DNA of 64,000 bases from the NCBI GenBank assembly GCA_963744145.1, contig CAVUSO010000001.1, forward strand, positions 3,104,001 to 3,168,000. The letters run 5' to 3'. The position numbers and the translations under genes are program-made. This document shows, one piece after another, positions 1 to 64,000 of the stretch. Source of the DNA: an uncultured cyanobacterium. Lineage in GTDB: Bacteria > Cyanobacteriota > Cyanobacteriia > Cyanobacteriales > CAWUOF01. Below the pieces are notes generated by a model, which was not told where the DNA came from, searched no databases, and worked only from the letters and a program-made list of their open reading frames with translations. Position 1 is the stretch's first letter, and the number at the start of each line of letters is the position of its first letter.

Positions 1-69
1 TGGTTTTTGGGCAACTAGGAGAGCTGCGGTACTTACTAATGTTAAGGTGGTGAGTAGTTTGATATTCAT
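1..69 (-). CDS. 5' end of a secreted protein that runs off the window (MNIKLLTTLTLVSTAALLVAQKP...)
   Basis: ATG at 69 on the minus strand, AAGGAG-type RBS upstream, signal-peptide-like N-terminus; open to the window edge. Confidence 0.6.
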   Translation of the reverse strand, partial: MNIKLLTTLTLVSTAALLVAQKP

Positions 70-466
70 GGTTTGGGGGATCTCCTTTTTTAGGTCTTTA
101 GAACTATTTTTAGAACAATTAGGTTTACTTAGATTTACTGGAACCGAAACATAAAAACTTTTACTTTTACTTTTCGTTTTTACTGAACTTCGCTTTCCAT
201 AATTTAACTGTATGTCATTTGTTTGGAGTTGATCCGACTTTTGAGAGTTTTTACTCACTCTTTACAATTTTCTTCATATTAGCTTTAAATATCAATCTTT
301 TTTTTTCCTAGAAAGAAACTAAATTAAGGCTCAAATCATTGTATTGTAAGGATCTTACCAACGATGAGTTTAGGCAAAAATTATTTTGCTGTTAGAATAA
401 ATTAAGCTCCATGATCGAGCATAAATAATAGTTGATTAACCAACCGGGTACAGAGGATAAATAGGG

Positions 467-3400
467 ATGTCAGTAAATTCTACTAATAAACGCTGGCAAT
501 TTTGGATCGATCGTGGTGGGACATTTACCGATATTGTGGCCCAATGTCCCGATGGAAAGTTATTAATTCATAAATTGTTGTCAGAGAATCCTGCAAGTTA
601 TCTCGATGCACCCATCCAAGGAATTCGGGAAATTCTAGGACTTGCTCCTGAGCAACCGATCCCATTTGCAGAAATTGAAGTGGTCAAAATGGGGACAACT
701 GTTGCTACTAATGCACTTTTAGAAAGAAGGGGCGATCGCACAGTTTTACTAATTACTAAAGGATTCCGAGATGCACTAAGGATTGGTTATCAAAATCGTC
801 CTGATATCTTTGCTCGACAGATTGTCCTCCCAGAAATGCTCTATGAGGAAGTTATTGAGGTGGAAGAACGTTATAGTGCTACAGGAGAAGAGTTAATTCC
901 GTTAGTAGAAACTCAATTTATCTCAGCATTACAGGAAGTTTATCAGCGTGGAATTCGTTCTTGTGCTATAGTTTTTATTCATGGTTATCGTTATCCCGAG
1001 CATGAACAAGCAGTAGCAAAAATAGCCAAAAAAATTGGATTTACTCAAATTTCCGTTTCTCATCAAGTCAGTCCCTTAATGAAATTAGTTAGTCGAGGTG
1101 ATACTACTGTTGTTGATGCTTATTTATCTCCCATTCTCCACCGTTATGTAGAACAAGTAGCAGCACAGTTATCCAATACTCCCTTAATGTTTATGCAATC
1201 TCATGGTGGATTAGTAGATGCTCATCAGTTTCAAGGAAAAGATAGCATCTTATCTGGACCAGCAGGAGGAATTGTTGGTGCTGTGGAAATAAGTGCGATC
1301 GCTGGATACCAAAAAATTATTAGTTTTGATATGGGTGGTACTTCTACTGATGTAGCTCATTATGATGGAGAATATGAACGAGAATTTGAAACAGAAATTG
1401 CTGGAGTTAGATTAAGAACTCCAATTATGTCAATTCATACAGTTGCTGCTGGAGGAGGTTCGATTCTTACTTTTACACCAGGAAGATATCGAGTTGGACC
1501 AGAATCAGCAGGAGCAAATCCAGGTCCAGCTTGTTATTGTCAAGGTGGTCCATTAACGGTTACTGATTGTAATGTGATGTTAGGTAAAATTCAACCAGAT
1601 TTTTTTCCCAAAGTGTTTGGAGTGGATCGGAATTTACCTTTAGATCGAGCAATAGTTCAAGAGAAATTTGCTCAATTAACTAGAGAAATTGGAGATGGGA
1701 GATCACCGGAACAAGTAGCATCAGGATTTTTAGCGATCGCAGTGGAAAAAATGTCTAGTGCGATTAAGAAAATTTCGCTTCAACGGGGATATGATGTTTC
1801 TGAATATACTCTATGTTGTTTTGGTGGTGCTGGAGGACAACACGCTTGTGCGATCGCTGATGCGTTAGGAATGAAACGAATATTAATTCATCCTTATGCT
1901 GGAGTTTTATCTGCTTATGGAATGGGATTAGCTGCACTAAGAGTGATGCGGGAAAAAGCTGTAGAATCTCTATTAAATCCTGATATTATTTCAGAATTAA
2001 AGCAATTTTTAGAAAAATTAGAAATAGCAGGAAAACAAGAATTTGACCGTCTCTCTCCAGCAGATTTCCACCAGATTCAGGTACTAAAAAAAGTCCATTT
2101 GCGTTATGAAGGAACAGATTCATCGCTACTGGTCACCTTTGATAATCAAGAAAAGATGCAGGAAGAATTTGCTCAAGCACATCGTCAACGATATGGATTT
2201 TTTATCCCAGAAAAACCCCTAATAGTTGAAGCAGTTTCGGTGGAATTAGTGCATCGAAATAAAGTCCCAGAAGAACCAATTATTAAACGTCGCAATCAGC
2301 AATTACCGATCGCGATCGCATCAACTCAAATGTATACAGCAGATCAGTGGTACGAAACACCTATATATCAACGGAATGATCTCCAACCAGGAGATATTAT
2401 TATCGGTCCAGCAATTATAATTGAAGCAACTGGAACCAATGTAATTGAACCAGGATGGAAAGCAATCTTAACTGAGCGTAATCATTTAATTTTATCAGTT
2501 ATTAACCAAGAGACAAAACTTCTTGTCCAAACCAAGATTACTAATCAAACCGCAGATCCGGTGATGTTAGAGATTTTTAATAATTTATTTCGAGCGATCG
2601 CAGAACAAATGGGAATTACCTTACAAAACACCAGTTCATCAGTCAATATTAAAGAACGTCTAGATTTTTCCTGTGCTATTTTCGATCATCAGGGACAATT
2701 AGTAGCAAATGCACCACATATCCCCGTCCATTTGGGTTCAATGAGCGAAAGCGTGAAAAGTTTAATTGATGCTTGTGGTAATACCATAAAACCAGGAGAT
2801 GTTTATATGTCAAACAATCCCTATAATGGTGGTACGCATCTCCCTGATATTACAGTAATTACTCCTGTATTTCATCCTGATCAGAATCAAGAACAAAACT
2901 ATCCTCTATTTTATGTTGCAGCACGAGGACACCATGCGGATATTGGTGGAATTACACCTGGCTCTATGCCTCCTCATAGTATCATAGTAGAGCAAGAAGG
3001 TGTATTGATTGACAATTTTCAGCTAGTCAAAGCAGATACTTTTCGCGAAAAAGAATTATTAGAATTACTGACATCTGGTAATTACCCAGCTCGCAATCCT
3101 GAGAAAAATGTAGCAGATTTACAAGCACAAATTGCGGCAAATAAACGGGGGGTACAAGAACTAACTAAGATGGTAATCTATTACGGATTAGAAACTGTAC
3201 AAGCTTATATGGGTTATGTCCAGGATCATGCTGAAGAATCAGTACGTCAAGCGATTGAGGTATTAACTGATGGAGAATTTACCTATCCATTAGATCAGGG
3301 TGGACAAATTCAAGTTACTATTAGCATTAATAAATCCACTCGTAGTGCTAAAATTGACTTCACTGGTACATCTAGTCAACTTCCCAGTAATTTTAATGCT

Positions 3401-4099
3401 CCTTCAGCAGTTTGTCAAGCAGCAGTTTTATATGTCTTTCGGACTTTAGTGAAGGGAGATATTCCTCTTAATGCGGGTTGTCTCAAACCCTTAGAAATTA
3501 TTATTCCCGCAGGATGTATGTTAAATCCAAGTTATCCTGCTGCTGTAGTTGCGGGAAATGTCGAAACATCCCAAAATATCACTGATGCTTTGTACTGTGC
3601 ATTAGGAGTAATGGCAGCATCTCAGGGAACAATGAATAATTTTACCTTTGGTAATGAACAATATCAATATTATGAAACCATCTGTGGTGGTTCCGGTGCT
3701 GGGGTTAATTTTCATGGGACTGATGCAGTTCAAACCCACATGACTAATTCTCGTCTCACCGATCCAGAAGTGTTAGAATGGCGCTTTCCTGTATTATTAC
3801 AAAGTTTTTCTATTCGTGCTAATAGCGGTGGTATGGGTGATTATTGTGGAGGTAATGGAGTAATTCGTCGGATGCAATTTCGATCCCTTATGACTGCGGC
3901 AATTTTATCAAGTCGTCGGGTAATTCCACCCTACGGTTTACATGGTGGAGGTAATGGAGCAGTAGGTAAAAATTGGGTAGAGCGTAGAGATGGAACTATT
4001 GAAGAATTAGGTAGCAGTGCTACAGTTGAAATGCAACCTGGAGATGTATTTGTAATTGAGACTCCCGGAGGAGGAGGTTGTTTATCTAGATCAGCATAA
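467..4099 (+). CDS. Fused hydantoinase A/B / ATP-dependent 5-oxoprolinase
   Basis: Motifs [59 protein letters not shown]. Confidence 0.95.
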
Positions 4100-4144
4100 T
4101 TCCATCTAGTAGAGACTAATCCCATTACAAAAGAGATCCTATTC

Positions 4145-4723
4145 ATGACTACTAAAACTCTACATCTTCATCAAGAACAGCGGTTAATGTTATCTGGTGT
4201 CTCATGGGATCAATATAAAACCTTAGACGCAAACTTAGAATCTATTCCCGGAATCAGGCTGACCTATTTTCATGGTAATCTGGAATTTATGACTATTTCT
4301 GAGGAACACGAAGACATTAAAAGCTTACTTGGTACATTAATAGAACTTTACCTATTAGAAATAGGAATGCGTTACTATCGTCGCGGTGGACCTACTATAA
4401 AAAAAGAACCAGATGTAGAATTGATTCCCGATGAAACTTTTCATTTTGGTAGTAAAAAAACTGTACCAGACCTAGCGATCGAAATTACAATTACTAGCGG
4501 TACTATTGCCAAATTACTAGGATATCAAACTTTAAAAGTTCCCGAAGTATGGTTTTGGAAAAATGGTAAACTCAGCCTTTACGATCTCAAACCAGATGGT
4601 TATCAAGAAACAGACCAGAGTAAATTTTTGCCAGATTTAGATTTAACCATGTTGGTGCGATGTCTTAACATATCTGATCAATATGATGCGATCGCCCAAT
4701 TTCGTCAAGCAATTAAAAAATAG
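4145..4723 (+). CDS. Uma2 (DUF820) family endonuclease
   Basis: PD...PDLAIEI...VPEVWFW pattern. Confidence 0.9.
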   Translation: MTTKTLHLHQEQRLMLSGVSWDQYKTLDANLESIPGIRLTYFHGNLEFMTISEEHEDIKSLLGTLIELYLLEIGMRYYRRGGPTIKKEPDVELIPDETFHFGSKKTVPDLAIEITITSGTIAKLLGYQTLKVPEVWFWKNGKLSLYDLKPDGYQETDQSKFLPDLDLTMLVRCLNISDQYDAIAQFRQAIKK

Positions 4724-4763
4724 ATGGTATCTAGACTTACCTGAGCGGGGAGTGAGTGCTAAT

Positions 4764-5705
4764 CTAATCATGTAAAGTCCCATCGGGCATAGTTGCTCCA
4801 GTCAAAATTGTCCCTTGTTTTTCTGCGGTATTCAAATTAGCATCCCACAGATAAGCCCCCCGTAAACTAGTCGCTGTTAAATTAGCATCCCAAAGATTAG
4901 CTTTAATTAAATTTGCTCCAGTTAAATCCGCTTCACTCAAATCCGCTTCATGCAAATTTGCTTTACTTAAATTTGCTTCGCACAAATCTGCTTTCGCGAG
5001 ATTTGCTCGTACTAAATTAGTTCTATACAAATTTGACCGAGACAGTAGCGTCACCCGTAATTCAGCATCACTCAAGTTAGCTGTGTTTAAGTTAGCTTTA
5101 CTCAAATTAGCACCACTTAATTTTGCCATACTTAAATCTACCCCATCCAAATCTACTTCATGTAAATCTACCCCATTCAAATATGCACCACTCAGTTTTA
5201 CTCCATTCAGTAAAGCTCCTCCCAACAAAGCACCACTCAATCTAGCACCACATAGGTTAGCCCAATTTAGATTAGCTTTAACTAGATTAGCAGAGCGTAA
5301 ATTTATCCCTCGCAAATCTGCACCGCAAAAATTAACTTCACCTAAATTAGCTAAACGTAGATTTACTCCAGTTAAGATTGCTCCACTCAATTTTGCTTTG
5401 GTTAAGATTGATTTAACTAAGTAAGCTCCTTGGAGATTAGCTTTGGTTAAATCAGCATTGATCAGTCTTGCTTCATTAATCTTGGCAAAACTCAAATTAG
5501 CTCGATATAATATAGTTGCACCCAGATTAGCTCCCGTTAACACAGCTCGACTAAGATTAACTGCGGTCAGATTAGCACCGGAAAAATTAGCACCAACTAA
5601 GGTCATTCTTTCCAGGTTAGCTCCGTAGAGATTAAGATCACGAAAATCTCGTTCTCCGCTTGTATATCGCTTAAATAATTCAGTCGATTCCATCATATTC
5701 CTCAT
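4764..5705 (-). CDS. Pentapeptide repeat protein
   Basis: A(N/D)LxG repeats; RYxxGERDF N-cap and GATMPDG C-cap. Confidence 0.95.
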   Translation of the reverse strand: MRNMMESTELFKRYTSGERDFRDLNLYGANLERMTLVGANFSGANLTAVNLSRAVLTGANLGATILYRANLSFAKINEARLINADLTKANLQGAYLVKSILTKAKLSGAILTGVNLRLANLGEVNFCGADLRGINLRSANLVKANLNWANLCGARLSGALLGGALLNGVKLSGAYLNGVDLHEVDLDGVDLSMAKLSGANLSKANLNTANLSDAELRVTLLSRSNLYRTNLVRANLAKADLCEANLSKANLHEADLSEADLTGANLIKANLWDANLTATSLRGAYLWDANLNTAEKQGTILTGATMPDGTLHD

Positions 5706-6004
5706 GGGGATATTAATTATGTTATTAGATTAAAACCAGAGCTAAATTAATATTTTTAAATATCAATTGAATAGTTAGTACCAAAAATCAATCAGGTATG
5801 GTGAGCGATCGCCTTTTTCCCAATCAAATCATCTCAGCAGTATTCCTAGTAGCGATCGCCCTAACTATTGCCAAAAACTAGAGATTGAATTGTCTAATCT
5901 TGATGGTTAATCGGCGCAGAAAAATCTCATATTTTTCCCATCTTAGCATAAAATTGGGTAATAGGTAAAAAAGCTAGATCAATAATTACCAATTACCCAC
6001 AAAT

Positions 6005-6619
6005 TTATTCGTCGTAGATGCGAGCCTCGAACGCATCGGGATTTTCTTCACAGTAAATCTCAAAAGCGGTTTTCAGAGGTTTTTGTGCCCGCTGATGAGC
6101 AGCTTCAGCTTGCAATTCTTCAACGGTATCCCAAGCAACCGCACATTCTTTAGAACCAGCACCTTTACTCAGACCAATAGCACGAGCTTCAGCAATGGCT
6201 TTTTCAATTTCTTCTTGAAGAACCAGACTTTTTGGTTTTTCTACAAAGTCACCTTTAGTCAGAATATCCGTAATCGAAATCACACCGAGTAACTTGTCCC
6301 TAATGACTGGAGCTTGATGAATACCAGTATGGGCAAATAATCTCGCTACATACTCCACACCTAGATCGGGATTAACCACAATACAAGGTTTAGTCATAAT
6401 TTCGTAGACGCGAACACTCTTAGGATCTTTTCCAAAAGCCGCAACCTTGTATACCACATCAGTTTCTGTCACTATGCCATAGGGATCGGCGGCATGACGC
6501 TGTTGTACTACCAAAGTATGTAGTTTTTTTTCTTTCATTAGTAACACTGCATCAGCCACAGTAGCCGAGCCGCGAATAGTGACCACATCTTTGGTCATAA
6601 TATCTTCGGCTTTCATCAT
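6005..6619 (-). CDS. CBS-CP12 fusion protein
   Basis: Tandem CBS pair, then the CP12 signature AWDTVEEL and YCEENPDAxEARIYD. Confidence 0.92.
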   Translation of the reverse strand: MMKAEDIMTKDVVTIRGSATVADAVLLMKEKKLHTLVVQQRHAADPYGIVTETDVVYKVAAFGKDPKSVRVYEIMTKPCIVVNPDLGVEYVARLFAHTGIHQAPVIRDKLLGVISITDILTKGDFVEKPKSLVLQEEIEKAIAEARAIGLSKGAGSKECAVAWDTVEELQAEAAHQRAQKPLKTAFEIYCEENPDAFEARIYDE

Positions 6620-6697
6620 GACTATCTCTCCTGGAAACGAAGAATGTCTACTTTGCTATTATAGAATAGAGAAGAACACCGATCAAATCAAAAATTA

Positions 6698-7321
6698 TTA
6701 ATGTAGATCCACTTCCCAGATGCCAATGTAGATGCGATCGCTTTGGTCTCGTTCAATCAAACCTGACAGATTATCTAGTCTAAATTCATAACTTTTCGAC
6801 TTTCTCTGTCGCACTTGCTGAAACCCTTGCTTGATCTCTTCACTCAACTTACATCCGAGCATGCCATTCAAAGTTTTGAAAATCACCTGAGTATCAACAA
6901 AATCATCAAAGGCTGCTTCACTTTGGCGTAATTTTTCCGAATCGAGATCAAATAAAAATCCCAAACTGACCTGACCAGGAATCAAATCATAGCTAATCGC
7001 TTTGGTATTTGGCCAATAACCTGAACGAATTTGCTTAGGTACACCGAACATTCTTAGGACTGCGCTTTGATGTATACCGGGTTCAAATCCGGGAATTCCC
7101 ACCCCAATCGGCTGTTTTTCACAAATATTCTCGTTAATCACTTCTAACGGAGATAATTGATCCAGCCAAACAGGCAGATATTGTAACAATCGGGAAGGCT
7201 GAGCTGCAATCGGTTCAACAGGGGCATAAATTTTCGCTAACATCAACTGCGGGAAGCCACTGAGCAGGAGAGAAATTACAAAAGAGGGAGAAATCGCTTT
7301 CATGGGGCGAATCTGTAACAA
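6698..7321 (-). CDS. Exported hypothetical protein resembling the C-terminal domain of cyanobacterial Ser/Thr kinases
   Basis: Hydrophobic N-terminus; IPGFxPG...GYWPNT...SLGFLFD...LRQSEAAF...YIGIWE pattern recalled from kinase tails. Confidence 0.55.
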   Translation of the reverse strand: MLQIRPMKAISPSFVISLLLSGFPQLMLAKIYAPVEPIAAQPSRLLQYLPVWLDQLSPLEVINENICEKQPIGVGIPGFEPGIHQSAVLRMFGVPKQIRSGYWPNTKAISYDLIPGQVSLGFLFDLDSEKLRQSEAAFDDFVDTQVIFKTLNGMLGCKLSEEIKQGFQQVRQRKSKSYEFRLDNLSGLIERDQSDRIYIGIWEVDLH

Positions 7322-7556
7322 ACTGGGATCACCAGCTAAATCGCTAATTGTAGTACACCCCTCTTGCGAGCGATTAGCTGACCACAGATAGTATTTACTA
7401 CATAGTTTTCAGACACTCAGTCGTTAGCTACTCTGACTCAGACAGAATTTGCTTGATGATTGGATATTTTGATTGTAGCAAAAATTGTTTTACCTTGGCT
7501 AATTTTAAACCAATCGGTAATAAGTAAAAAGCTAACCAATTACCGATGGGAATAAC

Positions 7557-8561
7557 TTAAGCACAAAGTAATCCATCGGGCATCAGAGCACCATCAATGA
7601 TCGCATCACGCCAGTTTGTACCAATAATAGCTGCATTGCGTAAACTGGCACCGCGGAGATCTGCACCAGATAAATTGGCTCCATCTAAATCAGCTCCCCA
7701 CAGATAAGCTCCCTGTAAATTAGCTCCACTTAAGTCAGCTCCGGCTAAACAAGCTAAATTCAAGTTAGCTCCCCGGAGATCCGCTTTTCTTAAATCTGCT
7801 TCTCTTAGGTCAGCTTTCATCATCATTGCTTGACCAAGCCGACTATCACTTAAGTTTACCCCAGACAAATTCGCTTGTTTAAGATTTCCTTCTTTCAAGT
7901 CAACCAATCGCATTTGGGCCCCACGCAAATCAGTCCCAGTGAAATTAATTCCCGCTAATTGAGCACCATTTAATTTGACTTCACTTAAATCTAGACCACT
8001 GAAGTTTTCCGACTCTAAGTTAAGTCCATTGAGAAAAGCACCACTAAGTTTCACTTCATTCATCTGGGCCCCTCTTAATGAAGCACCACTTAATCTTGCT
8101 CCCGACAGATTAGCCCAGTTTAAATTAGCACCGGTGAGATTAGCCGATCGCAGATTAATCCCATTTAAGTTCGCACCACACAAATTCACTCCTGGTAAAT
8201 TAGCACGATATAAAGTCACCCAACTGAGGATAGCACCGCTAAGTTTAGCACCACTGAGATTGACATCAGCTAGGTTAGCGCCTTGAAGATTTGCTTTAGT
8301 TAAATCTGCTTCGATTAAATTACTACCTTTAAGCTTGGCAAAACTCAGATCTGTTGAGTACAGAAAAGCACCATTTAATTGTGCTTCCAACAGGAAAGCT
8401 CTACTCAAGTCTGCTCGGGCTAAAGATGCTTCTTTTAAGTTTGCACCGGTCAGGTTTACTCTCTTTAAAGTGGCACCAATCAGATTGGCTTCAATTAAGT
8501 TCGCGCCTTGAAAATCTCGATCGCCTGCTAGATAGCGTTTTAACAGTTCATAAGCATCCAT
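7557..8561 (-). CDS. Pentapeptide repeat protein
   Basis: Pentapeptide repeats with ELLKRYLAGDRDF and GALMPDG caps. Confidence 0.95.
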   Translation of the reverse strand: MDAYELLKRYLAGDRDFQGANLIEANLIGATLKRVNLTGANLKEASLARADLSRAFLLEAQLNGAFLYSTDLSFAKLKGSNLIEADLTKANLQGANLADVNLSGAKLSGAILSWVTLYRANLPGVNLCGANLNGINLRSANLTGANLNWANLSGARLSGASLRGAQMNEVKLSGAFLNGLNLESENFSGLDLSEVKLNGAQLAGINFTGTDLRGAQMRLVDLKEGNLKQANLSGVNLSDSRLGQAMMMKADLREADLRKADLRGANLNLACLAGADLSGANLQGAYLWGADLDGANLSGADLRGASLRNAAIIGTNWRDAIIDGALMPDGLLCA

Positions 8562-8661
8562 ATCATTTAACCCGAATGGTTACAACACAGCTCTATAAAC
8601 TGTATAGTTCCCCAGGTTCGAGTTTCGATCACCCTTAATCAACTAAAAACGAATCTAGGAA

Positions 8662-9504
8662 TTAATCATGGGTTCTCCCATCTGGCATAATCGCACCACT
8701 TAAGTCTGCATCACGTAGATTGGCTCGAGTCAAATTAGCATCCATCAAAATCGCGTCACTCAGGATAGCACCACTTAAATTTGACCAACTTAATTTGGCC
8801 CGATATAAAGTCGCACGACGTAAATTCACACCACGTAAGCTAGTCCAACTCACATTAGCCCAGCGCAAATTAGCACCACTGAGATTCGCATTAACTAAAT
8901 TAGCACCACTAAGTTTAGCTCGACTCAAATCAGCTTCAATTAAACTGGCAGACTCTAGGATAGCACCACTAAGGATAGCGTTAATCATATTAGCTTTATC
9001 CAAAATTGCCCCACTTAAAATAGCATTAGTAAGATTAGCTCCTTCTAATATTGCCCCAGTTAATGATGCTTCCATCAAGTTAGCCCGACTCACACAAGCT
9101 TCCCGCAGGTTAGCTTGATAAAGATTACTTTTAATCATTTTGGCTTCACTCAGCATCGATTCAGATAGATTAGCTTTAGACAAAATGACATTAGTCAAAT
9201 TTGCCCGACTCAGATTAGCACCCATTAAATTAGCTTCGTCTAGATTAGCATCGCTCAGATTGGCACCAATCAGATTAATGAGACTCATATTCGCCCCACT
9301 AAAATTAGCCCCAATTAAATTCGATTCACGGAGATTGACTCCACTTAAATTAGCCCCAACCAGAATTGCCCCCCGGAAATAGCATTCCCGGAGATTGGCC
9401 TCGCTCAAATTAGCCCCGCTGAGGTCTGCTTCAATTAAGTTAACTTCACGAAAATTTCTTTCGCCCGCTGCATATTGGTTTAGCAGTTCTTTGGCATCTA
9501 TCAT
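8662..9504 (-). CDS. Pentapeptide repeat protein
   Basis: Pentapeptide repeats; ATG 9504 (MIDAKELL) chosen by parallel with the two paralogs. Confidence 0.93.
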   Translation of the reverse strand: MIDAKELLNQYAAGERNFREVNLIEADLSGANLSEANLRECYFRGAILVGANLSGVNLRESNLIGANFSGANMSLINLIGANLSDANLDEANLMGANLSRANLTNVILSKANLSESMLSEAKMIKSNLYQANLREACVSRANLMEASLTGAILEGANLTNAILSGAILDKANMINAILSGAILESASLIEADLSRAKLSGANLVNANLSGANLRWANVSWTSLRGVNLRRATLYRAKLSWSNLSGAILSDAILMDANLTRANLRDADLSGAIMPDGRTHD

Positions 9505-9805
9505 CTGCGACCTCGTCAATTACTTATAAGTAAGCAAGTTTAGTTGTAAATTAGTAGTCCAGCATAGATGATCAGCAAAAAGCACCTCACCTTTTCAGTC
9601 TCTGATCCCAGTTGATGGGCGCTGAAAAATTTTTCCAGCCATCTCCACCGTTGATCCAAAAAAGAAGATAAACAGACATAGATCCTGAGACAATTCAAAG
9701 TGGTCATTAGTTAGCGATCGTGGATAGATTTGCCCAAAAAGTAAGAAACTAGAAATAACTAATGACGATCAGGAAATGTTCCGGGTGGAAAGCCCGCACT
9801 AGCAA

Positions 9806-11491
9806 ATGACAATTGACAACTTTAGAAGCAAAGTCGTAACACAGGGTGTACAGCGATCGCCAAACCGGGCGATGCTGCGTGCAGTTGGTTTTGGTGACCA
9901 GGATTTTACTAAAGCCATTGTTGGCATTGCCAATGGTTATAGCACGATCACTCCTTGCAATATGGGCATCAATGATTTAGCCAAGCGAGCTGAGACTAGT
10001 TGTCGAGCTGCGGGTGCTATGCCCCAAATGTTTGGCACGATTACGGTCAGCGATGGGATCTCGATGGGCACGGAGGGAATGAAGTATTCTTTGGTGTCCC
10101 GCGAGGTGATTGCTGATTCCATCGAAACGGCTTGTAATGGCCAGAGTATGGATGGAGTGTTGGCGATCGGCGGCTGTGACAAGAATATGCCAGGGGCGAT
10201 GATCGCGATCGCCAGGATGAATATTCCCGCCATATTTGTCTATGGTGGCACAATTAAACCCGGACATCACAATGGACGGGATTTAACTGTGGTCAGCGCC
10301 TTTGAGGCAGTGGGACAATACAGCGCGGGAAAAATTGATGACGCTGAATTGTTTGAGGTGGAACGCAAAGCCTGCCCTGGTGCAGGTTCTTGCGGAGGTA
10401 TGTATACTGCTAATACCATGTCTTCTGCCTTTGAGGCAATTGGTATGAGTTTGCCATATTCCTCCACCATGGCAGCAGAAGATGAGGAAAAAGCAGATAG
10501 TGCTGAAAAATCAGCCCTAGTTCTGGTCGATGCGATTCGTCAACAACTTTTGCCACGTCAGATTTTAACTCGGAAAGCCTTTGAAAATGCGATCGCGGTA
10601 GTGATGGCGGTAGGTGGCTCAACTAATGCGATCTTGCATCTATTAGCGATCGCCCATGCGGCTGGAGTCGAACTAGCTTTAGATGATTTTGAAACGATTC
10701 GCGCTCGGGTTCCGGTGCTGTGCGATCTCAAACCTTCTGGTCAGTATGTAGCTTGTGATTTACATCGAGTCGGTGGGATTCCCCAAGTCATGAAAATGCT
10801 CTTAGTACATGATTTATTGCATGGGGATGCGCTGACGATTACCGGACAAACGATCGCCGAAGTTTTAGCTGATATTCCTGACGAACCACCAGCAGGTCAA
10901 GATGTGATTCGTCCTTGGCATCATCCCATGTATGCTCAAGGTCATTTGGCAATTTTACGAGGTAATTTAGCCACAGAAGGTGCCGTTGCGAAAATTACTG
11001 GCATCAAAAAATCCCAAATTACTGGTCCAGCTCGGGTCTTTGAATCGGAAGAATCCTGCTTAGAGGCAATTTTAGCTGGCAAAATTAAAGCTGGTGATGT
11101 AATTGTGATTCGCTACGAAGGTCCGAAAGGTGGTCCGGGAATGCGGGAAATGTTAGCCCCAACTTCGGCTATTATCGGTGCTGGATTAGGAGATGCGGTC
11201 GGATTAATTACTGATGGTCGCTTCTCTGGTGGGACTTATGGGATGGTGGTTGGTCATGTAGCTCCGGAAGCTGCGGTTGGTGGGGCGATCGCACTTGTCC
11301 AAGAGGGTGATCAGATTACGATTGATGCTCCTGGACGGTTGTTACAATTGCAGGTTTCTGAGCAAGAATTGGCAAATCGTCGCGCTCAATGGCAACCTCC
11401 TAAACCTCGCTATACTAAAGGCGTATTAGCTAAATATGCGAAGTTAGTATCTTCGAGCAGTGTTGGTGCTGTAACTGATTTGGAACTATAA
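9806..11491 (+). CDS. ilvD: Dihydroxy-acid dehydratase
   Basis: [46 protein letters not shown]. Confidence 0.98.
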
Positions 11492-11516
11492 CACTTGTTT
11501 GCTTGTTTGACAATTT

Positions 11517-11539
11517 GAGACGTTCCACCGGAACGTCTC
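11517..11539. terminator. Perfect hairpin between convergent genes (terminator or REP-like)
   Basis: GAGACGTTCC-acc-GGAACGTCTC. Confidence 0.6.
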
Positions 11540-11595
11540 TACTTAGGCTTTGGAGTGGCTTAACGGATCAGGATAGAGCAAGGTTTTTTTAGACT

Positions 11596-12243
11596 TTACA
11601 GGCGATTTATTATTCTTAAGATCAAAGTTTCAAATTCTTCTAAAGTCTGACTGACTCCAACTTCTTTAGCCTGTTGCATAAACTGGGGAATAATTTCTGC
11701 TACTGCAATATCTGGAAATATTATGCTGGTTTCAGATATTAAGTATGTATTTCCTTGCACCACATTAATCTTCAGCTTCCTCCCATCATAAACCCACAGT
11801 TCTGGCACTCCCAAAGCAATATAAGCATCTACTTCCGTTTTTGAAGTTACATCAGTTTCAATTGCTAAATCTGGTGGTGGATCTACATTTAGATCCAGCC
11901 GTTCTTTACCAATAACCGCTTGATAATTTTGGATATAAAAACAATTATCAGGTTCTATACCTGCGATCATTCCCTGACGCTTAAAAGTTGTAGATCCCAG
12001 AGGTCCCCACCGTCGTTTTTGCATTTTCAGTAGCGTTTTTACTAAATCCCCTAGTAATACTTTTGAGCGTTCTTGTTCTGGGAGAGGAGCCATAATTTCC
12101 AGAATTCCGTTAGCATAAGCAATTCTAGATGAACGTCTTTCTCCTAATTGCTGGAGAATCTTTTCAAATCCTGACCAGGAAACTGGTTGCAAGATTACTT
12201 TTTGTCCCGCTTTTAACCGCAGGTTAATCGCAGTTGTTGACAT
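11596..12243 (-). CDS. Uma2 family endonuclease
   Basis: EPDxCFY, DPPPDLAIE, GVPELW; ATG 12243 preferred as start. Confidence 0.9.
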   Translation of the reverse strand: MSTTAINLRLKAGQKVILQPVSWSGFEKILQQLGERRSSRIAYANGILEIMAPLPEQERSKVLLGDLVKTLLKMQKRRWGPLGSTTFKRQGMIAGIEPDNCFYIQNYQAVIGKERLDLNVDPPPDLAIETDVTSKTEVDAYIALGVPELWVYDGRKLKINVVQGNTYLISETSIIFPDIAVAEIIPQFMQQAKEVGVSQTLEEFETLILRIINRL

Positions 12244-12444
12244 AGCACGGAAGTCCCATAAAAGCGATCGCCGATCTTGAGCCAATTAATAGAGTATATA
12301 TTATTCACGCCCAGGTTCTGTCTCTTAATTCAAACTTGTGAATACTCACTCCAGTGTAAATTTATATTTCTTTTCATTATTTTCTCATTTTTTGTCTGAT
12401 ATTATTCTCATAATGTTTTCATTTTTGGCGATCTGTTCATATCT

Positions 12445-13791
12445 ATGTATAAAAATCACCCAAGCATCCCGAGTCTTCCAGAGGTAAACCGCAGCATTAA
12501 TATTCCCAATGTCAAAAGCTTTTGGCGCAAAATGCTGGCTTATTCCGGACCCGGATATCTCGTTTCCGTCGGATATATGGACCCAGGTAATTGGGCTACT
12601 GATATTGCTGGGGGATCTAAATTTGGCTATTTATTACTAAGTGTCATTTTATTATCAAATTTAATAGCGGTTATATTACAAGCTTTATGTGTGCGTTTAG
12701 GAGTAGCAACAAAGCGAGATTTAGCGCAGCTATGCCGAGAATATTTTAGCCCGAAATTTAGCTTTTTTTTATGGGTAATTTGTGAAATTGCGATCGCTGC
12801 TTGTGACTTAGCTGAAGTCTTAGGAACAGCGATCGGTTTACAGCTTTTATTTAATCTTCCCTTAGTGTGGGGAGTAAGTTTAACAGCAATAGACACAATT
12901 TTTTTACTATTTCTCCAAGGCAAAGGTTTTCGTTATATCGAAGCTTTAGTAATCTCTTTAATCAGCTTAATTGGGGGTTGTTTTTTAGCAGAAATGATCT
13001 TTGCTCACCCTGATACAAATGATGTCTTATTAGGGTTCATTCCCCAAACTCAAATTTGGCAAAATCAAGATATTTTATATATTGCGATCAGCATTTTTGG
13101 TGCAACTGTAATGCCGCACAATCTTTATCTCCATTCATCAATAGTACAAACTCGCGCTTGGGGTGAAACGACAGAAAAGAAATGGGAAGCAATTAAATTT
13201 AGCAGCTTAGATTCAACCTTAGCATTGTCACTAGCCTTTTTTATTAATGCGGCTATTCTGATTGTTGCAGCTGCCACTTTTTATGTAGCTGGATATCATG
13301 AAATTGCAGAAATCCAAGATGCTTATAAATTATTATCTCCCTTATTAGGAGTTGGAACTGCTAGTATAATTTTTGCTGTTGCTTTAATTGCTTCTGGGCA
13401 AAATTCAACCCTGACTGGAACTTTAGCAGGACAAATTGTGATGGAAGGGTTCTTACAATTTCGGTTACCACCGTGGTTACGTCGATTAATCACCCGCTCC
13501 CTAGCAATTTTTCCAGCTTTAGTTTGTATAATTATCTTTGGCGAAAGTAGTACCAATAATCTCCTAATTTTCAGTCAAGTAATCTTAAGTTTACAGTTGT
13601 CTTTTGCGGTATTTCCCCTCGTGATGTTTACTAGCGATCGACGAATTATGGGTGAGTTTGTGAATCCTGAGTGGTTAAAAATTCTAGTCTGGTCAATTGG
13701 GATAATTATTGCTGGACTCAATCTGTGGTTACTGTGGCAAACTGGTGTAAGCTGGTTATCACCCAAGATTTCGGGTATATTTAACAATTAA
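12445..13791 (+). CDS. mntH: Nramp divalent metal (Mn2+) transporter
   Basis: YMDPGNW and GATVMPHNLYLHSS motifs; multi-TM. Confidence 0.95.
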   Translation: MYKNHPSIPSLPEVNRSINIPNVKSFWRKMLAYSGPGYLVSVGYMDPGNWATDIAGGSKFGYLLLSVILLSNLIAVILQALCVRLGVATKRDLAQLCREYFSPKFSFFLWVICEIAIAACDLAEVLGTAIGLQLLFNLPLVWGVSLTAIDTIFLLFLQGKGFRYIEALVISLISLIGGCFLAEMIFAHPDTNDVLLGFIPQTQIWQNQDILYIAISIFGATVMPHNLYLHSSIVQTRAWGETTEKKWEAIKFSSLDSTLALSLAFFINAAILIVAAATFYVAGYHEIAEIQDAYKLLSPLLGVGTASIIFAVALIASGQNSTLTGTLAGQIVMEGFLQFRLPPWLRRLITRSLAIFPALVCIIIFGESSTNNLLIFSQVILSLQLSFAVFPLVMFTSDRRIMGEFVNPEWLKILVWSIGIIIAGLNLWLLWQTGVSWLSPKISGIFNN

Positions 13792-14337
13792 TCGCGGTTA
13801 GCGCCACCCTAACCAGTCTGAGTAAAAGACCAGATAAAATGCTGCTAGTGGTAACAGAAGTCTACCCTCAACAGCTGATGTGATGGGAAAATAACAAACG
13901 AAGTATTGAAGACCGGATTGTCAGTTTAAGCCACTAAGGCGAGTTTTTTTGGGCTTTTTTATGTCTATTTCTGCAACTAACAATCTAGTCCGAGGTCGCT
14001 CATTACCAAATCTTATTTTGACGATAATCACCAACAACAAAAACTTATCTTTACTCCTGGTTGAAATGATTAATTAATCCTTCCCTTACTTTTTTATTAC
14101 TTTTTCAGCAAACCCTAGATAGAGAATTTGCAGCGTTTGGTTACCAGTGGATGATGGGATGGGACAGAAACTTTTGGGATGGCGATCGCCGGATCAGGCT
14201 TTTCGATCTCTGTAAATACACCCCAGATAGATTTTTGTAAGCAGGGATGCTATAAGTGAGGACTACACTCAATTACCATTCAATCAACCTGACAACATCA
14301 AGCCAAATCCTCTCGCAATTAAGGAACAGAAACCATA

Positions 14338-14547
14338 ATGAATACTCAAATTAGCGGTAATTTACCTAAAAATACAATTCGACAAATAGTAGAAAAAATC
14401 TTTACATCTGGTGCGATTACCCGTGCTGACCAAAAGTCCTTACGACAAGCAATGTTCGCTGATCATCAACTGAGTTCTGAAGATGCTGATCAAATCAAGC
14501 GAGTTTTCGATCGCTTGCAAATGGGATTGTTAAAAATTGTTGATTAA
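14338..14547 (+). CDS. Small hypothetical protein of a common cyanobacterial type
   Basis: AAGGA RBS; IRQIVEKIFTSGAIT...LQMGLLKIVD helical pattern. Confidence 0.7.
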   Translation: MNTQISGNLPKNTIRQIVEKIFTSGAITRADQKSLRQAMFADHQLSSEDADQIKRVFDRLQMGLLKIVD

Positions 14548-14641
14548 GATGCCATCAAAACCTGAAGGGGGGACTCTGATTTAATCAATAGGTAACGGCA
14601 ATTTTGAGTTCAATCACCAATTACCTATTGCCCATTGAGAA

Positions 14642-15037
14642 TTAATCCCCAGCTTCCTTGAGACAAGAAGCATTTTGAGATTCTTGCCAGAGTTTGAGGA
14701 TAAAAAACTCGGTACGATCGCTCATAGTCGTGACAAAGATCCCTTCGGCACTTTCGGAATTTGGGCCGATCCAAGTGCCGCACAGACTAATTTCCACATA
14801 TTCATGATCACAAACAGAGACAACCACCGAATCTAATCCATCCCGACTAGCTTGTGATTCGAGGTGAGATAATCCGGGTAAATCAGCACGGAGCAAAAAA
14901 GCCGCTGAACTGGGTTCGACACAGATATTATAACCAACGCGCAAAGCCAGAATCACTCGTGCCGTGACCCATTCCTCTAAGGATTGGGCTAAACGCTCCA
15001 TATAAAAGCCGGTTTCGGTGTAAGTGAATTTCAGCAT
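14642..15037 (-). CDS. Alr0857-family conserved cyanobacterial protein
   Basis: MLKxTYTE...LEEWVxxRVILALRVG...EPS..FLL..DLP; lies downstream of the HNH gene. Confidence 0.8.
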   Translation of the reverse strand: MLKFTYTETGFYMERLAQSLEEWVTARVILALRVGYNICVEPSSAAFLLRADLPGLSHLESQASRDGLDSVVVSVCDHEYVEISLCGTWIGPNSESAEGIFVTTMSDRTEFFILKLWQESQNASCLKEAGD

Positions 15038-15112
15038 ATTGGGTGCTTCCTTGTTCGTGCTTGATTCTAGTCAAAGGTGATTGGTGGCATAATTAGTCCA
15101 ATCACCTAGTTC

Positions 15113-15628
15113 TTATTCCTGAAACTGCTGTTCCCGCCAAAACTTTTCGGAAAATGCCACAGTGGGATGGATGGGGGCTCTGGGTTGATTAGAGAGAGCC
15201 ATTCCCGCTTCACTCGGAGTGCGATCGCCTTTGCGAGTGTTACATTTTTCACAAGCTGCAACGACGTTATCCCAGGTATGTGGTCCCCCTTTCGAGCGGG
15301 GCATAACGTGATCCAAAGTCAGACGCTTGGTGCTACCACAGTATTGACAAGTATGGCGATCGCGACGGAGAATTTCCCGACGGTTGACGGGGGGCACTTT
15401 CCATAACCGTTCTGTACTCAACGCAGTGAGACGGATATGTTCTGGGACTTGAAACACCAGACTGGGCGATCGGACACTGACGGTATGACCAATATCAAAA
15501 TCTAGGGGTTCTGCTTTACCTGTCACCAACAGCACGATCGCTCGCTTAATATTGACTCGACTTAAAGGTAAGTAGTTTTTGGAAAATACCACGACCGAAT
15601 GGGCTAATACGTCTGTTGTGGTTCTCAC
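15113..15628 (-). CDS. HNH endonuclease (McrA-like)
   Basis: RRDxHTCQYCG, TLDHVMPRSKGG, WDNVVAACxxCNxxK; GTG 15628 preceded by GAGGAG. Confidence 0.92.
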   Translation of the reverse strand: MRTTTDVLAHSVVVFSKNYLPLSRVNIKRAIVLLVTGKAEPLDFDIGHTVSVRSPSLVFQVPEHIRLTALSTERLWKVPPVNRREILRRDRHTCQYCGSTKRLTLDHVMPRSKGGPHTWDNVVAACEKCNTRKGDRTPSEAGMALSNQPRAPIHPTVAFSEKFWREQQFQE

Positions 15629-15644
15629 TGGTTGACTCCTCATA

Positions 15645-15680
15645 CAAAAACCCCCGTTTCTGTGATTTAGAAGCGGGGGT
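15645..15680 (-). terminator. Intrinsic terminator / candidate attenuator just upstream of the HNH gene RBS
   Basis: Minus strand ACCCCCGCTTCT-7 nt-AGAAACGGGGGT followed by a T run. Confidence 0.75.
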
Positions 15681-15709
15681 ACGGAAAACTGGTCTGAGGT
15701 CTTCTCGTT

Positions 15710-15940
15710 TTATATTGGTACAGCATGGTTTTGCTCGTACCCCCTACTTTTTTGCCAAAGTTCTTGTTCTACACCCTGCCAATCAATGGTGCTTTCACCA
15801 TTATGACCAATATTGTTGATTGGGGACAAAAAGCTATATGTTTCTATAAACAGCGCGACGACGGGCATGGCCGCTTGTTCCCCAGATCCCGTCGAGCGGG
15901 TGGGAGCAGTTGGGAGGGAGACGGGCGTTAGTGATGTCAT
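15710..15940 (-). CDS. Small leader-like ORF upstream of the HNH gene (start 15940 or 15868)
   Basis: MPVVALF...GESTIDWQGV...RGY...HAVP; lies between the promoter and the terminator. Confidence 0.55.
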   Translation of the reverse strand: MTSLTPVSLPTAPTRSTGSGEQAAMPVVALFIETYSFLSPINNIGHNGESTIDWQGVEQELWQKSRGYEQNHAVPI

Positions 15941-15983
15941 GAAAATAGTGTTTGAAGGCTGTAATTTCAATATAACTATATAT

Positions 15984-16012
15984 ATACTACACTTGTATTA
16001 TTACACTGTCTA
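15984..16012 (-). promoter_or_regulatory. Sigma70-type promoter with TGTA(A/G)TA operator-like repeats
   Basis: Minus strand TAGACA-17 nt-TAGTAT, containing TGTAATAA and TGTAGTAT. Confidence 0.65.
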
Positions 16013-16033
16013 CCCCTAAAAGGAGAAAAAATT

Positions 16034-16369
16034 ATGCAGACCCTTCATCGCACTTCAACTACCGAAATGGAAGTAACGAGCATTAGACTAGAAAGAGAAC
16101 TGAAGGAAAATCTCAAGGACATCGCAGGTGGTCAAGGTTATCAGGCGCTAATTCGAGATATACTCTGGAACTATGTCCAGCAGAAATCGGGTGAATATCG
16201 ACCCCAGTTTTCCCGGACCGATATCCGGGCCAGTATTGCCGCGACAGCCCAGCGAGAGGAACATTGTGTTCTGACTGGACAGTTAATTAGACCAAAAGAG
16301 CCGATGTTTTTAGGTTTGACAGTCAATGGAGATATGGTTCCCTTAAGTGCCAAAAGTTTAGGTAATTAG
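16034..16369 (+). CDS. trcR: Ribbon-helix-helix transcriptional repressor, TrcR (All0854)-like
   Basis: RHH pattern VTSIRLERELKExLK...GYQALIRDILW; AAGGAG RBS; divergent synteny with HNH and Alr0857-like genes as recalled from Anabaena. Confidence 0.72.
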   Translation: MQTLHRTSTTEMEVTSIRLERELKENLKDIAGGQGYQALIRDILWNYVQQKSGEYRPQFSRTDIRASIAATAQREEHCVLTGQLIRPKEPMFLGLTVNGDMVPLSAKSLGN

Positions 16370-16374
16370 GAGAT

Positions 16375-16932
16375 CTCGGCGCAGAAGAAGAAGGGCGAAG
16401 CATTCGGATCTAATATTAACCCATTTAAGTGATAAATTGTCGCCCGAATGCTTCGCCCCTACACCCGATTGATCGGCAAGCGATCGCTGATTAAATACCA
16501 ATCTAGTTCAGTTCCTCGTAGGGGCAAAGCATTTCGGCAAATAAATGATTGCTTAAACGAAGGATAATATTACCGAAATGCTTTGCCCTCACCATCTATG
16601 CAGCCAACAGATCAACTAGATATTACAATACATTCAGTTCAGAATTTTTTGAGAGCTCGGCACAGAAGAAGGGCGAAGCATTCGGATCTAATATTACTGG
16701 CTTGATTGCTCAATTATCGCCCGAATGCTTCGCCCCTACACCCCATTGATCTACAAGCGATCGCTGATTAAATATCAATATAGTTCAGTTACTCGTAGGG
16801 GCAAAGCATTTCGGCGCATAAATGATTGCTTAAACGTTTACCCTGAGTGTTCCCTGAGTTTACCCTGAGCGGAGTCGAAGGGCGTAGTCGAAGGGAAGCA
16901 TAATATTACCGAAATGCGAGAGCCCTCACCAT
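16375..16932. repeat. Two tandem copies (16375-16595, 16656-16932) of a REP-like double-hairpin unit
   Basis: GGGCGAAGCATTCG...CGAATGCTTCGCCC and GGGCAAAGCATTTCGG...CCGAAATGCTTTGCCC pairs; related hairpin at about 36885-36960. Confidence 0.85.
16837..16895. mobile_element. Nested small dispersed repeat insertion (CCCTGAG...AGTCGAAGGG)
   Basis: 59 nt present in repeat copy 2 and absent from copy 1; three CCCTGAG and two AGTCGAAGGG halves. Confidence 0.75.
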
Positions 16933-16941
16933 TGATGAACT

Positions 16942-17157
16942 ATGCGTGATCTTGAAACTGCATTAGGTCAATATCTCATTTATCGGGCTTTACTATCTAT
17001 CGATCATCCCGATTACCAATTATATTTGGCAATCGGTCAAAAGATTTACGAAGGCTTTTTCCAGAAAATTGCGATTAAATTTATTCTGGAAACCTACCAA
17101 GTTTCCTGATTAGTTATTGATTTGAATAGAGAGGAGATTATCCAATGGAAAAGATAA
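16942..17157 (+). pseudogene. xisH: xisH 3' fragment with internal stop
   Basis: DLETALGQYLIYR...LYLAI...EEIIQW; TGA at 17107; 5' part replaced by repeats. Confidence 0.85.
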
Positions 17158-17486
17158 TTCATTATCAAAACTTGATTAAGCAAATTTTAACTGAATACGA
17201 ACGTATTTCAGCACAAGCTCCTGTCCCTGATATAGATGAAGTGTTAATGTTTGATGATGAAAGAAAACAATATCTTTGGTTTAATATTGGATGGAAACAA
17301 GGGAAAAGAGTTAAAGGAATTTCTGTTTATGTTCGCATTAAAAATGAGAAAATTTATATTGAAGAAGATTGGACTGAGGAAGGAATTGCTACCGAATTAT
17401 TAAGGGAAGGTGTACCGAAAGAGGATATTGTTTTAGCTTTTCATGATCCGGAAACTCGTAAATTAACTGAGTTTGCGTTAGCGTAG
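17145..17486 (+). CDS. xisI: XisI family protein
   Basis: FDDER..Y.W...GW, KIYIEEDWTEEGIA.EL...GVPKEDIVLAF. Confidence 0.93.
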   Translation: MEKIIHYQNLIKQILTEYERISAQAPVPDIDEVLMFDDERKQYLWFNIGWKQGKRVKGISVYVRIKNEKIYIEEDWTEEGIATELLREGVPKEDIVLAFHDPETRKLTEFALA

Positions 17487-17498
17487 CTTACCGTAGGT
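17478..17498. mobile_element. 21-nt insertion splitting a HIP1 site (SDR5-like)
   Basis: GCG|TTAGCGTAGCTTACCGTAGGT|ATCGC. Confidence 0.8.
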
Positions 17499-17514
17499 AT
17501 CGCTTAAATTACCA

Positions 17515-18380
17515 TCAATCTTTACAGCAATTTCTCATATATTCCCGAAAAACTGGAGACAAAGTAAACAGGGTTTTATCAGCTTTGATTTTGGTGACTA
17601 AATACCGTTGTTGTAAAGATTGTAACCCATTAATTAAATCTATTGATGATAAATCTAAACCCTGTCTTAAATCTTCTCTGGATACTTGATCAATTTTACT
17701 AAATTTTAAGACAAGTTGCTGTTCTATGGGTGATAGTCTGCTAAATAACTGGTTAAAGTGCGATCGCATCTTGTTTGTTACCACAGGTAAGATACTTATG
17801 CTACTATTTTCTGATAAAAATTCCGCTACATTACCATCAAAAATATCTTTAATTAAAATAGCAACATCTTTTAAATACATCGGATTACCTTGATATAACT
17901 CAATCAAAGTTGACCAACTATCCTCATCCTTTAATCCTGTATTTTTAAAGATTTCAACATTATCTAAACCGGACAATGATAAACTCTTAATAGGATATAA
18001 TTCCTCATCTAAACAGTGCATTTCTGGATATTGTTCTTGACTAATTAATATCACATTACTTTGATGTTCAACTTCTGTAATTATCTTAAAAAAGTTTTGA
18101 TAATCTTTGTATTCAGTTTGATATTGTCCTGCAAATTCACTATCAGTAAAGAGATTTTGCACATCATCAAGGATAATTAAACATTTTTTCTCAGTGAAAA
18201 TATCAAATAATTGTTTTAATTTATCATCTATAGTTCCGTTGGCTTCTTGTTTACAAACATTCAATAAATCATTAATGAGTAACTCTAATGATTTAGGAAA
18301 TTTTAAACTTCTCCATATAATTATCTCAAATTGTTGTAAATTTATATCGACAAATCTTTTAACTAGAATGGTTTTACCAG
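17515..18380 (-). pseudogene. 5'-truncated NB-ARC/STAND ATPase
   Basis: Starts inside Walker A (GKTxLVK); IIWRSL, CLIILDDVQ, YQGNPxYLK, LxxRYL motifs. Confidence 0.8.
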
Positions 18381-19393
18381 TCAAAGGGATTGAAGTTAAA
18401 TTCAATGAAATTGAAGGAGTTAATGGAGCATTAATCGCCTATGATATGCCCGGATTAGGTGAAAGTCGTCTTAAACAAAAAGAACATATTGCTCTATACT
18501 GAGAAGTCTTAAAAGATGTTGATGTAGCTTTATGGATTTTGGATGGTCAAAATAGAGCGATCGCCCAAATACAAGAATATCTCGAAGTTGAATTAAAATC
18601 AATTCATCCTAAACTTTTAGAAAGGATGGTTATTGCTTTAAATAAAGTAGATTTGATCCATCCTGGTGAAACTCATTGGCATCCTTTAGCCAATTTACCT
18701 AGTGAGGAGCAAGAAGAAAATATAAAAGGAAGAATCCGTGATGTTAAAAGAAAAATTCGTGAGGTACTTCCTAACTGGCGAGGTAAAATTATTGGTTATT
18801 CCGCTAATACCAATTAACTATGAAATTGCACTTAATCTGAGGTTGATCTGTTAGGTCAGGGCAGGTTTATAATGGTGATCTGTTGGTGGCAAAATTGACT
18901 GGTGAACCTGCCCCTACCAATTTTATCCTCAATTTGCGGATTTCTGTAGTAGGGGCGGGTTCGCCCAGATTTTTGAAATTTACCAATTAATTAGAAAAAC
19001 CCGCCCGGGTTCACCGAGATGTTTGACATTTACCTACTAATCATCAAAACCCACCCTCACCCACAGATCAATATACATCAATGTATCTTCATGGTGAATT
19101 GGTATAATAAAAGATACAATTTACCTCATCTTTTTGATGCCATGATGGATGCTGTACCTCGTAAAAGAAAATGGGTAGTTGCATCTCGTAAAGCCTTAGC
19201 TGATTTTCTTGAATTAGTCCATCCTCAATTATTACCTCCAGAAAAAAGACGGGAAAGATTACAAAATCAACACTCTCGACCATCAAAAATGTCATTGTCA
19301 GATATTGTTGCTAATATGCCTCGTGAAGAATTTGCTAAATTATCAAGTAATAAAGCGGATTTTGAACAATGGTTAAAAGAACAAGGTTTGTGA
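18381..19393 (+). pseudogene. Era/YkfA-like GTPase remnant: no G1, internal stop, MITE insertion
   Basis: G3 DMPGLGES, G4 NKVD; TGA at 18500; YSAN|KRYNL split by the insertion. Confidence 0.8.
18807..19105. mobile_element. About 300-bp MITE-like element with internal REP hairpins
   Basis: Terminal inverted repeats ATACCAATT.../...AATTGGTAT; removing it restores the GTPase reading frame. Confidence 0.8.
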
Positions 19394-19446
19394 CAATTAT
19401 TTAACAATTGGTCAATTCAAATTAATTTAATCAAGGAGAAGTTAAA

Positions 19447-19728
19447 ATGATTCACGTTGCAAGTCAATATGATATTCCTGCTGATGATCTACAAACAATT
19501 AGAAATAGATTGATCAATCAAATCAAATCAATGGATGATTCTGAGTTGAGAATTATTCAACAATCACAAAAAGATTTTAGGGATTATATTGCTGATATTT
19601 TTAAAACAGTTGCTGCTACTTTTGGTTATGTTATTGGAGTAGTAATTGGAACAATAGAAGAAATATGTTATGGAATTAAAGAAGGTTTTGAAGGAGGATT
19701 TAATGCTGGAAGAAGAAAAAGAAGGTAA
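19447..19728 (+). CDS. Small hypothetical protein, paralog A
   Basis: AAGGAG RBS; clearly similar to the next ORF. Confidence 0.8.
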   Translation: MIHVASQYDIPADDLQTIRNRLINQIKSMDDSELRIIQQSQKDFRDYIADIFKTVAATFGYVIGVVIGTIEEICYGIKEGFEGGFNAGRRKRR

Positions 19729-19776
19729 GGTAAATAAATTTAATTTTAATGCTTTTAAATAAAAAGGAGTATAACT

Positions 19777-20127
19777 ATGGTTAATGTTTCTAATCAAAAT
19801 GAAATTCCTCATGATGATCTAGTACAAATTAGAGCTAGATTGATTAGTCACATAAACTCTATGACTGAAGCTGAGTTGAGAACTGTCTCAAAATCAGAAA
19901 AGGATCTTAGAGATTATATTGCTGATATTTTTAAATCAGTTGCGGCGAGTTTAGGCTATATTATTTGTGTAATAGTTGGAACATCTGAAGAAATATTAGG
20001 CGGAATAAAAATAGGTTTTAGAGATGGTTATAAAAACGGTCGTGATCCAAATTCAAGTAATCCAGTTTTGGGATTTATAATTATAGCAATTGTAACATTT
20101 ATATTAATATTGATATTCAAAAAATGA
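19777..20127 (+). CDS. Small hypothetical protein, paralog B, with C-terminal TM anchor
   Basis: AAGGAG RBS; shares IPxDDLxxIRxRLI...RDYIADIFKxVA with paralog A. Confidence 0.8.
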   Translation: MVNVSNQNEIPHDDLVQIRARLISHINSMTEAELRTVSKSEKDLRDYIADIFKSVAASLGYIICVIVGTSEEILGGIKIGFRDGYKNGRDPNSSNPVLGFIIIAIVTFILILIFKK

Positions 20128-20549
20128 GCGAATGGATACCCTTACCTTTTCCAAAATGTCCAAGATGCCAAAAATCTTGGGTAAAAAGTTATCATGATTG
20201 TTTCTCTAGTAGTGAAGTTTTAGTTGAGCCCTATCAAAGACAAGCAAAATGTGAAGGTTGTGGGAAAGAATGGTATTTACTAAACAGTCAATTTAATTGT
20301 TCTTGTGGATATGCTTTTCAAGCATCGGAAGTAGAAAAGGCGCTTTCAACAAATCAATTATTAAGACAGCGTTTAATTCATAAACTTAATGAAATGGATA
20401 TTTTTGAAAGGAGTATTAAAACTAAATCTCAAAGTTCTTTTAAAGAATGGATTGATAGTATTAGTTATGAAATCGGAAAGTTATTGGGAGCAACTACAAG
20501 TCAAGCAAAACAGTTAATTGAAAATTTTTTTGAAAAGTGGCCATTTTAA
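20124..20549 (+). CDS. Cys-rich zinc-ribbon protein
   Basis: CPRC, HDC, CEGC, CSCG; ATGA overlap with the upstream gene. Confidence 0.75.
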   Translation: MSEWIPLPFPKCPRCQKSWVKSYHDCFSSSEVLVEPYQRQAKCEGCGKEWYLLNSQFNCSCGYAFQASEVEKALSTNQLLRQRLIHKLNEMDIFERSIKTKSQSSFKEWIDSISYEIGKLLGATTSQAKQLIENFFEKWPF

Positions 20550-20740
20550 CTATTCTCTATTTTATAAACTTTTTAAGAATAATAATTTGGGGTTTATTTT
20601 TTGTTGCATAAACTATCTAGTGCGATTTCGGAAAATGCAGAATAGTTTATATTTCTAACCAATTCTCTAAATTTAAAACCTCATTTCTCAATAAATTACT
20701 CTCATTATGTATTATATTAATTCTAAAAAATCCTCGATTG

Positions 20741-20938
20741 TTAAATCACAATCTTGAAGGATTTTAGCAAATAAACCTCATTTTCTATTTCTAAACAGAG
20801 TTCAATAGCCTCTTTTATTCTCTCTATTAATTCATCAAAAGTTCGGGCTTGAGTGTGACATCCTTTTAATGTAGGTACAGAAGCTACTAAATACCCATCC
20901 GCATCTTTTTCAATAATTACATTAAAATATTCACTCAT
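20741..20938 (-). CDS. hicB: HicB-family antitoxin (short, no adjacent hicA seen)
   Basis: VIIEKDxDG..ASVPxLxGCHTQAxTxDEL..RIKEAIELCLE. Confidence 0.85.
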   Translation of the reverse strand: MSEYFNVIIEKDADGYLVASVPTLKGCHTQARTFDELIERIKEAIELCLEIENEVYLLKSFKIVI

Positions 20939-20989
20939 ATTTCTCCTGGTTTGGCGATCGCATTACTGAGATTATCCTCAAGATAAAGT

Positions 20990-21505
20990 TCAAATTAACA
21001 CCCTTGAAACACTAAAAGCAGGTTTAATAAACTCATTTTTATCCTCTAAACTAATATAACTCTGAATCATTGCAAGTTCCATTAATTCAGTTAAAAACCG
21101 CTTTAACTCTTCTAACACTTGTTGCTTATTTAATATCACTAATTTTTCCTCTGTTGAATAACCAAATTCCCTCAAATAACATTTAATCTCATCACCAATA
21201 GGCACAAACTTAATAATTAACCAACAGCTTTCAGCAAACTCTAACTCAATCGCGTTACCTGTTTCTAACTGAGCAATTAATTCAGGTAAATTATCCTCTA
21301 ATATCATGCAAATATCAGGATCTAGAAAAACAAAATATTCCTCATTAGCAACTCTAACTAAAACCTGACAATCGTATTCATAACAAAACTTTCTTATCCC
21401 TAATTCAAAAGCTGATAATTCTCCTAAAGGATCATCAGGAGGAGGGGCGAAGTTTTCTAAATTACGCTCTTTTAATTGAATTTCAAACTGATCATTACTA
21501 TTCAT
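20990..21505 (-). CDS. Acidic hypothetical protein, putative immunity protein
   Basis: Coupled by ATGA overlap to the upstream toxin-like ORF. Confidence 0.5.
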   Translation of the reverse strand: MNSNDQFEIQLKERNLENFAPPPDDPLGELSAFELGIRKFCYEYDCQVLVRVANEEYFVFLDPDICMILEDNLPELIAQLETGNAIELEFAESCWLIIKFVPIGDEIKCYLREFGYSTEEKLVILNKQQVLEELKRFLTELMELAMIQSYISLEDKNEFIKPAFSVSRVLI

Positions 21506-21948
21506 ATTTCTCTCCTTAAATTGTAAGTATCTTCTACTGGATAAGCATATCTTAAAGTACCATCAGGTTTTCTTTTAATATTAATGCGAGTTACATTTTC
21601 CGTAATTGTTCCATCTCTATGATAAACTCTACCCACAGGACGCTTAAAATCAATGATATATCTACCCGAATATTTGGGTGTTACTCTTTCAGCTAAAATT
21701 ATATCATCATCATTTAACCATTGTCCTTGATCTCGATTACTACTTGCTATCCTTCCCTGAATTTGAGCAGGTTTAAGATGTGAACCATGATGCCGTAAAA
21801 TATGATCATAAACTTTAGCACATTTAGGATTATCCCATTGAGGCTCTTTTCCAGTCCCTTTCCATTCACAACCACTACCTACCTCAACCGTTGAATTAAT
21901 AATATCAGCTTCAACAATTTCGATCGAGTCTAATTCATCAAACGACAA
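21502..21948 (-). CDS. Putative polymorphic-toxin-like nuclease domain
   Basis: YDHILRHHG...GRVY..DGT...AYP pattern typical of toxin RNase tips. Confidence 0.5.
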   Translation of the reverse strand: MSFDELDSIEIVEADIINSTVEVGSGCEWKGTGKEPQWDNPKCAKVYDHILRHHGSHLKPAQIQGRIASSNRDQGQWLNDDDIILAERVTPKYSGRYIIDFKRPVGRVYHRDGTITENVTRINIKRKPDGTLRYAYPVEDTYNLRREI

Positions 21949-22030
21949 TCAATTTAACCTCATCATGAATCAATATAATGTTATCAAAACCCAAAAACGT
22001 ATATTGGTATCTAATAAATAAGTCATGGGT

Positions 22031-22354
22031 TTATTTTCGTTTAATGACCTCATCAAAAATAGCTATTTGCTCAGGTGTTAATTCATTCAAAGTTCCTGCT
22101 ACTGCTTCTGTCACCATAATTGAGCTACAACGTTTTTTTAATTCCTGCTCTGACAGCGCATTGAATTGTTCAATAAGTAAATTTTCCTGAAATATTTGAA
22201 ATAAGTGCTTAATCATTTCTGCGTGATTAAGTTCTTTTTTAAACAAAGGACGTTCTTCCATTAAAACAGAAACTACTTGCTCAATTCTCTTCAGCATTGA
22301 TTCTGGTCTCATATCAGTTGATAACATGATGATTGCCTCTGGTATAAACAACAT
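22031..22354 (-). CDS. Hypothetical protein (start uncertain)
   Basis: ORF co-oriented with the downstream pair; ends LNELTPEQIAIFDEVIKR. Confidence 0.6.
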   Translation of the reverse strand: MLFIPEAIIMLSTDMRPESMLKRIEQVVSVLMEERPLFKKELNHAEMIKHLFQIFQENLLIEQFNALSEQELKKRCSSIMVTEAVAGTLNELTPEQIAIFDEVIKRK

Positions 22355-22773
22355 TGGTTTATATTATATCAGGCTTTTTAAATTTCTGCTATCTTCTGAT
22401 CCCTGATCGTTAAGATTAGTTTACCCTGGATAGTCATCTTTCCACAGGCAACATTTTTTTCTCTTATTGAAAATTTTAGATAACCAGAAACTTATAATAA
22501 ATCATTATAGCCTAAAATGACTTTCGATATAAATGGGTATAAATAGAATTGAGGATTTTTTTTTCGGAATACCTACCTCAATAGTCCGGACGTTTTTTAT
22601 GCCATAGCCTGAAATCTCTGATTTTTCATTGACAGAGCAAGAATAATAGGTGGATAAAACACTTATTCTACCGTTGGCAATCAAAAACTGTCCGAAGTAT
22701 TGACTTAAAACAGTTATAATATTAGAGTGGAGGTTCTGTAGATCGCGACTTCTTAGTTAAGACTTTAATTCTC

Positions 22774-23190
22774 ATGCCAGCAAAAGATACTTACCATGAA
22801 ACAGTTAAAAATGCTTTAATTAAGGATGGCTGGACTATTGTAGCTGATCCTTATACGATAAAATATGAGGAACTACAGTTATTTGCCGATTTGTTTGCGG
22901 AAAGAGTAGTAGAAGCTCAACGAGATGGACAACAAATTATTGTTGAAATTAAAAGTTTTATCAGTCGCTCGGCTATGTACGACTTTGAATTGACATTAGG
23001 CCAGTATATTGTCTATCGTACTTTATTAAAAACTATTCTTCCTGAGTCTAAAATATATTTAGGAATTGGCCAAGAGATTTATCAATCATTTTTCACCCAA
23101 AAAGCGATTCAACTTGTAATTCAAGAGAATAATATTCTTTTAATTGTTATTAATCTTAATCAGGAGGAGATTGTACAATGGATAAGTTAA
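22774..23190 (+). CDS. xisH: XisH family protein
   Basis: MPAKDxYHxxVKNALIKDGW..DP, VEIKSF, LGQY..YR. Confidence 0.95.
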   Translation: MPAKDTYHETVKNALIKDGWTIVADPYTIKYEELQLFADLFAERVVEAQRDGQQIIVEIKSFISRSAMYDFELTLGQYIVYRTLLKTILPESKIYLGIGQEIYQSFFTQKAIQLVIQENNILLIVINLNQEEIVQWIS

Positions 23191-23522
23191 GTCATTATCG
23201 CAATTTGATCAAAAAAATTCTGACAGAATACGAACAATTAGCTTCACAAACTCCTAATCCTACTGGGGTTGACAGTGTATTAGCTTTTGATGACGAAAGG
23301 GATCAATACCTTTGGGTTCAAATAGGTTGGCATGAAAGTAAAAAAGTTAGAGGTATTACCGTTTATGTGCGGATTAAAAATGAGAAAATCTGGATTGAGG
23401 AAGATTGGACAGAAGCAGGTATTGCTACTGAATTATTAAGGGAGGGAGTCCCTCACTGTGATATTGTTTTAGCTTTTCATTCTCCAGAGATCAGAAAGTT
23501 TACGGAGTTTGCGTTAGCGTAG
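23178..23522 (+). CDS. xisI: XisI family protein
   Basis: Paralog of 17145-17486. Confidence 0.93.
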   Translation: MDKLSHYRNLIKKILTEYEQLASQTPNPTGVDSVLAFDDERDQYLWVQIGWHESKKVRGITVYVRIKNEKIWIEEDWTEAGIATELLREGVPHCDIVLAFHSPEIRKFTEFALA

Positions 23523-23534
23523 CTTACCGTAGGT
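23514..23534. mobile_element. 21-nt HIP1 insertion identical to 17478-17498
   Basis: GCG|TTAGCGTAGCTTACCGTAGGT|ATCGC. Confidence 0.8.
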
Positions 23535-23625
23535 ATCGCTTAAATTGCCATCAATTTTTACAGCAATTGCTCACCTATCCTCAAAGTGCGATCGCATCTT
23601 CTTTGTTACCATAAAGAGGGATAAC

Positions 23626-25216
23626 TTAAGTTTCGATCGAGAATTGCTCTGGGTCAATATCCCAGTTTACCCAAGTCACAGCTTCACGAGCAGATTGGAT
23701 AGTCGGAGGTACTCGTAAAACATGAATATGAGCTGTGCTAGGACAAGTCATCTTTAATAAATACATAGGTTCTCTATCGATATTATCTATTCTTAATAGA
23801 GTATATTCTCTCCAACAATTTAATTCTCTTGCTGTTAATTCTTGGCAAATTCTTTCATAACCAAATAATTGAATTAAAGCTCGACGTTATTAAAAGAAAA
23901 TCTTGATTATTATCCCTAAGTAAACGCCTTACAGCATTAATAGCTGATTTATTAATGATACTATAATTAAAATCAATATTAAAGAGATGAATATGATTGG
24001 TCATTGAACAAGTAATTTTCAGTGCATAATGTTCTACATTTTTTAATTTTAATAAAATAAATTCTTGCCAATGGTCTATTTCTACTACTTCTAATTCTTG
24101 ATAAACTCGTGACAAACCAAAGAATTGAATTAAAGCTCGACATATTTCAACATTTTGTTCTTCTAAAATTAATGCTGGTCGCAACTTTTCAGGATGAATT
24201 TTATCATATTTTTCTGGAAAAATTATTCCATGATGAGCATATATATAATCATCTCCTATTTGGGTCGCGGGCATTCCATGCAATCTTTTATTTTCATCAT
24301 AGAAAACCTGACGAGGCAAATTATTAGGCTTACAGAGATGCCCAAATATTAAAAGAAAATATTGATTATTATTACTAAGTAAATTTGTGACAGCAAGACG
24401 AATATCTGATTTATCAAAATAACCGAAAATATTAAAGAGATGACTATGATTGGTCATTGAACAAGTAATTTTTAGTGCATAATGTTCTACATTTTTTAAT
24501 TTTAATAAAATAAACTCTTGCCAATGGTCTATTTCTACTACTTCTAATTCTTGATAAACTCGTGACAAACCTATTAGCTGAATTAAAATATCATTTACAT
24601 ATTGGTCTTGCTCTTCTAAAATCAATTTTGATTGTAACTTTTCAGGGGAAATTTTATCATATCTTTCTGGTAAAAATCTTCCATGATAAGCATACATATA
24701 GTAATTATCTACAAATTGAATTGCTGGAATTCCATGCAATTTTTTCTTATTATCATAAAAAAGATTGGGGGTAAAATTGTTAAACTTCGAGATATTTTTA
24801 AATACCAAAATAAAATCTTGATTATGACTACTAAGTAAATCTATTACAGCTTGACGAGCTGATTTATTAAGGAAGAAATCTGATTGTAAATGATGATCAT
24901 TATATGGAGGATGGAAAAGATAAATACGATTGTTTTTAACACAAATAACTTTTAATAAATAAATTGTTTCTGCATATAGGTATTCAGATTTTTTTATTGT
25001 TTTTTTCGGCTTTACTTTTAATAGTTGATATTCTCGCCAATGGTCTACTTCTCTTAATCTTAATTCTTGGGAAATGCGTGAATAACCTATCCGATCGATT
25101 AAAAGACAACGTATATTAATATCTGCTTCTTGAAAAATAAACTCAACTTTTAAATCATTATCTTGAAGTCCTTGGTATTTTTCTGGTAAATTTACTTGAT
25201 TATTTTGATAATTCAT
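23626..25216 (-). pseudogene. DUF6745-like repeat protein; main ORF 25216-23855, last repeat out of frame
   Basis: 453-bp internal duplication; downstream out-of-frame LLKMTCPST.HIHVLRVPP...AREAVTWVNWDIDPEQF..ET* ending at 23626. Confidence 0.7.
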
Positions 25217-25470
25217 AATTTTAATAGAGTAAAGTTAAAAATTAATCAAGATAATTCTCATTTTATCATTATATCATAACCTGTTGCAGGAATCAAGCTA
25301 AAAATAGCAAAATTTAAGCCATGGAAACTGGGAGAATGAGGGAAGAGATCGCCCAAACCAGCTAAAATCCGGAAGATCCTAGGGTATTGATCTACTTAAT
25401 CTAAGAAAATTTAATTAATATATATCTTTCAGCATTAGTCCCACTTCCAGAAATTGGCAAAACCACAATC

Positions 25471-28400
25471 ATGATGAAAAATTTTCCAGGGTATCAGCAT
25501 TTACGGCAAATTTACGACGGTGAAAACTCGCGGGTCTATCGCGCTCAACGGATTGAAGATCAGCAACCCACGATCCTGAAAATCCTCAAAGCAGAATATC
25601 CAACTCCCGACCAACTCAGACGTTATCGACAAGAGTATTACTTAACGCGATCGCTAGAGTTACCCAATGTAATTAAAGCTTATGGGTTAGAAGAATGGCA
25701 AAAAACCCTAGTAATTATTTTTGAAGATTTTGGTGGGGTTGCGTTGAAAGAGTGGTTGAAACAATACCCCCAGGGATTACCGCTTAATTTATTTCTGCTC
25801 ATAGCATTGGAAATTGCTAATGCTTTGGGTCAACTCCATAGTCAAGCTATTATTCATAAAGATATCAATCCAGCGAATATTGTCCTTAACCCAGAGACAA
25901 TGGTAATCAAACTGATCGATCTAGGTATTTCGACTCAACTCAGTCGGGAAAATCCGGTATTGCAATCCCCACTTTTTCTAGAAGGAACCTTATTGTATAT
26001 TTCCCCAGAACAAACCGGAAGGATGAATCGAGTAGTAGACTACCGTACCGATTTTTATTCTTTAGGAGTTACTTTCTATGAGTTATTGACAGGTAGATTA
26101 CCATTTATCAGCAATGATCCAATGGAATTAGTCCATTGCCAAATTGCTAAACAGCCTGTTTCCTTGGTAGAAATTAAAGGTGGAGAGATTCCCCAGATGC
26201 TGGTAGAAATAGTCAGCAAATTGATGGCAAAAAATGCTGAAGAGCGTTACCAAAGTGCTTGGGGACTGAAAGCAGATTGAGAAGAGTGTTTAATTAATTG
26301 GGAAAAAACCGGAACGATCGCAGTTTTTCCTATAGGTAGGAATGATATTGCCGATCAGTTTCAAATTCCGCAGAAGCTCTATGGTCGAGAGCGAGAAATA
26401 GCAGCATTATTAACAGCTTTTGAACGGATCGCAAGAGGTAAATCAACATTAGAAATTAGCAATCATGGGGCAGAGATTGTTCTGGTCACAGGTTACTCTG
26501 GAATTGGCAAATCAGCTCTAGTGCGATCGCTCTACCAACCGATGACAGCAAAAAGAGGATATTTCATTTCTGGGAAGTTTGACCAGTTTCAGCGAAATAT
26601 TCCCTATTCAGCTCTAGTAGATGCTTTGACCAACTTAGTGAAGCAACTATTAGGAGAGCCAGAAACAGTTCTTCAGCAATGGCAAAAACAATTATTACAA
26701 GCATTGGGAAACAACGGGCAAATCGCGATCGAGGTGATTCCTGATCTGGAATTAATTATTGGTAAACAACCACCCGTACCAGAATTGGGACCGATCGAAT
26801 CCCAAAATCGATTTAACTTAGTTTTTCAACAGTTGATCCAAGCATTATGTCAACCAGATCATCCCCTGGTCATGTTTCTGGATGATATGCAATGGACAGA
26901 TTTAGCCACATTAAGTCTATTGGAACAACTTTTGGGAGACAGTCAAATCCATAATTTATTACTAATTATTGCCTATCGAGACAATGAATTAGGGAGTGGT
27001 CATCCCCTCGATTTAGCGATCGCCCAACTGCAACGCAAGGAAGTCAATCTCGAACAAATTACCTTAACACCACTACCTTTAGACCAAATTGCACTACTAA
27101 TAGCAGAAACTCTACAATGTGAAACCCAATCAGTCTATGGGTTAGCTGAATTAGTGAAGCACAAAACCCAGGGAAATCCATTTTTTACCAATCAATTTCT
27201 CAAAACTCTTTATAGCGAAGGCTTACTGGTATTCAATCACATTTTAGCCTGTTGGCAATGGGATTTAGCCCGAATTGAGGGGATAGGTTTTACCGATAAT
27301 GTGGTGGAACTGATGATCGGACAATTGCAAAAGTTGCCCAAATCGGTGCAAGGGGTACTATCCACTGCGGCATATTTGGGGACAGAATTTGATCTCAAAA
27401 CCCTATCCTTGATCGAGAATCAAACACCAACAGTGATCTTTGCAGACCTCAAACTAGCAATGGAAGCGGGATTTGTGGTAGCGCGATCGCATCTAGATGA
27501 AAACTTGCTAATTCAAAATTACCAGTTCGGACATGATCAGATTCAACAAGCTGCTTATGTCCTGATTCCCGCAGATGAACAGGTAGCCAAGCATTTACAA
27601 ATCGGACGTATCTTATTAGAGAAAATTACCCATACCGATCTAGATGATAACTTGTTTGATATTGTCGATCACCTCAATCAAGGTCTAGCGCAGGTGAGTG
27701 ATCCTCATGAAAGGGAGGATTTTGCTCGTTTAAATCTCAGAGCAGGACAAAAGGCGATCGGTGCTTCTGCTTATCAAGTAGCGATCACTTACCTACAACA
27801 GGGAATTTTTCTTTTGAGTCCAAATTCTTGGGAATGTCAGTATGGTTTGAGCTTATTGTTGCATGAAGAAGCAGTCAAAGCAGCTTTCCTCAGTGGTGAA
27901 CTGGAGTTAATGGAACATCTGAGCGCGATCGTGATGACCAAAGCCCACACTGCTTTAGAACAGGTAAAAGTAAGTACGATTCTAATTGAAGCCTATGGCA
28001 ATCAGGGCAAACTCTTAAAAGCAATTGATATTGGCTTAGATATCTTAGCCCAACTAGGGATTATATTTCCGAAAACACCACAAGATGCTGATTGTGCCCA
28101 ATCTTTAGAAAAGATCGAAAGACTTCTGGCTGATAAACAACCAGGTGAACTAATTAATCTAGCCGAAATGCAAGATCCGATCGCCTTAGCAGCGTTGCAT
28201 CTTCTAGTTAAATTAAGACCTGTGGTTTTTACTAGCTCCCTAGCCTGCTTAAATTTGTTAATCACTCTCAAAGAAATAGAGCTTTCTATCTTTTATGGCA
28301 ATGCACCGCTTTCTGCAATAGCTTACTCCGCCTATGGACTATTTCTCTGTAGTCATGGTAGAAATAATATAGACAGAGGATATGCTTTTGGTGAATTGGC

Positions 28401-30573
28401 GCTGACCCTCATCTCACAGTCTGATAGTAAGGAATTTGAAACTACTGTCAAGATGATCGTACATTCCTTTATCAGTCACTGGAAAATTCATTTAAAAGAG
28501 ACTTTAGAACCCCTACAATCCGCCCATAATGTTGGTTTAGCTGTCGGAAATTTTGCTTATGCTGGCTATACCGCGTTTGACTATTGTACTCATGCCTATC
28601 TAATCGGTAAACCCCTCTCGGAGGTACAGCAAGAAATGCAACATTACAGTGCAGCTCTGAAGCGGATGGGTCAGCAATCTGCCCTATTCTATCTCCAAGG
28701 ATACCATCAGGCAGTGGTAAATCTGATGGATTCATCCTCCCAAACTTACAACTTTGCCGGAGAAATATTTGATGAACAAGAAGTGATTGAGCTGTTGAAG
28801 TTACAACAGAATCAAGCAGGACTATGGCATTTATATACGGTAAAACTGCCTTTATGCTATCTGTTTGAAGAATTTGTCCTCGCTCATCAAATTAGTGAAC
28901 TTGCGAAGCAATGTATTGGTAGTGGTATGGCTGGAGTTGCTGTACCGATTCTCTATTTTTACGATTCTCTCTGTTGTCTAGCACTGATGTCAGAAAAATC
29001 AATTCCAGAGTCGGATTTACTTTGGCAACAGGTAGAAGCGAATCAGCATTTGATGGAATATTGGAGTGTTTCAGCTCCCATGAATTATCGTCACAAGTTC
29101 GATTTAGTTGCAGCCGAACGCCAAAGACTATTAGGAGAAAAGCTAGCAGCGATCGCTCTGTATGAGAGTTCGATCGCTGGAGCTAAAGAACATGGTTATA
29201 TTCAAGAAGCAGCTTTAGCTAACGAACTCGCGGCTAAATTTTACCTAAGTTGGGGAATGGAAAAAATTGCTCAAGCTTATCTACAAGAGGCTCATTACTA
29301 CTACCTCTGTTGGGGTGCAACTGCGAAAGTTCATCATCTAGAAACTCGCTATCCCCAGTTTTTTGTAAGTGAACGATCGTCTTGTTTACCTATTTCTCGG
29401 ACTTCTCTTAATAGCAGTAGTAATAGTAGTAGTGCAGCTCTCGATTTGTCTACGGTGATGAAATCTTCTCAGGCGATCGCGAGTGAAATTGTGTTAGAAA
29501 ATCTCTTGCAGACTTTGATGAAAATTCTGCTAGAAAATGCGGGGGCACAGATGGGGTGTTTGTTGTTACCAACATCAACAACTTTAGGAACATCGACTAA
29601 GTTTTCGATCGCGATTTATCACCATGCTAATGGTACTAACTCTTATCCGACCCAAGCAATCAATCTAATTTTGCCAGAATCGTTGCTTCATTATGTAGCG
29701 CGTACCCATAAAAGTGTAATTCTTGATAATCCGGTAAATTCGGGTAACTTCAGCCGTGATCCTTATATTCAATCAGTACAACCACTTTCGATTTTATGCT
29801 ATCCGTTACTCAATCAAGGTGAATTAGTGGGGATAATTTATTTAGAACATCAAGTTACTACAGGAGCTTTTACTAGCACTCAGGTGGAGTTATTGCAATT
29901 ATTGAGCGGACAAGCGGCGATCGCGATTACTAATGCTCAACTTTATGCCAAAGTTAGAAATAGTGAAAAAATTCTGAGCAATTACAATCGCACTTTAGAG
30001 CAGCAAGTAGCAGAACGTACCGCAGCATTACAACGCGCTAATCAAGAATTAGCTCGACTAGCAATATTAGATGGTTTAACTAAAATTGCTAATCGTCGTC
30101 GCTTTGATGACTATTTGATGAGAGAGTGGGAACGACATCTTCAGGAACAACAATCTCTAGCTTTAATTTTAATTGATATCGATTATTTCAAACGTTATAA
30201 TGATCACTATGGACATCAGGGTGGTGATGAATGTTTAATTCGAGTAGCTCAGACTCTTGCTCAAGTCCCCCAATATCCTCACGATTTAGTTGCCCGTTAT
30301 GGTGGTGAAGAATTTGCTGCAATTTTGCCTAATACTAATATCAATGGTGCCTTAATTGTCGCTGAGTCTATCCGACAAGCGATCGCTGCTCTTGCTATTC
30401 CCCACGCTCAATCGGAGGTGAAAGAATATGTTACCTTAAGTTTAGGTGTAGCGGCTATTATTCCCACTCTTGATCAACAACCAGAAGAGTTAATTGCCCA
30501 AGCTGATCAAGCTCTTTACCGTGCCAAACATCAAGGTCGCGATCGCGCGATCGCCTATAGAAATATAATTTGA
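25471..30573 (+). pseudogene. Ser/Thr kinase-AAA ATPase-GAF-diguanylate cyclase, interrupted by one in-frame TGA
   Basis: IIHKDINPxN kinase, GYSGIGKS Walker A, GAF, ARYGGEEF; TGA at 26278 with the same frame continuing. Confidence 0.88.
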
Positions 30574-30920
30574 GTCGAATTGAATAAAAAATAGCAGGAG
30601 TTAATCACTTAGAAATCAAGGAAAGTCAAGTTGATCTAAACCAACTGCTCGGACTCATTATAAGCATTATATTTACTGACCAACTAAAAAAATAAAGCTG
30701 TATATAAAGTGGCATAGATAATTGGGTAATATCGGGTCAGATCAATGCTCTGGTAAAAAAAATGTAGTATACTAAACTCAGAGTGATGTGAGATTTTGAG
30801 ACATGACCTAGTAAAGATTTACAATTAATATGCTAAAAAACATCAAGGTGCTTTTCCTACTACCTCGGTCATATTTTCTCAAGTCTAATACTCGTTTATT
30901 TGACAACTACCTCCATTGTT

Positions 30921-31814
30921 ATGAAAAAATTGCTGAGATTTTTCTACTACCAAATTTTTGATATGCTGTCAGATGTTACAGTAGCCCACATTAGTTTTTT
31001 TATATCACATCGGCGTCAGCTGAATTTAAAAGGTGATACATTTAGCGATCGGATCACCTTCAGACGACTTTACCCATTATGTGCTGATTTTTGCATACTG
31101 ACAGATAAATATGAGGTGAGAAATTATGTAACCCAAAGAATTGGGAGCGAGTATCTAATTCCTTTACTCGCAATCACCGATGATGCAGAGAAAATAAATT
31201 TTGCCGCACTCCCGAATCAATTTGTGATGAAATCAAATCATGCTACTCAAAGAATCGAGCTGGTGTTTGATAAATCTAAAATCGAGGTAGAAGGTTTGCG
31301 AAAAATTGCCAGTGATTGGCTGAAGTATGATTTTTATAAAGCAACGCGGGAACAACATTATAAGGATATCCAGAGAAAAATTTTATTTGAAGAATTGCTG
31401 CTTGATGAAAATGGTAAGGTGCCCACCGACTACAAGTTCCATTGTTTCCGAAAAAATGGGGTGTTAAATCAATTTATTCAGGTAAATAGTAATCGCTTTG
31501 CTAACCATACTCTGGATTTTTTTGATTTGCAATGGAATAGATTGAATATTAAATTGCACTATCCTACATCATCTGTGCCCCCTGCTCGTCCCACCTTGTT
31601 AAACAAAATGTCGGAAATTGCCGCGATCCTTTCGGAGCAATTTAATTATATCCGGGTTGATTTATATTGTGTGAAAAACCAAATATTCTTTGGTGAATTA
31701 ACATTTACTCCTGGATGTGGATTGAAAAAAATGTATCCTCAGCAGGTTGATCGAGAATGGGGTATGCTGTTTGAGCCAGATGAGTTTTTCTATGGTGAGA
31801 TGAAGTGTAAGTAA
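30921..31814 (+). CDS. TupA-like ATP-grasp protein
   Basis: TDKYEVRxYV, LPNQFVMKSNH, DYKFHCF, RVDLY, FGELTFTP. Confidence 0.88.
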   Translation: MKKLLRFFYYQIFDMLSDVTVAHISFFISHRRQLNLKGDTFSDRITFRRLYPLCADFCILTDKYEVRNYVTQRIGSEYLIPLLAITDDAEKINFAALPNQFVMKSNHATQRIELVFDKSKIEVEGLRKIASDWLKYDFYKATREQHYKDIQRKILFEELLLDENGKVPTDYKFHCFRKNGVLNQFIQVNSNRFANHTLDFFDLQWNRLNIKLHYPTSSVPPARPTLLNKMSEIAAILSEQFNYIRVDLYCVKNQIFFGELTFTPGCGLKKMYPQQVDREWGMLFEPDEFFYGEMKCK

Positions 31815-31996
31815 CTGGTCTGGGACTAATCCAGGAGGTGATCAGGTTAAAGTTTAGGCTGAAATTGATCACCTCTTAGCTGTACTATATTGCTTGATCT
31901 CCTATCCTCCTCAAGTGCTATAACCTATCACTACCATAGATTTCAGACTTGATTGAAGTCGAAATGCTCCATCGGTCAAAATTTTTTATCACCCCC

Positions 31997-32025
31997 TTGA
32001 CAAAGTTGTAGTATGTGTGTAATAT
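31997..32025 (+). promoter_or_regulatory. Sigma70-type promoter of the Ro-like operon, with two operator-like repeats
   Basis: TTGACA-17 nt-TAATAT; TGTAGTAT (32007) and TGTAATAT (32018) overlap the spacer and -10. Confidence 0.75.
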
Positions 32026-32047
32026 ATTAGTTATGGAAAGGACACCT

Positions 32048-32065
32048 AGACCTGGACAACTTAAT
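32048..32065 (+). promoter_or_regulatory. boxA-like antitermination motif
   Basis: AGACCTGGACAACTTAAT resembles the cyanobacterial rrn boxA (GAACCTTGAAAAC) and lies just after the predicted TSS. Confidence 0.4.
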
Positions 32066-32096
32066 CAGCAACTAGAAATATAAAATAATAAGTTAA

Positions 32097-32315
<219 letters not shown>

Positions 32316-32368
32316 TATAATTATCCTCTATACCCAGAGATAAAGCTTACAGATATTGACCAGATTTT

Positions 32369-32499
32369 TCACTTCGCGCCCTGACAAAAAAAGCTTACAT
32401 ACTAGCCGAATTGGTACAGGCACTTGAATTCTAAATCAAGCGATTGCAGGTTCAAATCCTGCGTATAAGCAAACAGCTTTTTTAACTTGCGTGAAGTGA
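32369..32499 (+). ncRNA. tRNA-like cloverleaf (32393-32471) enclosed by an 11-bp outer stem; candidate Y-like RNA
   Basis: D arm GCC-GAATTGGTACA-GGC; anticodon arm CTTGA-ATTCTAAA-TCAAG; T arm GCAGG-TTCAAAT-CCTGC; bulged acceptor stem; outer TCACTTCGCGC/GCGTGAAGTGA, then T8. Confidence 0.8.
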
Positions 32500-32526
32500 T
32501 TTTTTTTGGGGTAAAGTGTCAATAAT

Positions 32527-32615
32527 GGCAGTTAAGTCGCACCCTCATCGGTAAAGCTAATCTAGCTTGATCACCAACTTGTGCGGAGATCTATCATTTG
32601 TGTGCGAAAACTGCC
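32527..32615 (+). ncRNA. Second end-paired structured RNA upstream of the Ro-like gene
   Basis: GGCAGTT/AACTGCC and TCGCAC/GTGCGA terminal stems; internal AAGCTA-atc-TAGCTT hairpin. Confidence 0.55.
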
Positions 32616-32646
32616 TCCTGAAAACTCCACAATCAAGGGGAGGTAG

Positions 32647-34086
<1,440 letters not shown>

Positions 34087-34090
34087 ATGT

Positions 34091-34114
34091 TTGGGTGAAA
34101 TTAATTTCACCCAA
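34091..34114. terminator. Perfect 24-bp palindrome between the Ro-like gene and kptA
   Basis: TTGGGTGAAATTAATTTCACCCAA. Confidence 0.55.
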
Positions 34115-34169
34115 CATTATTTTATGATTAGTGCTAGTTATCTCCCTTGGGGGTGCTATAATCATAATT

Positions 34170-34724
34170 ATGGACAATCCTCGGTTAGTAAAAATTAGCA
34201 AATATCTGAGCAAACATCTCCGACATCAACCTGAGCAAATTGGACTGGTCCTAGGAGTAGGTGGTTGGGTTTCTGTCGAAGAACTTCTGAGTGCTTGTGA
34301 AAAACACTCCTTTCCTATTACCCGTTTAGAATTAGATGAAGTAGTTGTAAATAATGATAAAAAACGGTTTTCTTTTGATGCTACTAACACTCAGATTCGC
34401 GCTAACCAAGGTCATAGTATCGAAATTGATTTACAATTAGAGCCAGCTATACCTCCAGCTATATTGTATCATGGTACAAGTGATCAGGTCGTACCATCAA
34501 TTTTAGACCAAGGTATTGGCAAAATGTCGCGCCATCATGTACATTTATCTACAGAAATTTCGATCGCACGAAATGTAGGTGCAAGACACGGTCGTCCGGT
34601 TGTTTTCGCGGTAGATACAGCCAAAATGCACCAAGATGGTTATATATTTTATTGTTCTGACAATGGAGTTTGGTTAGTTGATCACGTACCTGCTGAATAT
34701 TTACAAAAGATTGATCTAATTTAG
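34170..34724 (+). CDS. kptA: RNA 2'-phosphotransferase Tpt1/KptA
   Basis: SKxLSxxLRH, KKRF, IRANQGHS, LYHGT, RHHVHLS, NGVWL. Confidence 0.95.
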   Translation: MDNPRLVKISKYLSKHLRHQPEQIGLVLGVGGWVSVEELLSACEKHSFPITRLELDEVVVNNDKKRFSFDATNTQIRANQGHSIEIDLQLEPAIPPAILYHGTSDQVVPSILDQGIGKMSRHHVHLSTEISIARNVGARHGRPVVFAVDTAKMHQDGYIFYCSDNGVWLVDHVPAEYLQKIDLI

Positions 34725-34767
34725 CAATAAATTTTAAAACTTTTTTCGCAACAAAAAGGATATAATT

Positions 34768-35974
34768 ATGGGTTCAGGATCTTTTTGGAACGATGATTCT
34801 ACCGGACAAAATAATGTCCAAAGTCGAGGTTTACTCGCATCAGGTTGGAGACCATTATCACGACAGATTGATTTATCATTCCTGTTGCATTTAGCTACTA
34901 ACGATACCTGGGAATTAACACAAAAAACTCTAGATTTAGCGAGTGATATTGCAGATGCGATCGGACGTTCGAGATTATACTTGGTGGGCTAACATTTTAA
35001 ATATATTTTCCGAAAATACTCGCTATGAAATAGATGAATTTTGGAATTATATTACTCCCGAACCACCTGCACCTGATGAACAATTTAAAGATGTTTTAAG
35101 TATTGAAACTCCTACTGTGCAAATCGTTAGTCGTGATAGTATTCCGATTGATTATGTTTTGAATCGTCTCCGGGAAATTATTGTCATGAAAGTTCTAGAT
35201 TTATTAGGACGTCCAGAATTAATTACCCAAGACTATCTAGAACGACATTTCTATTATCCCGTCGAACGATTTCTCAATTGGGAAAGAATGGAAGCGATCG
35301 GTACAGTTTACGCTTATTGGTCACAGCATCAAGTTTGGTTGCAAATTAATAGTTCTGGAAGAGGAAGAAGACGTTATACTCTCATCGCTAAGGATATTGC
35401 ACCTTTAGTGAATAAATCAACCTATAATCTAGCAGTCATGTTGAGTGGTTATCAAAGTCGGGTTGGTCAGGTGCAAAGTCAGTTTCCGATTCGGACTTTT
35501 CCTAAAGATATTCAAAATTTTACTGATATTGTTCAACAAGCTATTATTGATCAAAATCAGTTAGCTGTGTTAGTACATGGAGATCCAGGAACAGGAAAAA
35601 CTGCATGGACTCAAGCAGTAGCAAAAGAAATTTTGATGCCCTTAGGATATGTTATTTTTATCTTAGATCATGATGCGGTCGAAAATTTTGTCCCCCAAAA
35701 TTATTTGCAACGGGTTTGTCTGATTATTAATGAAGCAGATAATTTAGCTCAAGATCGATCTACTGAAGTTGCTCAACGTAGTAGTAAAACTGAACATATT
35801 TTGAGTTTGCTAGATGGAACTTTATATCAGAGTGTAGTTGATGAAAATGGGTTACAATCAGAGCAAAGATTAGTAGTATTGATGACTTGTAATACTACAG
35901 AAAGGTTAGATCCAGCAGTTTTACGCAAGGGACGGGTTGATTTGATGTATGAATTTACCGAAAAGTTTATCTAG
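34768..35974 (+). pseudogene. AAA+ ATPase split by a +1 frameshift near 34970
   Basis: ORF 34768-34992 joins ORF 34943-35974 if one base is removed; GDPGTGKT, IINEAD, TCNTTERLDPAVLRKGRVD. Confidence 0.75.
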
Positions 35975-35995
35975 TTAAGATTGTAGGTAAGCATT

Positions 35996-36832
35996 ATGCT
36001 TAAGATTGAGCAGTTACTTCACCAAATTGCTACCCAAGAAAAAGAATTTTGTGCTACCCAATTTCTAGCTCCATCAGTGGTCGGAGGAAAGGTGCGATCG
36101 CGAGTATCAGGTCTGATCTATACTTTTACAATTAAACCCCAGCAATTTACTGGTTGGGGAATATTTCAACCTCTGAATTCTACCGTAGCTGAGTTGGTTA
36201 CTGAAGCAGATTTACCCCAGATTGCTGAATATATGCAATATATGTCACCCATGCGTTTTTGGTTAGCTTATGCTTTACAAAAAAACACTTGGCTCGCATA
36301 TCCAATTAATGAATCTGATGCTCAACAACGTTTTGGTATTACTAAACCAGTTCCGATCCATTTAGTCAGTAATGGTGCAGTTTTTGAACAAATTATTGCC
36401 CGATGGGATGGAGGTAATTGGTGGTTTGAAGATTATGATCGTCGAGCTGATCCTTTTTTATCAGAAAACCTGACAACCGCTTTAAAAGAAATTACTCTAC
36501 CAGCTAAACTTCGGTTTAAAGGAATGACACCAGAAATGAAAATAGTTTATCAGTTGGTAACCCAGCAACAAGCAGAATTTAAAGCCAAAATGGAGTTACA
36601 AACTGATGCAGAAAAACTTGCTCAAGCATTAAAATTAGGTGGAGGAGAATTACAAAAATTTCGCGATCGCGATGATTACTGGGTCGTAGAGTGGACTACT
36701 GGATATGGAGAACATCATACCAGTGCGATCGCTAAAAGTGACCTAACTGTAATCAGTGCAGGAATTTGTCTAAGTGGACTAGATCGAGATTTTGATTTAT
36801 CATCTTTAGTGGGTGTCGTGGAATCTCGATAG
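35996..36832 (+). CDS. Hypothetical protein with C-terminal SAGICLSGxDxDFDL motif (possible E2-like)
   Basis: Co-oriented in the operon; Cys in a GICL context. Confidence 0.7.
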   Translation: MLKIEQLLHQIATQEKEFCATQFLAPSVVGGKVRSRVSGLIYTFTIKPQQFTGWGIFQPLNSTVAELVTEADLPQIAEYMQYMSPMRFWLAYALQKNTWLAYPINESDAQQRFGITKPVPIHLVSNGAVFEQIIARWDGGNWWFEDYDRRADPFLSENLTTALKEITLPAKLRFKGMTPEMKIVYQLVTQQQAEFKAKMELQTDAEKLAQALKLGGGELQKFRDRDDYWVVEWTTGYGEHHTSAIAKSDLTVISAGICLSGLDRDFDLSSLVGVVESR

Positions 36833-36834
36833 CT

Positions 36835-36988
36835 GGTGATCATCCAATACGGTTCAGTTAAGGATATTTTGGGAGATCTGGTGAGAAGAAGGGTGAAGCA
36901 TTCGGATATAATATTATTCGTTTAAGTGATAAATTATCGCCCGAATGCTTCACCCCTACAGTTAACTTAACTATATTGGGTGATCATC
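36835..36988. mobile_element. MITE/REP-like element inserted in the operon
   Basis: Imperfect terminal inverted repeats GGTGATCATCCAATA.../...TATTGGGTGATCATC; internal GGGTGAAGCATTCG/CGAATGCTTCACCC is a compensatory variant of the 16.4 kb repeat. Confidence 0.75.
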
Positions 36989-37017
36989 TGGTTTTGTTCC
37001 CTCAATAATTAAAGTAA

Positions 37018-37653
37018 ATGTCTATATTCTTCCATGAACAACTCTATCGAACTCAACCAGTCATGGTGCAATTAACAAATTTTGCTGTGACTGTTTGTGG
37101 TGCTGGTGCGATCGGAGCTAACCTGACCGAAAGTTTAGCTCGATCGGGTTTAGCAAAATTAAAAGTAATTGATCGCGATCGCATTGAAGAACGTAATTTG
37201 TCAACTCAACCTTATTATCGAGCTGATGTTGGTGCTTGCAAAGCCAAAATATTAGCTCATCATCTTTATCGTGCTTTAGGAGTAAAAATTGAGGGTCAAT
37301 CTCAAGAATTAACTCCTAAAAATGTCAAAGAATTATTAAAAAATAGTGACTTAGTTATTGATTCCTTTGATAATAGTATCGGACGTCAAATAGTTAAAGA
37401 TTATTGTTTAGCAGCAAATCTTCCTTGTTTGCACATCGGATTAGCTAGTGACTATGGGGAAATTATCTGGAACAATTCTTATCGCGTTCCTTCTGGAGCT
37501 AATGATGATATTTGTGATTATCCATTAGCGAGAAATTTAGTCATGCTTACCGTTGCGATCGCAGCTGAAGTAATTATTAAGTTTATTGCTACTGGTAAAC
37601 AAGAGAGTTTTACTATTACCTTAGCAGATTTTGGGATTCAACAGTTTCATTAA
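37018..37653 (+). CDS. ThiF/MoeB/E1-family adenylyltransferase
   Basis: GAGAIG, DRDRIEERNLSTQ, IDSFDN, DDICDY; no CxxC zinc pairs. Confidence 0.9.
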   Translation: MSIFFHEQLYRTQPVMVQLTNFAVTVCGAGAIGANLTESLARSGLAKLKVIDRDRIEERNLSTQPYYRADVGACKAKILAHHLYRALGVKIEGQSQELTPKNVKELLKNSDLVIDSFDNSIGRQIVKDYCLAANLPCLHIGLASDYGEIIWNNSYRVPSGANDDICDYPLARNLVMLTVAIAAEVIIKFIATGKQESFTITLADFGIQQFH

Positions 37654-37916
37654 AAATCCCTAGATAACTTTAGATTAAAATTCAGCCAAATCACGGAAAA
37701 ATTGTAAAATTCTATTGTAGCCGATCGCTCTCCTCTCCTGGTCAAAGATCCCATCAAGTCTCACTGGACTAACTTGCTTTTGACCCTCAGTCCATCTCCA
37801 ACCGATTGGTCTGACCTCAACTAGGATGAATATCCCCAAGAATTACTCTCTCGCGATCGGATCGCGCCTAACAAATGTTATCTTGAGGAAAAGAGAGCTA
37901 TGATGCAGGCAAACTT

Positions 37917-38792
37917 ATGGATGCAGGTAAACAGCAAATTCTAGTTTATTTTATCGAAGAAGCTAAAGAACACCTAGAAACCATTGAACAAGGGTTATTG
38001 AATCTCCAGTCGGTAGTCAGTGATCAAGAGAAGACCAACGAACTATTTAGAGCTGCTCACTCAGTTAAGGGGGGTGCAGCGATGTTGGGATTTGGTAGTA
38101 TTCAAAAAACAGCTCACCAATTGGAAGATTGTTTTAAAATTCTCAAAGAAGAACCAGTAAATGTCGATCAAAAGCTGGAATCCCTATTTTTACAGAGCTT
38201 TGATACACTCCGGGATTTACTCGAACGTCTCCAAGGACCTTTTGGTCTGAGGGATGAAGAAGGTGACCAGATGGTCAAAAAAGCCGAACCAGTGTTTATG
38301 GAACTCCAATCGTACTTGAATAATTTAGCACATCAGGGTGGTGCTACTTCTACCGCAGCTTTTGCTGATCAGGTACTAATAGTTCTCCGCGAAATGTTAC
38401 AATTATTTAAAGAAAAAGAATCTACAAATAATCGTCAACAGCTCCAAGAACTATGTAATCGCTTAGAGCAAATGGATGTTCACACTGACAGTTGGCAACG
38501 TTTAGTTAAAACTGCTAAAGGTGCGATCGCTAACTCAAGTAATTCTTATCTCACCTTAGCTCCATTTGTGATTAAAGAAATCAAACAAGCCAGCGATTTA
38601 ATTACAGCCGGAAAAGCTAGCGAAATAGTTGCGAGTAGAAGTTTACAACTACTCCAATCCAAAGGAACTACTGTGCAAAAATATCTTAGCACCGTAGCGG
38701 AACCAAAAGCAGCAGCAGAAGCATTAATTAAAGCTTTTGATAAAAAACAATTAGCAGAGGTAATTAGTTTATTGCAAAAAGCTAGCAAATAG
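37917..38792 (+). CDS. Hpt (CheA P1-like) domain protein
   Basis: YFIEEAKEHL, LFRAAHSVKGGAAMLG. Confidence 0.9.
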   Translation: MDAGKQQILVYFIEEAKEHLETIEQGLLNLQSVVSDQEKTNELFRAAHSVKGGAAMLGFGSIQKTAHQLEDCFKILKEEPVNVDQKLESLFLQSFDTLRDLLERLQGPFGLRDEEGDQMVKKAEPVFMELQSYLNNLAHQGGATSTAAFADQVLIVLREMLQLFKEKESTNNRQQLQELCNRLEQMDVHTDSWQRLVKTAKGAIANSSNSYLTLAPFVIKEIKQASDLITAGKASEIVASRSLQLLQSKGTTVQKYLSTVAEPKAAAEALIKAFDKKQLAEVISLLQKASK

Positions 38793-38897
38793 TTCAGAGT
38801 CGGGATAAATATATAGCGATCGCTGGCAAACCAGTAGATATTATTATATTTATCCCTGCTTTTTCAGCACTTAGAAAAAATTAACTAAAATTTGAAT

Positions 38898-41426
38898 CTA
38901 TTCATCGTTAAATAGGTGCCCATCTTCCTGCTGACAACGTTCCCAATATATTTTAGCTACGTGATCATGGGGATTAATAACTAGACATTCTTGAAACAAT
39001 TTTGCTGCTTCAGTTAGCTGTTTTTGACTAGCTAATAATACTGCTTGTTCAAAAGTTACTTTAGTCTTTAATTTACCTGTTCTAATTTCTGGTAAGTCAG
39101 CATCAAAAACCTCAAAAATAGAGACATAACCTGATTTACCTTTAACCTGAACTCGATCAATTAGACGAATATTATAATCATTGGGATCTTGCAGAAGTAA
39201 AAAAGTATGATGACTAATTAATAAAGCTACTCCATAATTTTTAGTTAAACCTTCAATTCGAGAAGCTAAATTTACCGCATCACTAATTACTGTTCCATTC
39301 ATCCGGGATGGACTCCCTACCGTACCCAACATCAAAGAACCTGTATTAATCCCAATTCCAATCCTAATTTTGGGACGTCCGGGTCTACCTCTCGTTTCAT
39401 TATATTCATTCAGAGATTTTAACATCGCAATTCCTGCTTTGACTGCATCATCAGCACCACCACTAAATAAAGCCATAATTGCATCACCAATATATTTGTC
39501 AATAAAGCCATTATTTTCGGCGATCGCTGGTTCCATCCGCTGGAGATAAGCATTAATAAATTTAAAATTATCAGCGGGAGTCATTTGTTCCGATAGTTTC
39601 GTAAAATCACGAATATCTGAAAATAAAATTGACATATCTAGTTGCACGTTATCACCTAACTGCACATCCAGAATACTTTCACATCCCAAAAAATGGAGAA
39701 AAGCATGGGGTACGAATCTTTGGTAAGCATCGGTTAATTCTAATTCTGCATCTAGAGATTTTTCTAAGTTCTGATTAAGTTCAAATAATTCTTTAATTAA
39801 TCTTTCTCTTTCGACTTGGGCTTTTTTCCGCTGGGTAATATCTTGAAAAGCTACTAAAGCATAGGAAACATTACCATTTTCATCAAAAATTGGAGTACCA
39901 CTTCCTTCGATCGGGATAATTTTATCTGCTTGGCGGATTTCTAGATCGTCAGCACTATAATATTCTCCATTTAAAGCCCGAATAATCGGTAAATTTTGGT
40001 TTGGATAAAGTTGATTAGTACCCGCAATATATAATTTATGTTGATTAGCTAATTGACTTTTAGTGCTAGTTAATATCTCTTTACCCAGTAAAGATATTGC
40101 TGTCCGATTAGCATAGTAAGTATTACCATTACTATCCATCACCCATACTCCTACGGGCATTGCTTCTAACAATTGAATTAAGGTTTTTTCACTTTGACGC
40201 TGTAATCCTCGACTATAATAACCCGCGATCGCAATCATGGACACCGCAAAACCCATTAACGGTCTGACTACCGGAATCCACCAGCTTCCGAGAAATGCTA
40301 AATAGCAAGTTCCAAATGCTATTCCTCCTGTGATTACAATCCAAATACCGTGAACAATCCAACGTAAAAAAAAATGCTTTTTTAAATAATTTGCTTGGAA
40401 TAAAGTTAAAGTAACTATCCCACCAATAAAAGACCAACCCACAATCCACAAATTTTCCAAATATGCAGGCCAAAATTGGATTTGGGGTCTTCCTTCTAAA
40501 GCACTACTTAAAATTTGACTAGCTAAATTAGCATGAATTAATACTCCTGGTGTGCGTTTGGGACTGCCAAATAGTTTGGTACTATAAGAAGTAAAAAAAA
40601 GATCATTCAGACTTTGTCCGGTCGCACCAATAAAAACTAAGCGATCGCGAATTGCTGCGATTGGAACTCGATCTTCTAAAAGGTCTGTCATCGATATCGT
40701 CTCAAAATTACTTTCTGGACCGCGAAAGTTTAAAATAATCTGATATCCACCCGCATTAGTCCGCACATAACCTCCCTCATTGCCCGTAAAGGGAGTAATA
40801 ACTGCTTTTCCCAACCCGAACTTTTTTTTGACAGGATCGATCATTCTCAGAGTAATCCCCTCAGATTCCAGATACATCATGGCTAAATTAGCGCCTAAAC
40901 TTAACCTGGTTGACTTATTATCTTTAACCGATATTAACCCGCGCCGAATTTTGCCATCCGGATCAATCACCAAATCGGATAAGGCAACTTGATCTAATTT
41001 ACTTAATATCGGTGGAGGCTCAACTCGCTCTCCTGCTACTTTTTCTACTCCGATCAGATTGGGTGTAGACTTAAATACTTCCTCTAATTCTTGATGTCCT
41101 GGCTCGACTGGCAAATTCCGATACAGATCCAAACCGATCGCTTTTGGTTGCTTGACTTTGATTTTTTCGATTAATTTGGCTAGACTTCCATCTGCTAGTG
41201 GCCATTTATTCGCATGACTAATATCAGATTCCCCAATCGTCACAATCACAATCCGGGGATCAGGTGTTTCCAATGGACGCAGACGAAAAAATAAATCTAG
41301 AGTATTTAACTCTAACAGTTGAAATAAACCAGCATAACTGGCAGCCATGACTAATGCAGCTACACTAGGGGCCGTAATCAATACCCCTCGCCATTGCCAA
41401 ATTCTCTTTTTCAGTTTGGGCCACAT
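38898..41426 (-). CDS. CHASE2-TM-PAS class III adenylate/guanylate cyclase
   Basis: CHASE2 IGLDLYR; LFSDIRDFT, DKYIGDAIMALF, GIGINTG, DAVNLASRIE. Confidence 0.92.
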   Translation of the reverse strand: MWPKLKKRIWQWRGVLITAPSVAALVMAASYAGLFQLLELNTLDLFFRLRPLETPDPRIVIVTIGESDISHANKWPLADGSLAKLIEKIKVKQPKAIGLDLYRNLPVEPGHQELEEVFKSTPNLIGVEKVAGERVEPPPILSKLDQVALSDLVIDPDGKIRRGLISVKDNKSTRLSLGANLAMMYLESEGITLRMIDPVKKKFGLGKAVITPFTGNEGGYVRTNAGGYQIILNFRGPESNFETISMTDLLEDRVPIAAIRDRLVFIGATGQSLNDLFFTSYSTKLFGSPKRTPGVLIHANLASQILSSALEGRPQIQFWPAYLENLWIVGWSFIGGIVTLTLFQANYLKKHFFLRWIVHGIWIVITGGIAFGTCYLAFLGSWWIPVVRPLMGFAVSMIAIAGYYSRGLQRQSEKTLIQLLEAMPVGVWVMDSNGNTYYANRTAISLLGKEILTSTKSQLANQHKLYIAGTNQLYPNQNLPIIRALNGEYYSADDLEIRQADKIIPIEGSGTPIFDENGNVSYALVAFQDITQRKKAQVERERLIKELFELNQNLEKSLDAELELTDAYQRFVPHAFLHFLGCESILDVQLGDNVQLDMSILFSDIRDFTKLSEQMTPADNFKFINAYLQRMEPAIAENNGFIDKYIGDAIMALFSGGADDAVKAGIAMLKSLNEYNETRGRPGRPKIRIGIGINTGSLMLGTVGSPSRMNGTVISDAVNLASRIEGLTKNYGVALLISHHTFLLLQDPNDYNIRLIDRVQVKGKSGYVSIFEVFDADLPEIRTGKLKTKVTFEQAVLLASQKQLTEAAKLFQECLVINPHDHVAKIYWERCQQEDGHLFNDE

Positions 41427-42000
41427 AGATAATTGGCTACCAGAATTAAGCTTGAATGGGTGGGCATTAATTAATCGTGTATTTAATGGTCATTTGATTA
41501 GGCTAAGTACACAATATTAGGATAAGTTACTACAACTTTCTCTAATACTTCTACCGCAAGAAGTTGGGGATTGTCACCTACTACGAATGAGGATATACCT
41601 ACTCAAAACATATCCAGCGTTACTTTTGTACCAGTTTGGGAAAAAGTCTTTCCGATTGCAGGTCAAAGTTTTACCCCATCCGATCAGACCCTCAGCAGTC
41701 ACAGAGGTGCTTAACACTACTAACAGTCATATTCGACGATTACAGAAATTTTCCCATGACCAACAACCCGATCCACTTTTGATTTATGATGACAACTACC
41801 AATAAATCAGTTGAAAATATCTAGGTTAATTGCTAGATTAGTTTAGGCACCATTAAGCTAGTTTAGTAATAATAATCCGCTCCTATTTATAACCCAGATA
41901 TATTGAGACCTTTAATCAAAGCAGGTATTCCTTTAAATTTAGCGCAAAATATTAAAACTGTTTAGTGTAACATTTTGCAAAGTTTTAGAACAATTTAGAC

Positions 42001-42078
42001 AATTTATACACTAATTAAACACTTAGTTAAACATCATTTATAATCGAAGTATGTCAGACTAGCTATTGTTAACAAATT
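42001..42078 (+). promoter_or_regulatory. Conserved upstream block, copy 1 (paralog 54702-54778)
   Basis: TATACACTAATTAAAC...GTTAAACAT...CGAAGT.TGTCAGACT shared by both duplicated clusters. Confidence 0.6.
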
Positions 42079-42189
42079 AACCAAATCAGCGAAATATCAT
42101 AGCTAATAAAGCTTTTTTAAAGACGCTGTCAACTGGGTATCTAGAATCACTACTAATTACTCCAAACTTAACCTACTAGAGGAAGCATC

Positions 42190-42723
42190 ATGAGTACAGC
42201 AATTGATAACTTTAACAAACAACTTCTTGACAATGTAAAAGCAGTTGAAGATCGGGCAATATCGCTGAAGGAAAGCCTTCACTGTGCGACGAAAAAAACT
42301 CAAGATGAAGTTCAATCAAAACTAAACGAAGTGAAAAACAAACTAACCACAAATAAACAAGAATTTGAGCATTATTTGGTAAGTATAAAAACTCAATTCG
42401 AGGAAAAAGAAGCTGAGTTGAAGTCAAATGTCGAAGAATGGAAAGCGAGTCGTGAAGTCAAGAAACTTGAACATCGGGCTGATAAAGCTGAAAACTATGC
42501 AGCGACAGCGATCTTATTCGCAATAGCAGTTCTAGAAGAAGCTGAAAAAGCAACTTTAGAAGCAATTTCTACCAGATTCGATGCAGAAGCAGCAGCGGGA
42601 ACTACTCAGAAGGAAGAGGCAGAATTGGCGGTAGGAACTACTCAGAAGGAAGAGGCAGAATTAGCGGTAGGAACTACTCAGAAGGAAGAGGCAGAATTGG
42701 TGGCAGGAACTACTCAGAAGTAA
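42190..42723 (+). CDS. Coiled-coil hypothetical protein with C-terminal repeats
   Basis: GAGG RBS; ADKAENYA..AI.FA..A..EAE.A.LEAI pattern. Confidence 0.75.
   Translation: MSTAIDNFNKQLLDNVKAVEDRAISLKESLHCATKKTQDEVQSKLNEVKNKLTTNKQEFEHYLVSIKTQFEEKEAELKSNVEEWKASREVKKLEHRADKAENYAATAILFAIAVLEEAEKATLEAISTRFDAEAAAGTTQKEEAELAVGTTQKEEAELAVGTTQKEEAELVAGTTQK
42598..42720 (+). repeat. 36-bp coding tandem repeat, three full copies plus a partial (GTTQKEEAELAV)
   Basis: Units start at 42598, 42634, 42670 and 42706. Confidence 0.9.
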
Positions 42724-42800
42724 CCAACGATTAAACCAAGCTGGTCGGGCAGTTAGTTGACATCGATACCCATTCCATTTTCTCAAAAGGAAACAAATTC

Positions 42801-43340
42801 ATGGCATATACACATACCATTGTTGCTCATTTCCCCTCCCATACAGAAGCAGAAAGAGTTGTATTGGAACTGCAAAAAGAAGGCTTCGATCTACAAAAGC
42901 TCTCGATCATTGGCAAAGACTACCATTCCACTGAACAGGTGCGTGGATTTCTCACCTGGAAAGATACAGCCAAAGCTGGTGCGATCGGAGGTGGATATTG
43001 GGGTAGCTTCGTCGGAGGTTTATTTGGCATTTTAGCAGGAGCTGGAGTGCTGTTTATTCCCGGAATGGCTCCGATCATTATTGCTGGTCCCATTGCTGGA
43101 ATATTAGCAGGTTGGCTAGAAGGAACGGTTGTTGGTGGTGTTGGTGCTGCTGCTGTAGGAGGACTAGCAGGTGCCTTGGGAGGGTTAGGAATCCCGAAGG
43201 ATGAGGTACTCAAGTATGATACTAAAATCCAAGCAGGTGAGTTCATCATTCTGGTAACAGGTACTGACGAGGATGTCTCTCAGGCAAAGCAAAGTCTAGA
43301 CAAAATCAGTCATAAAGTCAGCCTTTCGATTCCTGTCTAG
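42801..43340 (+). CDS. General stress (YflT/DUF1269-like) membrane protein
   Basis: LSIIGKD, Gly-rich TM hairpin, GLGIPKDEVLKY. Confidence 0.8.
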   Translation: MAYTHTIVAHFPSHTEAERVVLELQKEGFDLQKLSIIGKDYHSTEQVRGFLTWKDTAKAGAIGGGYWGSFVGGLFGILAGAGVLFIPGMAPIIIAGPIAGILAGWLEGTVVGGVGAAAVGGLAGALGGLGIPKDEVLKYDTKIQAGEFIILVTGTDEDVSQAKQSLDKISHKVSLSIPV

Positions 43341-43793
43341 TGCTTTACCAATGGTAAAAGATTAAACTTGGTTGGTGGGCATTGTTTAATGTGTGAATGA
43401 CGCGACAATCAAGTTATGTTCCAAACGGATTATTTGGTAGAAAATCTGATGGCTCAAATGCTAATTGTTCATGTCATTCACACCGCTAAGTTTCCTTTTT
43501 TTTCGAGTCTGGAACACTTTTTAAACAGCTATTTGCATATATTTAACATGAACAGATTTTTCTTTTCACTAGTTACTTTCGAGGGAGAAATTTTGGTGTA
43601 AATCCCTACTTGTAAATTCCAATTCTATTAACATGAGGTAGCTTTTTTAGGCAGTTAGCGATCGCGGTTCCTATCTGTAGTCTAACAACACAATTTAGGG
43701 CGATCGCGCTCATCTTCTGTTTGCAGCAAATTTACCTTAGACCTCAATATCGGTGTGCCTTGAACTTGGCTTCAAAAAGGAAAATAGAACCAA

Positions 43794-46207
43794 ATGAAGA
43801 AAAATACACTTTCCCCAGAACTGCTCCACAAAATAGACGCATACTGGCGTGCTGCTAACTATCTGTCGGTTGGGCAAATTTATCTCTACGACAATCCGTT
43901 GCTGAAGGAGCCGCTAAAACTCTCCCATGTCAAACCTTTAGTGGTCGGACATTGGGGCACAACGCCGGGTCAGAACTTCATCTATGTCCACTTGAATCGG
44001 GTGATCAGAAAGTATGACCTGGATATGTTCTATATCTCTGGTCCTGGTCATGGTGGTCCGGCGCTGGTAGGTAATACTTACCTCGAAGGTTCCTACAGTG
44101 AGATTTATCCAAACATCAGCCAAGACGAAGCCGGACTGAAAAAGCTGTTCAAGCAATTCTCATTTCCCGGCGGAATTTCCAGTCATGTTGCGCCAACAAC
44201 ACCAGGGTCAATTCACGAAGGAGGCGAGTTGGGATACTCCCTCAGCCATGCTTTCGGAGCTGCATTTGACAATCCCGATCTGATCGTTAGCTGCATCATT
44301 GGTGATGGTGAAGCGGAGACGGGTCCATTGGCGACCGCATGGCAGTCCAACAAGCTGCTCAACCCGATTACCGACGGTGCCGTTCTACCCATCCTACATC
44401 TGAATGGCTACAAAATCAACAATCCGACGATCCTGGCTCGCATTGAGCATGAGGAGTTAGAGCAATTTCTCCGAGGCTGCGGCTGGACACCTTACTTTGT
44501 AGCAGGCGATGAGCCAGAAAAGATGCACGAACTCATGGCTAGCACTCTAGACCAGGCGATCGAGGACATTCAGCAAATCCGCAGCAATGCCAGGAACAAC
44601 CATAACACCATGCGACCGCGTTGGCCGATGATCGTTCTTAAGTCGCCCAAGGGCTGGACAGGACCGAAATTTGTCGATGGTCTGCCCAACGAAGGTACAT
44701 CGCGATCGCACCAGGTGCCGCTGATTGTGGATGCCCAACATCCAGATCATGTCCAACAGTTAGAAAGCTGGATGAAGAGCTACAAAGCAGAAGAACTATT
44801 CGATCAGGATGGACGGTTGTTGCCGGAATTGGCAGAGTTAGCACCCCAGGGCGATCGACGGATGGGCGCGAACCCCCACACCAATGGCGGTCTGTTGCTG
44901 CGTGATCTGTGTCTGCCAAACTTCTATGACTATGCGGTGTCTGTACCTTCTCCCGGTGCTGTTGATGGTCAGGACACAATGATCCTAGGCAAATTCCTGC
45001 GTGATGTGATCAAGCTGAATCAACAGCAGAGGAATTTCCGCATCTTCGGCCCGATGAAACACTCTCGAATCTTTTGGGCGCGGTGTTTGAAGTCACGAAT
45101 CGTCAGTGGGAAGGACGGGAGGAAAAGAACGATGAGTTTCTCGCGCCTGCCGGACGGGTGGTGGATTCAATGCTCAGTGAACACCAGTGTGAGGGTTGGT
45201 TGGAAGGCTATTTGCTAACTGGGCGACACGGACTATTCAACAGCTATGAAGCCTTTATTCGGATCGTTGATTCGATGTTCAGTCAACATGCCAAATGGCT
45301 GAAAGTCACATCAGAACTACCTTGGCGACAGCCGATCGCCTCGCTGAACTATCTGCTGGCTTCCCACGTCTGGCAACAGGATCACAACGGCTTTACCCAC
45401 CAAGACCCGGGCTTCCTTGATCACGTTATCAATAAAAAAGCCGATATCGTGCGTGTATATCTACCACCTGATGCGAACTGTCTGCTGTCGGTCTTTGATC
45501 ACTGCTTGCGGAGCCGACACTACGTGAATGTAGTCGTGGCTGGTAAACACGCGCTCCCGCAATGGCTAACTATGGATGCAGCGATTACACATTGCACAGA
45601 AGGAATCGGGATCTGGCAATGGGCTAGTAATGATCAGGACGCTGAACCAGACGTAGTGATGGCTTGCTGTGGTGATACACCGACCCTTGAGATTTTGGCT
45701 GCTGTTTCTATCCTGCGTCTGCATCTGCCCGATCTGAAAATTCGGGTGATCAATGTCGTCGATCTGATGAAGTTACAGTCCGCTAGTGAACACCCGCATG
45801 GTCTGAGTGAAAAGGACTACGACTCACTGTTTACAACAGACAAACCCATTATCTTTGGCTTTCATGGCTATCCCTGGCTGGTACACCGACTGACCTATCG
45901 CCGACTCAACAACAACCTTCATGTTCGGGGCTACAAGGAAGAAGGCACGATCACAACAGCCTTTGATATCAGGGTGCAAAATGACCTGGATCGCTTTCAT
46001 CTGGTCCAAGATGTGGTCGATCGTCTGCCCAATTTGGGTACTAAGGGGGCTTATCTCAAGCAAATGATGCAGGACAAGCTGATTGAACACAAACAATACA
46101 TTAACCAGCACGGCGAAGACTTACCAGAAATCCGCAACTGGAAGTGGAGTTCGGAAGCAATGCAGAAAGGAAAACCGTTGGTGGAAAAAATGCCTGTACT
46201 GAACTGA
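43794..46207 (+). pseudogene. xfp: Phosphoketolase copy 1 with 1-nt deletion near 45050
   Basis: Near-identical to 55118-57532; TTCGGCCCGATG here versus TTCGGTCCCGATG in copy 2. Confidence 0.9.
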
Positions 46208-46264
46208 AACAATAGCTTTCGCGTACTGTTGGTAAATTTTTTGGAATTTTTCAGGACATCGAAC

Positions 46265-46538
46265 ATGACTACCCAGATTGAAGTTGAAGTTGTAGGTCGG
46301 AACACTCCGTTCACCAGGAATGGGGAATCATTACCAGGATCAAAGGTAGTGGTGCAAAGGACATGGCAGGTCATCCGGTCGAAAAAATCACAGTCGGTCT
46401 GGATGGCTTGCGCGATCGCTACAAAGAATGCCTCAAAGAATATTTTCAAATGGTCGCTTGCTTGGCCAAGTAACCCCAGATGATTACTGTGAGCATCGGA
46501 GCAAATACAATGCCATAATGGCAGGGCAGGGAGCATGA
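46265..46538 (+). pseudogene. Deleted remnants of the 60-aa ORF and class I aldolase
   Basis: MTTQIEVEV start fused to AAGGACATGGCAGGTCATCCGGTCGAAAAAATCACAG (matches about 58209 onward) and the aldolase 3' end. Confidence 0.8.
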
Positions 46539-47164
46539 ACGCAAGTATACCCACCCCCCTACACATTTACTTCATTCGGCATGGTGAAACCGAATGGTCG
46601 CTCTCCGGCCAGCACACTGGTCGCACAGACATTCCTTTGACTGCGAACGGTGAGGACGAGGGACGGAAACTGGGTCAGTACCTCCGGGACATCCAATTTG
46701 CCCATGTGCTGACTAGCCCGCTCCATCGCGCCCGACAGACTTGTGCGTTGGTCGGGCTGGAGCAATTCCCAGAAATTGAGGCGGATTTGACCGAATGGGA
46801 CTATGGCGATTACGAAGGACAGCGATCTGTGGATATTCGCCAGGTGCGTCCAGGTTGGAATATTTTTCATGACGGTTGTCCGCAAGGTGAAATGCCTACA
46901 CAAATTTCCGATCGTGCTGATCGGCTCATCAATCGTCTTCGCACAATGGACGGAAATATTGCACTTTTTTCCCACGGTCAGTTCGGTGGTGTTTTAGCTG
47001 TGCGCTGGATTGGATTAGCGGTGGTCAAAGCGCAGCATTTTCCCCTTAGTACGGCGTCGTTGAGCATTTTGGCCTTTGACAACCACCACCCCACAGTGTC
47101 AGTCATTGCCTTGTGGAATAATGTGGCTTCTCACGCCATATTCAACGGTCAAAAGCTTTGGTAA
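46535..47164 (+). CDS. Histidine phosphatase / phosphoglycerate mutase family, copy 1
   Basis: RHGETEWS, GRTDIPLT, SHG. Confidence 0.9.
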   Translation: MNASIPTPLHIYFIRHGETEWSLSGQHTGRTDIPLTANGEDEGRKLGQYLRDIQFAHVLTSPLHRARQTCALVGLEQFPEIEADLTEWDYGDYEGQRSVDIRQVRPGWNIFHDGCPQGEMPTQISDRADRLINRLRTMDGNIALFSHGQFGGVLAVRWIGLAVVKAQHFPLSTASLSILAFDNHHPTVSVIALWNNVASHAIFNGQKLW

Positions 47165-47172
47165 ACAACTCA

Positions 47173-48360
47173 ATGAAAAGAGCTAATCCACGCATCCTGA
47201 CGATCAATGGTGGCTCGTCGAGTATCAAGTTCGCCCTATTCGAGTCTGGTGACTCCCTGCAACGGATACTGGAGGGCCAGATTGAACGGATTGGACTACC
47301 AGAAACTACCTGGTGGGTAAAAAGCTTAAACCAAGCAGACAACTTTTCGCAATTAGTGTCCGCACCGGATTACCAAGTGGCGGTGGGCACTCTGATGGAT
47401 TGGATCGAGGAACGCAATAGTCGTGATCCCTTGACGGCGGTGGGGCATCGTGTGGTGCATGGCGGGCCGAAGTATAGCAATCCGCAGTGGATTACTCCGG
47501 AAATGATTGAGGAACTGCACCAGATTAGTCCATTTGACCCTGAGCATCTGCCGGAAGAGATCCTGTTGACCGAGGCATTTCATCGCCGCTTTCCGGATCT
47601 GCCCCAAATAGCCTGTTTCGACACGGCTTTTCACCATGACCTGCCACAAGTAGCCCGGTTGTTGCCAATTCCGCGTCGCTATGAAGCGCAAGGTGTGCGA
47701 CGATACGGGTTTCATGGGTTGTCATATTCGTTCCTTATGGAAGAATTATCTCGTCTGTATGGAACAGAAGCAACACAATGTCGGGCAATTCTCGCTCACA
47801 TCGGGAATGGCACGAGCTTGACTGCGGTGCATCATGGTAAACCAGTAGATACTAGCATGAGTTTCACCCCGACAGCTGGAGTGCCGATGAGTACGCGATC
47901 GGGTGATCTTGATCCGGGATTGCTTTGCTATCTGGCTCGCACTGAAAAAATGAGCGTGAAGCAATTGAATGAGATGGTTAATTTCCAGTCCGGATTGCTC
48001 GGCATATCCGAAACTAGTTCTGATATGCGTGACTTGCTTGATCGGGAGAAACAGGACGAGCGGGCGGCGATCGCGATCGCGGTGTTTTGCTACCAGATCA
48101 AGAAATGGATCGGCGCATTCACCGCAGCATTGGGCGGACTGGATACGCTAGTGTTCGCGGGTGGAATCGGGGAGAATGCACCCATAATCCGCGCCCGAAT
48201 TTGTGATGGACTGGGGTTTCTTGGGATCGAACTTGAAGAAAAGCGCAATGCAGGGAATGAGGGTATAATTTCTGCCCAAACCAGCAGTGTTCCTGTCCGC
48301 GTCATTCGCACAGATGAAGCACTGATGATTGCACGCTTGGTGTGCCACGCACTTGGATAA
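47173..48360 (+). CDS. ackA: Acetate kinase, copy 1
   Basis: INGGSSSIKF, GHRVVHGG, RRYGFHGLS, FAGGIGEN, TDE. Confidence 0.95.
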   Translation: MKRANPRILTINGGSSSIKFALFESGDSLQRILEGQIERIGLPETTWWVKSLNQADNFSQLVSAPDYQVAVGTLMDWIEERNSRDPLTAVGHRVVHGGPKYSNPQWITPEMIEELHQISPFDPEHLPEEILLTEAFHRRFPDLPQIACFDTAFHHDLPQVARLLPIPRRYEAQGVRRYGFHGLSYSFLMEELSRLYGTEATQCRAILAHIGNGTSLTAVHHGKPVDTSMSFTPTAGVPMSTRSGDLDPGLLCYLARTEKMSVKQLNEMVNFQSGLLGISETSSDMRDLLDREKQDERAAIAIAVFCYQIKKWIGAFTAALGGLDTLVFAGGIGENAPIIRARICDGLGFLGIELEEKRNAGNEGIISAQTSSVPVRVIRTDEALMIARLVCHALG

Positions 48361-48484
48361 TAAACTTCTTGCAAAAATAATTAGGACAGGCAAGATGCCT
48401 GTCCCACAACAAAAAAAGACTCTTGTGGGACGGGCATCCTGCCTGTCCAATAAATTGCTCAAAAGTACTTTTGGAAGAGGTCTA
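48361..48484. mobile_element. MITE-like element with internal hairpin
   Basis: Ends TAAACTTCTTGCAAAA / TTTTGGAAGAGGTCTA; internal GGACAGGCAAGATGCCTGTCCCACAA inverted pair. Confidence 0.75.
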
Positions 48485-50050
48485 ATGATGACTAAACAAA
48501 TTTCTCTCCATACCGCTTCTAAAAATCTATCTAGTCCACAGGATTTACTATCAACTTTGCAAGAACTTCGCCAGACCGTTGCCAGCGAAGGACAAGCTAC
48601 TTTTAATCAGTGGCGATCGCACATTCAGCGTCCTGAGTTTCTTTCCAGTGCTTTGAATTTAGCTGAATATCTAGCTTTACGTCGCCATGATCTACGCTCC
48701 CTCCAAACGGCACTAATCCCTTGGGGATTATCTTCCTTAGGACGGATTGAAGCAAGGGTGATGCCCAATCTTGATGCTGTCATTGCCACTTTGGCAGTCT
48801 TATGTGGCTCTAAATCTGTTGGGCACATCAAGCGTCCACCAATTGAGTCCTTTTTTGAGGGCGATCGCTTACTCCAACAGCACACGGAAGAATTATTTGG
48901 TCAGTCCCCACCCCAGCGTCGGGTCAGGATTATGGTCACCCTACCCAGTGAAGCTGCTACTAACTATGAAATGGTGCGAGAAATGATTCAACGAGGGGCA
49001 ACCTGTCTGCGAATTAACTGTGCCCATGATTCAACTGAATCCTGGAAAAGCATGATCGAGCATATCCGTCAAGCAGAACAGGAAACAGGAACACCTTGTA
49101 AAATCATGATGGACTTAGCTGGTCTGAAAATCCGCACGGGACCAGTATTTGCACCACTTGATCAAAAACGGTTATTTAAAGGAGATCAGATCCTGCTGTT
49201 GCGGTGTGTACCTAAACTTGAAAGTGAAGCAAAAACAGATAAGTCTACACCATCACAGGTAGACCATTTCCAAACTTGCTGTACAGCTCCCGAAATCCTC
49301 GATTTGTTAGGGGTTGACACTCCTGTGTATATCGACGATGGCAAGATTCGGACTCGCGTAGTTGATACCCATTACCCAGTAGGTGATGGAAAACCTGGAC
49401 TTTTACTCCAAGTAACTCATGCGAGCCCCAAAGGAGTCAAACTATTACCTGAAAAGGGTTTGAACTTTCCAGACACGGTTTTGCCACTCAGTCCACTGAC
49501 TGAAAAAGATTTATCTGATTTGGATTTTGTAGCTATCCATGCAGATATTATTGGCTATTCTTTTGTGCAATGTTCTAACGATATTGAATTACTTCAAAAA
49601 GAATTGAATAAGCGCTTAGTTAAACAGAATTTCCAACCAGCGATCGTTGCCAAGATTGAAACCGCGATCGCAGTTTCCAATCTACCAGAATTAATCATCT
49701 ATGCAGCAGGTAAACAATCCTTTGGCGTCATGATTGCTAGAGGTGACTTAGCGGTTGAAATTGGATACCAACGTTTAGCAGAGATCCAAGAAGAAATTCT
49801 CTGGCTATGTGAAGCTGCTCATATTCCTGTTATTTGGGCAACTCAAGTATTGGAAAGTTTAGTAAAAAACGGAACACCTTCGCGGGGAGAGATGACCGAT
49901 GCAGCAATGGCTGAACGCGCTGAGTGTGTGATGTTAAACAAAGGACCGTTTATTGCCGAAGCAATTACCATTCTGGATGACGTTCTTACACGCATGGAAA
50001 CCCATCAATTGAAAAAAACTCCCCAATTGCGGGCACTTCATCTGTGGTAA
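48485..50050 (+). CDS. pyk: Pyruvate kinase (variant with N-terminal extension and no C-terminal domain)
   Basis: RINCAH, IDDGKI, AKIET, MIARGDLAVE, ATQVLES, ECVMLNKG. Confidence 0.88.
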   Translation: MMTKQISLHTASKNLSSPQDLLSTLQELRQTVASEGQATFNQWRSHIQRPEFLSSALNLAEYLALRRHDLRSLQTALIPWGLSSLGRIEARVMPNLDAVIATLAVLCGSKSVGHIKRPPIESFFEGDRLLQQHTEELFGQSPPQRRVRIMVTLPSEAATNYEMVREMIQRGATCLRINCAHDSTESWKSMIEHIRQAEQETGTPCKIMMDLAGLKIRTGPVFAPLDQKRLFKGDQILLLRCVPKLESEAKTDKSTPSQVDHFQTCCTAPEILDLLGVDTPVYIDDGKIRTRVVDTHYPVGDGKPGLLLQVTHASPKGVKLLPEKGLNFPDTVLPLSPLTEKDLSDLDFVAIHADIIGYSFVQCSNDIELLQKELNKRLVKQNFQPAIVAKIETAIAVSNLPELIIYAAGKQSFGVMIARGDLAVEIGYQRLAEIQEEILWLCEAAHIPVIWATQVLESLVKNGTPSRGEMTDAAMAERAECVMLNKGPFIAEAITILDDVLTRMETHQLKKTPQLRALHLW

Positions 50051-50091
50051 TTCTTTTTACTGGCAATGCCAACTATCCCAAAAGGAATATT

Positions 50092-51201
50092 ATGATTAGT
50101 CATCAATCTCAATCAACGCAGCCCGTCGCACTACCTAACAGCGATCGCGTTGCAGTTTTGCTTGCAGGTTATGGTGAAGTACAATCTTTCCGCGATCTGA
50201 GTCTTTATAACCAAGCTGCAACTAAGTACATCGCGTCTCAGTTCTTACCGATCCCAGACTGGCTATACCCTCTGGCTGGTTGGCTGCTCACACTACAAGA
50301 TTTGTATAGTTTTGGAGTCAAGCATAATAATTTCATTTCACCTGAAAATGAGATTTTTGAAAAGCAACGTCTTGGTATTAAAGAACAGTTGCAAGAGCGA
50401 TGGGGAAATCGTGTAGAAGTATTCAAAGGCTTTTATTTCTGTCAGCCATTTGTGCAAGAAGTTGTAGCTGATATTATTGAGCAAGGTTTTCAGAATTTGC
50501 TGATTTATCCTTTGCTAGTGGTTGATTCTGCATTCACAGGCAAAATAGCTGTAGAGCAAGTCAATGAAGTTATTGCCGCAAATACATCGACCGATGAGCC
50601 GAACTATTCGATCTTCAAGACAATTCGATACATTCCAGCTTTTGCGACTGAGCCTGCTTATATTGATTTGATGGTACGTCAGATTAAGAAAACTCTGAAT
50701 CAGTCCTTTGCAAATCGTTTCTTTGAGTCTCGGATTGGGATTGTATTAACGGTTCATGGTGGTCCAGAAAAAGCCCAAGGATTGTTAACAGGGGTAATTG
50801 ATGGACAAATTCTTTACGATCGCGTGCAAGTACAGTTGCAACATGAATATCCCCTCATCTCGATCGGCTGGGTAAATCATGATATGCCTTTGATCAAATG
50901 GTCGCAACCCAATCTCAAACAAGCAGGAAAAAGCTTAATTGCAGCAGGTGCCCAAATCATTGTATTTAAACCTCTTGGTTGGGTAACAGATAATTATGAA
51001 ACTATTCTTGATGTGGAGGATGCAATTAAATCTTTGCAGCGTCAATATCCAACGGTGACTTATACTCGGTTCGGTTGTGTCAATGACGATCCTGATTTTC
51101 TAAAAATAGTAGCAGAATGGGCAAATCCTGACATTAAAGCCATGCTATCAGTGGCACAACACCATGATCATCAGCAAACTAGAAGAATTGATTTTGACTA
51201 A
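50092..51201 (+). CDS. Ferrochelatase-like class II chelatase without CAB domain
   Basis: AVLLAGYGE, F.QPF, IYPLL, TVHG, TDNYET. Confidence 0.7.
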   Translation: MISHQSQSTQPVALPNSDRVAVLLAGYGEVQSFRDLSLYNQAATKYIASQFLPIPDWLYPLAGWLLTLQDLYSFGVKHNNFISPENEIFEKQRLGIKEQLQERWGNRVEVFKGFYFCQPFVQEVVADIIEQGFQNLLIYPLLVVDSAFTGKIAVEQVNEVIAANTSTDEPNYSIFKTIRYIPAFATEPAYIDLMVRQIKKTLNQSFANRFFESRIGIVLTVHGGPEKAQGLLTGVIDGQILYDRVQVQLQHEYPLISIGWVNHDMPLIKWSQPNLKQAGKSLIAAGAQIIVFKPLGWVTDNYETILDVEDAIKSLQRQYPTVTYTRFGCVNDDPDFLKIVAEWANPDIKAMLSVAQHHDHQQTRRIDFD

Positions 51202-51241
51202 ACTTTTTGGCAATGTATTTTTTCAGATTAGAATATTTAAA

Positions 51242-52309
51242 ATGATTCGTTTAAAAAAGGAGTTACAACAATCCAGAGTAATTTTGTATCGGTTGTCTGT
51301 AGTCGTTGTTTCTGCAACTGCTATTAGCTTAGGAAGTTGTTCGTCAAATGCACCTTCAACTAATTCAGGTTCTCCTCAAATTCAATCTGCTGCGAATCGA
51401 AAAGAATTGCAGATTGTGACAACCTTTATTCCAATTACAGATTTTACCAAAGCAGTCGCAGGCGATCGCGCCCAAGTAACACAACTACTTCCCACCAATG
51501 CTGACCCCCATGACTTTCAGGCAAAACCGATCGACGATCAGAAACTAGCTAAAGCTGATGTGTTAGTTGAAAACGGACTGGGGATGGAGACATTTCTGGG
51601 GAACATGGTCAAAAATGTAGGAAATGCCAACCTGAAAGTGATTGATTCGAGTCAAGGAGTGCAGAGGATTACAACCGCATCCGTTGGAATAGGTAAACAG
51701 CAGCAAGAAACTGGAAACAATCAAGAAGAGTTCAACCCGCACATCTGGCTTGATCCCAAGCGAGCCATTCGTCAAGTAGAAAACATTCGGGATGGGTTAA
51801 TTGCTGCTGATTCCGGAGGAAAAGATGTTTACAGCAATAATGCTGCTACCTATATTCAAAGGTTGCGAGAACTCGATCAGGAAGCCACAAAAATGCTTCA
51901 GCCCTTTGCGGGTAAAACCTTTGTTGTTTTCCACGACTTTGCACCCTACTTTGCTCAGAGCTACAACTTGAAAGCCATTTTTCTGGTGGATGTACCAGAA
52001 GGTAATCCATCTCCCAAAGATGTTAAGCGAATCATGGATATGGTTAAGGTAAGCAAGCTCAAAACGCTCCTAGCGGAACCTGAGATGGGAAAAGACGCAT
52101 TTGCAGCAATAGCAAAGGATTTGCACGTTCAAGTCACTACGTTTTACTCGATGGAAACTGGTGGATCTGAAGCTCTGCAACCAGATTACTACATGACTAC
52201 TATGCGACAGAATATTAAAACTCTAGTAATAGCATTCACTGGTCAATCGACTCAATCTTTCCTGCGGTTTCCGAAGGAGTTAGAGCGAAGGTTGAGGATG
52301 TTTACTTGA
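51242..52309 (+). CDS. Zn/Mn ABC transporter substrate-binding lipoprotein
   Basis: LGSC lipobox; DPHDF, NGLGME, NPHIWLDP, FHD. Confidence 0.9.
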   Translation: MIRLKKELQQSRVILYRLSVVVVSATAISLGSCSSNAPSTNSGSPQIQSAANRKELQIVTTFIPITDFTKAVAGDRAQVTQLLPTNADPHDFQAKPIDDQKLAKADVLVENGLGMETFLGNMVKNVGNANLKVIDSSQGVQRITTASVGIGKQQQETGNNQEEFNPHIWLDPKRAIRQVENIRDGLIAADSGGKDVYSNNAATYIQRLRELDQEATKMLQPFAGKTFVVFHDFAPYFAQSYNLKAIFLVDVPEGNPSPKDVKRIMDMVKVSKLKTLLAEPEMGKDAFAAIAKDLHVQVTTFYSMETGGSEALQPDYYMTTMRQNIKTLVIAFTGQSTQSFLRFPKELERRLRMFT

Positions 52310-53070
52310 AGGAAATTGTACTATCAGTTGATCAACTAACCGTTTATCGGGAAAGCTACGCAGCGGTGCAAGATGTTTCTTTCTCCCTAGAATCAGGAAC
52401 AGATACATCAATCGTCGGTCCCAACGGGGGTGGTAAAACGACATTGGTTCAAGCCATTTTGGGAATTTTGCCTAGACATTCAGGTAAAATATCCATCCTG
52501 GGTCAAACCCTCACTCCTAAAGGATTTCTCCCATCACATATCCGTCAGCAAATCGCTTATTTACCACAGAACTTTCTGGTTGATCGTCGCATTCCTATCA
52601 CGGTAGAAGAACTGGTAGGTTTAGGTTGGGATAAGTTGGGGTTTCAGCTACCCTGGGTTAATCACAAAAAACGGAATCATGCTGTTCAAGATGCTTTGAC
52701 AAGGGTTAATGCAATCCGTCTCCGACATCAACTAATTGGTGGGCTTTCAGGGGGTGAAACTAAGCGGATGTTACTGGCATATTGTTTAGTTTACCCGCGT
52801 CGATTACTGATTCTTGATGAAGCTCCTGCTGGGTTAGATATGCTTGCTGAGTCAGAGTTTTATCAACTGTTATATCAACTCAAGCAAGAACAGGGTTGGA
52901 CAATTTTGCAGATTTCCCACGATCTGGATATGGTACGACAACATTGCGATCGCGTCCTCTGTATAAATCGCACCTTACGCTGTCAAGGACCCCCAGGAGT
53001 GACTCTCTCTCCCGATAATCTTTCTGCTACCTACGGAAAAGACTTTGTTCAATACCACCATTCCCATTAA
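52306..53070 (+). CDS. Zn/Mn ABC transporter ATP-binding protein
   Basis: GPNGGGKTT, LSGGE, LILDE, SHD. Confidence 0.92.
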   Translation: MKEIVLSVDQLTVYRESYAAVQDVSFSLESGTDTSIVGPNGGGKTTLVQAILGILPRHSGKISILGQTLTPKGFLPSHIRQQIAYLPQNFLVDRRIPITVEELVGLGWDKLGFQLPWVNHKKRNHAVQDALTRVNAIRLRHQLIGGLSGGETKRMLLAYCLVYPRRLLILDEAPAGLDMLAESEFYQLLYQLKQEQGWTILQISHDLDMVRQHCDRVLCINRTLRCQGPPGVTLSPDNLSATYGKDFVQYHHSH

Positions 53071-53081
53071 CATTATTCCTC

Positions 53082-53921
53082 ATGTTTCTTCAAACAGAAC
53101 TCACTCAAATTGTTGAACTATTTCAACTACCCTTTATGCAACGGGCATTGATCGGCGGTATCCTGACTGGGTTACTAGGTGGGATTTTGGGAAGTTTTAC
53201 TATTTTAAGGCAGTTGTCTTTCTTCAGTGATGCCCTAGGACATTCAGCTTTATTAGGTCTTAGTATCGGATTTTTATTACAACTTAATCCCTCTCTGGTG
53301 TTACTTCCCTTCGCAGTTGTCTTTGCTTTAGCAGTGTCTTATTTGTTGGAACATACCCGTTTATGGACTGATGCGTTACTCAATATTATCTCTTCCTCAT
53401 CAATGGCGATCGCCATTATTACTCTCAGTTTTGTCGGGCAGTACAAAGGTGGAATAAATAACCTTTTGTTTGGAGATATTTTGGCAGTCCAAGAAGTAGA
53501 TTTAGTCTTCAGCGGTTTGCTATTAATTGTCTGCATTATGTTTATTGGGCTAACCTTGCGAACCCAAATGTTACTGACCGTAGATGAATCCTTGGCTCTT
53601 TCTCGTGGGGTATCAGTATCAACTCATCGCATGATATTTATTGTGCTACTGTCGTTAGTGGTGGGAATTTCCATTAAGTCGATCGGTGTGTTATTAGTTA
53701 GTGCATTTATAGTGATTCCAGCTTGTGCAGCCGAACTGCTTAGTCGCACATTCACACATTACCTATCGTTAGCAGTAGGATTAGGAGCATTAAGTGCTGT
53801 GTTCGGAATGGTGATTTCAGCTTGGTTTAATTTACCATCCGGTCCTAGTATTGTGGCGACGCAATTAGCAATCTTTCTAACTGCAATGGCTTTACCTCGT
53901 CTTCGCTCATTGACTCATTAG
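53082..53921 (+). CDS. Zn/Mn ABC transporter permease
   Basis: FMQRAL, DALGHSALLG, LLFGDIL, PSGPSIV. Confidence 0.92.
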   Translation: MFLQTELTQIVELFQLPFMQRALIGGILTGLLGGILGSFTILRQLSFFSDALGHSALLGLSIGFLLQLNPSLVLLPFAVVFALAVSYLLEHTRLWTDALLNIISSSSMAIAIITLSFVGQYKGGINNLLFGDILAVQEVDLVFSGLLLIVCIMFIGLTLRTQMLLTVDESLALSRGVSVSTHRMIFIVLLSLVVGISIKSIGVLLVSAFIVIPACAAELLSRTFTHYLSLAVGLGALSAVFGMVISAWFNLPSGPSIVATQLAIFLTAMALPRLRSLTH

Positions 53922-53983
53922 CATCAAAATTGACCACTCATGCTGCGATGATATATTAAATAATTCTATTACGAGCTTTATAA

Positions 53984-54556
53984 ATGTTAACAGTTAAACC
54001 TCGATTTACAACCTTTGAAGAATACCTAACATACAATGACAATTCTGATCGGATCTGTGAATTATTTAATGGAGAATTGATTGAAGTGCCGACCGAGTCA
54101 GGGTTAAATATCCAAATCACCAATCGTCTTTTTTTGATTTTTGCTTTGATGCTGGGAACTGATCGAGTCAGAGGACAAGGATTAGAACTAGAAGTCAGAG
54201 GTGAACCCAAAAACCGTTATCCCGATCTAACTATTATTCGAGAAGAACATATTCAACAATTATCAAAGCGTAATACTATTCGCCTTTCAATGTCACCTCC
54301 GATCTTAGTGATTGAAGTAGTTAGTCCCGGAGAAATACAAAGAGATCGAGACTACATCGCAAAGAAAATGCAATATCAGGATTGTGGTATTCCTGAATAC
54401 TGGATTGTTGACCCCCAAACTAAAACTATCCTAGTCTTAAAACTTATGGGAGATGCTTATAAAGAAGTAGGTAGTTTTAGTAATGACGATTTACTGCAAT
54501 CTCCCGAATTTAGAGAACTAAATTTAAAGGTTTCCGAAGTATTTAACCCAAATTAA
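53984..54556 (+). CDS. Uma2 family endonuclease
   Basis: RYPDL, LVIEVVSP, RDYxxK..QY...GIPEYWIVDP. Confidence 0.92.
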   Translation: MLTVKPRFTTFEEYLTYNDNSDRICELFNGELIEVPTESGLNIQITNRLFLIFALMLGTDRVRGQGLELEVRGEPKNRYPDLTIIREEHIQQLSKRNTIRLSMSPPILVIEVVSPGEIQRDRDYIAKKMQYQDCGIPEYWIVDPQTKTILVLKLMGDAYKEVGSFSNDDLLQSPEFRELNLKVSEVFNPN

Positions 54557-54701
54557 AAAACTGGTCTAATGTTGTAGTTCCCTCCAAGATTACATCAGGT
54601 ATTGTTTTCTAGTTTGTCATCTTTCCTTCCGAGATCCAATTAATAGTGCAATCTATCGATAAAATTTGTAAAGATTTGAAAACTTTTAGTACTAAATATA
54701 C

Positions 54702-54778
54702 AAATTATACACTAATTAAACCTTTGGTTAAACATTATTTCTAACCGAAGTGTGTCAGACTAATATTATTAATAAATT
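54702..54778 (+). promoter_or_regulatory. Conserved upstream block, copy 2
   Basis: Paralog of 42001-42078. Confidence 0.6.
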
Positions 54779-55117
54779 CAGACTAAATTGACCGCTTTAA
54801 ATTTTGCTTGCAGCAGTGAAATAAGGACACTTTCTCAACCAGCTATCTTAAGAGATTTAACATGAACAGCCTCTCCTTTTTATCTGCTTCTTTAGTGTTA
54901 GGAATTTTGCTGAGAAATCTCTACTTGCATGGCTTGTGGATGACGGTACAGAAATTAACTACAATCCAAACCCCAATTCTATTAACATTAGGCAGCTTTT
55001 TTGAGCAGTCCGCGATCGCTATTCCTGTCTCAATCTATAAATCGAAACCATAAATAACGGCTAGTAGCAAACAGAAAACAGCACTTGGACTTAGCCGAAC
55101 TAAGGAGAATTGAACCC

Positions 55118-57532
55118 ATGAAGACAACGACACTTTCCCCAGAACTGCTCCACAAAATAGATGCCTACTGGCGTGCTGCCAACTATCTGTCAGTTGGGCA
55201 GATTTATCTCTACGACAATCCATTACTGAAGGAGCCACTAAAACTCTCCCACATCAAACCTCTAGTAGTCGGACACTGGGGCACGACACCGGGTCAGAAC
55301 TTCATCTATGTCCACTTGAACCAGGTGATCAGAAAGTATGACCTGGATATGTTCTACATCTCCGGTCCCGGTCATGGTGGTCCGGCGCTAGTAGGTAATA
55401 CTTACCTCGAAGGTTCCTACAGTGAGATTTATCCGAACATCAGCCAGGACGAAGCCGGAATGAAAAAGCTGTTCAAGCAGTTCTCATTTCCTGGCGGAAT
55501 TTCCAGCCATGTTGCGCCGACAACACCAGGGTCAATTCACGAAGGAGGTGAGTTGGGATACTCCCTCAGCCATGCTTTCGGAGCTGCGTTCGACAATCCC
55601 AATCTGATCGTTGCCTGCATTATTGGCGACGGTGAAGCGGAGACGGGTCCATTGGCGACCGCATGGCAGTCCAACAAGCTGCTCAACCCAATTACCGACG
55701 GTACAGTTCTCCCAATCCTGCACCTGAATGGCTACAAGATCAATAATCCGACGATCCTGGCTCGGATTGAGCATGAGGAGCTAGAGCAATTTCTCCAAGG
55801 CTGCGGCTGGACACCTTACTTTGTGGCAGGCGATGAGCCAGAAAAGATGCACGAACTCATGGCTAGCACTCTAGACCAGGCGATCGAGGACATTCAGCAA
55901 ATCCGCAGCAATGCTAGGAACAACCATAACACCATGCGACCGCGTTGGCCGATGATCGTTCTTAAGTCGCCCAAGGGCTGGACAGGACCGAAATTTGTCG
56001 ATGGTCTGCCCAACGAAGGTACATCGCGATCGCACCAAGTACCTCTCATTGTGGATGCCGAACATCCCGATCATCTCCAGCAGTTAGAAAGCTGGATGAA
56101 GAGCTACAAAGCCGAAGAACTTTTCGATGAAAATGGCCGACTTCTACCCGAATTAGCAGAGCTGGCACCGAAAGGCGATCGACGGATGGGCGCGAACCCC
56201 CACGCTAATGGCGGTCTGTTGCTACGTGATTTGCGGATACCGGACTTCAGCGACCATGCGGTATCTGTGCCAACCCCTGGTGCCGTTGACGGTCAGGACA
56301 CACTTGTATTGGGCAAGTTCCTGCGTGATGTAGTCAAGCTAAATCAGGAGCAACGGAATTTCCGCATCTTCGGTCCCGATGAAACACTCTCTAATCTTTT
56401 GGGCGCAGTATTTGAAGTTACGAATCGTCAGTGGGAAGCACGGGAGGAAAACAATGATGAGTTCCTCGCGCCCGGTGGACGAGTGGTGGACTCGATGCTT
56501 AGTGAACACCAGTGTGAGGGGTGGTTAGAAGGCTATTTACTAACTGGGCGACACGGACTGTTCAACAGCTATGAAGCATTTATTCGCATCGTTGATTCCA
56601 TGTTCAGCCAGCACGCCAAATGGCTGAAAGTCACATCAGAACTACCCTGGCGACAGCCGATCGCATCACTGAACTATCTGCTCGCTTCCCACGTCTGGCA
56701 ACAAGATCACAACGGTTTCACCCACCAAGACCCTGGTTTCATTGACCACGTTATCAATAAGAAAGCCGATATTGTGCGTGTTTATCTGCCACCTGACGCG
56801 AACTGTCTGCTGTCGGTCTTTGATCACTGTCTGCGTAGCCGACACTACGTGAATGTAGTGGTGGCTGGCAAACACGCACTTCCGCAATGGCTGACTATCG
56901 ATGCAGCGATCGCGCATTGCACAGAAGGAATCGGCATCTGGCAATGGGCGAGCAATGACCAGGACTCTGAACCGGATGTGGTGATGGCTTGCTGTGGCGA
57001 TACACCGACCCTAGAGATTTTGGCTGCCGTTTCTATTCTGCGCCAGCATCTACCTGATCTAAAAATTCGAGTGATTAATGTCGTTGATCTGATGAAATTG
57101 CAGTCCGCCAGTGAACACCCGCACGGTTTGAACGAAACGGACTACGACTCACTGTTTACGACAGACAAGCCGATCATCTTTGGCTTTCATGGCTATCCCT
57201 GGCTAGTCCACCGACTGACTTACCGTCGCATTAATCGCAACCTCCACGTGCGGGGCTACAAGGAAGAAGGCACGATCACGACAGCCTTTGACATTAGGGT
57301 GCAAAATGACCTAGATCGCTTTCATCTGGTGCAAGATGTAGTTGATCGCCTACCCCATTTGGGTGCTAAGGGAGCTTACCTAAAGCAGATGATGCAGGAC
57401 AAGCTGATTGAACACAAGCAATACATTGACCAGCACGGCGAAGATTTGCCAGAAATCCGCAACTGGAAGTGGAGTTCAGATGCAACGCAGAAAGGGAAAC
57501 CGTTGGTGGAAAAAACGTTTGTACTGAGCTGA
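55118..57532 (+). CDS. xfp: Xylulose-5-P/fructose-6-P phosphoketolase, intact copy 2
   Basis: [54 protein letters not shown] before ATG 55118. Confidence 0.97.
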
Positions 57533-57577
57533 AACTAAGCTTTCTAAATTTTTTGGACTTTTTTAAGGAGATCGAAC

Positions 57578-57760
57578 ATGACTACCCAGATTGAAGTTGA
57601 AGTTGAAGGTCAAAAAACTCCGTTTACGCTGGATTGGGAAGAGTGGCGTTGGCAATCTTTAAAGGAGCAGCAGGAGTCTGAATTCCCGGTGATCACAGTT
57701 ATAGATGGGAAGCGCTACGAGCTGTATTCAGATAATACGTTCGCCGAGGTGGAGCGGTGA
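57578..57760 (+). CDS. 60-aa acidic hypothetical protein
   Basis: AAGGAG RBS; remnant paralog at 46265. Confidence 0.7.
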   Translation: MTTQIEVEVEGQKTPFTLDWEEWRWQSLKEQQESEFPVITVIDGKRYELYSDNTFAEVER

Positions 57761-57765
57761 GTGAA

Positions 57766-57879
57766 AGGGCTTCTTGCAAAAATATGTTTGTAGTAGGAAC
57801 TTTAGTCCCCTAATGCTCAATAATCGAGGGCTAAAGCCCTTACTACAAACAAATATTTTTGACTTTTGCAAGAGGTCTA
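57766..57879. mobile_element. MITE-like element with the same end family as 48361-48484
   Basis: CTTCTTGCAAAA / TTTTGCAAGAGGTCTA ends; internal TGTTTGTAGTA...TACTACAAACA hairpin. Confidence 0.75.
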
Positions 57880-57902
57880 AAGGCACAAAACGGAGAGATG
57901 AC

Positions 57903-58931
57903 ATGAGTTCAGATCAGCTTATAGCCACTGCTAAGGCAATAGTCGCCAGGGACAAAGGTCTGTTGGCAATGGATGAAAGTAACCCAACTTGCAACAAACG
58001 ATTTGCCAAGCTAGGGATTCCCCAAACCCAGGAAGCCCGACGTGCCTATCGGGAGTTGATTATAACCACGTCCGGTCTTGATGAATATATTAGTGGCGTG
58101 ATCCTCTATGACGAGACAATCCGTCAGCAGCAAAAAGATGGTACTTCCTTTCTTCAAGTTCTTAGCAATGCGGGGATTATTCCCGGTATCAAAGTTGATA
58201 CTGGGGCTAAGGACATGGCGGGTCATCCGGTCGAAAAAATCACAGTTGGTCTGGACGGATTGCGCGATCGCCTCAAGGAATATTTTCAAATGGGCGCTCG
58301 TTTCGCCAAGTGGCGCGCCGTGATTACGATCGGCAAGGACATTCCCAGCCGGGGTTGTATCGAGGCCAACGCCCAGACCTTGGCTCGCTATGCTGCATTG
58401 TGTCAGGAAGCCGGACTGGTTCCTATTGTCGAGCCAGAAGTACTCATGGACGGCGAGCATACCGGGGTGCGGTGCGGTGAGGTAACCGAAGAAGTCCTAC
58501 GAACCGTCTTCAACCAACTCTACACACAACGGGTAATCCTGGAGGGTTTGATCTTGAAACCCAACATGGTACTTCCCGGATTGACCTGCCCCCAGCAAGG
58601 AACTGTGGATGAGGTGGCCGACGCCACGGTGAACTGTTTCTTGCGAGCAGTCCCTGCTGCCGTTCCGGGGATTGCATTCTTGTCGGGCGGACAATCTGGT
58701 GAACTGGCCTCAGCCCGTTTGAATGCCATGAATGTTAGATTCAAATCGCGTTTGCCTTGGGCCTTGGCGTTTTCCTTTGCCCGCGCCATCCAGCAAACAG
58801 CTTTAGAGCTTTGGCAAGGCAAAGAGACTAATGTACTAGAGGCCCAAAAAGCTCTACTACATCGAGCGAAATGCAATTGGGCAGCGCGTCGGGGCGAATA
58901 CAATGCCGCTATGGAAGGGACGGGAGCATGA
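57903..58931 (+). CDS. Class I fructose-bisphosphate aldolase
   Basis: KGLLAMDES, GIKVD, FAKWRAV, VPIVEPEV, LKPNMV, FLSGGQS. Confidence 0.95.
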   Translation: MSSDQLIATAKAIVARDKGLLAMDESNPTCNKRFAKLGIPQTQEARRAYRELIITTSGLDEYISGVILYDETIRQQQKDGTSFLQVLSNAGIIPGIKVDTGAKDMAGHPVEKITVGLDGLRDRLKEYFQMGARFAKWRAVITIGKDIPSRGCIEANAQTLARYAALCQEAGLVPIVEPEVLMDGEHTGVRCGEVTEEVLRTVFNQLYTQRVILEGLILKPNMVLPGLTCPQQGTVDEVADATVNCFLRAVPAAVPGIAFLSGGQSGELASARLNAMNVRFKSRLPWALAFSFARAIQQTALELWQGKETNVLEAQKALLHRAKCNWAARRGEYNAAMEGTGA

Positions 58932-59554
58932 GCACAAGCATACCCACTCCCCTACGCATTTACTTCATTCGGCATGGGGAAACTGAGTGGTCGCTCTCTG
59001 GCCAGCACACTGGTCGCACGGACATTCCCTTAACTGCGAATGGTGAGGATGAGGGACGGGAACTTGGTAAACATCTCCGGGACATCCAGTTTGCCCATGT
59101 GCTAACCAGCCCGCTCCAACGTGCCCGACAAACCTGTGCCTTCGTCGGGCTGGATCAGGTCCCGGAAATTGAAACAGACCTGATGGAACGGGACTATGGC
59201 GATTACGAAGGGCAGCGATCCGTTGATATTCGCAAGGTGCGCCCAGACTGGAATATTTTTCGAGATGGTTGTCCGCACGGTGAAACGCCTGCACAAATTT
59301 CTGATCGTGCTGATCGACTTATTAATCGTCTTCATACACTGCACGGAAATATCGCGCTTTTTTCCCACGGTCAGTTCGGCGGTGTTCTAGCTGTGCGCTG
59401 GATCGGATTAGCGGTGGTTAAAGCGCAGCATTTCCCGCTTAGTACGGCGTCCTTGAGCATTTTCGCCTTCGACACCCACCACCCCACAGTGTCCGTCATC
59501 GCTTTGTGGAATGCTAGCTCTCACGAAATATTCAACAGCCAAAAGCTTTCTTAA
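58928..59554 (+). CDS. Histidine phosphatase family, copy 2
   Basis: RHGETEWS; paralog of 46535-47164. Confidence 0.9.
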   Translation: MSTSIPTPLRIYFIRHGETEWSLSGQHTGRTDIPLTANGEDEGRELGKHLRDIQFAHVLTSPLQRARQTCAFVGLDQVPEIETDLMERDYGDYEGQRSVDIRKVRPDWNIFRDGCPHGETPAQISDRADRLINRLHTLHGNIALFSHGQFGGVLAVRWIGLAVVKAQHFPLSTASLSIFAFDTHHPTVSVIALWNASSHEIFNSQKLS

Positions 59555-59600
59555 ACAATCAAGGGAATGGGACAGGAAAACGCGCATACAGAAAAAGAAG

Positions 59601-61757
59601 ATGAAAAAGTCCCTAGATGATCTCCACCATTATATCTCGAATATTTCCGCACATTCTGATGTGTGGGTAGGATCTCCTTTGCCTTTTGGGACCCAGGAAA
59701 CTGGAGGAGGGGTGAATTTCGCCATTTTCAGCCGTGATGCCAGCCGCATTCGACTAGAGTTATTCGACCATCCCGAAGATGCAATACCTGCCCGGTCTAT
59801 CGATCTGGATTCAGCGTGCCATCGGACTGGCGATGTATGGCATGTTTGGGTGAAGGGAATAGGTTCCGGTCAATTCTATGCTTACCGCGTGGACGGTCCT
59901 TACGAACCCAGCAAAGGACATCGTTTTAATTTTAACCGTCTTCTCCTCGATCCCTGTGCGACTGCGATTTCGCAACTGCCCCCCTGGGATTTCGGATCAG
60001 CACGCGGATATGACCCATTGGCACCAGAGCAAGACTTATCTTTCTCGAAGAAGGACAATGCCAGGTCGATGCCAAAATGCTTATTTGTCAACGATTCCTT
60101 CGAGTGGAATGGAGATCAGCCACTCCGACATCCGTGGTCGAAGACCATTATTTACGAAGTGCATATTCGTGGCTTTACTATTCATCCCAAGTCAGGTGTG
60201 GATCATCCGGGCACCTACCGAGGTCTGATAGAAAAAATTCCCTATCTCAAAACCCTGGGCGTGACCGCCGTGGAACTGATGCCCGTGCAAGAGTTCAATG
60301 ACACTCCAATGTCATACAGGAATCCGCAAACCAATCAACCACTCAAGAATTATTGGGGATACGATCCGGTGGCTTTCTTTGCACCCAAAGCTTCCTACAG
60401 CAGTTCAGGTGGTTTAGGACAGCAGAAGCTAGAGTTCAAGGAAATGGTCATGGCTCTTCACAATGCCGATATCGAAGTGATCCTGGATGTAGTGTTCAAT
60501 CACACGGCGGAGGGTAACGAACTGGGTCCAACGCTCTGTTTTCGCGGGATAGATAACACGATTATCTATACCCTGGAAGGTGATAAACGTTACTACAAAA
60601 ACTATACTGGTACAGGCAACACCATCAACGCCAACCATCCTGTGGTGCGTGACTACATCTTGGCCGCCCTTCGTTATTGGATGGTTGAGATGCATGTAGA
60701 TGGATTCCGGTTTGACTTGGCATCGGTTCTCAGCCGGGATGGTGATGGTAATTTGCTAGCTAATGCACCGCTGCTTGAACGGATTGCTGAAGACCCGATC
60801 TTGAGGGACGTGAAAATCATTGCCGAGGCGTGGGACGCTGCTGGGGCCTATGAGGTGGGTAGTTTTTCCGAGCGGCGGTGGGCGGAATGGAACGGCAGGT
60901 ATAGAGATGATGTCCGGCGTTTTTGGCGTGGTGATGAGGGGATGCTCGGTTTGTTTGCTAGCCGGATCTGTGGCAGTGCCGACATCTATACTAAGTCCGG
61001 CAAAGGTCCCGAAAGCAGCATCAATTTTGTCACATGCCACGATGGTTTTACTCTGAACGATCTGGTGAGCTATCGCTACAAGCACAATGAAGCAAACGGA
61101 GAGAACAACCAGGACGGGAGTAACGCCAATTTTAGCGATCACTACGGAGTTGAAGGTGAAACAACAGATCCCGCGATCGCATCCATTAGGAAACGCCAGA
61201 TTAAGAATTTCCTGCTCACTCTCCTAATCTCACGGGGCGTGCCGATGCTCCTCGGTGGGGACGAATTTCGTCGCACACAAATCGGTAATAACAACCCCTA
61301 CTGCCAGGACAACGCAACGAGCTGGTATGACTGGAACTGTCTGGAACAGCACAGGGAGATTTTTCGCTTCACCTGTGGCATGATCGCCTTTCGGTGTGCC
61401 CATCCCGTTCTGAGTAAGGAACAATTCTACAGGGATAGTGAGATCCAGTGGTTTAGTCCGCAAGGAGGATTGCCTAACTGGGCTGACCCGAAAGCAAAAC
61501 AGTTTGCCTGTCTAATCTATGAAAATGAGCGGCACGTACTTTGCCTGATGTTCAATGCTGGTAACGATGCAGTCGATTTCAGGTTGCCTCCTTTACCCGG
61601 ATTTCAGTGGCATCTAGCGGTCGATACCTCTCGCGAAGCACCAGAATATCTGTTTGCTGTAACTGAGGAGCCGCTTTGCGAAGATCCACACACTTACCAT
61701 TTGAGATCCCGATCAAGCGTCATCCTTCTAGCTCGATGTACAGATGAGGAAAAGTAG
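59601..61757 (+). CDS. glgX: Glycogen debranching enzyme (isoamylase)
   Basis: NYWGY, DVVFNHTAEG, VDGFRFDLA, AEAWD, HDGFTL, QxGNNNxYCQDN. Confidence 0.95.
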   Translation: MKKSLDDLHHYISNISAHSDVWVGSPLPFGTQETGGGVNFAIFSRDASRIRLELFDHPEDAIPARSIDLDSACHRTGDVWHVWVKGIGSGQFYAYRVDGPYEPSKGHRFNFNRLLLDPCATAISQLPPWDFGSARGYDPLAPEQDLSFSKKDNARSMPKCLFVNDSFEWNGDQPLRHPWSKTIIYEVHIRGFTIHPKSGVDHPGTYRGLIEKIPYLKTLGVTAVELMPVQEFNDTPMSYRNPQTNQPLKNYWGYDPVAFFAPKASYSSSGGLGQQKLEFKEMVMALHNADIEVILDVVFNHTAEGNELGPTLCFRGIDNTIIYTLEGDKRYYKNYTGTGNTINANHPVVRDYILAALRYWMVEMHVDGFRFDLASVLSRDGDGNLLANAPLLERIAEDPILRDVKIIAEAWDAAGAYEVGSFSERRWAEWNGRYRDDVRRFWRGDEGMLGLFASRICGSADIYTKSGKGPESSINFVTCHDGFTLNDLVSYRYKHNEANGENNQDGSNANFSDHYGVEGETTDPAIASIRKRQIKNFLLTLLISRGVPMLLGGDEFRRTQIGNNNPYCQDNATSWYDWNCLEQHREIFRFTCGMIAFRCAHPVLSKEQFYRDSEIQWFSPQGGLPNWADPKAKQFACLIYENERHVLCLMFNAGNDAVDFRLPPLPGFQWHLAVDTSREAPEYLFAVTEEPLCEDPHTYHLRSRSSVILLARCTDEEK

Positions 61758-61780
61758 CAGACAGTTTTAACGGAGGACAA

Positions 61781-62974
61781 TTGAAAAAAGCTAATCCACG
61801 CATCTTGACGATTAATGGCGGCTCATCGAGCATCAAATTCGCACTATTCGAGTCTGGTGACTCTCTCAGACGGATACTGGAGGGCGAGATTGAGCGGATT
61901 GGAATGCCAGAATCCACCTTGCGGGTAAAAGGATTGAACCAGGCGGACAATTTTTCGCGGTTATTGTTGGCACCAGATCACACCGTGGCGGTGGGCAATC
62001 TGATGGATTGGATCGAGGAACGCAGCAGTCGGGAGGCATTAACTGCGGTGGGGCATCGGGTGGTGCATGGCGGACCGAAGTATAGCAATCCGCAGCGAAT
62101 CACTCCAGAAATGATTGAGGAACTACACCAGATTAGTCCATTTGATCCTGAGCATCTCCCGGAAGAGATCCTGTTAACCGAGGCATTTCATCACCGCTTT
62201 CCGGATTTGCCCCAAGTGGCTTGTTTCGACACAGCTTTTCACCATGACCTGCCACAGGTAGCTCGGTTGTTGCCGATTCCGCGCCGCTACGAAGCGCAGG
62301 GCGTGCGACGATATGGTTTTCACGGGTTGTCATATTCGTTCCTGATGGGAGAACTGTCCCGCCTGTACGGAACAGAAGCAGCACAAGGTCGGACTATCCT
62401 TGCTCACATCGGGAATGGTGCGAGCCTATCCGCGGTGCATAACGGCAAGCCCGTGGATACTAGCATGAGTTTTACTCCGACAGCAGGGGTGCCGATGAGT
62501 ACGCGCTCCGGTGATCTCGACCCGGGACTGCTTTGGTATCTAGCTCGCACTGAAAAAATGAGCGCGAAGCAATTCAACGAGATGGTTAATTTTCAGTCTG
62601 GGTTGCTCGGAATATCGGAAACCAGTTCTGATATGCGTGACTTGCTGAAGATTGAGACACAGGACGAGCGGGCAGCGATCGCGATCGCGTTGTTTTGCTA
62701 CCAGATCAAGAAATGGATCGGCGCATTTGCAGCAGCATTGGGCGGAGTGGATACGTTAGTCTTCGCGGGTGGCATTGGAGAGAACGCCCCTATAGTCCGC
62801 GCCCGGATTTGCGATGGGCTGGGTTTTCTTGGCATCGAACTCGAAGAAAAGCGAAATGCGGCGAATGATGGGGTGATTTCTGCGGAGACTAGCAGAGTTC
62901 CCGTCCATGTGATTCACACAGATGAAGCACTGATGATTGCACGTTTGGTGTGCCACACACTTGGACTTAGCTGA
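61781..62974 (+). CDS. ackA: Acetate kinase, copy 2 (TTG start)
   Basis: Paralog of 47173-48360; GGAGG RBS. Confidence 0.95.
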   Translation: MKKANPRILTINGGSSSIKFALFESGDSLRRILEGEIERIGMPESTLRVKGLNQADNFSRLLLAPDHTVAVGNLMDWIEERSSREALTAVGHRVVHGGPKYSNPQRITPEMIEELHQISPFDPEHLPEEILLTEAFHHRFPDLPQVACFDTAFHHDLPQVARLLPIPRRYEAQGVRRYGFHGLSYSFLMGELSRLYGTEAAQGRTILAHIGNGASLSAVHNGKPVDTSMSFTPTAGVPMSTRSGDLDPGLLWYLARTEKMSAKQFNEMVNFQSGLLGISETSSDMRDLLKIETQDERAAIAIALFCYQIKKWIGAFAAALGGVDTLVFAGGIGENAPIVRARICDGLGFLGIELEEKRNAANDGVISAETSRVPVHVIHTDEALMIARLVCHTLGLS

Positions 62975-63044
62975 AAAAAGGGGGATCAGCAAGCGATGCA
63001 CATTTGCTCAAAAGCACCTGCTAGTGGTTGAATGTGCCATACTA

Positions 63045-63947
63045 TCAAGGCTCTACAGCCACGCCGCCATTAACTGTTTGATTGCTTCCGATCACGCTTT
63101 CCAGGTCTTTCTGCTTATGCTCCTGTCCCAACCCCATCGTCAAGGCTGTCATCCCGGCAAGACCCCCTAGCTCCATGCTTTCCACTGCCGTGCTAGGTAC
63201 AATGACGATCGTGGCGTTCTCCTTCAACCCCTCGTAAAGCATATTCATTGCTCTCAAATGGAGTGCGACAGGATTGTTGATATAAGTCTTGGCTGCTTCC
63301 CCAAACTTTTCCGCTACCTGTCGCTCGGAATCACCCAGAATCACCCGTGCTTGACGTTCTCTTTCCGCTTGAGCCTGCATTGACATCGCATCTTCTAAGG
63401 CAGCAGGAATCAGGACATCCTTTACTTCCACCGAAATCACATTAATGCCCCACGGCTCGGTGCGCTCATCAATGATCTTCTGCAATTCCTTGCTGATCTT
63501 CTCCCTGCCTTCCAGCAGATCCGACAGCATGGTTTTGCCAATCACATCCCGCAGCGCCGTTTGGGATGCCCAACTAATAGCACTTTTATAGTCGGCGACT
63601 TTCAGAGCTGCCTTTTGGGGGTCTAAAACCTGCCAAAAGAGGACGGCATCAACATCCACTGGCACCGTATCTTTGGTCAGGGTCTTCTCTGCCTTAAACG
63701 CAGACGTGATCACGCGGGTATCAATCCAGTAAGGAATCGTATCGATGATCGGAATAATGAAAACGAGTCCCGGTCCCTTGAGAGCGAGGAATTTTCCTAA
63801 CCGCAATACCACCAATCTCTCCCACTCATTTGCCACTTTAATGGCTTTGGAAAGAGTTACAGCTAACACACCTACAACGCCAAAAATTATGATTAAAAGA
63901 AGTAATGGGCTAGCAGTGTCAGGCGGGACGGAGTTTTCCACAGGCAA
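63045..63947 (-). CDS. SPFH/band-7 (slipin) membrane protein; the frame is open to the window end, so the start may lie upstream
   Basis: WERxVVLRLGK, GPGL, TLTKDxVxVxVDAV, QAxAERERxA. Confidence 0.9.
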   Translation of the reverse strand: MPVENSVPPDTASPLLLLIIIFGVVGVLAVTLSKAIKVANEWERLVVLRLGKFLALKGPGLVFIIPIIDTIPYWIDTRVITSAFKAEKTLTKDTVPVDVDAVLFWQVLDPQKAALKVADYKSAISWASQTALRDVIGKTMLSDLLEGREKISKELQKIIDERTEPWGINVISVEVKDVLIPAALEDAMSMQAQAERERQARVILGDSERQVAEKFGEAAKTYINNPVALHLRAMNMLYEGLKENATIVIVPSTAVESMELGGLAGMTALTMGLGQEHKQKDLESVIGSNQTVNGGVAVEP

Positions 63948-64000
63948 GGACGAATCTCCTGTGCTTTGGGACGTAATCGCTATAGGCTTTCCCGATTGAA

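Follow-up and report, generated by a model that had tools for sequence, protein, structure and literature searches.

The role of bacterial Y RNAs, and the reason for their mimicry of tRNA, are to our knowledge still open questions. In the closest described system, YrlA, the tRNA-like module is circularly permuted, running from the T arm through a closed acceptor hairpin to the D arm; according to excerpts of PMC4201824 and 10.1101/312249 an anticodon loop is missing, and the stem exits where the anticodon stem would be. Chen et al. give the motif GNCGAA for the strands that bind Ro60, and it appears in their alignment of YrlA RNAs from cyanobacteria (excerpts of PMC4201824). Yrn1 of D. radiodurans has the orientation opposite to that of YrlA (Chen et al. 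2014, excerpts of PMC4201824), and the same excerpts place a stem-loop of 5 bp with a 6-nt loop between its D-like and T arms, where a tRNA has its anticodon arm. Yrn1 binds Rsr and tethers PNPase (excerpts of 10.1101/312249).

Here, we analyse a cyanobacterial locus in a window of 64 kb, the whole stretch of DNA studied, in which a Ro60-type system is accompanied by a complete copy of a tRNA, anticodon loop included. Positions 32369-32507 very probably hold the gene of a Y RNA, and we consider it rather likely that this is a non-permuted, tRNA-type Y RNA of a divergent Ro60-like RNP, whose stalk would display a tRNA surface for bait or docking. This subtype is apparently new; Burroughs & Aravind (2016) or Sim et al. 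(2020) may already cover portions of the system.

A tRNA cloverleaf within two outer helices

The element comprises 139 bases of the forward strand, on which the empty hairpin and the genes of the 66-aa and 477-aa proteins described below also lie, and consists of a tRNA cloverleaf and two enclosing helices. The outer stalk helix, P1, pairs 32369-32379 with 32489-32499 in 11 bp, one of them G-U. It is followed by an internal loop with CCTGAC on the 5′ side (32380-32385; family consensus CCCUAAC including the closing C) and AACTT on the 3′ side (32484-32488, alignment columns 150-153), and then by the inner stalk helix, P2, with its 5′ strand at 32386-32395 and its 3′ strand at 32475-32483. The 9 bp of P2 join 32387-32395 to 32475-32483 and are seen both in the pairing and in family covariation. 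The original prediction, made from the sequence by itself, had described the 11-bp helix that closes the RNA ahead of a T8 run (32500-32507), and this helix covaries in the family. It had taken the flanking AAAAAAGCT/AGCTTTTTT for a competitor of the acceptor stem; these strands instead form P2, the conserved second helix of the stalk.

The tRNA-like body (32396-32470) is recognised by ARAGORN, by the Rfam tRNA model and by family covariation of the D, anticodon and T stems. As predicted, its D arm carries GG, its anticodon arm (32423-32440) has a stem of 32423-32427/32436-32440 closing the 8-nt loop ATTCTAAA (32428-32435), and its T arm (32446-32462) has a T loop with TTCAAAT. The 2-nt bulge proposed for the acceptor stem belongs to one possible pairing, but alignment to the family places the stem at 32396-32402/32463-32469, where this copy has two mismatches and a G-U besides four Watson-Crick pairs; pairing GCTT with AAGC would be in competition with P2, which is conserved. 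At the junction of acceptor stem and P2, in the position of the CCA end, lies the unpaired tail AAAC (32471-32474, alignment columns 134-139). Positions 32470-32474 read CAAAC, so the absence of an encoded CCA was correctly foreseen.

ARAGORN reports this element as the single tRNA of the 64 kb, with the anticodon 'tcta'. The Rfam tRNA model (RF00005; gathering score 29) matches it at 38.9 bits, with an E of 1.1e-4 for the window and an alignment confined to model positions 4-67. Besides tRNA, Rfam at E up to 10 returned just chance-level matches to Plastid-ycf2 antisense and TeloSII, and YrlA (RF02553, gathering score 69 bits) had no match between 31500 and 33500 at E up to 10. The single-sequence fold of -39.9 kcal/mol (z -3.92), equalled by 0 of 200 shuffles, retains P1 as well as the anticodon and T arms. 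Promoter-like sites around the element are no more frequent than in shuffles, and a terminator scan called no terminator-like site, the T8 run included. The host genome has 62 other tRNAs, two tRNA-Arg(tct) among them, and the tRNA-like body is at most 73% similar to any tRNA of this genome.

A divergent Ro60-like protein encoded downstream

The gene that starts 150 nt downstream of the element (32653-34086) encodes a protein of 477 aa that profile, fold and motif assign to Ro60/Rsr. It combines a helical ring with a vWA domain bearing a DxSxS..T..D MIDAS motif; D300, S302, S304 and D386 are invariant in its family, and vWA_Ro60 was detected in 15 of 52 relatives. In the PDB, the family profile reaches chains of Ro60 and of TROVE (E 1.4e-17 to 2.3e-7), and with the AF2 model (pLDDT 91.5) the 12 best PDB matches of Foldseek are all Ro60/Rsr, with TM 0.52-0.65 over nearly the full length. 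Pfam TROVE (PF05731) does not match the protein: the genome-wide search with this model found two other ORFs and not this one, while Pfam, NCBIfam and PADLOC gave only weak, sub-threshold vWA-type matches. Since Pfam TROVE finds no match yet the family profile reaches Ro60 chains, the protein is a divergent branch of Ro60/Rsr outside the Pfam TROVE threshold. With 957 clusters at 50% identity, it adds a large family, overlooked by Pfam TROVE, to the Ro60 clade.

A covarying RNA family

At a threshold of 84 bits or more, the covariance model R1, which now defines and detects the tRNA-type RNA, counts 119 elements in 73 of the 80 loci encoding a relative of the 477-aa protein, every one on the strand of that gene. 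ARAGORN independently reports 117 tRNA-like genes in related loci. 'Full-length' R1 matches of 30-56 bits in the host's own genome turned out to be mostly ordinary tRNAs with their flanks forced into the model; own-genome matches were kept only if the stalk motifs were present.

The 136-position architecture recurs in the family and covaries. We evaluated a 41-pair structure over 114 distinct elements, using structures with slid partners as controls. Paired cells amount to 92.2% (34-54% in the controls), double changes affect 23 of the 41 pairs (controls 6-10) and 540 cells (controls 37-92), and the covariation score of 0.38 (controls 0.06-0.10) was reached by 0 of 500 shuffles. Unaided, RNAalifold finds both stalk helices and the D, anticodon and T stems. 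Across the related loci the stalk and all tRNA arms covary: P1 (columns 8-17/154-163) has double-sided changes in 7 of 10 pairs and 93.9% of its cells paired, and P2 (columns 24-33/140-149) has double changes in 4 pairs and 90.4% of its cells paired. The internal loop between them is near-invariant on its 5′ side (columns 18-23, mean entropy 0.37 bit) and has a mean entropy of 0.10 bit on its 3′ side, and is a putative protein-binding site. G-U occurs at two P1 pairs, in 32 and 27 of the 114 sequences, which fits an RNA read from the forward strand only. An integron attC-like site was also considered and ruled out, the two loop motifs being non-complementary and the G-U pairs marking the RNA strand.

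Because it recurs in 119 elements of 73/80 loci and covaries, the architecture of 32369-32507 is well above chance. Together with the Ro60/Rsr-like gene downstream, the covarying outer helices bear out the original view of a distinct Y-like RNA that is not a normal tRNA; its further suggestion of a tRNA-shaped switch found no support. The ribotoxin decoy, also suggested there, gains some indirect backing from the fast-changing anticodon and from a sister RNA that mimics the sarcin-ricin loop, and is a candidate function. Within the family the outer stem is kept, unlike the T8 tail and the 8-nt loop. A run of five or more T follows P1 in just 7 of 114 elements, and the T8 run is no family feature.

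Evolution of the anticodon loop

The anticodon loop has 7 nt in 101 of the 114 elements and 6 nt in 11. An 8-nt loop, present in this copy as predicted, was counted in just 2 and is not a trait of the family; the other of these two, in L066, fits a 6-nt loop equally well and provides no second case. U33 is kept in 112/114 elements and a purine at position 37 likewise in 112/114. The anticodon columns have an entropy of 1.4-1.7 bits, and 28 different anticodons occur, including cta (21), tta (3) and tca (2). We compared 613 pairs of elements with a divergence of 8% or less elsewhere. The difference amounts to 34.9% at the three anticodon positions, as opposed to 16.6% in the 5′ flank, 10.3% in the 3′ flank and about 4% in the stems; the pairs are non-independent and the flanks may be partly constrained. 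Anticodon turnover between close relatives is thus about twice that of the flanking DNA; the part of a tRNA that nucleases read outpaces its neighbourhood in change. This free evolution could reflect relaxed constraint instead of selection.

The D arm, the T arm and the elbow nucleotides are the conserved portions of the tRNA body, the 5′ acceptor strand has an entropy near 0 across the family, and an A-A mismatch stands at 2:71 in 68 of 114 elements. In sum, the element has the cloverleaf of a tRNA with D, anticodon and T arms and elbow nucleotides, and as encoded it lacks both the 7-nt loop with an anticodon conserved among orthologues and the free 5′ end with a 3′ NCCA on a matched 7-bp acceptor. 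It is most probably not a decoding tRNA, because the anticodon is unconstrained, the acceptor is uniform and mismatched, and both ends are locked in helices. Annotation pipelines label such elements tRNA-Pyl, -SeC, -Stop or 'undetermined', and such labels can give rise to mistaken reports of natural suppressors or of quadruplet decoding.

Sister RNAs on the same stalk

In the same arrays, the same stalk also carries other cargos: permuted modules of the YrlA type, a mimic that combines the 23S sarcin-ricin loop with the GTPase centre, and short empty hairpins. Hence one handle bears look-alikes of both tRNA and rRNA, and the host genome also has these kinds of cargo. A permuted sister RNA scores 23.6 bits against Rfam YrlA, whose gathering score is 69. 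Two stalk RNAs of the host genome are located far away from all Ro-like genes, within an array that comprises at least 10 tRNA genes. At the present locus, a motif scan (CCTCAT / AACTT) located a second, 'empty' stalk copy without cargo at 32537-32587, 65 nt ahead of the Ro60-like start codon. It folds into P1, loop and P2 with a z of only -1.06, and may be an operator or 5′-UTR copy.

Gene neighbourhood and distribution

The commonest protein neighbour of the RNA array, present in 69 of 81 loci, is a conserved protein of 66 aa, here encoded at 32115-32315. Its C-terminus ...RPEAVYG is invariant and its model has a pLDDT of 89. Foldseek gave weak matches, mainly ubiquitin, ISG15 and PB1, with no PDB match at E 1e-3 or better, and PADLOC, NCBIfam and Pfam returned nothing at the thresholds used. 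Because of these weak hits, the order of strands and helix, and the C-terminal Gly, the model is read as a probable ubiquitin-like beta-grasp protein. No PADLOC model matches the core genes. For the neighbours of 241, 153 and 278 aa Pfam and PADLOC were empty, and for the first of them the ESM Atlas gives only unnamed, partly viral clusters.

Further neighbours at this locus are Tpt1/KptA, directly downstream, an AAA ATPase and a ThiF-like E1. Among loci these neighbours vary and include Tpt1, RNA ligase, AAA ATPase, E1-like and nuclease-like genes; Tpt1 is found in 1/81 loci, RNA ligase in L001, the sole locus where that gene was scanned, and no ribonuclease is a constant neighbour among the loci. 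The gene of the AAA ATPase lies 2.5 kb downstream and requires a shift of +1 within TCGAGAT (34969-34975), where AGAT stands in place of the single codon of 9/9 homologues; the site is equally readable as TCGA + GAT. Split genes are common in such loci and occur in 2 of 8 Microcoleus loci.

The system is patchy, being present in 12 of 151 sampled genomes of the phylum and in 7 of 80 genera. Its carriers number at least 165 and include the culturable strains Fischerella muscicola PCC 7414, Calothrix sp. NIES-4101 and Nostoc sp. NIES-4103. The family extends to Myxococcota and to two phage records. A 595-kb phage record and an IMG/VR contig contain a homologue together with tRNA-type RNAs mounted on stalks, whose P1 has changed on both strands. 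The patchy spread, the variable neighbours and the phage copies have the flavour of a conflict system.

A proposed role and its alternatives

Adjoining the gene of the Ro60-like protein, the element is most likely its partner RNA. Its ends pair into a long stem separate from the effector module, and cargo varies on a constant stalk, as expected of Y RNAs. The stalk, made of P1, an asymmetric internal loop and P2, is the common handle of the RNAs beside the Ro60-like gene, and we propose that it would be their protein contact. As the 5′ strand of P2 runs straight into the acceptor stem, the cargo is a complete non-permuted tRNA body, with the position of the CCA end looped out as a bulge of 4-6 nt. 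Cut out of the operon transcript, the RNA would be seated with its stalk on the Ro60-like ring and offer a tRNA-shaped surface, anticodon loop included, to tRNA-recognising proteins. The stalk is without the GNCGAA motif, so that its putative binding by the Ro60-like protein is argued by analogy only. The element probably displays a surface for bait or docking.

We prefer bait. The presumed targets would be tRNA-directed ribonucleases, that is anticodon nucleases of phages, toxin-antitoxin systems or competitors. The sister RNAs would show the 23S sarcin-ricin loop and GTPase centre on an identical stalk, and RNA-end-healing or effector genes, at this locus Tpt1/KptA, the AAA ATPase and the ThiF-like E1, adjoin. 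A bait or decoy function of the tRNA-type RNA is nevertheless put forward tentatively.

The main alternative is a Y RNA whose tRNA body tethers a tRNA-binding enzyme to the Ro60-like ring, with a ligase, Tpt1, PNPase, RNase P or the CCA-adding enzyme as candidates, which would make the particle a platform of RNA repair or quality control instead of a decoy. It follows the published view of Ro/TROVE with a tRNA-like partner (excerpts of PMC7824862) and the way Yrn1 tethers PNPase to Rsr (excerpts of 10.1101/312249), and it suits Tpt1/KptA directly downstream, the RNA ligase of L001 and the conservation of the D and T arms and elbow nucleotides. For docking, however, an anticodon loop is superfluous, YrlA being described without one (excerpts of 10.1101/312249), and here the loop keeps its shape (U33, R37) while its triplet outpaces the flanks. 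Docking also leaves the mimicry of rRNA ribotoxin targets by the sister RNAs unexplained, and the repair genes are inconstant neighbours. On this balance we regard an adaptor as unlikely.

Position and orientation invite a cis-regulatory reading. The element and the empty hairpin both lie just 5′ of the ATG at 32653 on the same strand, T8 directly follows P1 in this copy, and stalk-only short RNAs stand immediately 5′ of the Ro60-like gene in 11 of the 16 loci examined. They could be operators or attenuators in the leader of that gene, through which the protein controls its own operon, with P1 and T8 as a terminator. Yet tRNA-type copies are found up to about 2.5 kb upstream with other genes between, the stalk RNAs of the tRNA array are distant from Ro-like genes, the T run is confined to the few elements counted above, and a full tRNA fold with covarying arms exceeds what an operator needs. 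For the tRNA-type element such a role is highly improbable, and it may apply to the empty hairpin by itself.

The element might also be a working tRNA precursor with an odd conserved leader and trailer, here a +1 frameshift or nonsense suppressor that carries UCU with an extra base or reads a quadruplet with UCUA. Its Rfam tRNA score above threshold, a CCA in the tail of 47/114 elements, the cleavage of M. smegmatis YrlA by RNase P and its gain of CCA (excerpts of PMC4201824), and the AGA at the ATPase shift site, a codon of the UCU anticodon, all point this way. Against this, the anticodon is not conserved and the loops have 6-8 nt; the acceptor is identical whatever the anticodon, with its A-A mismatch at 2:71, and is weakened further in this copy by two mismatches and a G-U; the base ahead of position 1 is paired in P2, and the ends lie in covarying helices. 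The Ro60-like gene is full-length in all 80 loci (residues 1-477, or from 2 or 5), those with 'cta' elements included. The shift site has its alternative reading TCGA + GAT, split genes are common, and UCUA would read UAGA, which is absent from the site. A working tRNA is thus extremely unlikely. A decayed tRNA pseudogene with flanks paired by chance would explain the 8-nt loop, the weak acceptor stem and the missing CCA of this copy, but is contradicted by an architecture shared by 119 elements in 73/80 loci with compensatory changes in every helix, by the reach of the family to Myxococcota and two phage records and by a body that is no near copy of any host tRNA, and has practically no probability left.

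Returning to bait, a more far-reaching version can be formulated, which we hold to be speculative and rather unlikely. The Ro60-like protein and its RNA array would form a bait library that soaks up or senses ribotoxins from phages, toxin-antitoxin modules and competitors and is coupled to repair or effector genes. On the constant stalk it would show the targets of ribotoxins, namely whole tRNAs with ever-changing anticodons and the sarcin-ricin loop/GTPase centre, and the copy owned by very large phages would be a counter-defence. If true, Y RNAs would have to be seen in a new light, as mimics of targets within the translation machinery. Target mimicry for sensing or decoying toxins can now be tested in culturable Fischerella, Calothrix and Nostoc.

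Comparison with known systems

Cyanobacterial L-arrays (PMC8421152) resemble the present system in that two of the stalk RNAs sit within such an array in the host genome. They differ in that the arrays are presented as tRNA gene sets; in the text of PMC8421152 the words YrlA, Ro60, tRNA-like and 23S do not occur. With tmRNA and viral tRNA-like structures the element shares a mimicry of tRNA that includes the T arm, whereas those have a free, chargeable CCA (excerpts of 10.1101/312249) and here the end continues into a helix. As in metazoan Y RNAs, the paired ends of the element would form the stem that binds the protein; in both, this stem contains a conserved bulge or loop and adjoins an effector module that varies, and the predicted partner of the element has the Ro60 fold. 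The loops of metazoan Y RNAs, in contrast, are not tRNA-like, and their binding motif is unlike the putative site on this stalk.

Closer still is YrlA (RF02553). Both are encoded beside a Ro60-type gene and are modular, the two RNA ends building a terminal stem to which a tRNA-like module with a D and a T arm is attached, both exist in class I and class II versions, the latter with a long variable arm (for YrlA, excerpts of 10.1101/312249), and permuted YrlA-type modules ride the identical stalk in the arrays studied here. The element differs from YrlA in its tRNA order of D, anticodon and T arms, its open acceptor and complete anticodon arm, its stalk exiting from the acceptor stem, and another conserved stalk loop, whose consensus is without the GNCGAA(N)G motif. 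The topology was rightly predicted to be unlike that of the permuted YrlA. It is not wholly unprecedented, since Yrn1 is already non-permuted (excerpts of PMC4201824) and, by its published description there, has the same topology as this element, whose body for its part possesses all four arms and scores above the Rfam threshold for tRNA.

A structured RNA family linked to a Ro60-like gene

The element at window positions 32369–32507 (+) consists of a 75-nt tRNA-like body (32396–32470) mounted on a stalk. In this stalk the outer helix P1 pairs 11 nt at 32369–32379 with 32489–32499, the inner helix P2 pairs an A-rich strand at 32386–32395 with 32475–32483, and an internal loop between them has 6 nt on its 5' side (32380–32385) and AACTT on its 3' side (32484–32488). 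Four unpaired nucleotides (32471–32474) separate the body from the 3' strand of P2, and eight T (32500–32507) follow P1. ARAGORN reports this element as the sole tRNA in 64 kb, of unnamed type, with anticodon 'tcta' in an 8-nt loop. The Rfam tRNA model scores it at 38.9 bits (gathering score 29) over model positions 4–67 only, so the outer acceptor pairs misfit the model; among the other Rfam families, searched up to an E-value of 10, there were only two chance-level matches. A fold of the 139 nt by themselves (−39.9 kcal/mol, z −3.92) retains the T and anticodon arms together with P1. The original prediction of a tRNA mimic inside an outer helix was accurate. A promoter-like site lies at 31997–32025, and such sites are no commoner than chance in the promoter scan.

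Downstream lies a gene for a 477-aa protein, and a scan for its relatives identified 165 places. The best 80 loci, nearly all from cyanobacteria and one from Myxococcota, contain 117 tRNA-like genes according to ARAGORN, one to three per locus, all upstream of the Ro60-like gene and on its strand, under names such as Pyl, SeC, Stop, Phe, Lys, Leu and '???'. The flanks are common to the window copy and 116 of these calls; one call in L040 without the 5' motif was dropped. An alignment of 114 distinct elements served as the source of a covariance model, R1, which, at a score of at least 84 bits, detects 119 elements, every one on the + strand, in 73 of the 80 loci; the Myxococcota locus has a single element (84.5 bits). 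Four of the seven loci without an element end within 400 nt upstream (L032, L035, L052 and L054); L003, L018 and L022 have a full flank and still no R1 match of at least 84 bits. When the phylum was sampled evenly, 12 of 151 genomes and 7 of 80 genera had the element (E 1e-14 or better), a patchy distribution.

The alignment reveals extensive covariation. RNAalifold, unaided, predicted P1, P2 and the D, anticodon and T stems, with compensatory changes in 19 of 29 pairs. Counted over a 41-pair structure (P1 10, P2 10, acceptor 7, D 4, anticodon 5 and T 5 bp), 92.2% of cells are paired, versus 34–54% when partners are slid by 1–3 columns; pairs changed on both sides number 23 versus 6–10, and cells changed on both sides 540 versus 37–92. 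The covariation score of 0.380 (0.06–0.10 in the slid controls) was reached by none of 500 shuffles. G-U pairs are frequent in P1, as would be expected if the RNA is read from the + strand. In the acceptor stem the 5' strand is invariant and no covariation is seen in this alignment; position 2:71 is mismatched as A-A in 68 of 114 elements. P2 continues unbroken into the acceptor stem on the 5' side, and on the 3' side 4–6 unpaired bases take the place of the discriminator base and CCA; CCA occurs in this stretch in 47 of 114 elements and is absent from the window copy. Both sides of the P1/P2 internal loop are the most conserved unpaired parts of the family and likely contact protein. Taken as a whole, the family is a conserved structured RNA tied to the Ro60-like gene. 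Several features that the original prediction emphasized belong to the window copy and not to the family: an 8-nt loop occurs in only 2 of 114 elements and the T tail in 7, and the 2-nt acceptor bulge is a possible pairing in this copy, one option among others.

One stalk, several cargos

Lower-scoring R1 matches in the same arrays have the stalk (P1, P2 and the loop motifs) and the first acceptor bases in common and differ in the interior. Some are permuted modules of the YrlA kind, with T arm, closed hairpin and D arm in that order (e.g. L005 1742–1901 and L019 2599–2751). Others, about 215 nt long, have an insert that opens with the sarcin-ricin loop sequence and goes on into a look-alike of the GTPase-associated region of 23S rRNA (e.g. 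L005 4631–4849, with further sites in L086–L150 and at L045 5996–6215). The pattern of stalk end plus sarcin-ricin motif was found in 65 loci, nearly all cyanobacterial, with the 5' loop motif in 64, and no Rfam family was found for this RNA. In several cases the Ro60-like gene precedes the RNA by a few kb on one and the same contig (L095/L012, L117/L013, L148/L009, and L133 within L005). Among 16 loci examined, 11 have a short RNA of 86–92 nt, almost free of cargo, immediately upstream of the Ro60-like gene. An empty stalk of this kind is found in the window at 32537–32587 (+), 65 nt ahead of the start codon of the Ro60-like gene; it has P1, both loop motifs and P2, capped by a 5-nt loop. Its role may be that of an autoregulatory operator, or it may be a Y RNA in minimal form.

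The source genome holds two further cargos in a long tRNA array at 5.725 Mb of the chromosome (L081 9314–11500, −; at least ten tRNA genes), at a great distance from Ro-like genes. A YrlA-type permuted RNA on the same stalk (L081 9003–9161, −) matches Rfam YrlA at 23.6 bits, under the gathering score of 69. The other is a sarcin-ricin/GTPase-region RNA of about 215 nt (G000:C1:5725680–5725900, L081 ~9680–9925, −), whose GTPase-centre part is identical to the 23S copies at 39 of 47 positions; of the four occurrences of the 12-nt sarcin-ricin motif on the chromosome, three are in 23S genes and the fourth is in this RNA. These findings establish a modular design of constant stalk and variable cargo. 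Elsewhere on the chromosome, two short stalk-only RNAs (L160 ~5086–5157 and 6194–6264, −; G000:C1:6652085–6652169 and 6653193–6653276) bracket a MazE/MazF-type pair of 77 and 117 aa (PemK_toxin, E 4.6e-28).

A divergent Ro60 branch

The 477-aa protein (32653–34086, +) has no match in Pfam or NCBIfam at normal thresholds and shows only a weak vWA signal. Its family is large: one collection holds over 3,100 of the proteins, and a second has 957 clusters at 50% identity. A profile built from 52 diverse family members matches human Ro60 (E 1.4e-17), Xenopus Ro60 (5.5e-14) and, at 2.5e-13, two structures of TROVE proteins, as well as D. radiodurans Rsr (2.3e-7); the Pfam Ro60-type vWA domain is found in 15 of the 52, and the MIDAS residues are invariant in their alignment. 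The 12 best PDB matches of the AlphaFold model (pLDDT 91.5) are Ro60, Rsr or TROVE chains aligned over near the whole length (TM 0.52–0.65), with isolated vWA domains ranking below. As profile and fold point to Ro60, yet the genome-wide search with Pfam TROVE misses the protein, it is a divergent Ro60 branch. The same search found two canonical TROVE ORFs of 559 and 544 aa (G000:C1:5214600 and 7520827, −; L082–L085), which gives the genome three Ro-type proteins. Each canonical ORF is accompanied by an Rfam tRNA-model match (122–138 nt, about 34 bits) that is presumably an RNA of the classical YrlA type.

Homologues of the 477-aa protein also occur in a 595-kb phage record (LR756511.1, L159; 48% identity) and an IMG/VR contig (L171; 43%). 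In both, stalk-mounted tRNA-type and YrlA-type RNAs lie upstream of the homologue (L159 1128–1267 and 3785–3925; L171 1944–2083 and 2161–2313); in the phage record P1 is altered on both strands.

Neighbouring genes

Of the neighbouring protein genes, the one that recurs most constantly, in 69 of 81 loci, encodes a 66-aa protein (32115–32315, +). The protein has an invariant C-terminus ending in Gly, a beta-grasp-like order of strands and helices and weak structural matches mostly to ubiquitin-like domains, and is probably ubiquitin-like itself. Downstream in the window are a Tpt1/KptA RNA 2'-phosphotransferase directly after the Ro60-like gene (34131–34724, +; NCBIfam NF002014, 271 bits), found in the window locus only (1 of 81), an AAA ATPase, a 278-aa protein (35996–36832, +) and a ThiF-like E1 (37018–37653, +), the latter two recurring downstream within 3-kb flanks in 24 and 13 loci, respectively. 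Together, the 66-aa protein, the E1 and the 278-aa protein hint at a conjugation module linked to the Ro60-like RNP. A paralogue of ribosomal protein L7/L12 accompanies 14 related loci (e.g. L046 2389–2781); single scanned loci have an EF-Ts paralogue (L015 4603–5328), an RNA ligase (L001 6164–7156), or vWA, GNAT, Phd antitoxin or nuclease-like proteins. The L7/L12 and EF-Ts paralogues, the RNA ligase and the tRNA and sarcin-ricin/GTPase-centre mimics are all parts touching translational GTPases. Upstream, genes for a 1350-aa AAA_16-GAF-GGDEF protein (26521–30573, +) and a TupA-like ATP-grasp protein (30900–31814, +) do not recur in related loci (1 of 81 each).

Bait, platform or decoder

Among the 114 elements there are 28 different anticodons, including all three nonsense anticodons, and anticodon loops of 7 nt (101 elements), 6 nt (11) or 8 nt (2). 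U33 and a purine at position 37 are each kept in 112, which indicates that loop shape is under selection and the triplet is not. In 613 pairs of elements differing by at most 8% elsewhere, anticodon positions differ at 34.9%, compared with 16.6% in the 5' flank, 10.3% in the 3' flank, 10.7% in the variable region and about 4% in stems; the ranking is unchanged in a stricter set of 228 pairs. The pattern resembles diversifying selection, although it is only suggestive since the pairs are non-independent.

We propose that the stalk would bind the Ro60-like protein, that the stalk RNAs would be processed out of operon transcripts, and that the tRNA body would be displayed to tRNA-recognising proteins. 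Our preferred reading is that this body may act as bait or decoy: loop shape is retained while the triplet turns over fast, a sister RNA copies other classical ribotoxin targets, distribution is patchy and neighbourhood variable, and the system also occurs in phages. An adaptor or RNA-repair platform would explain the system nearly as well as a bait; a review describes Ro/TROVE with a tRNA-like partner as an RNA repair platform and notes it in jumbo phages (PMC7824862).

Reading of a frameshifted gene was also considered. The AAA ATPase gene (34768–34992 and 34943–35974, +) is split by a +1 frameshift within 34969–34975, where the window has one base extra and 9 of 9 aligned homologues are in frame. 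One reading of the site places AGAT at a single codon; AGA is the codon of the UCU anticodon, and the nearby element has UCU within its 8-nt loop. A functional link is nevertheless highly improbable, because the site has a second reading (TCGA plus GAT), split genes are common in related loci, the acceptor stem of the window copy is poor and the family overall behaves unlike tRNAs; the frameshift is probably a mutation or a sequencing error. The family is not a decoder, given its 28 anticodons, its loops of 6–8 nt and a genome with a full set of 62 other tRNAs, two tRNA-Arg(tct) among them. A tRNA pseudogene is rejected by the covarying architecture shared by 119 elements in 73 of 80 loci and by a body at most 73% identical to any other tRNA of the genome.

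Comparison with known Y RNAs

A partial full-text search of the literature found no non-permuted tRNA-type Y RNA, no such stalk and no sarcin-ricin mimic on a Y RNA, and an earlier mention is possible. Three further tRNA mimics of bacteria are the subject of a 2026 preprint and, going by its abstract and outline, are RNAs different from the element. YrlA mimics a tRNA in circularly permuted order; its acceptor hairpin is closed, and it has no anticodon loop (PMC4201824; 10.1101/312249). The cyanobacterial YrlAs covered by Chen et al. partner with canonical Ro proteins of 533–534 aa and have a GNCGAA-type strand (PMC4201824). The element differs from YrlA in the order of its arms, the presence of an anticodon arm, the stalk motif and the branch of the protein. 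Its nearest precedent is Yrn1 of D. radiodurans, which the same source describes as having a non-permuted orientation, the feature by which the two are alike, and a rudimentary anticodon arm (PMC4201824).
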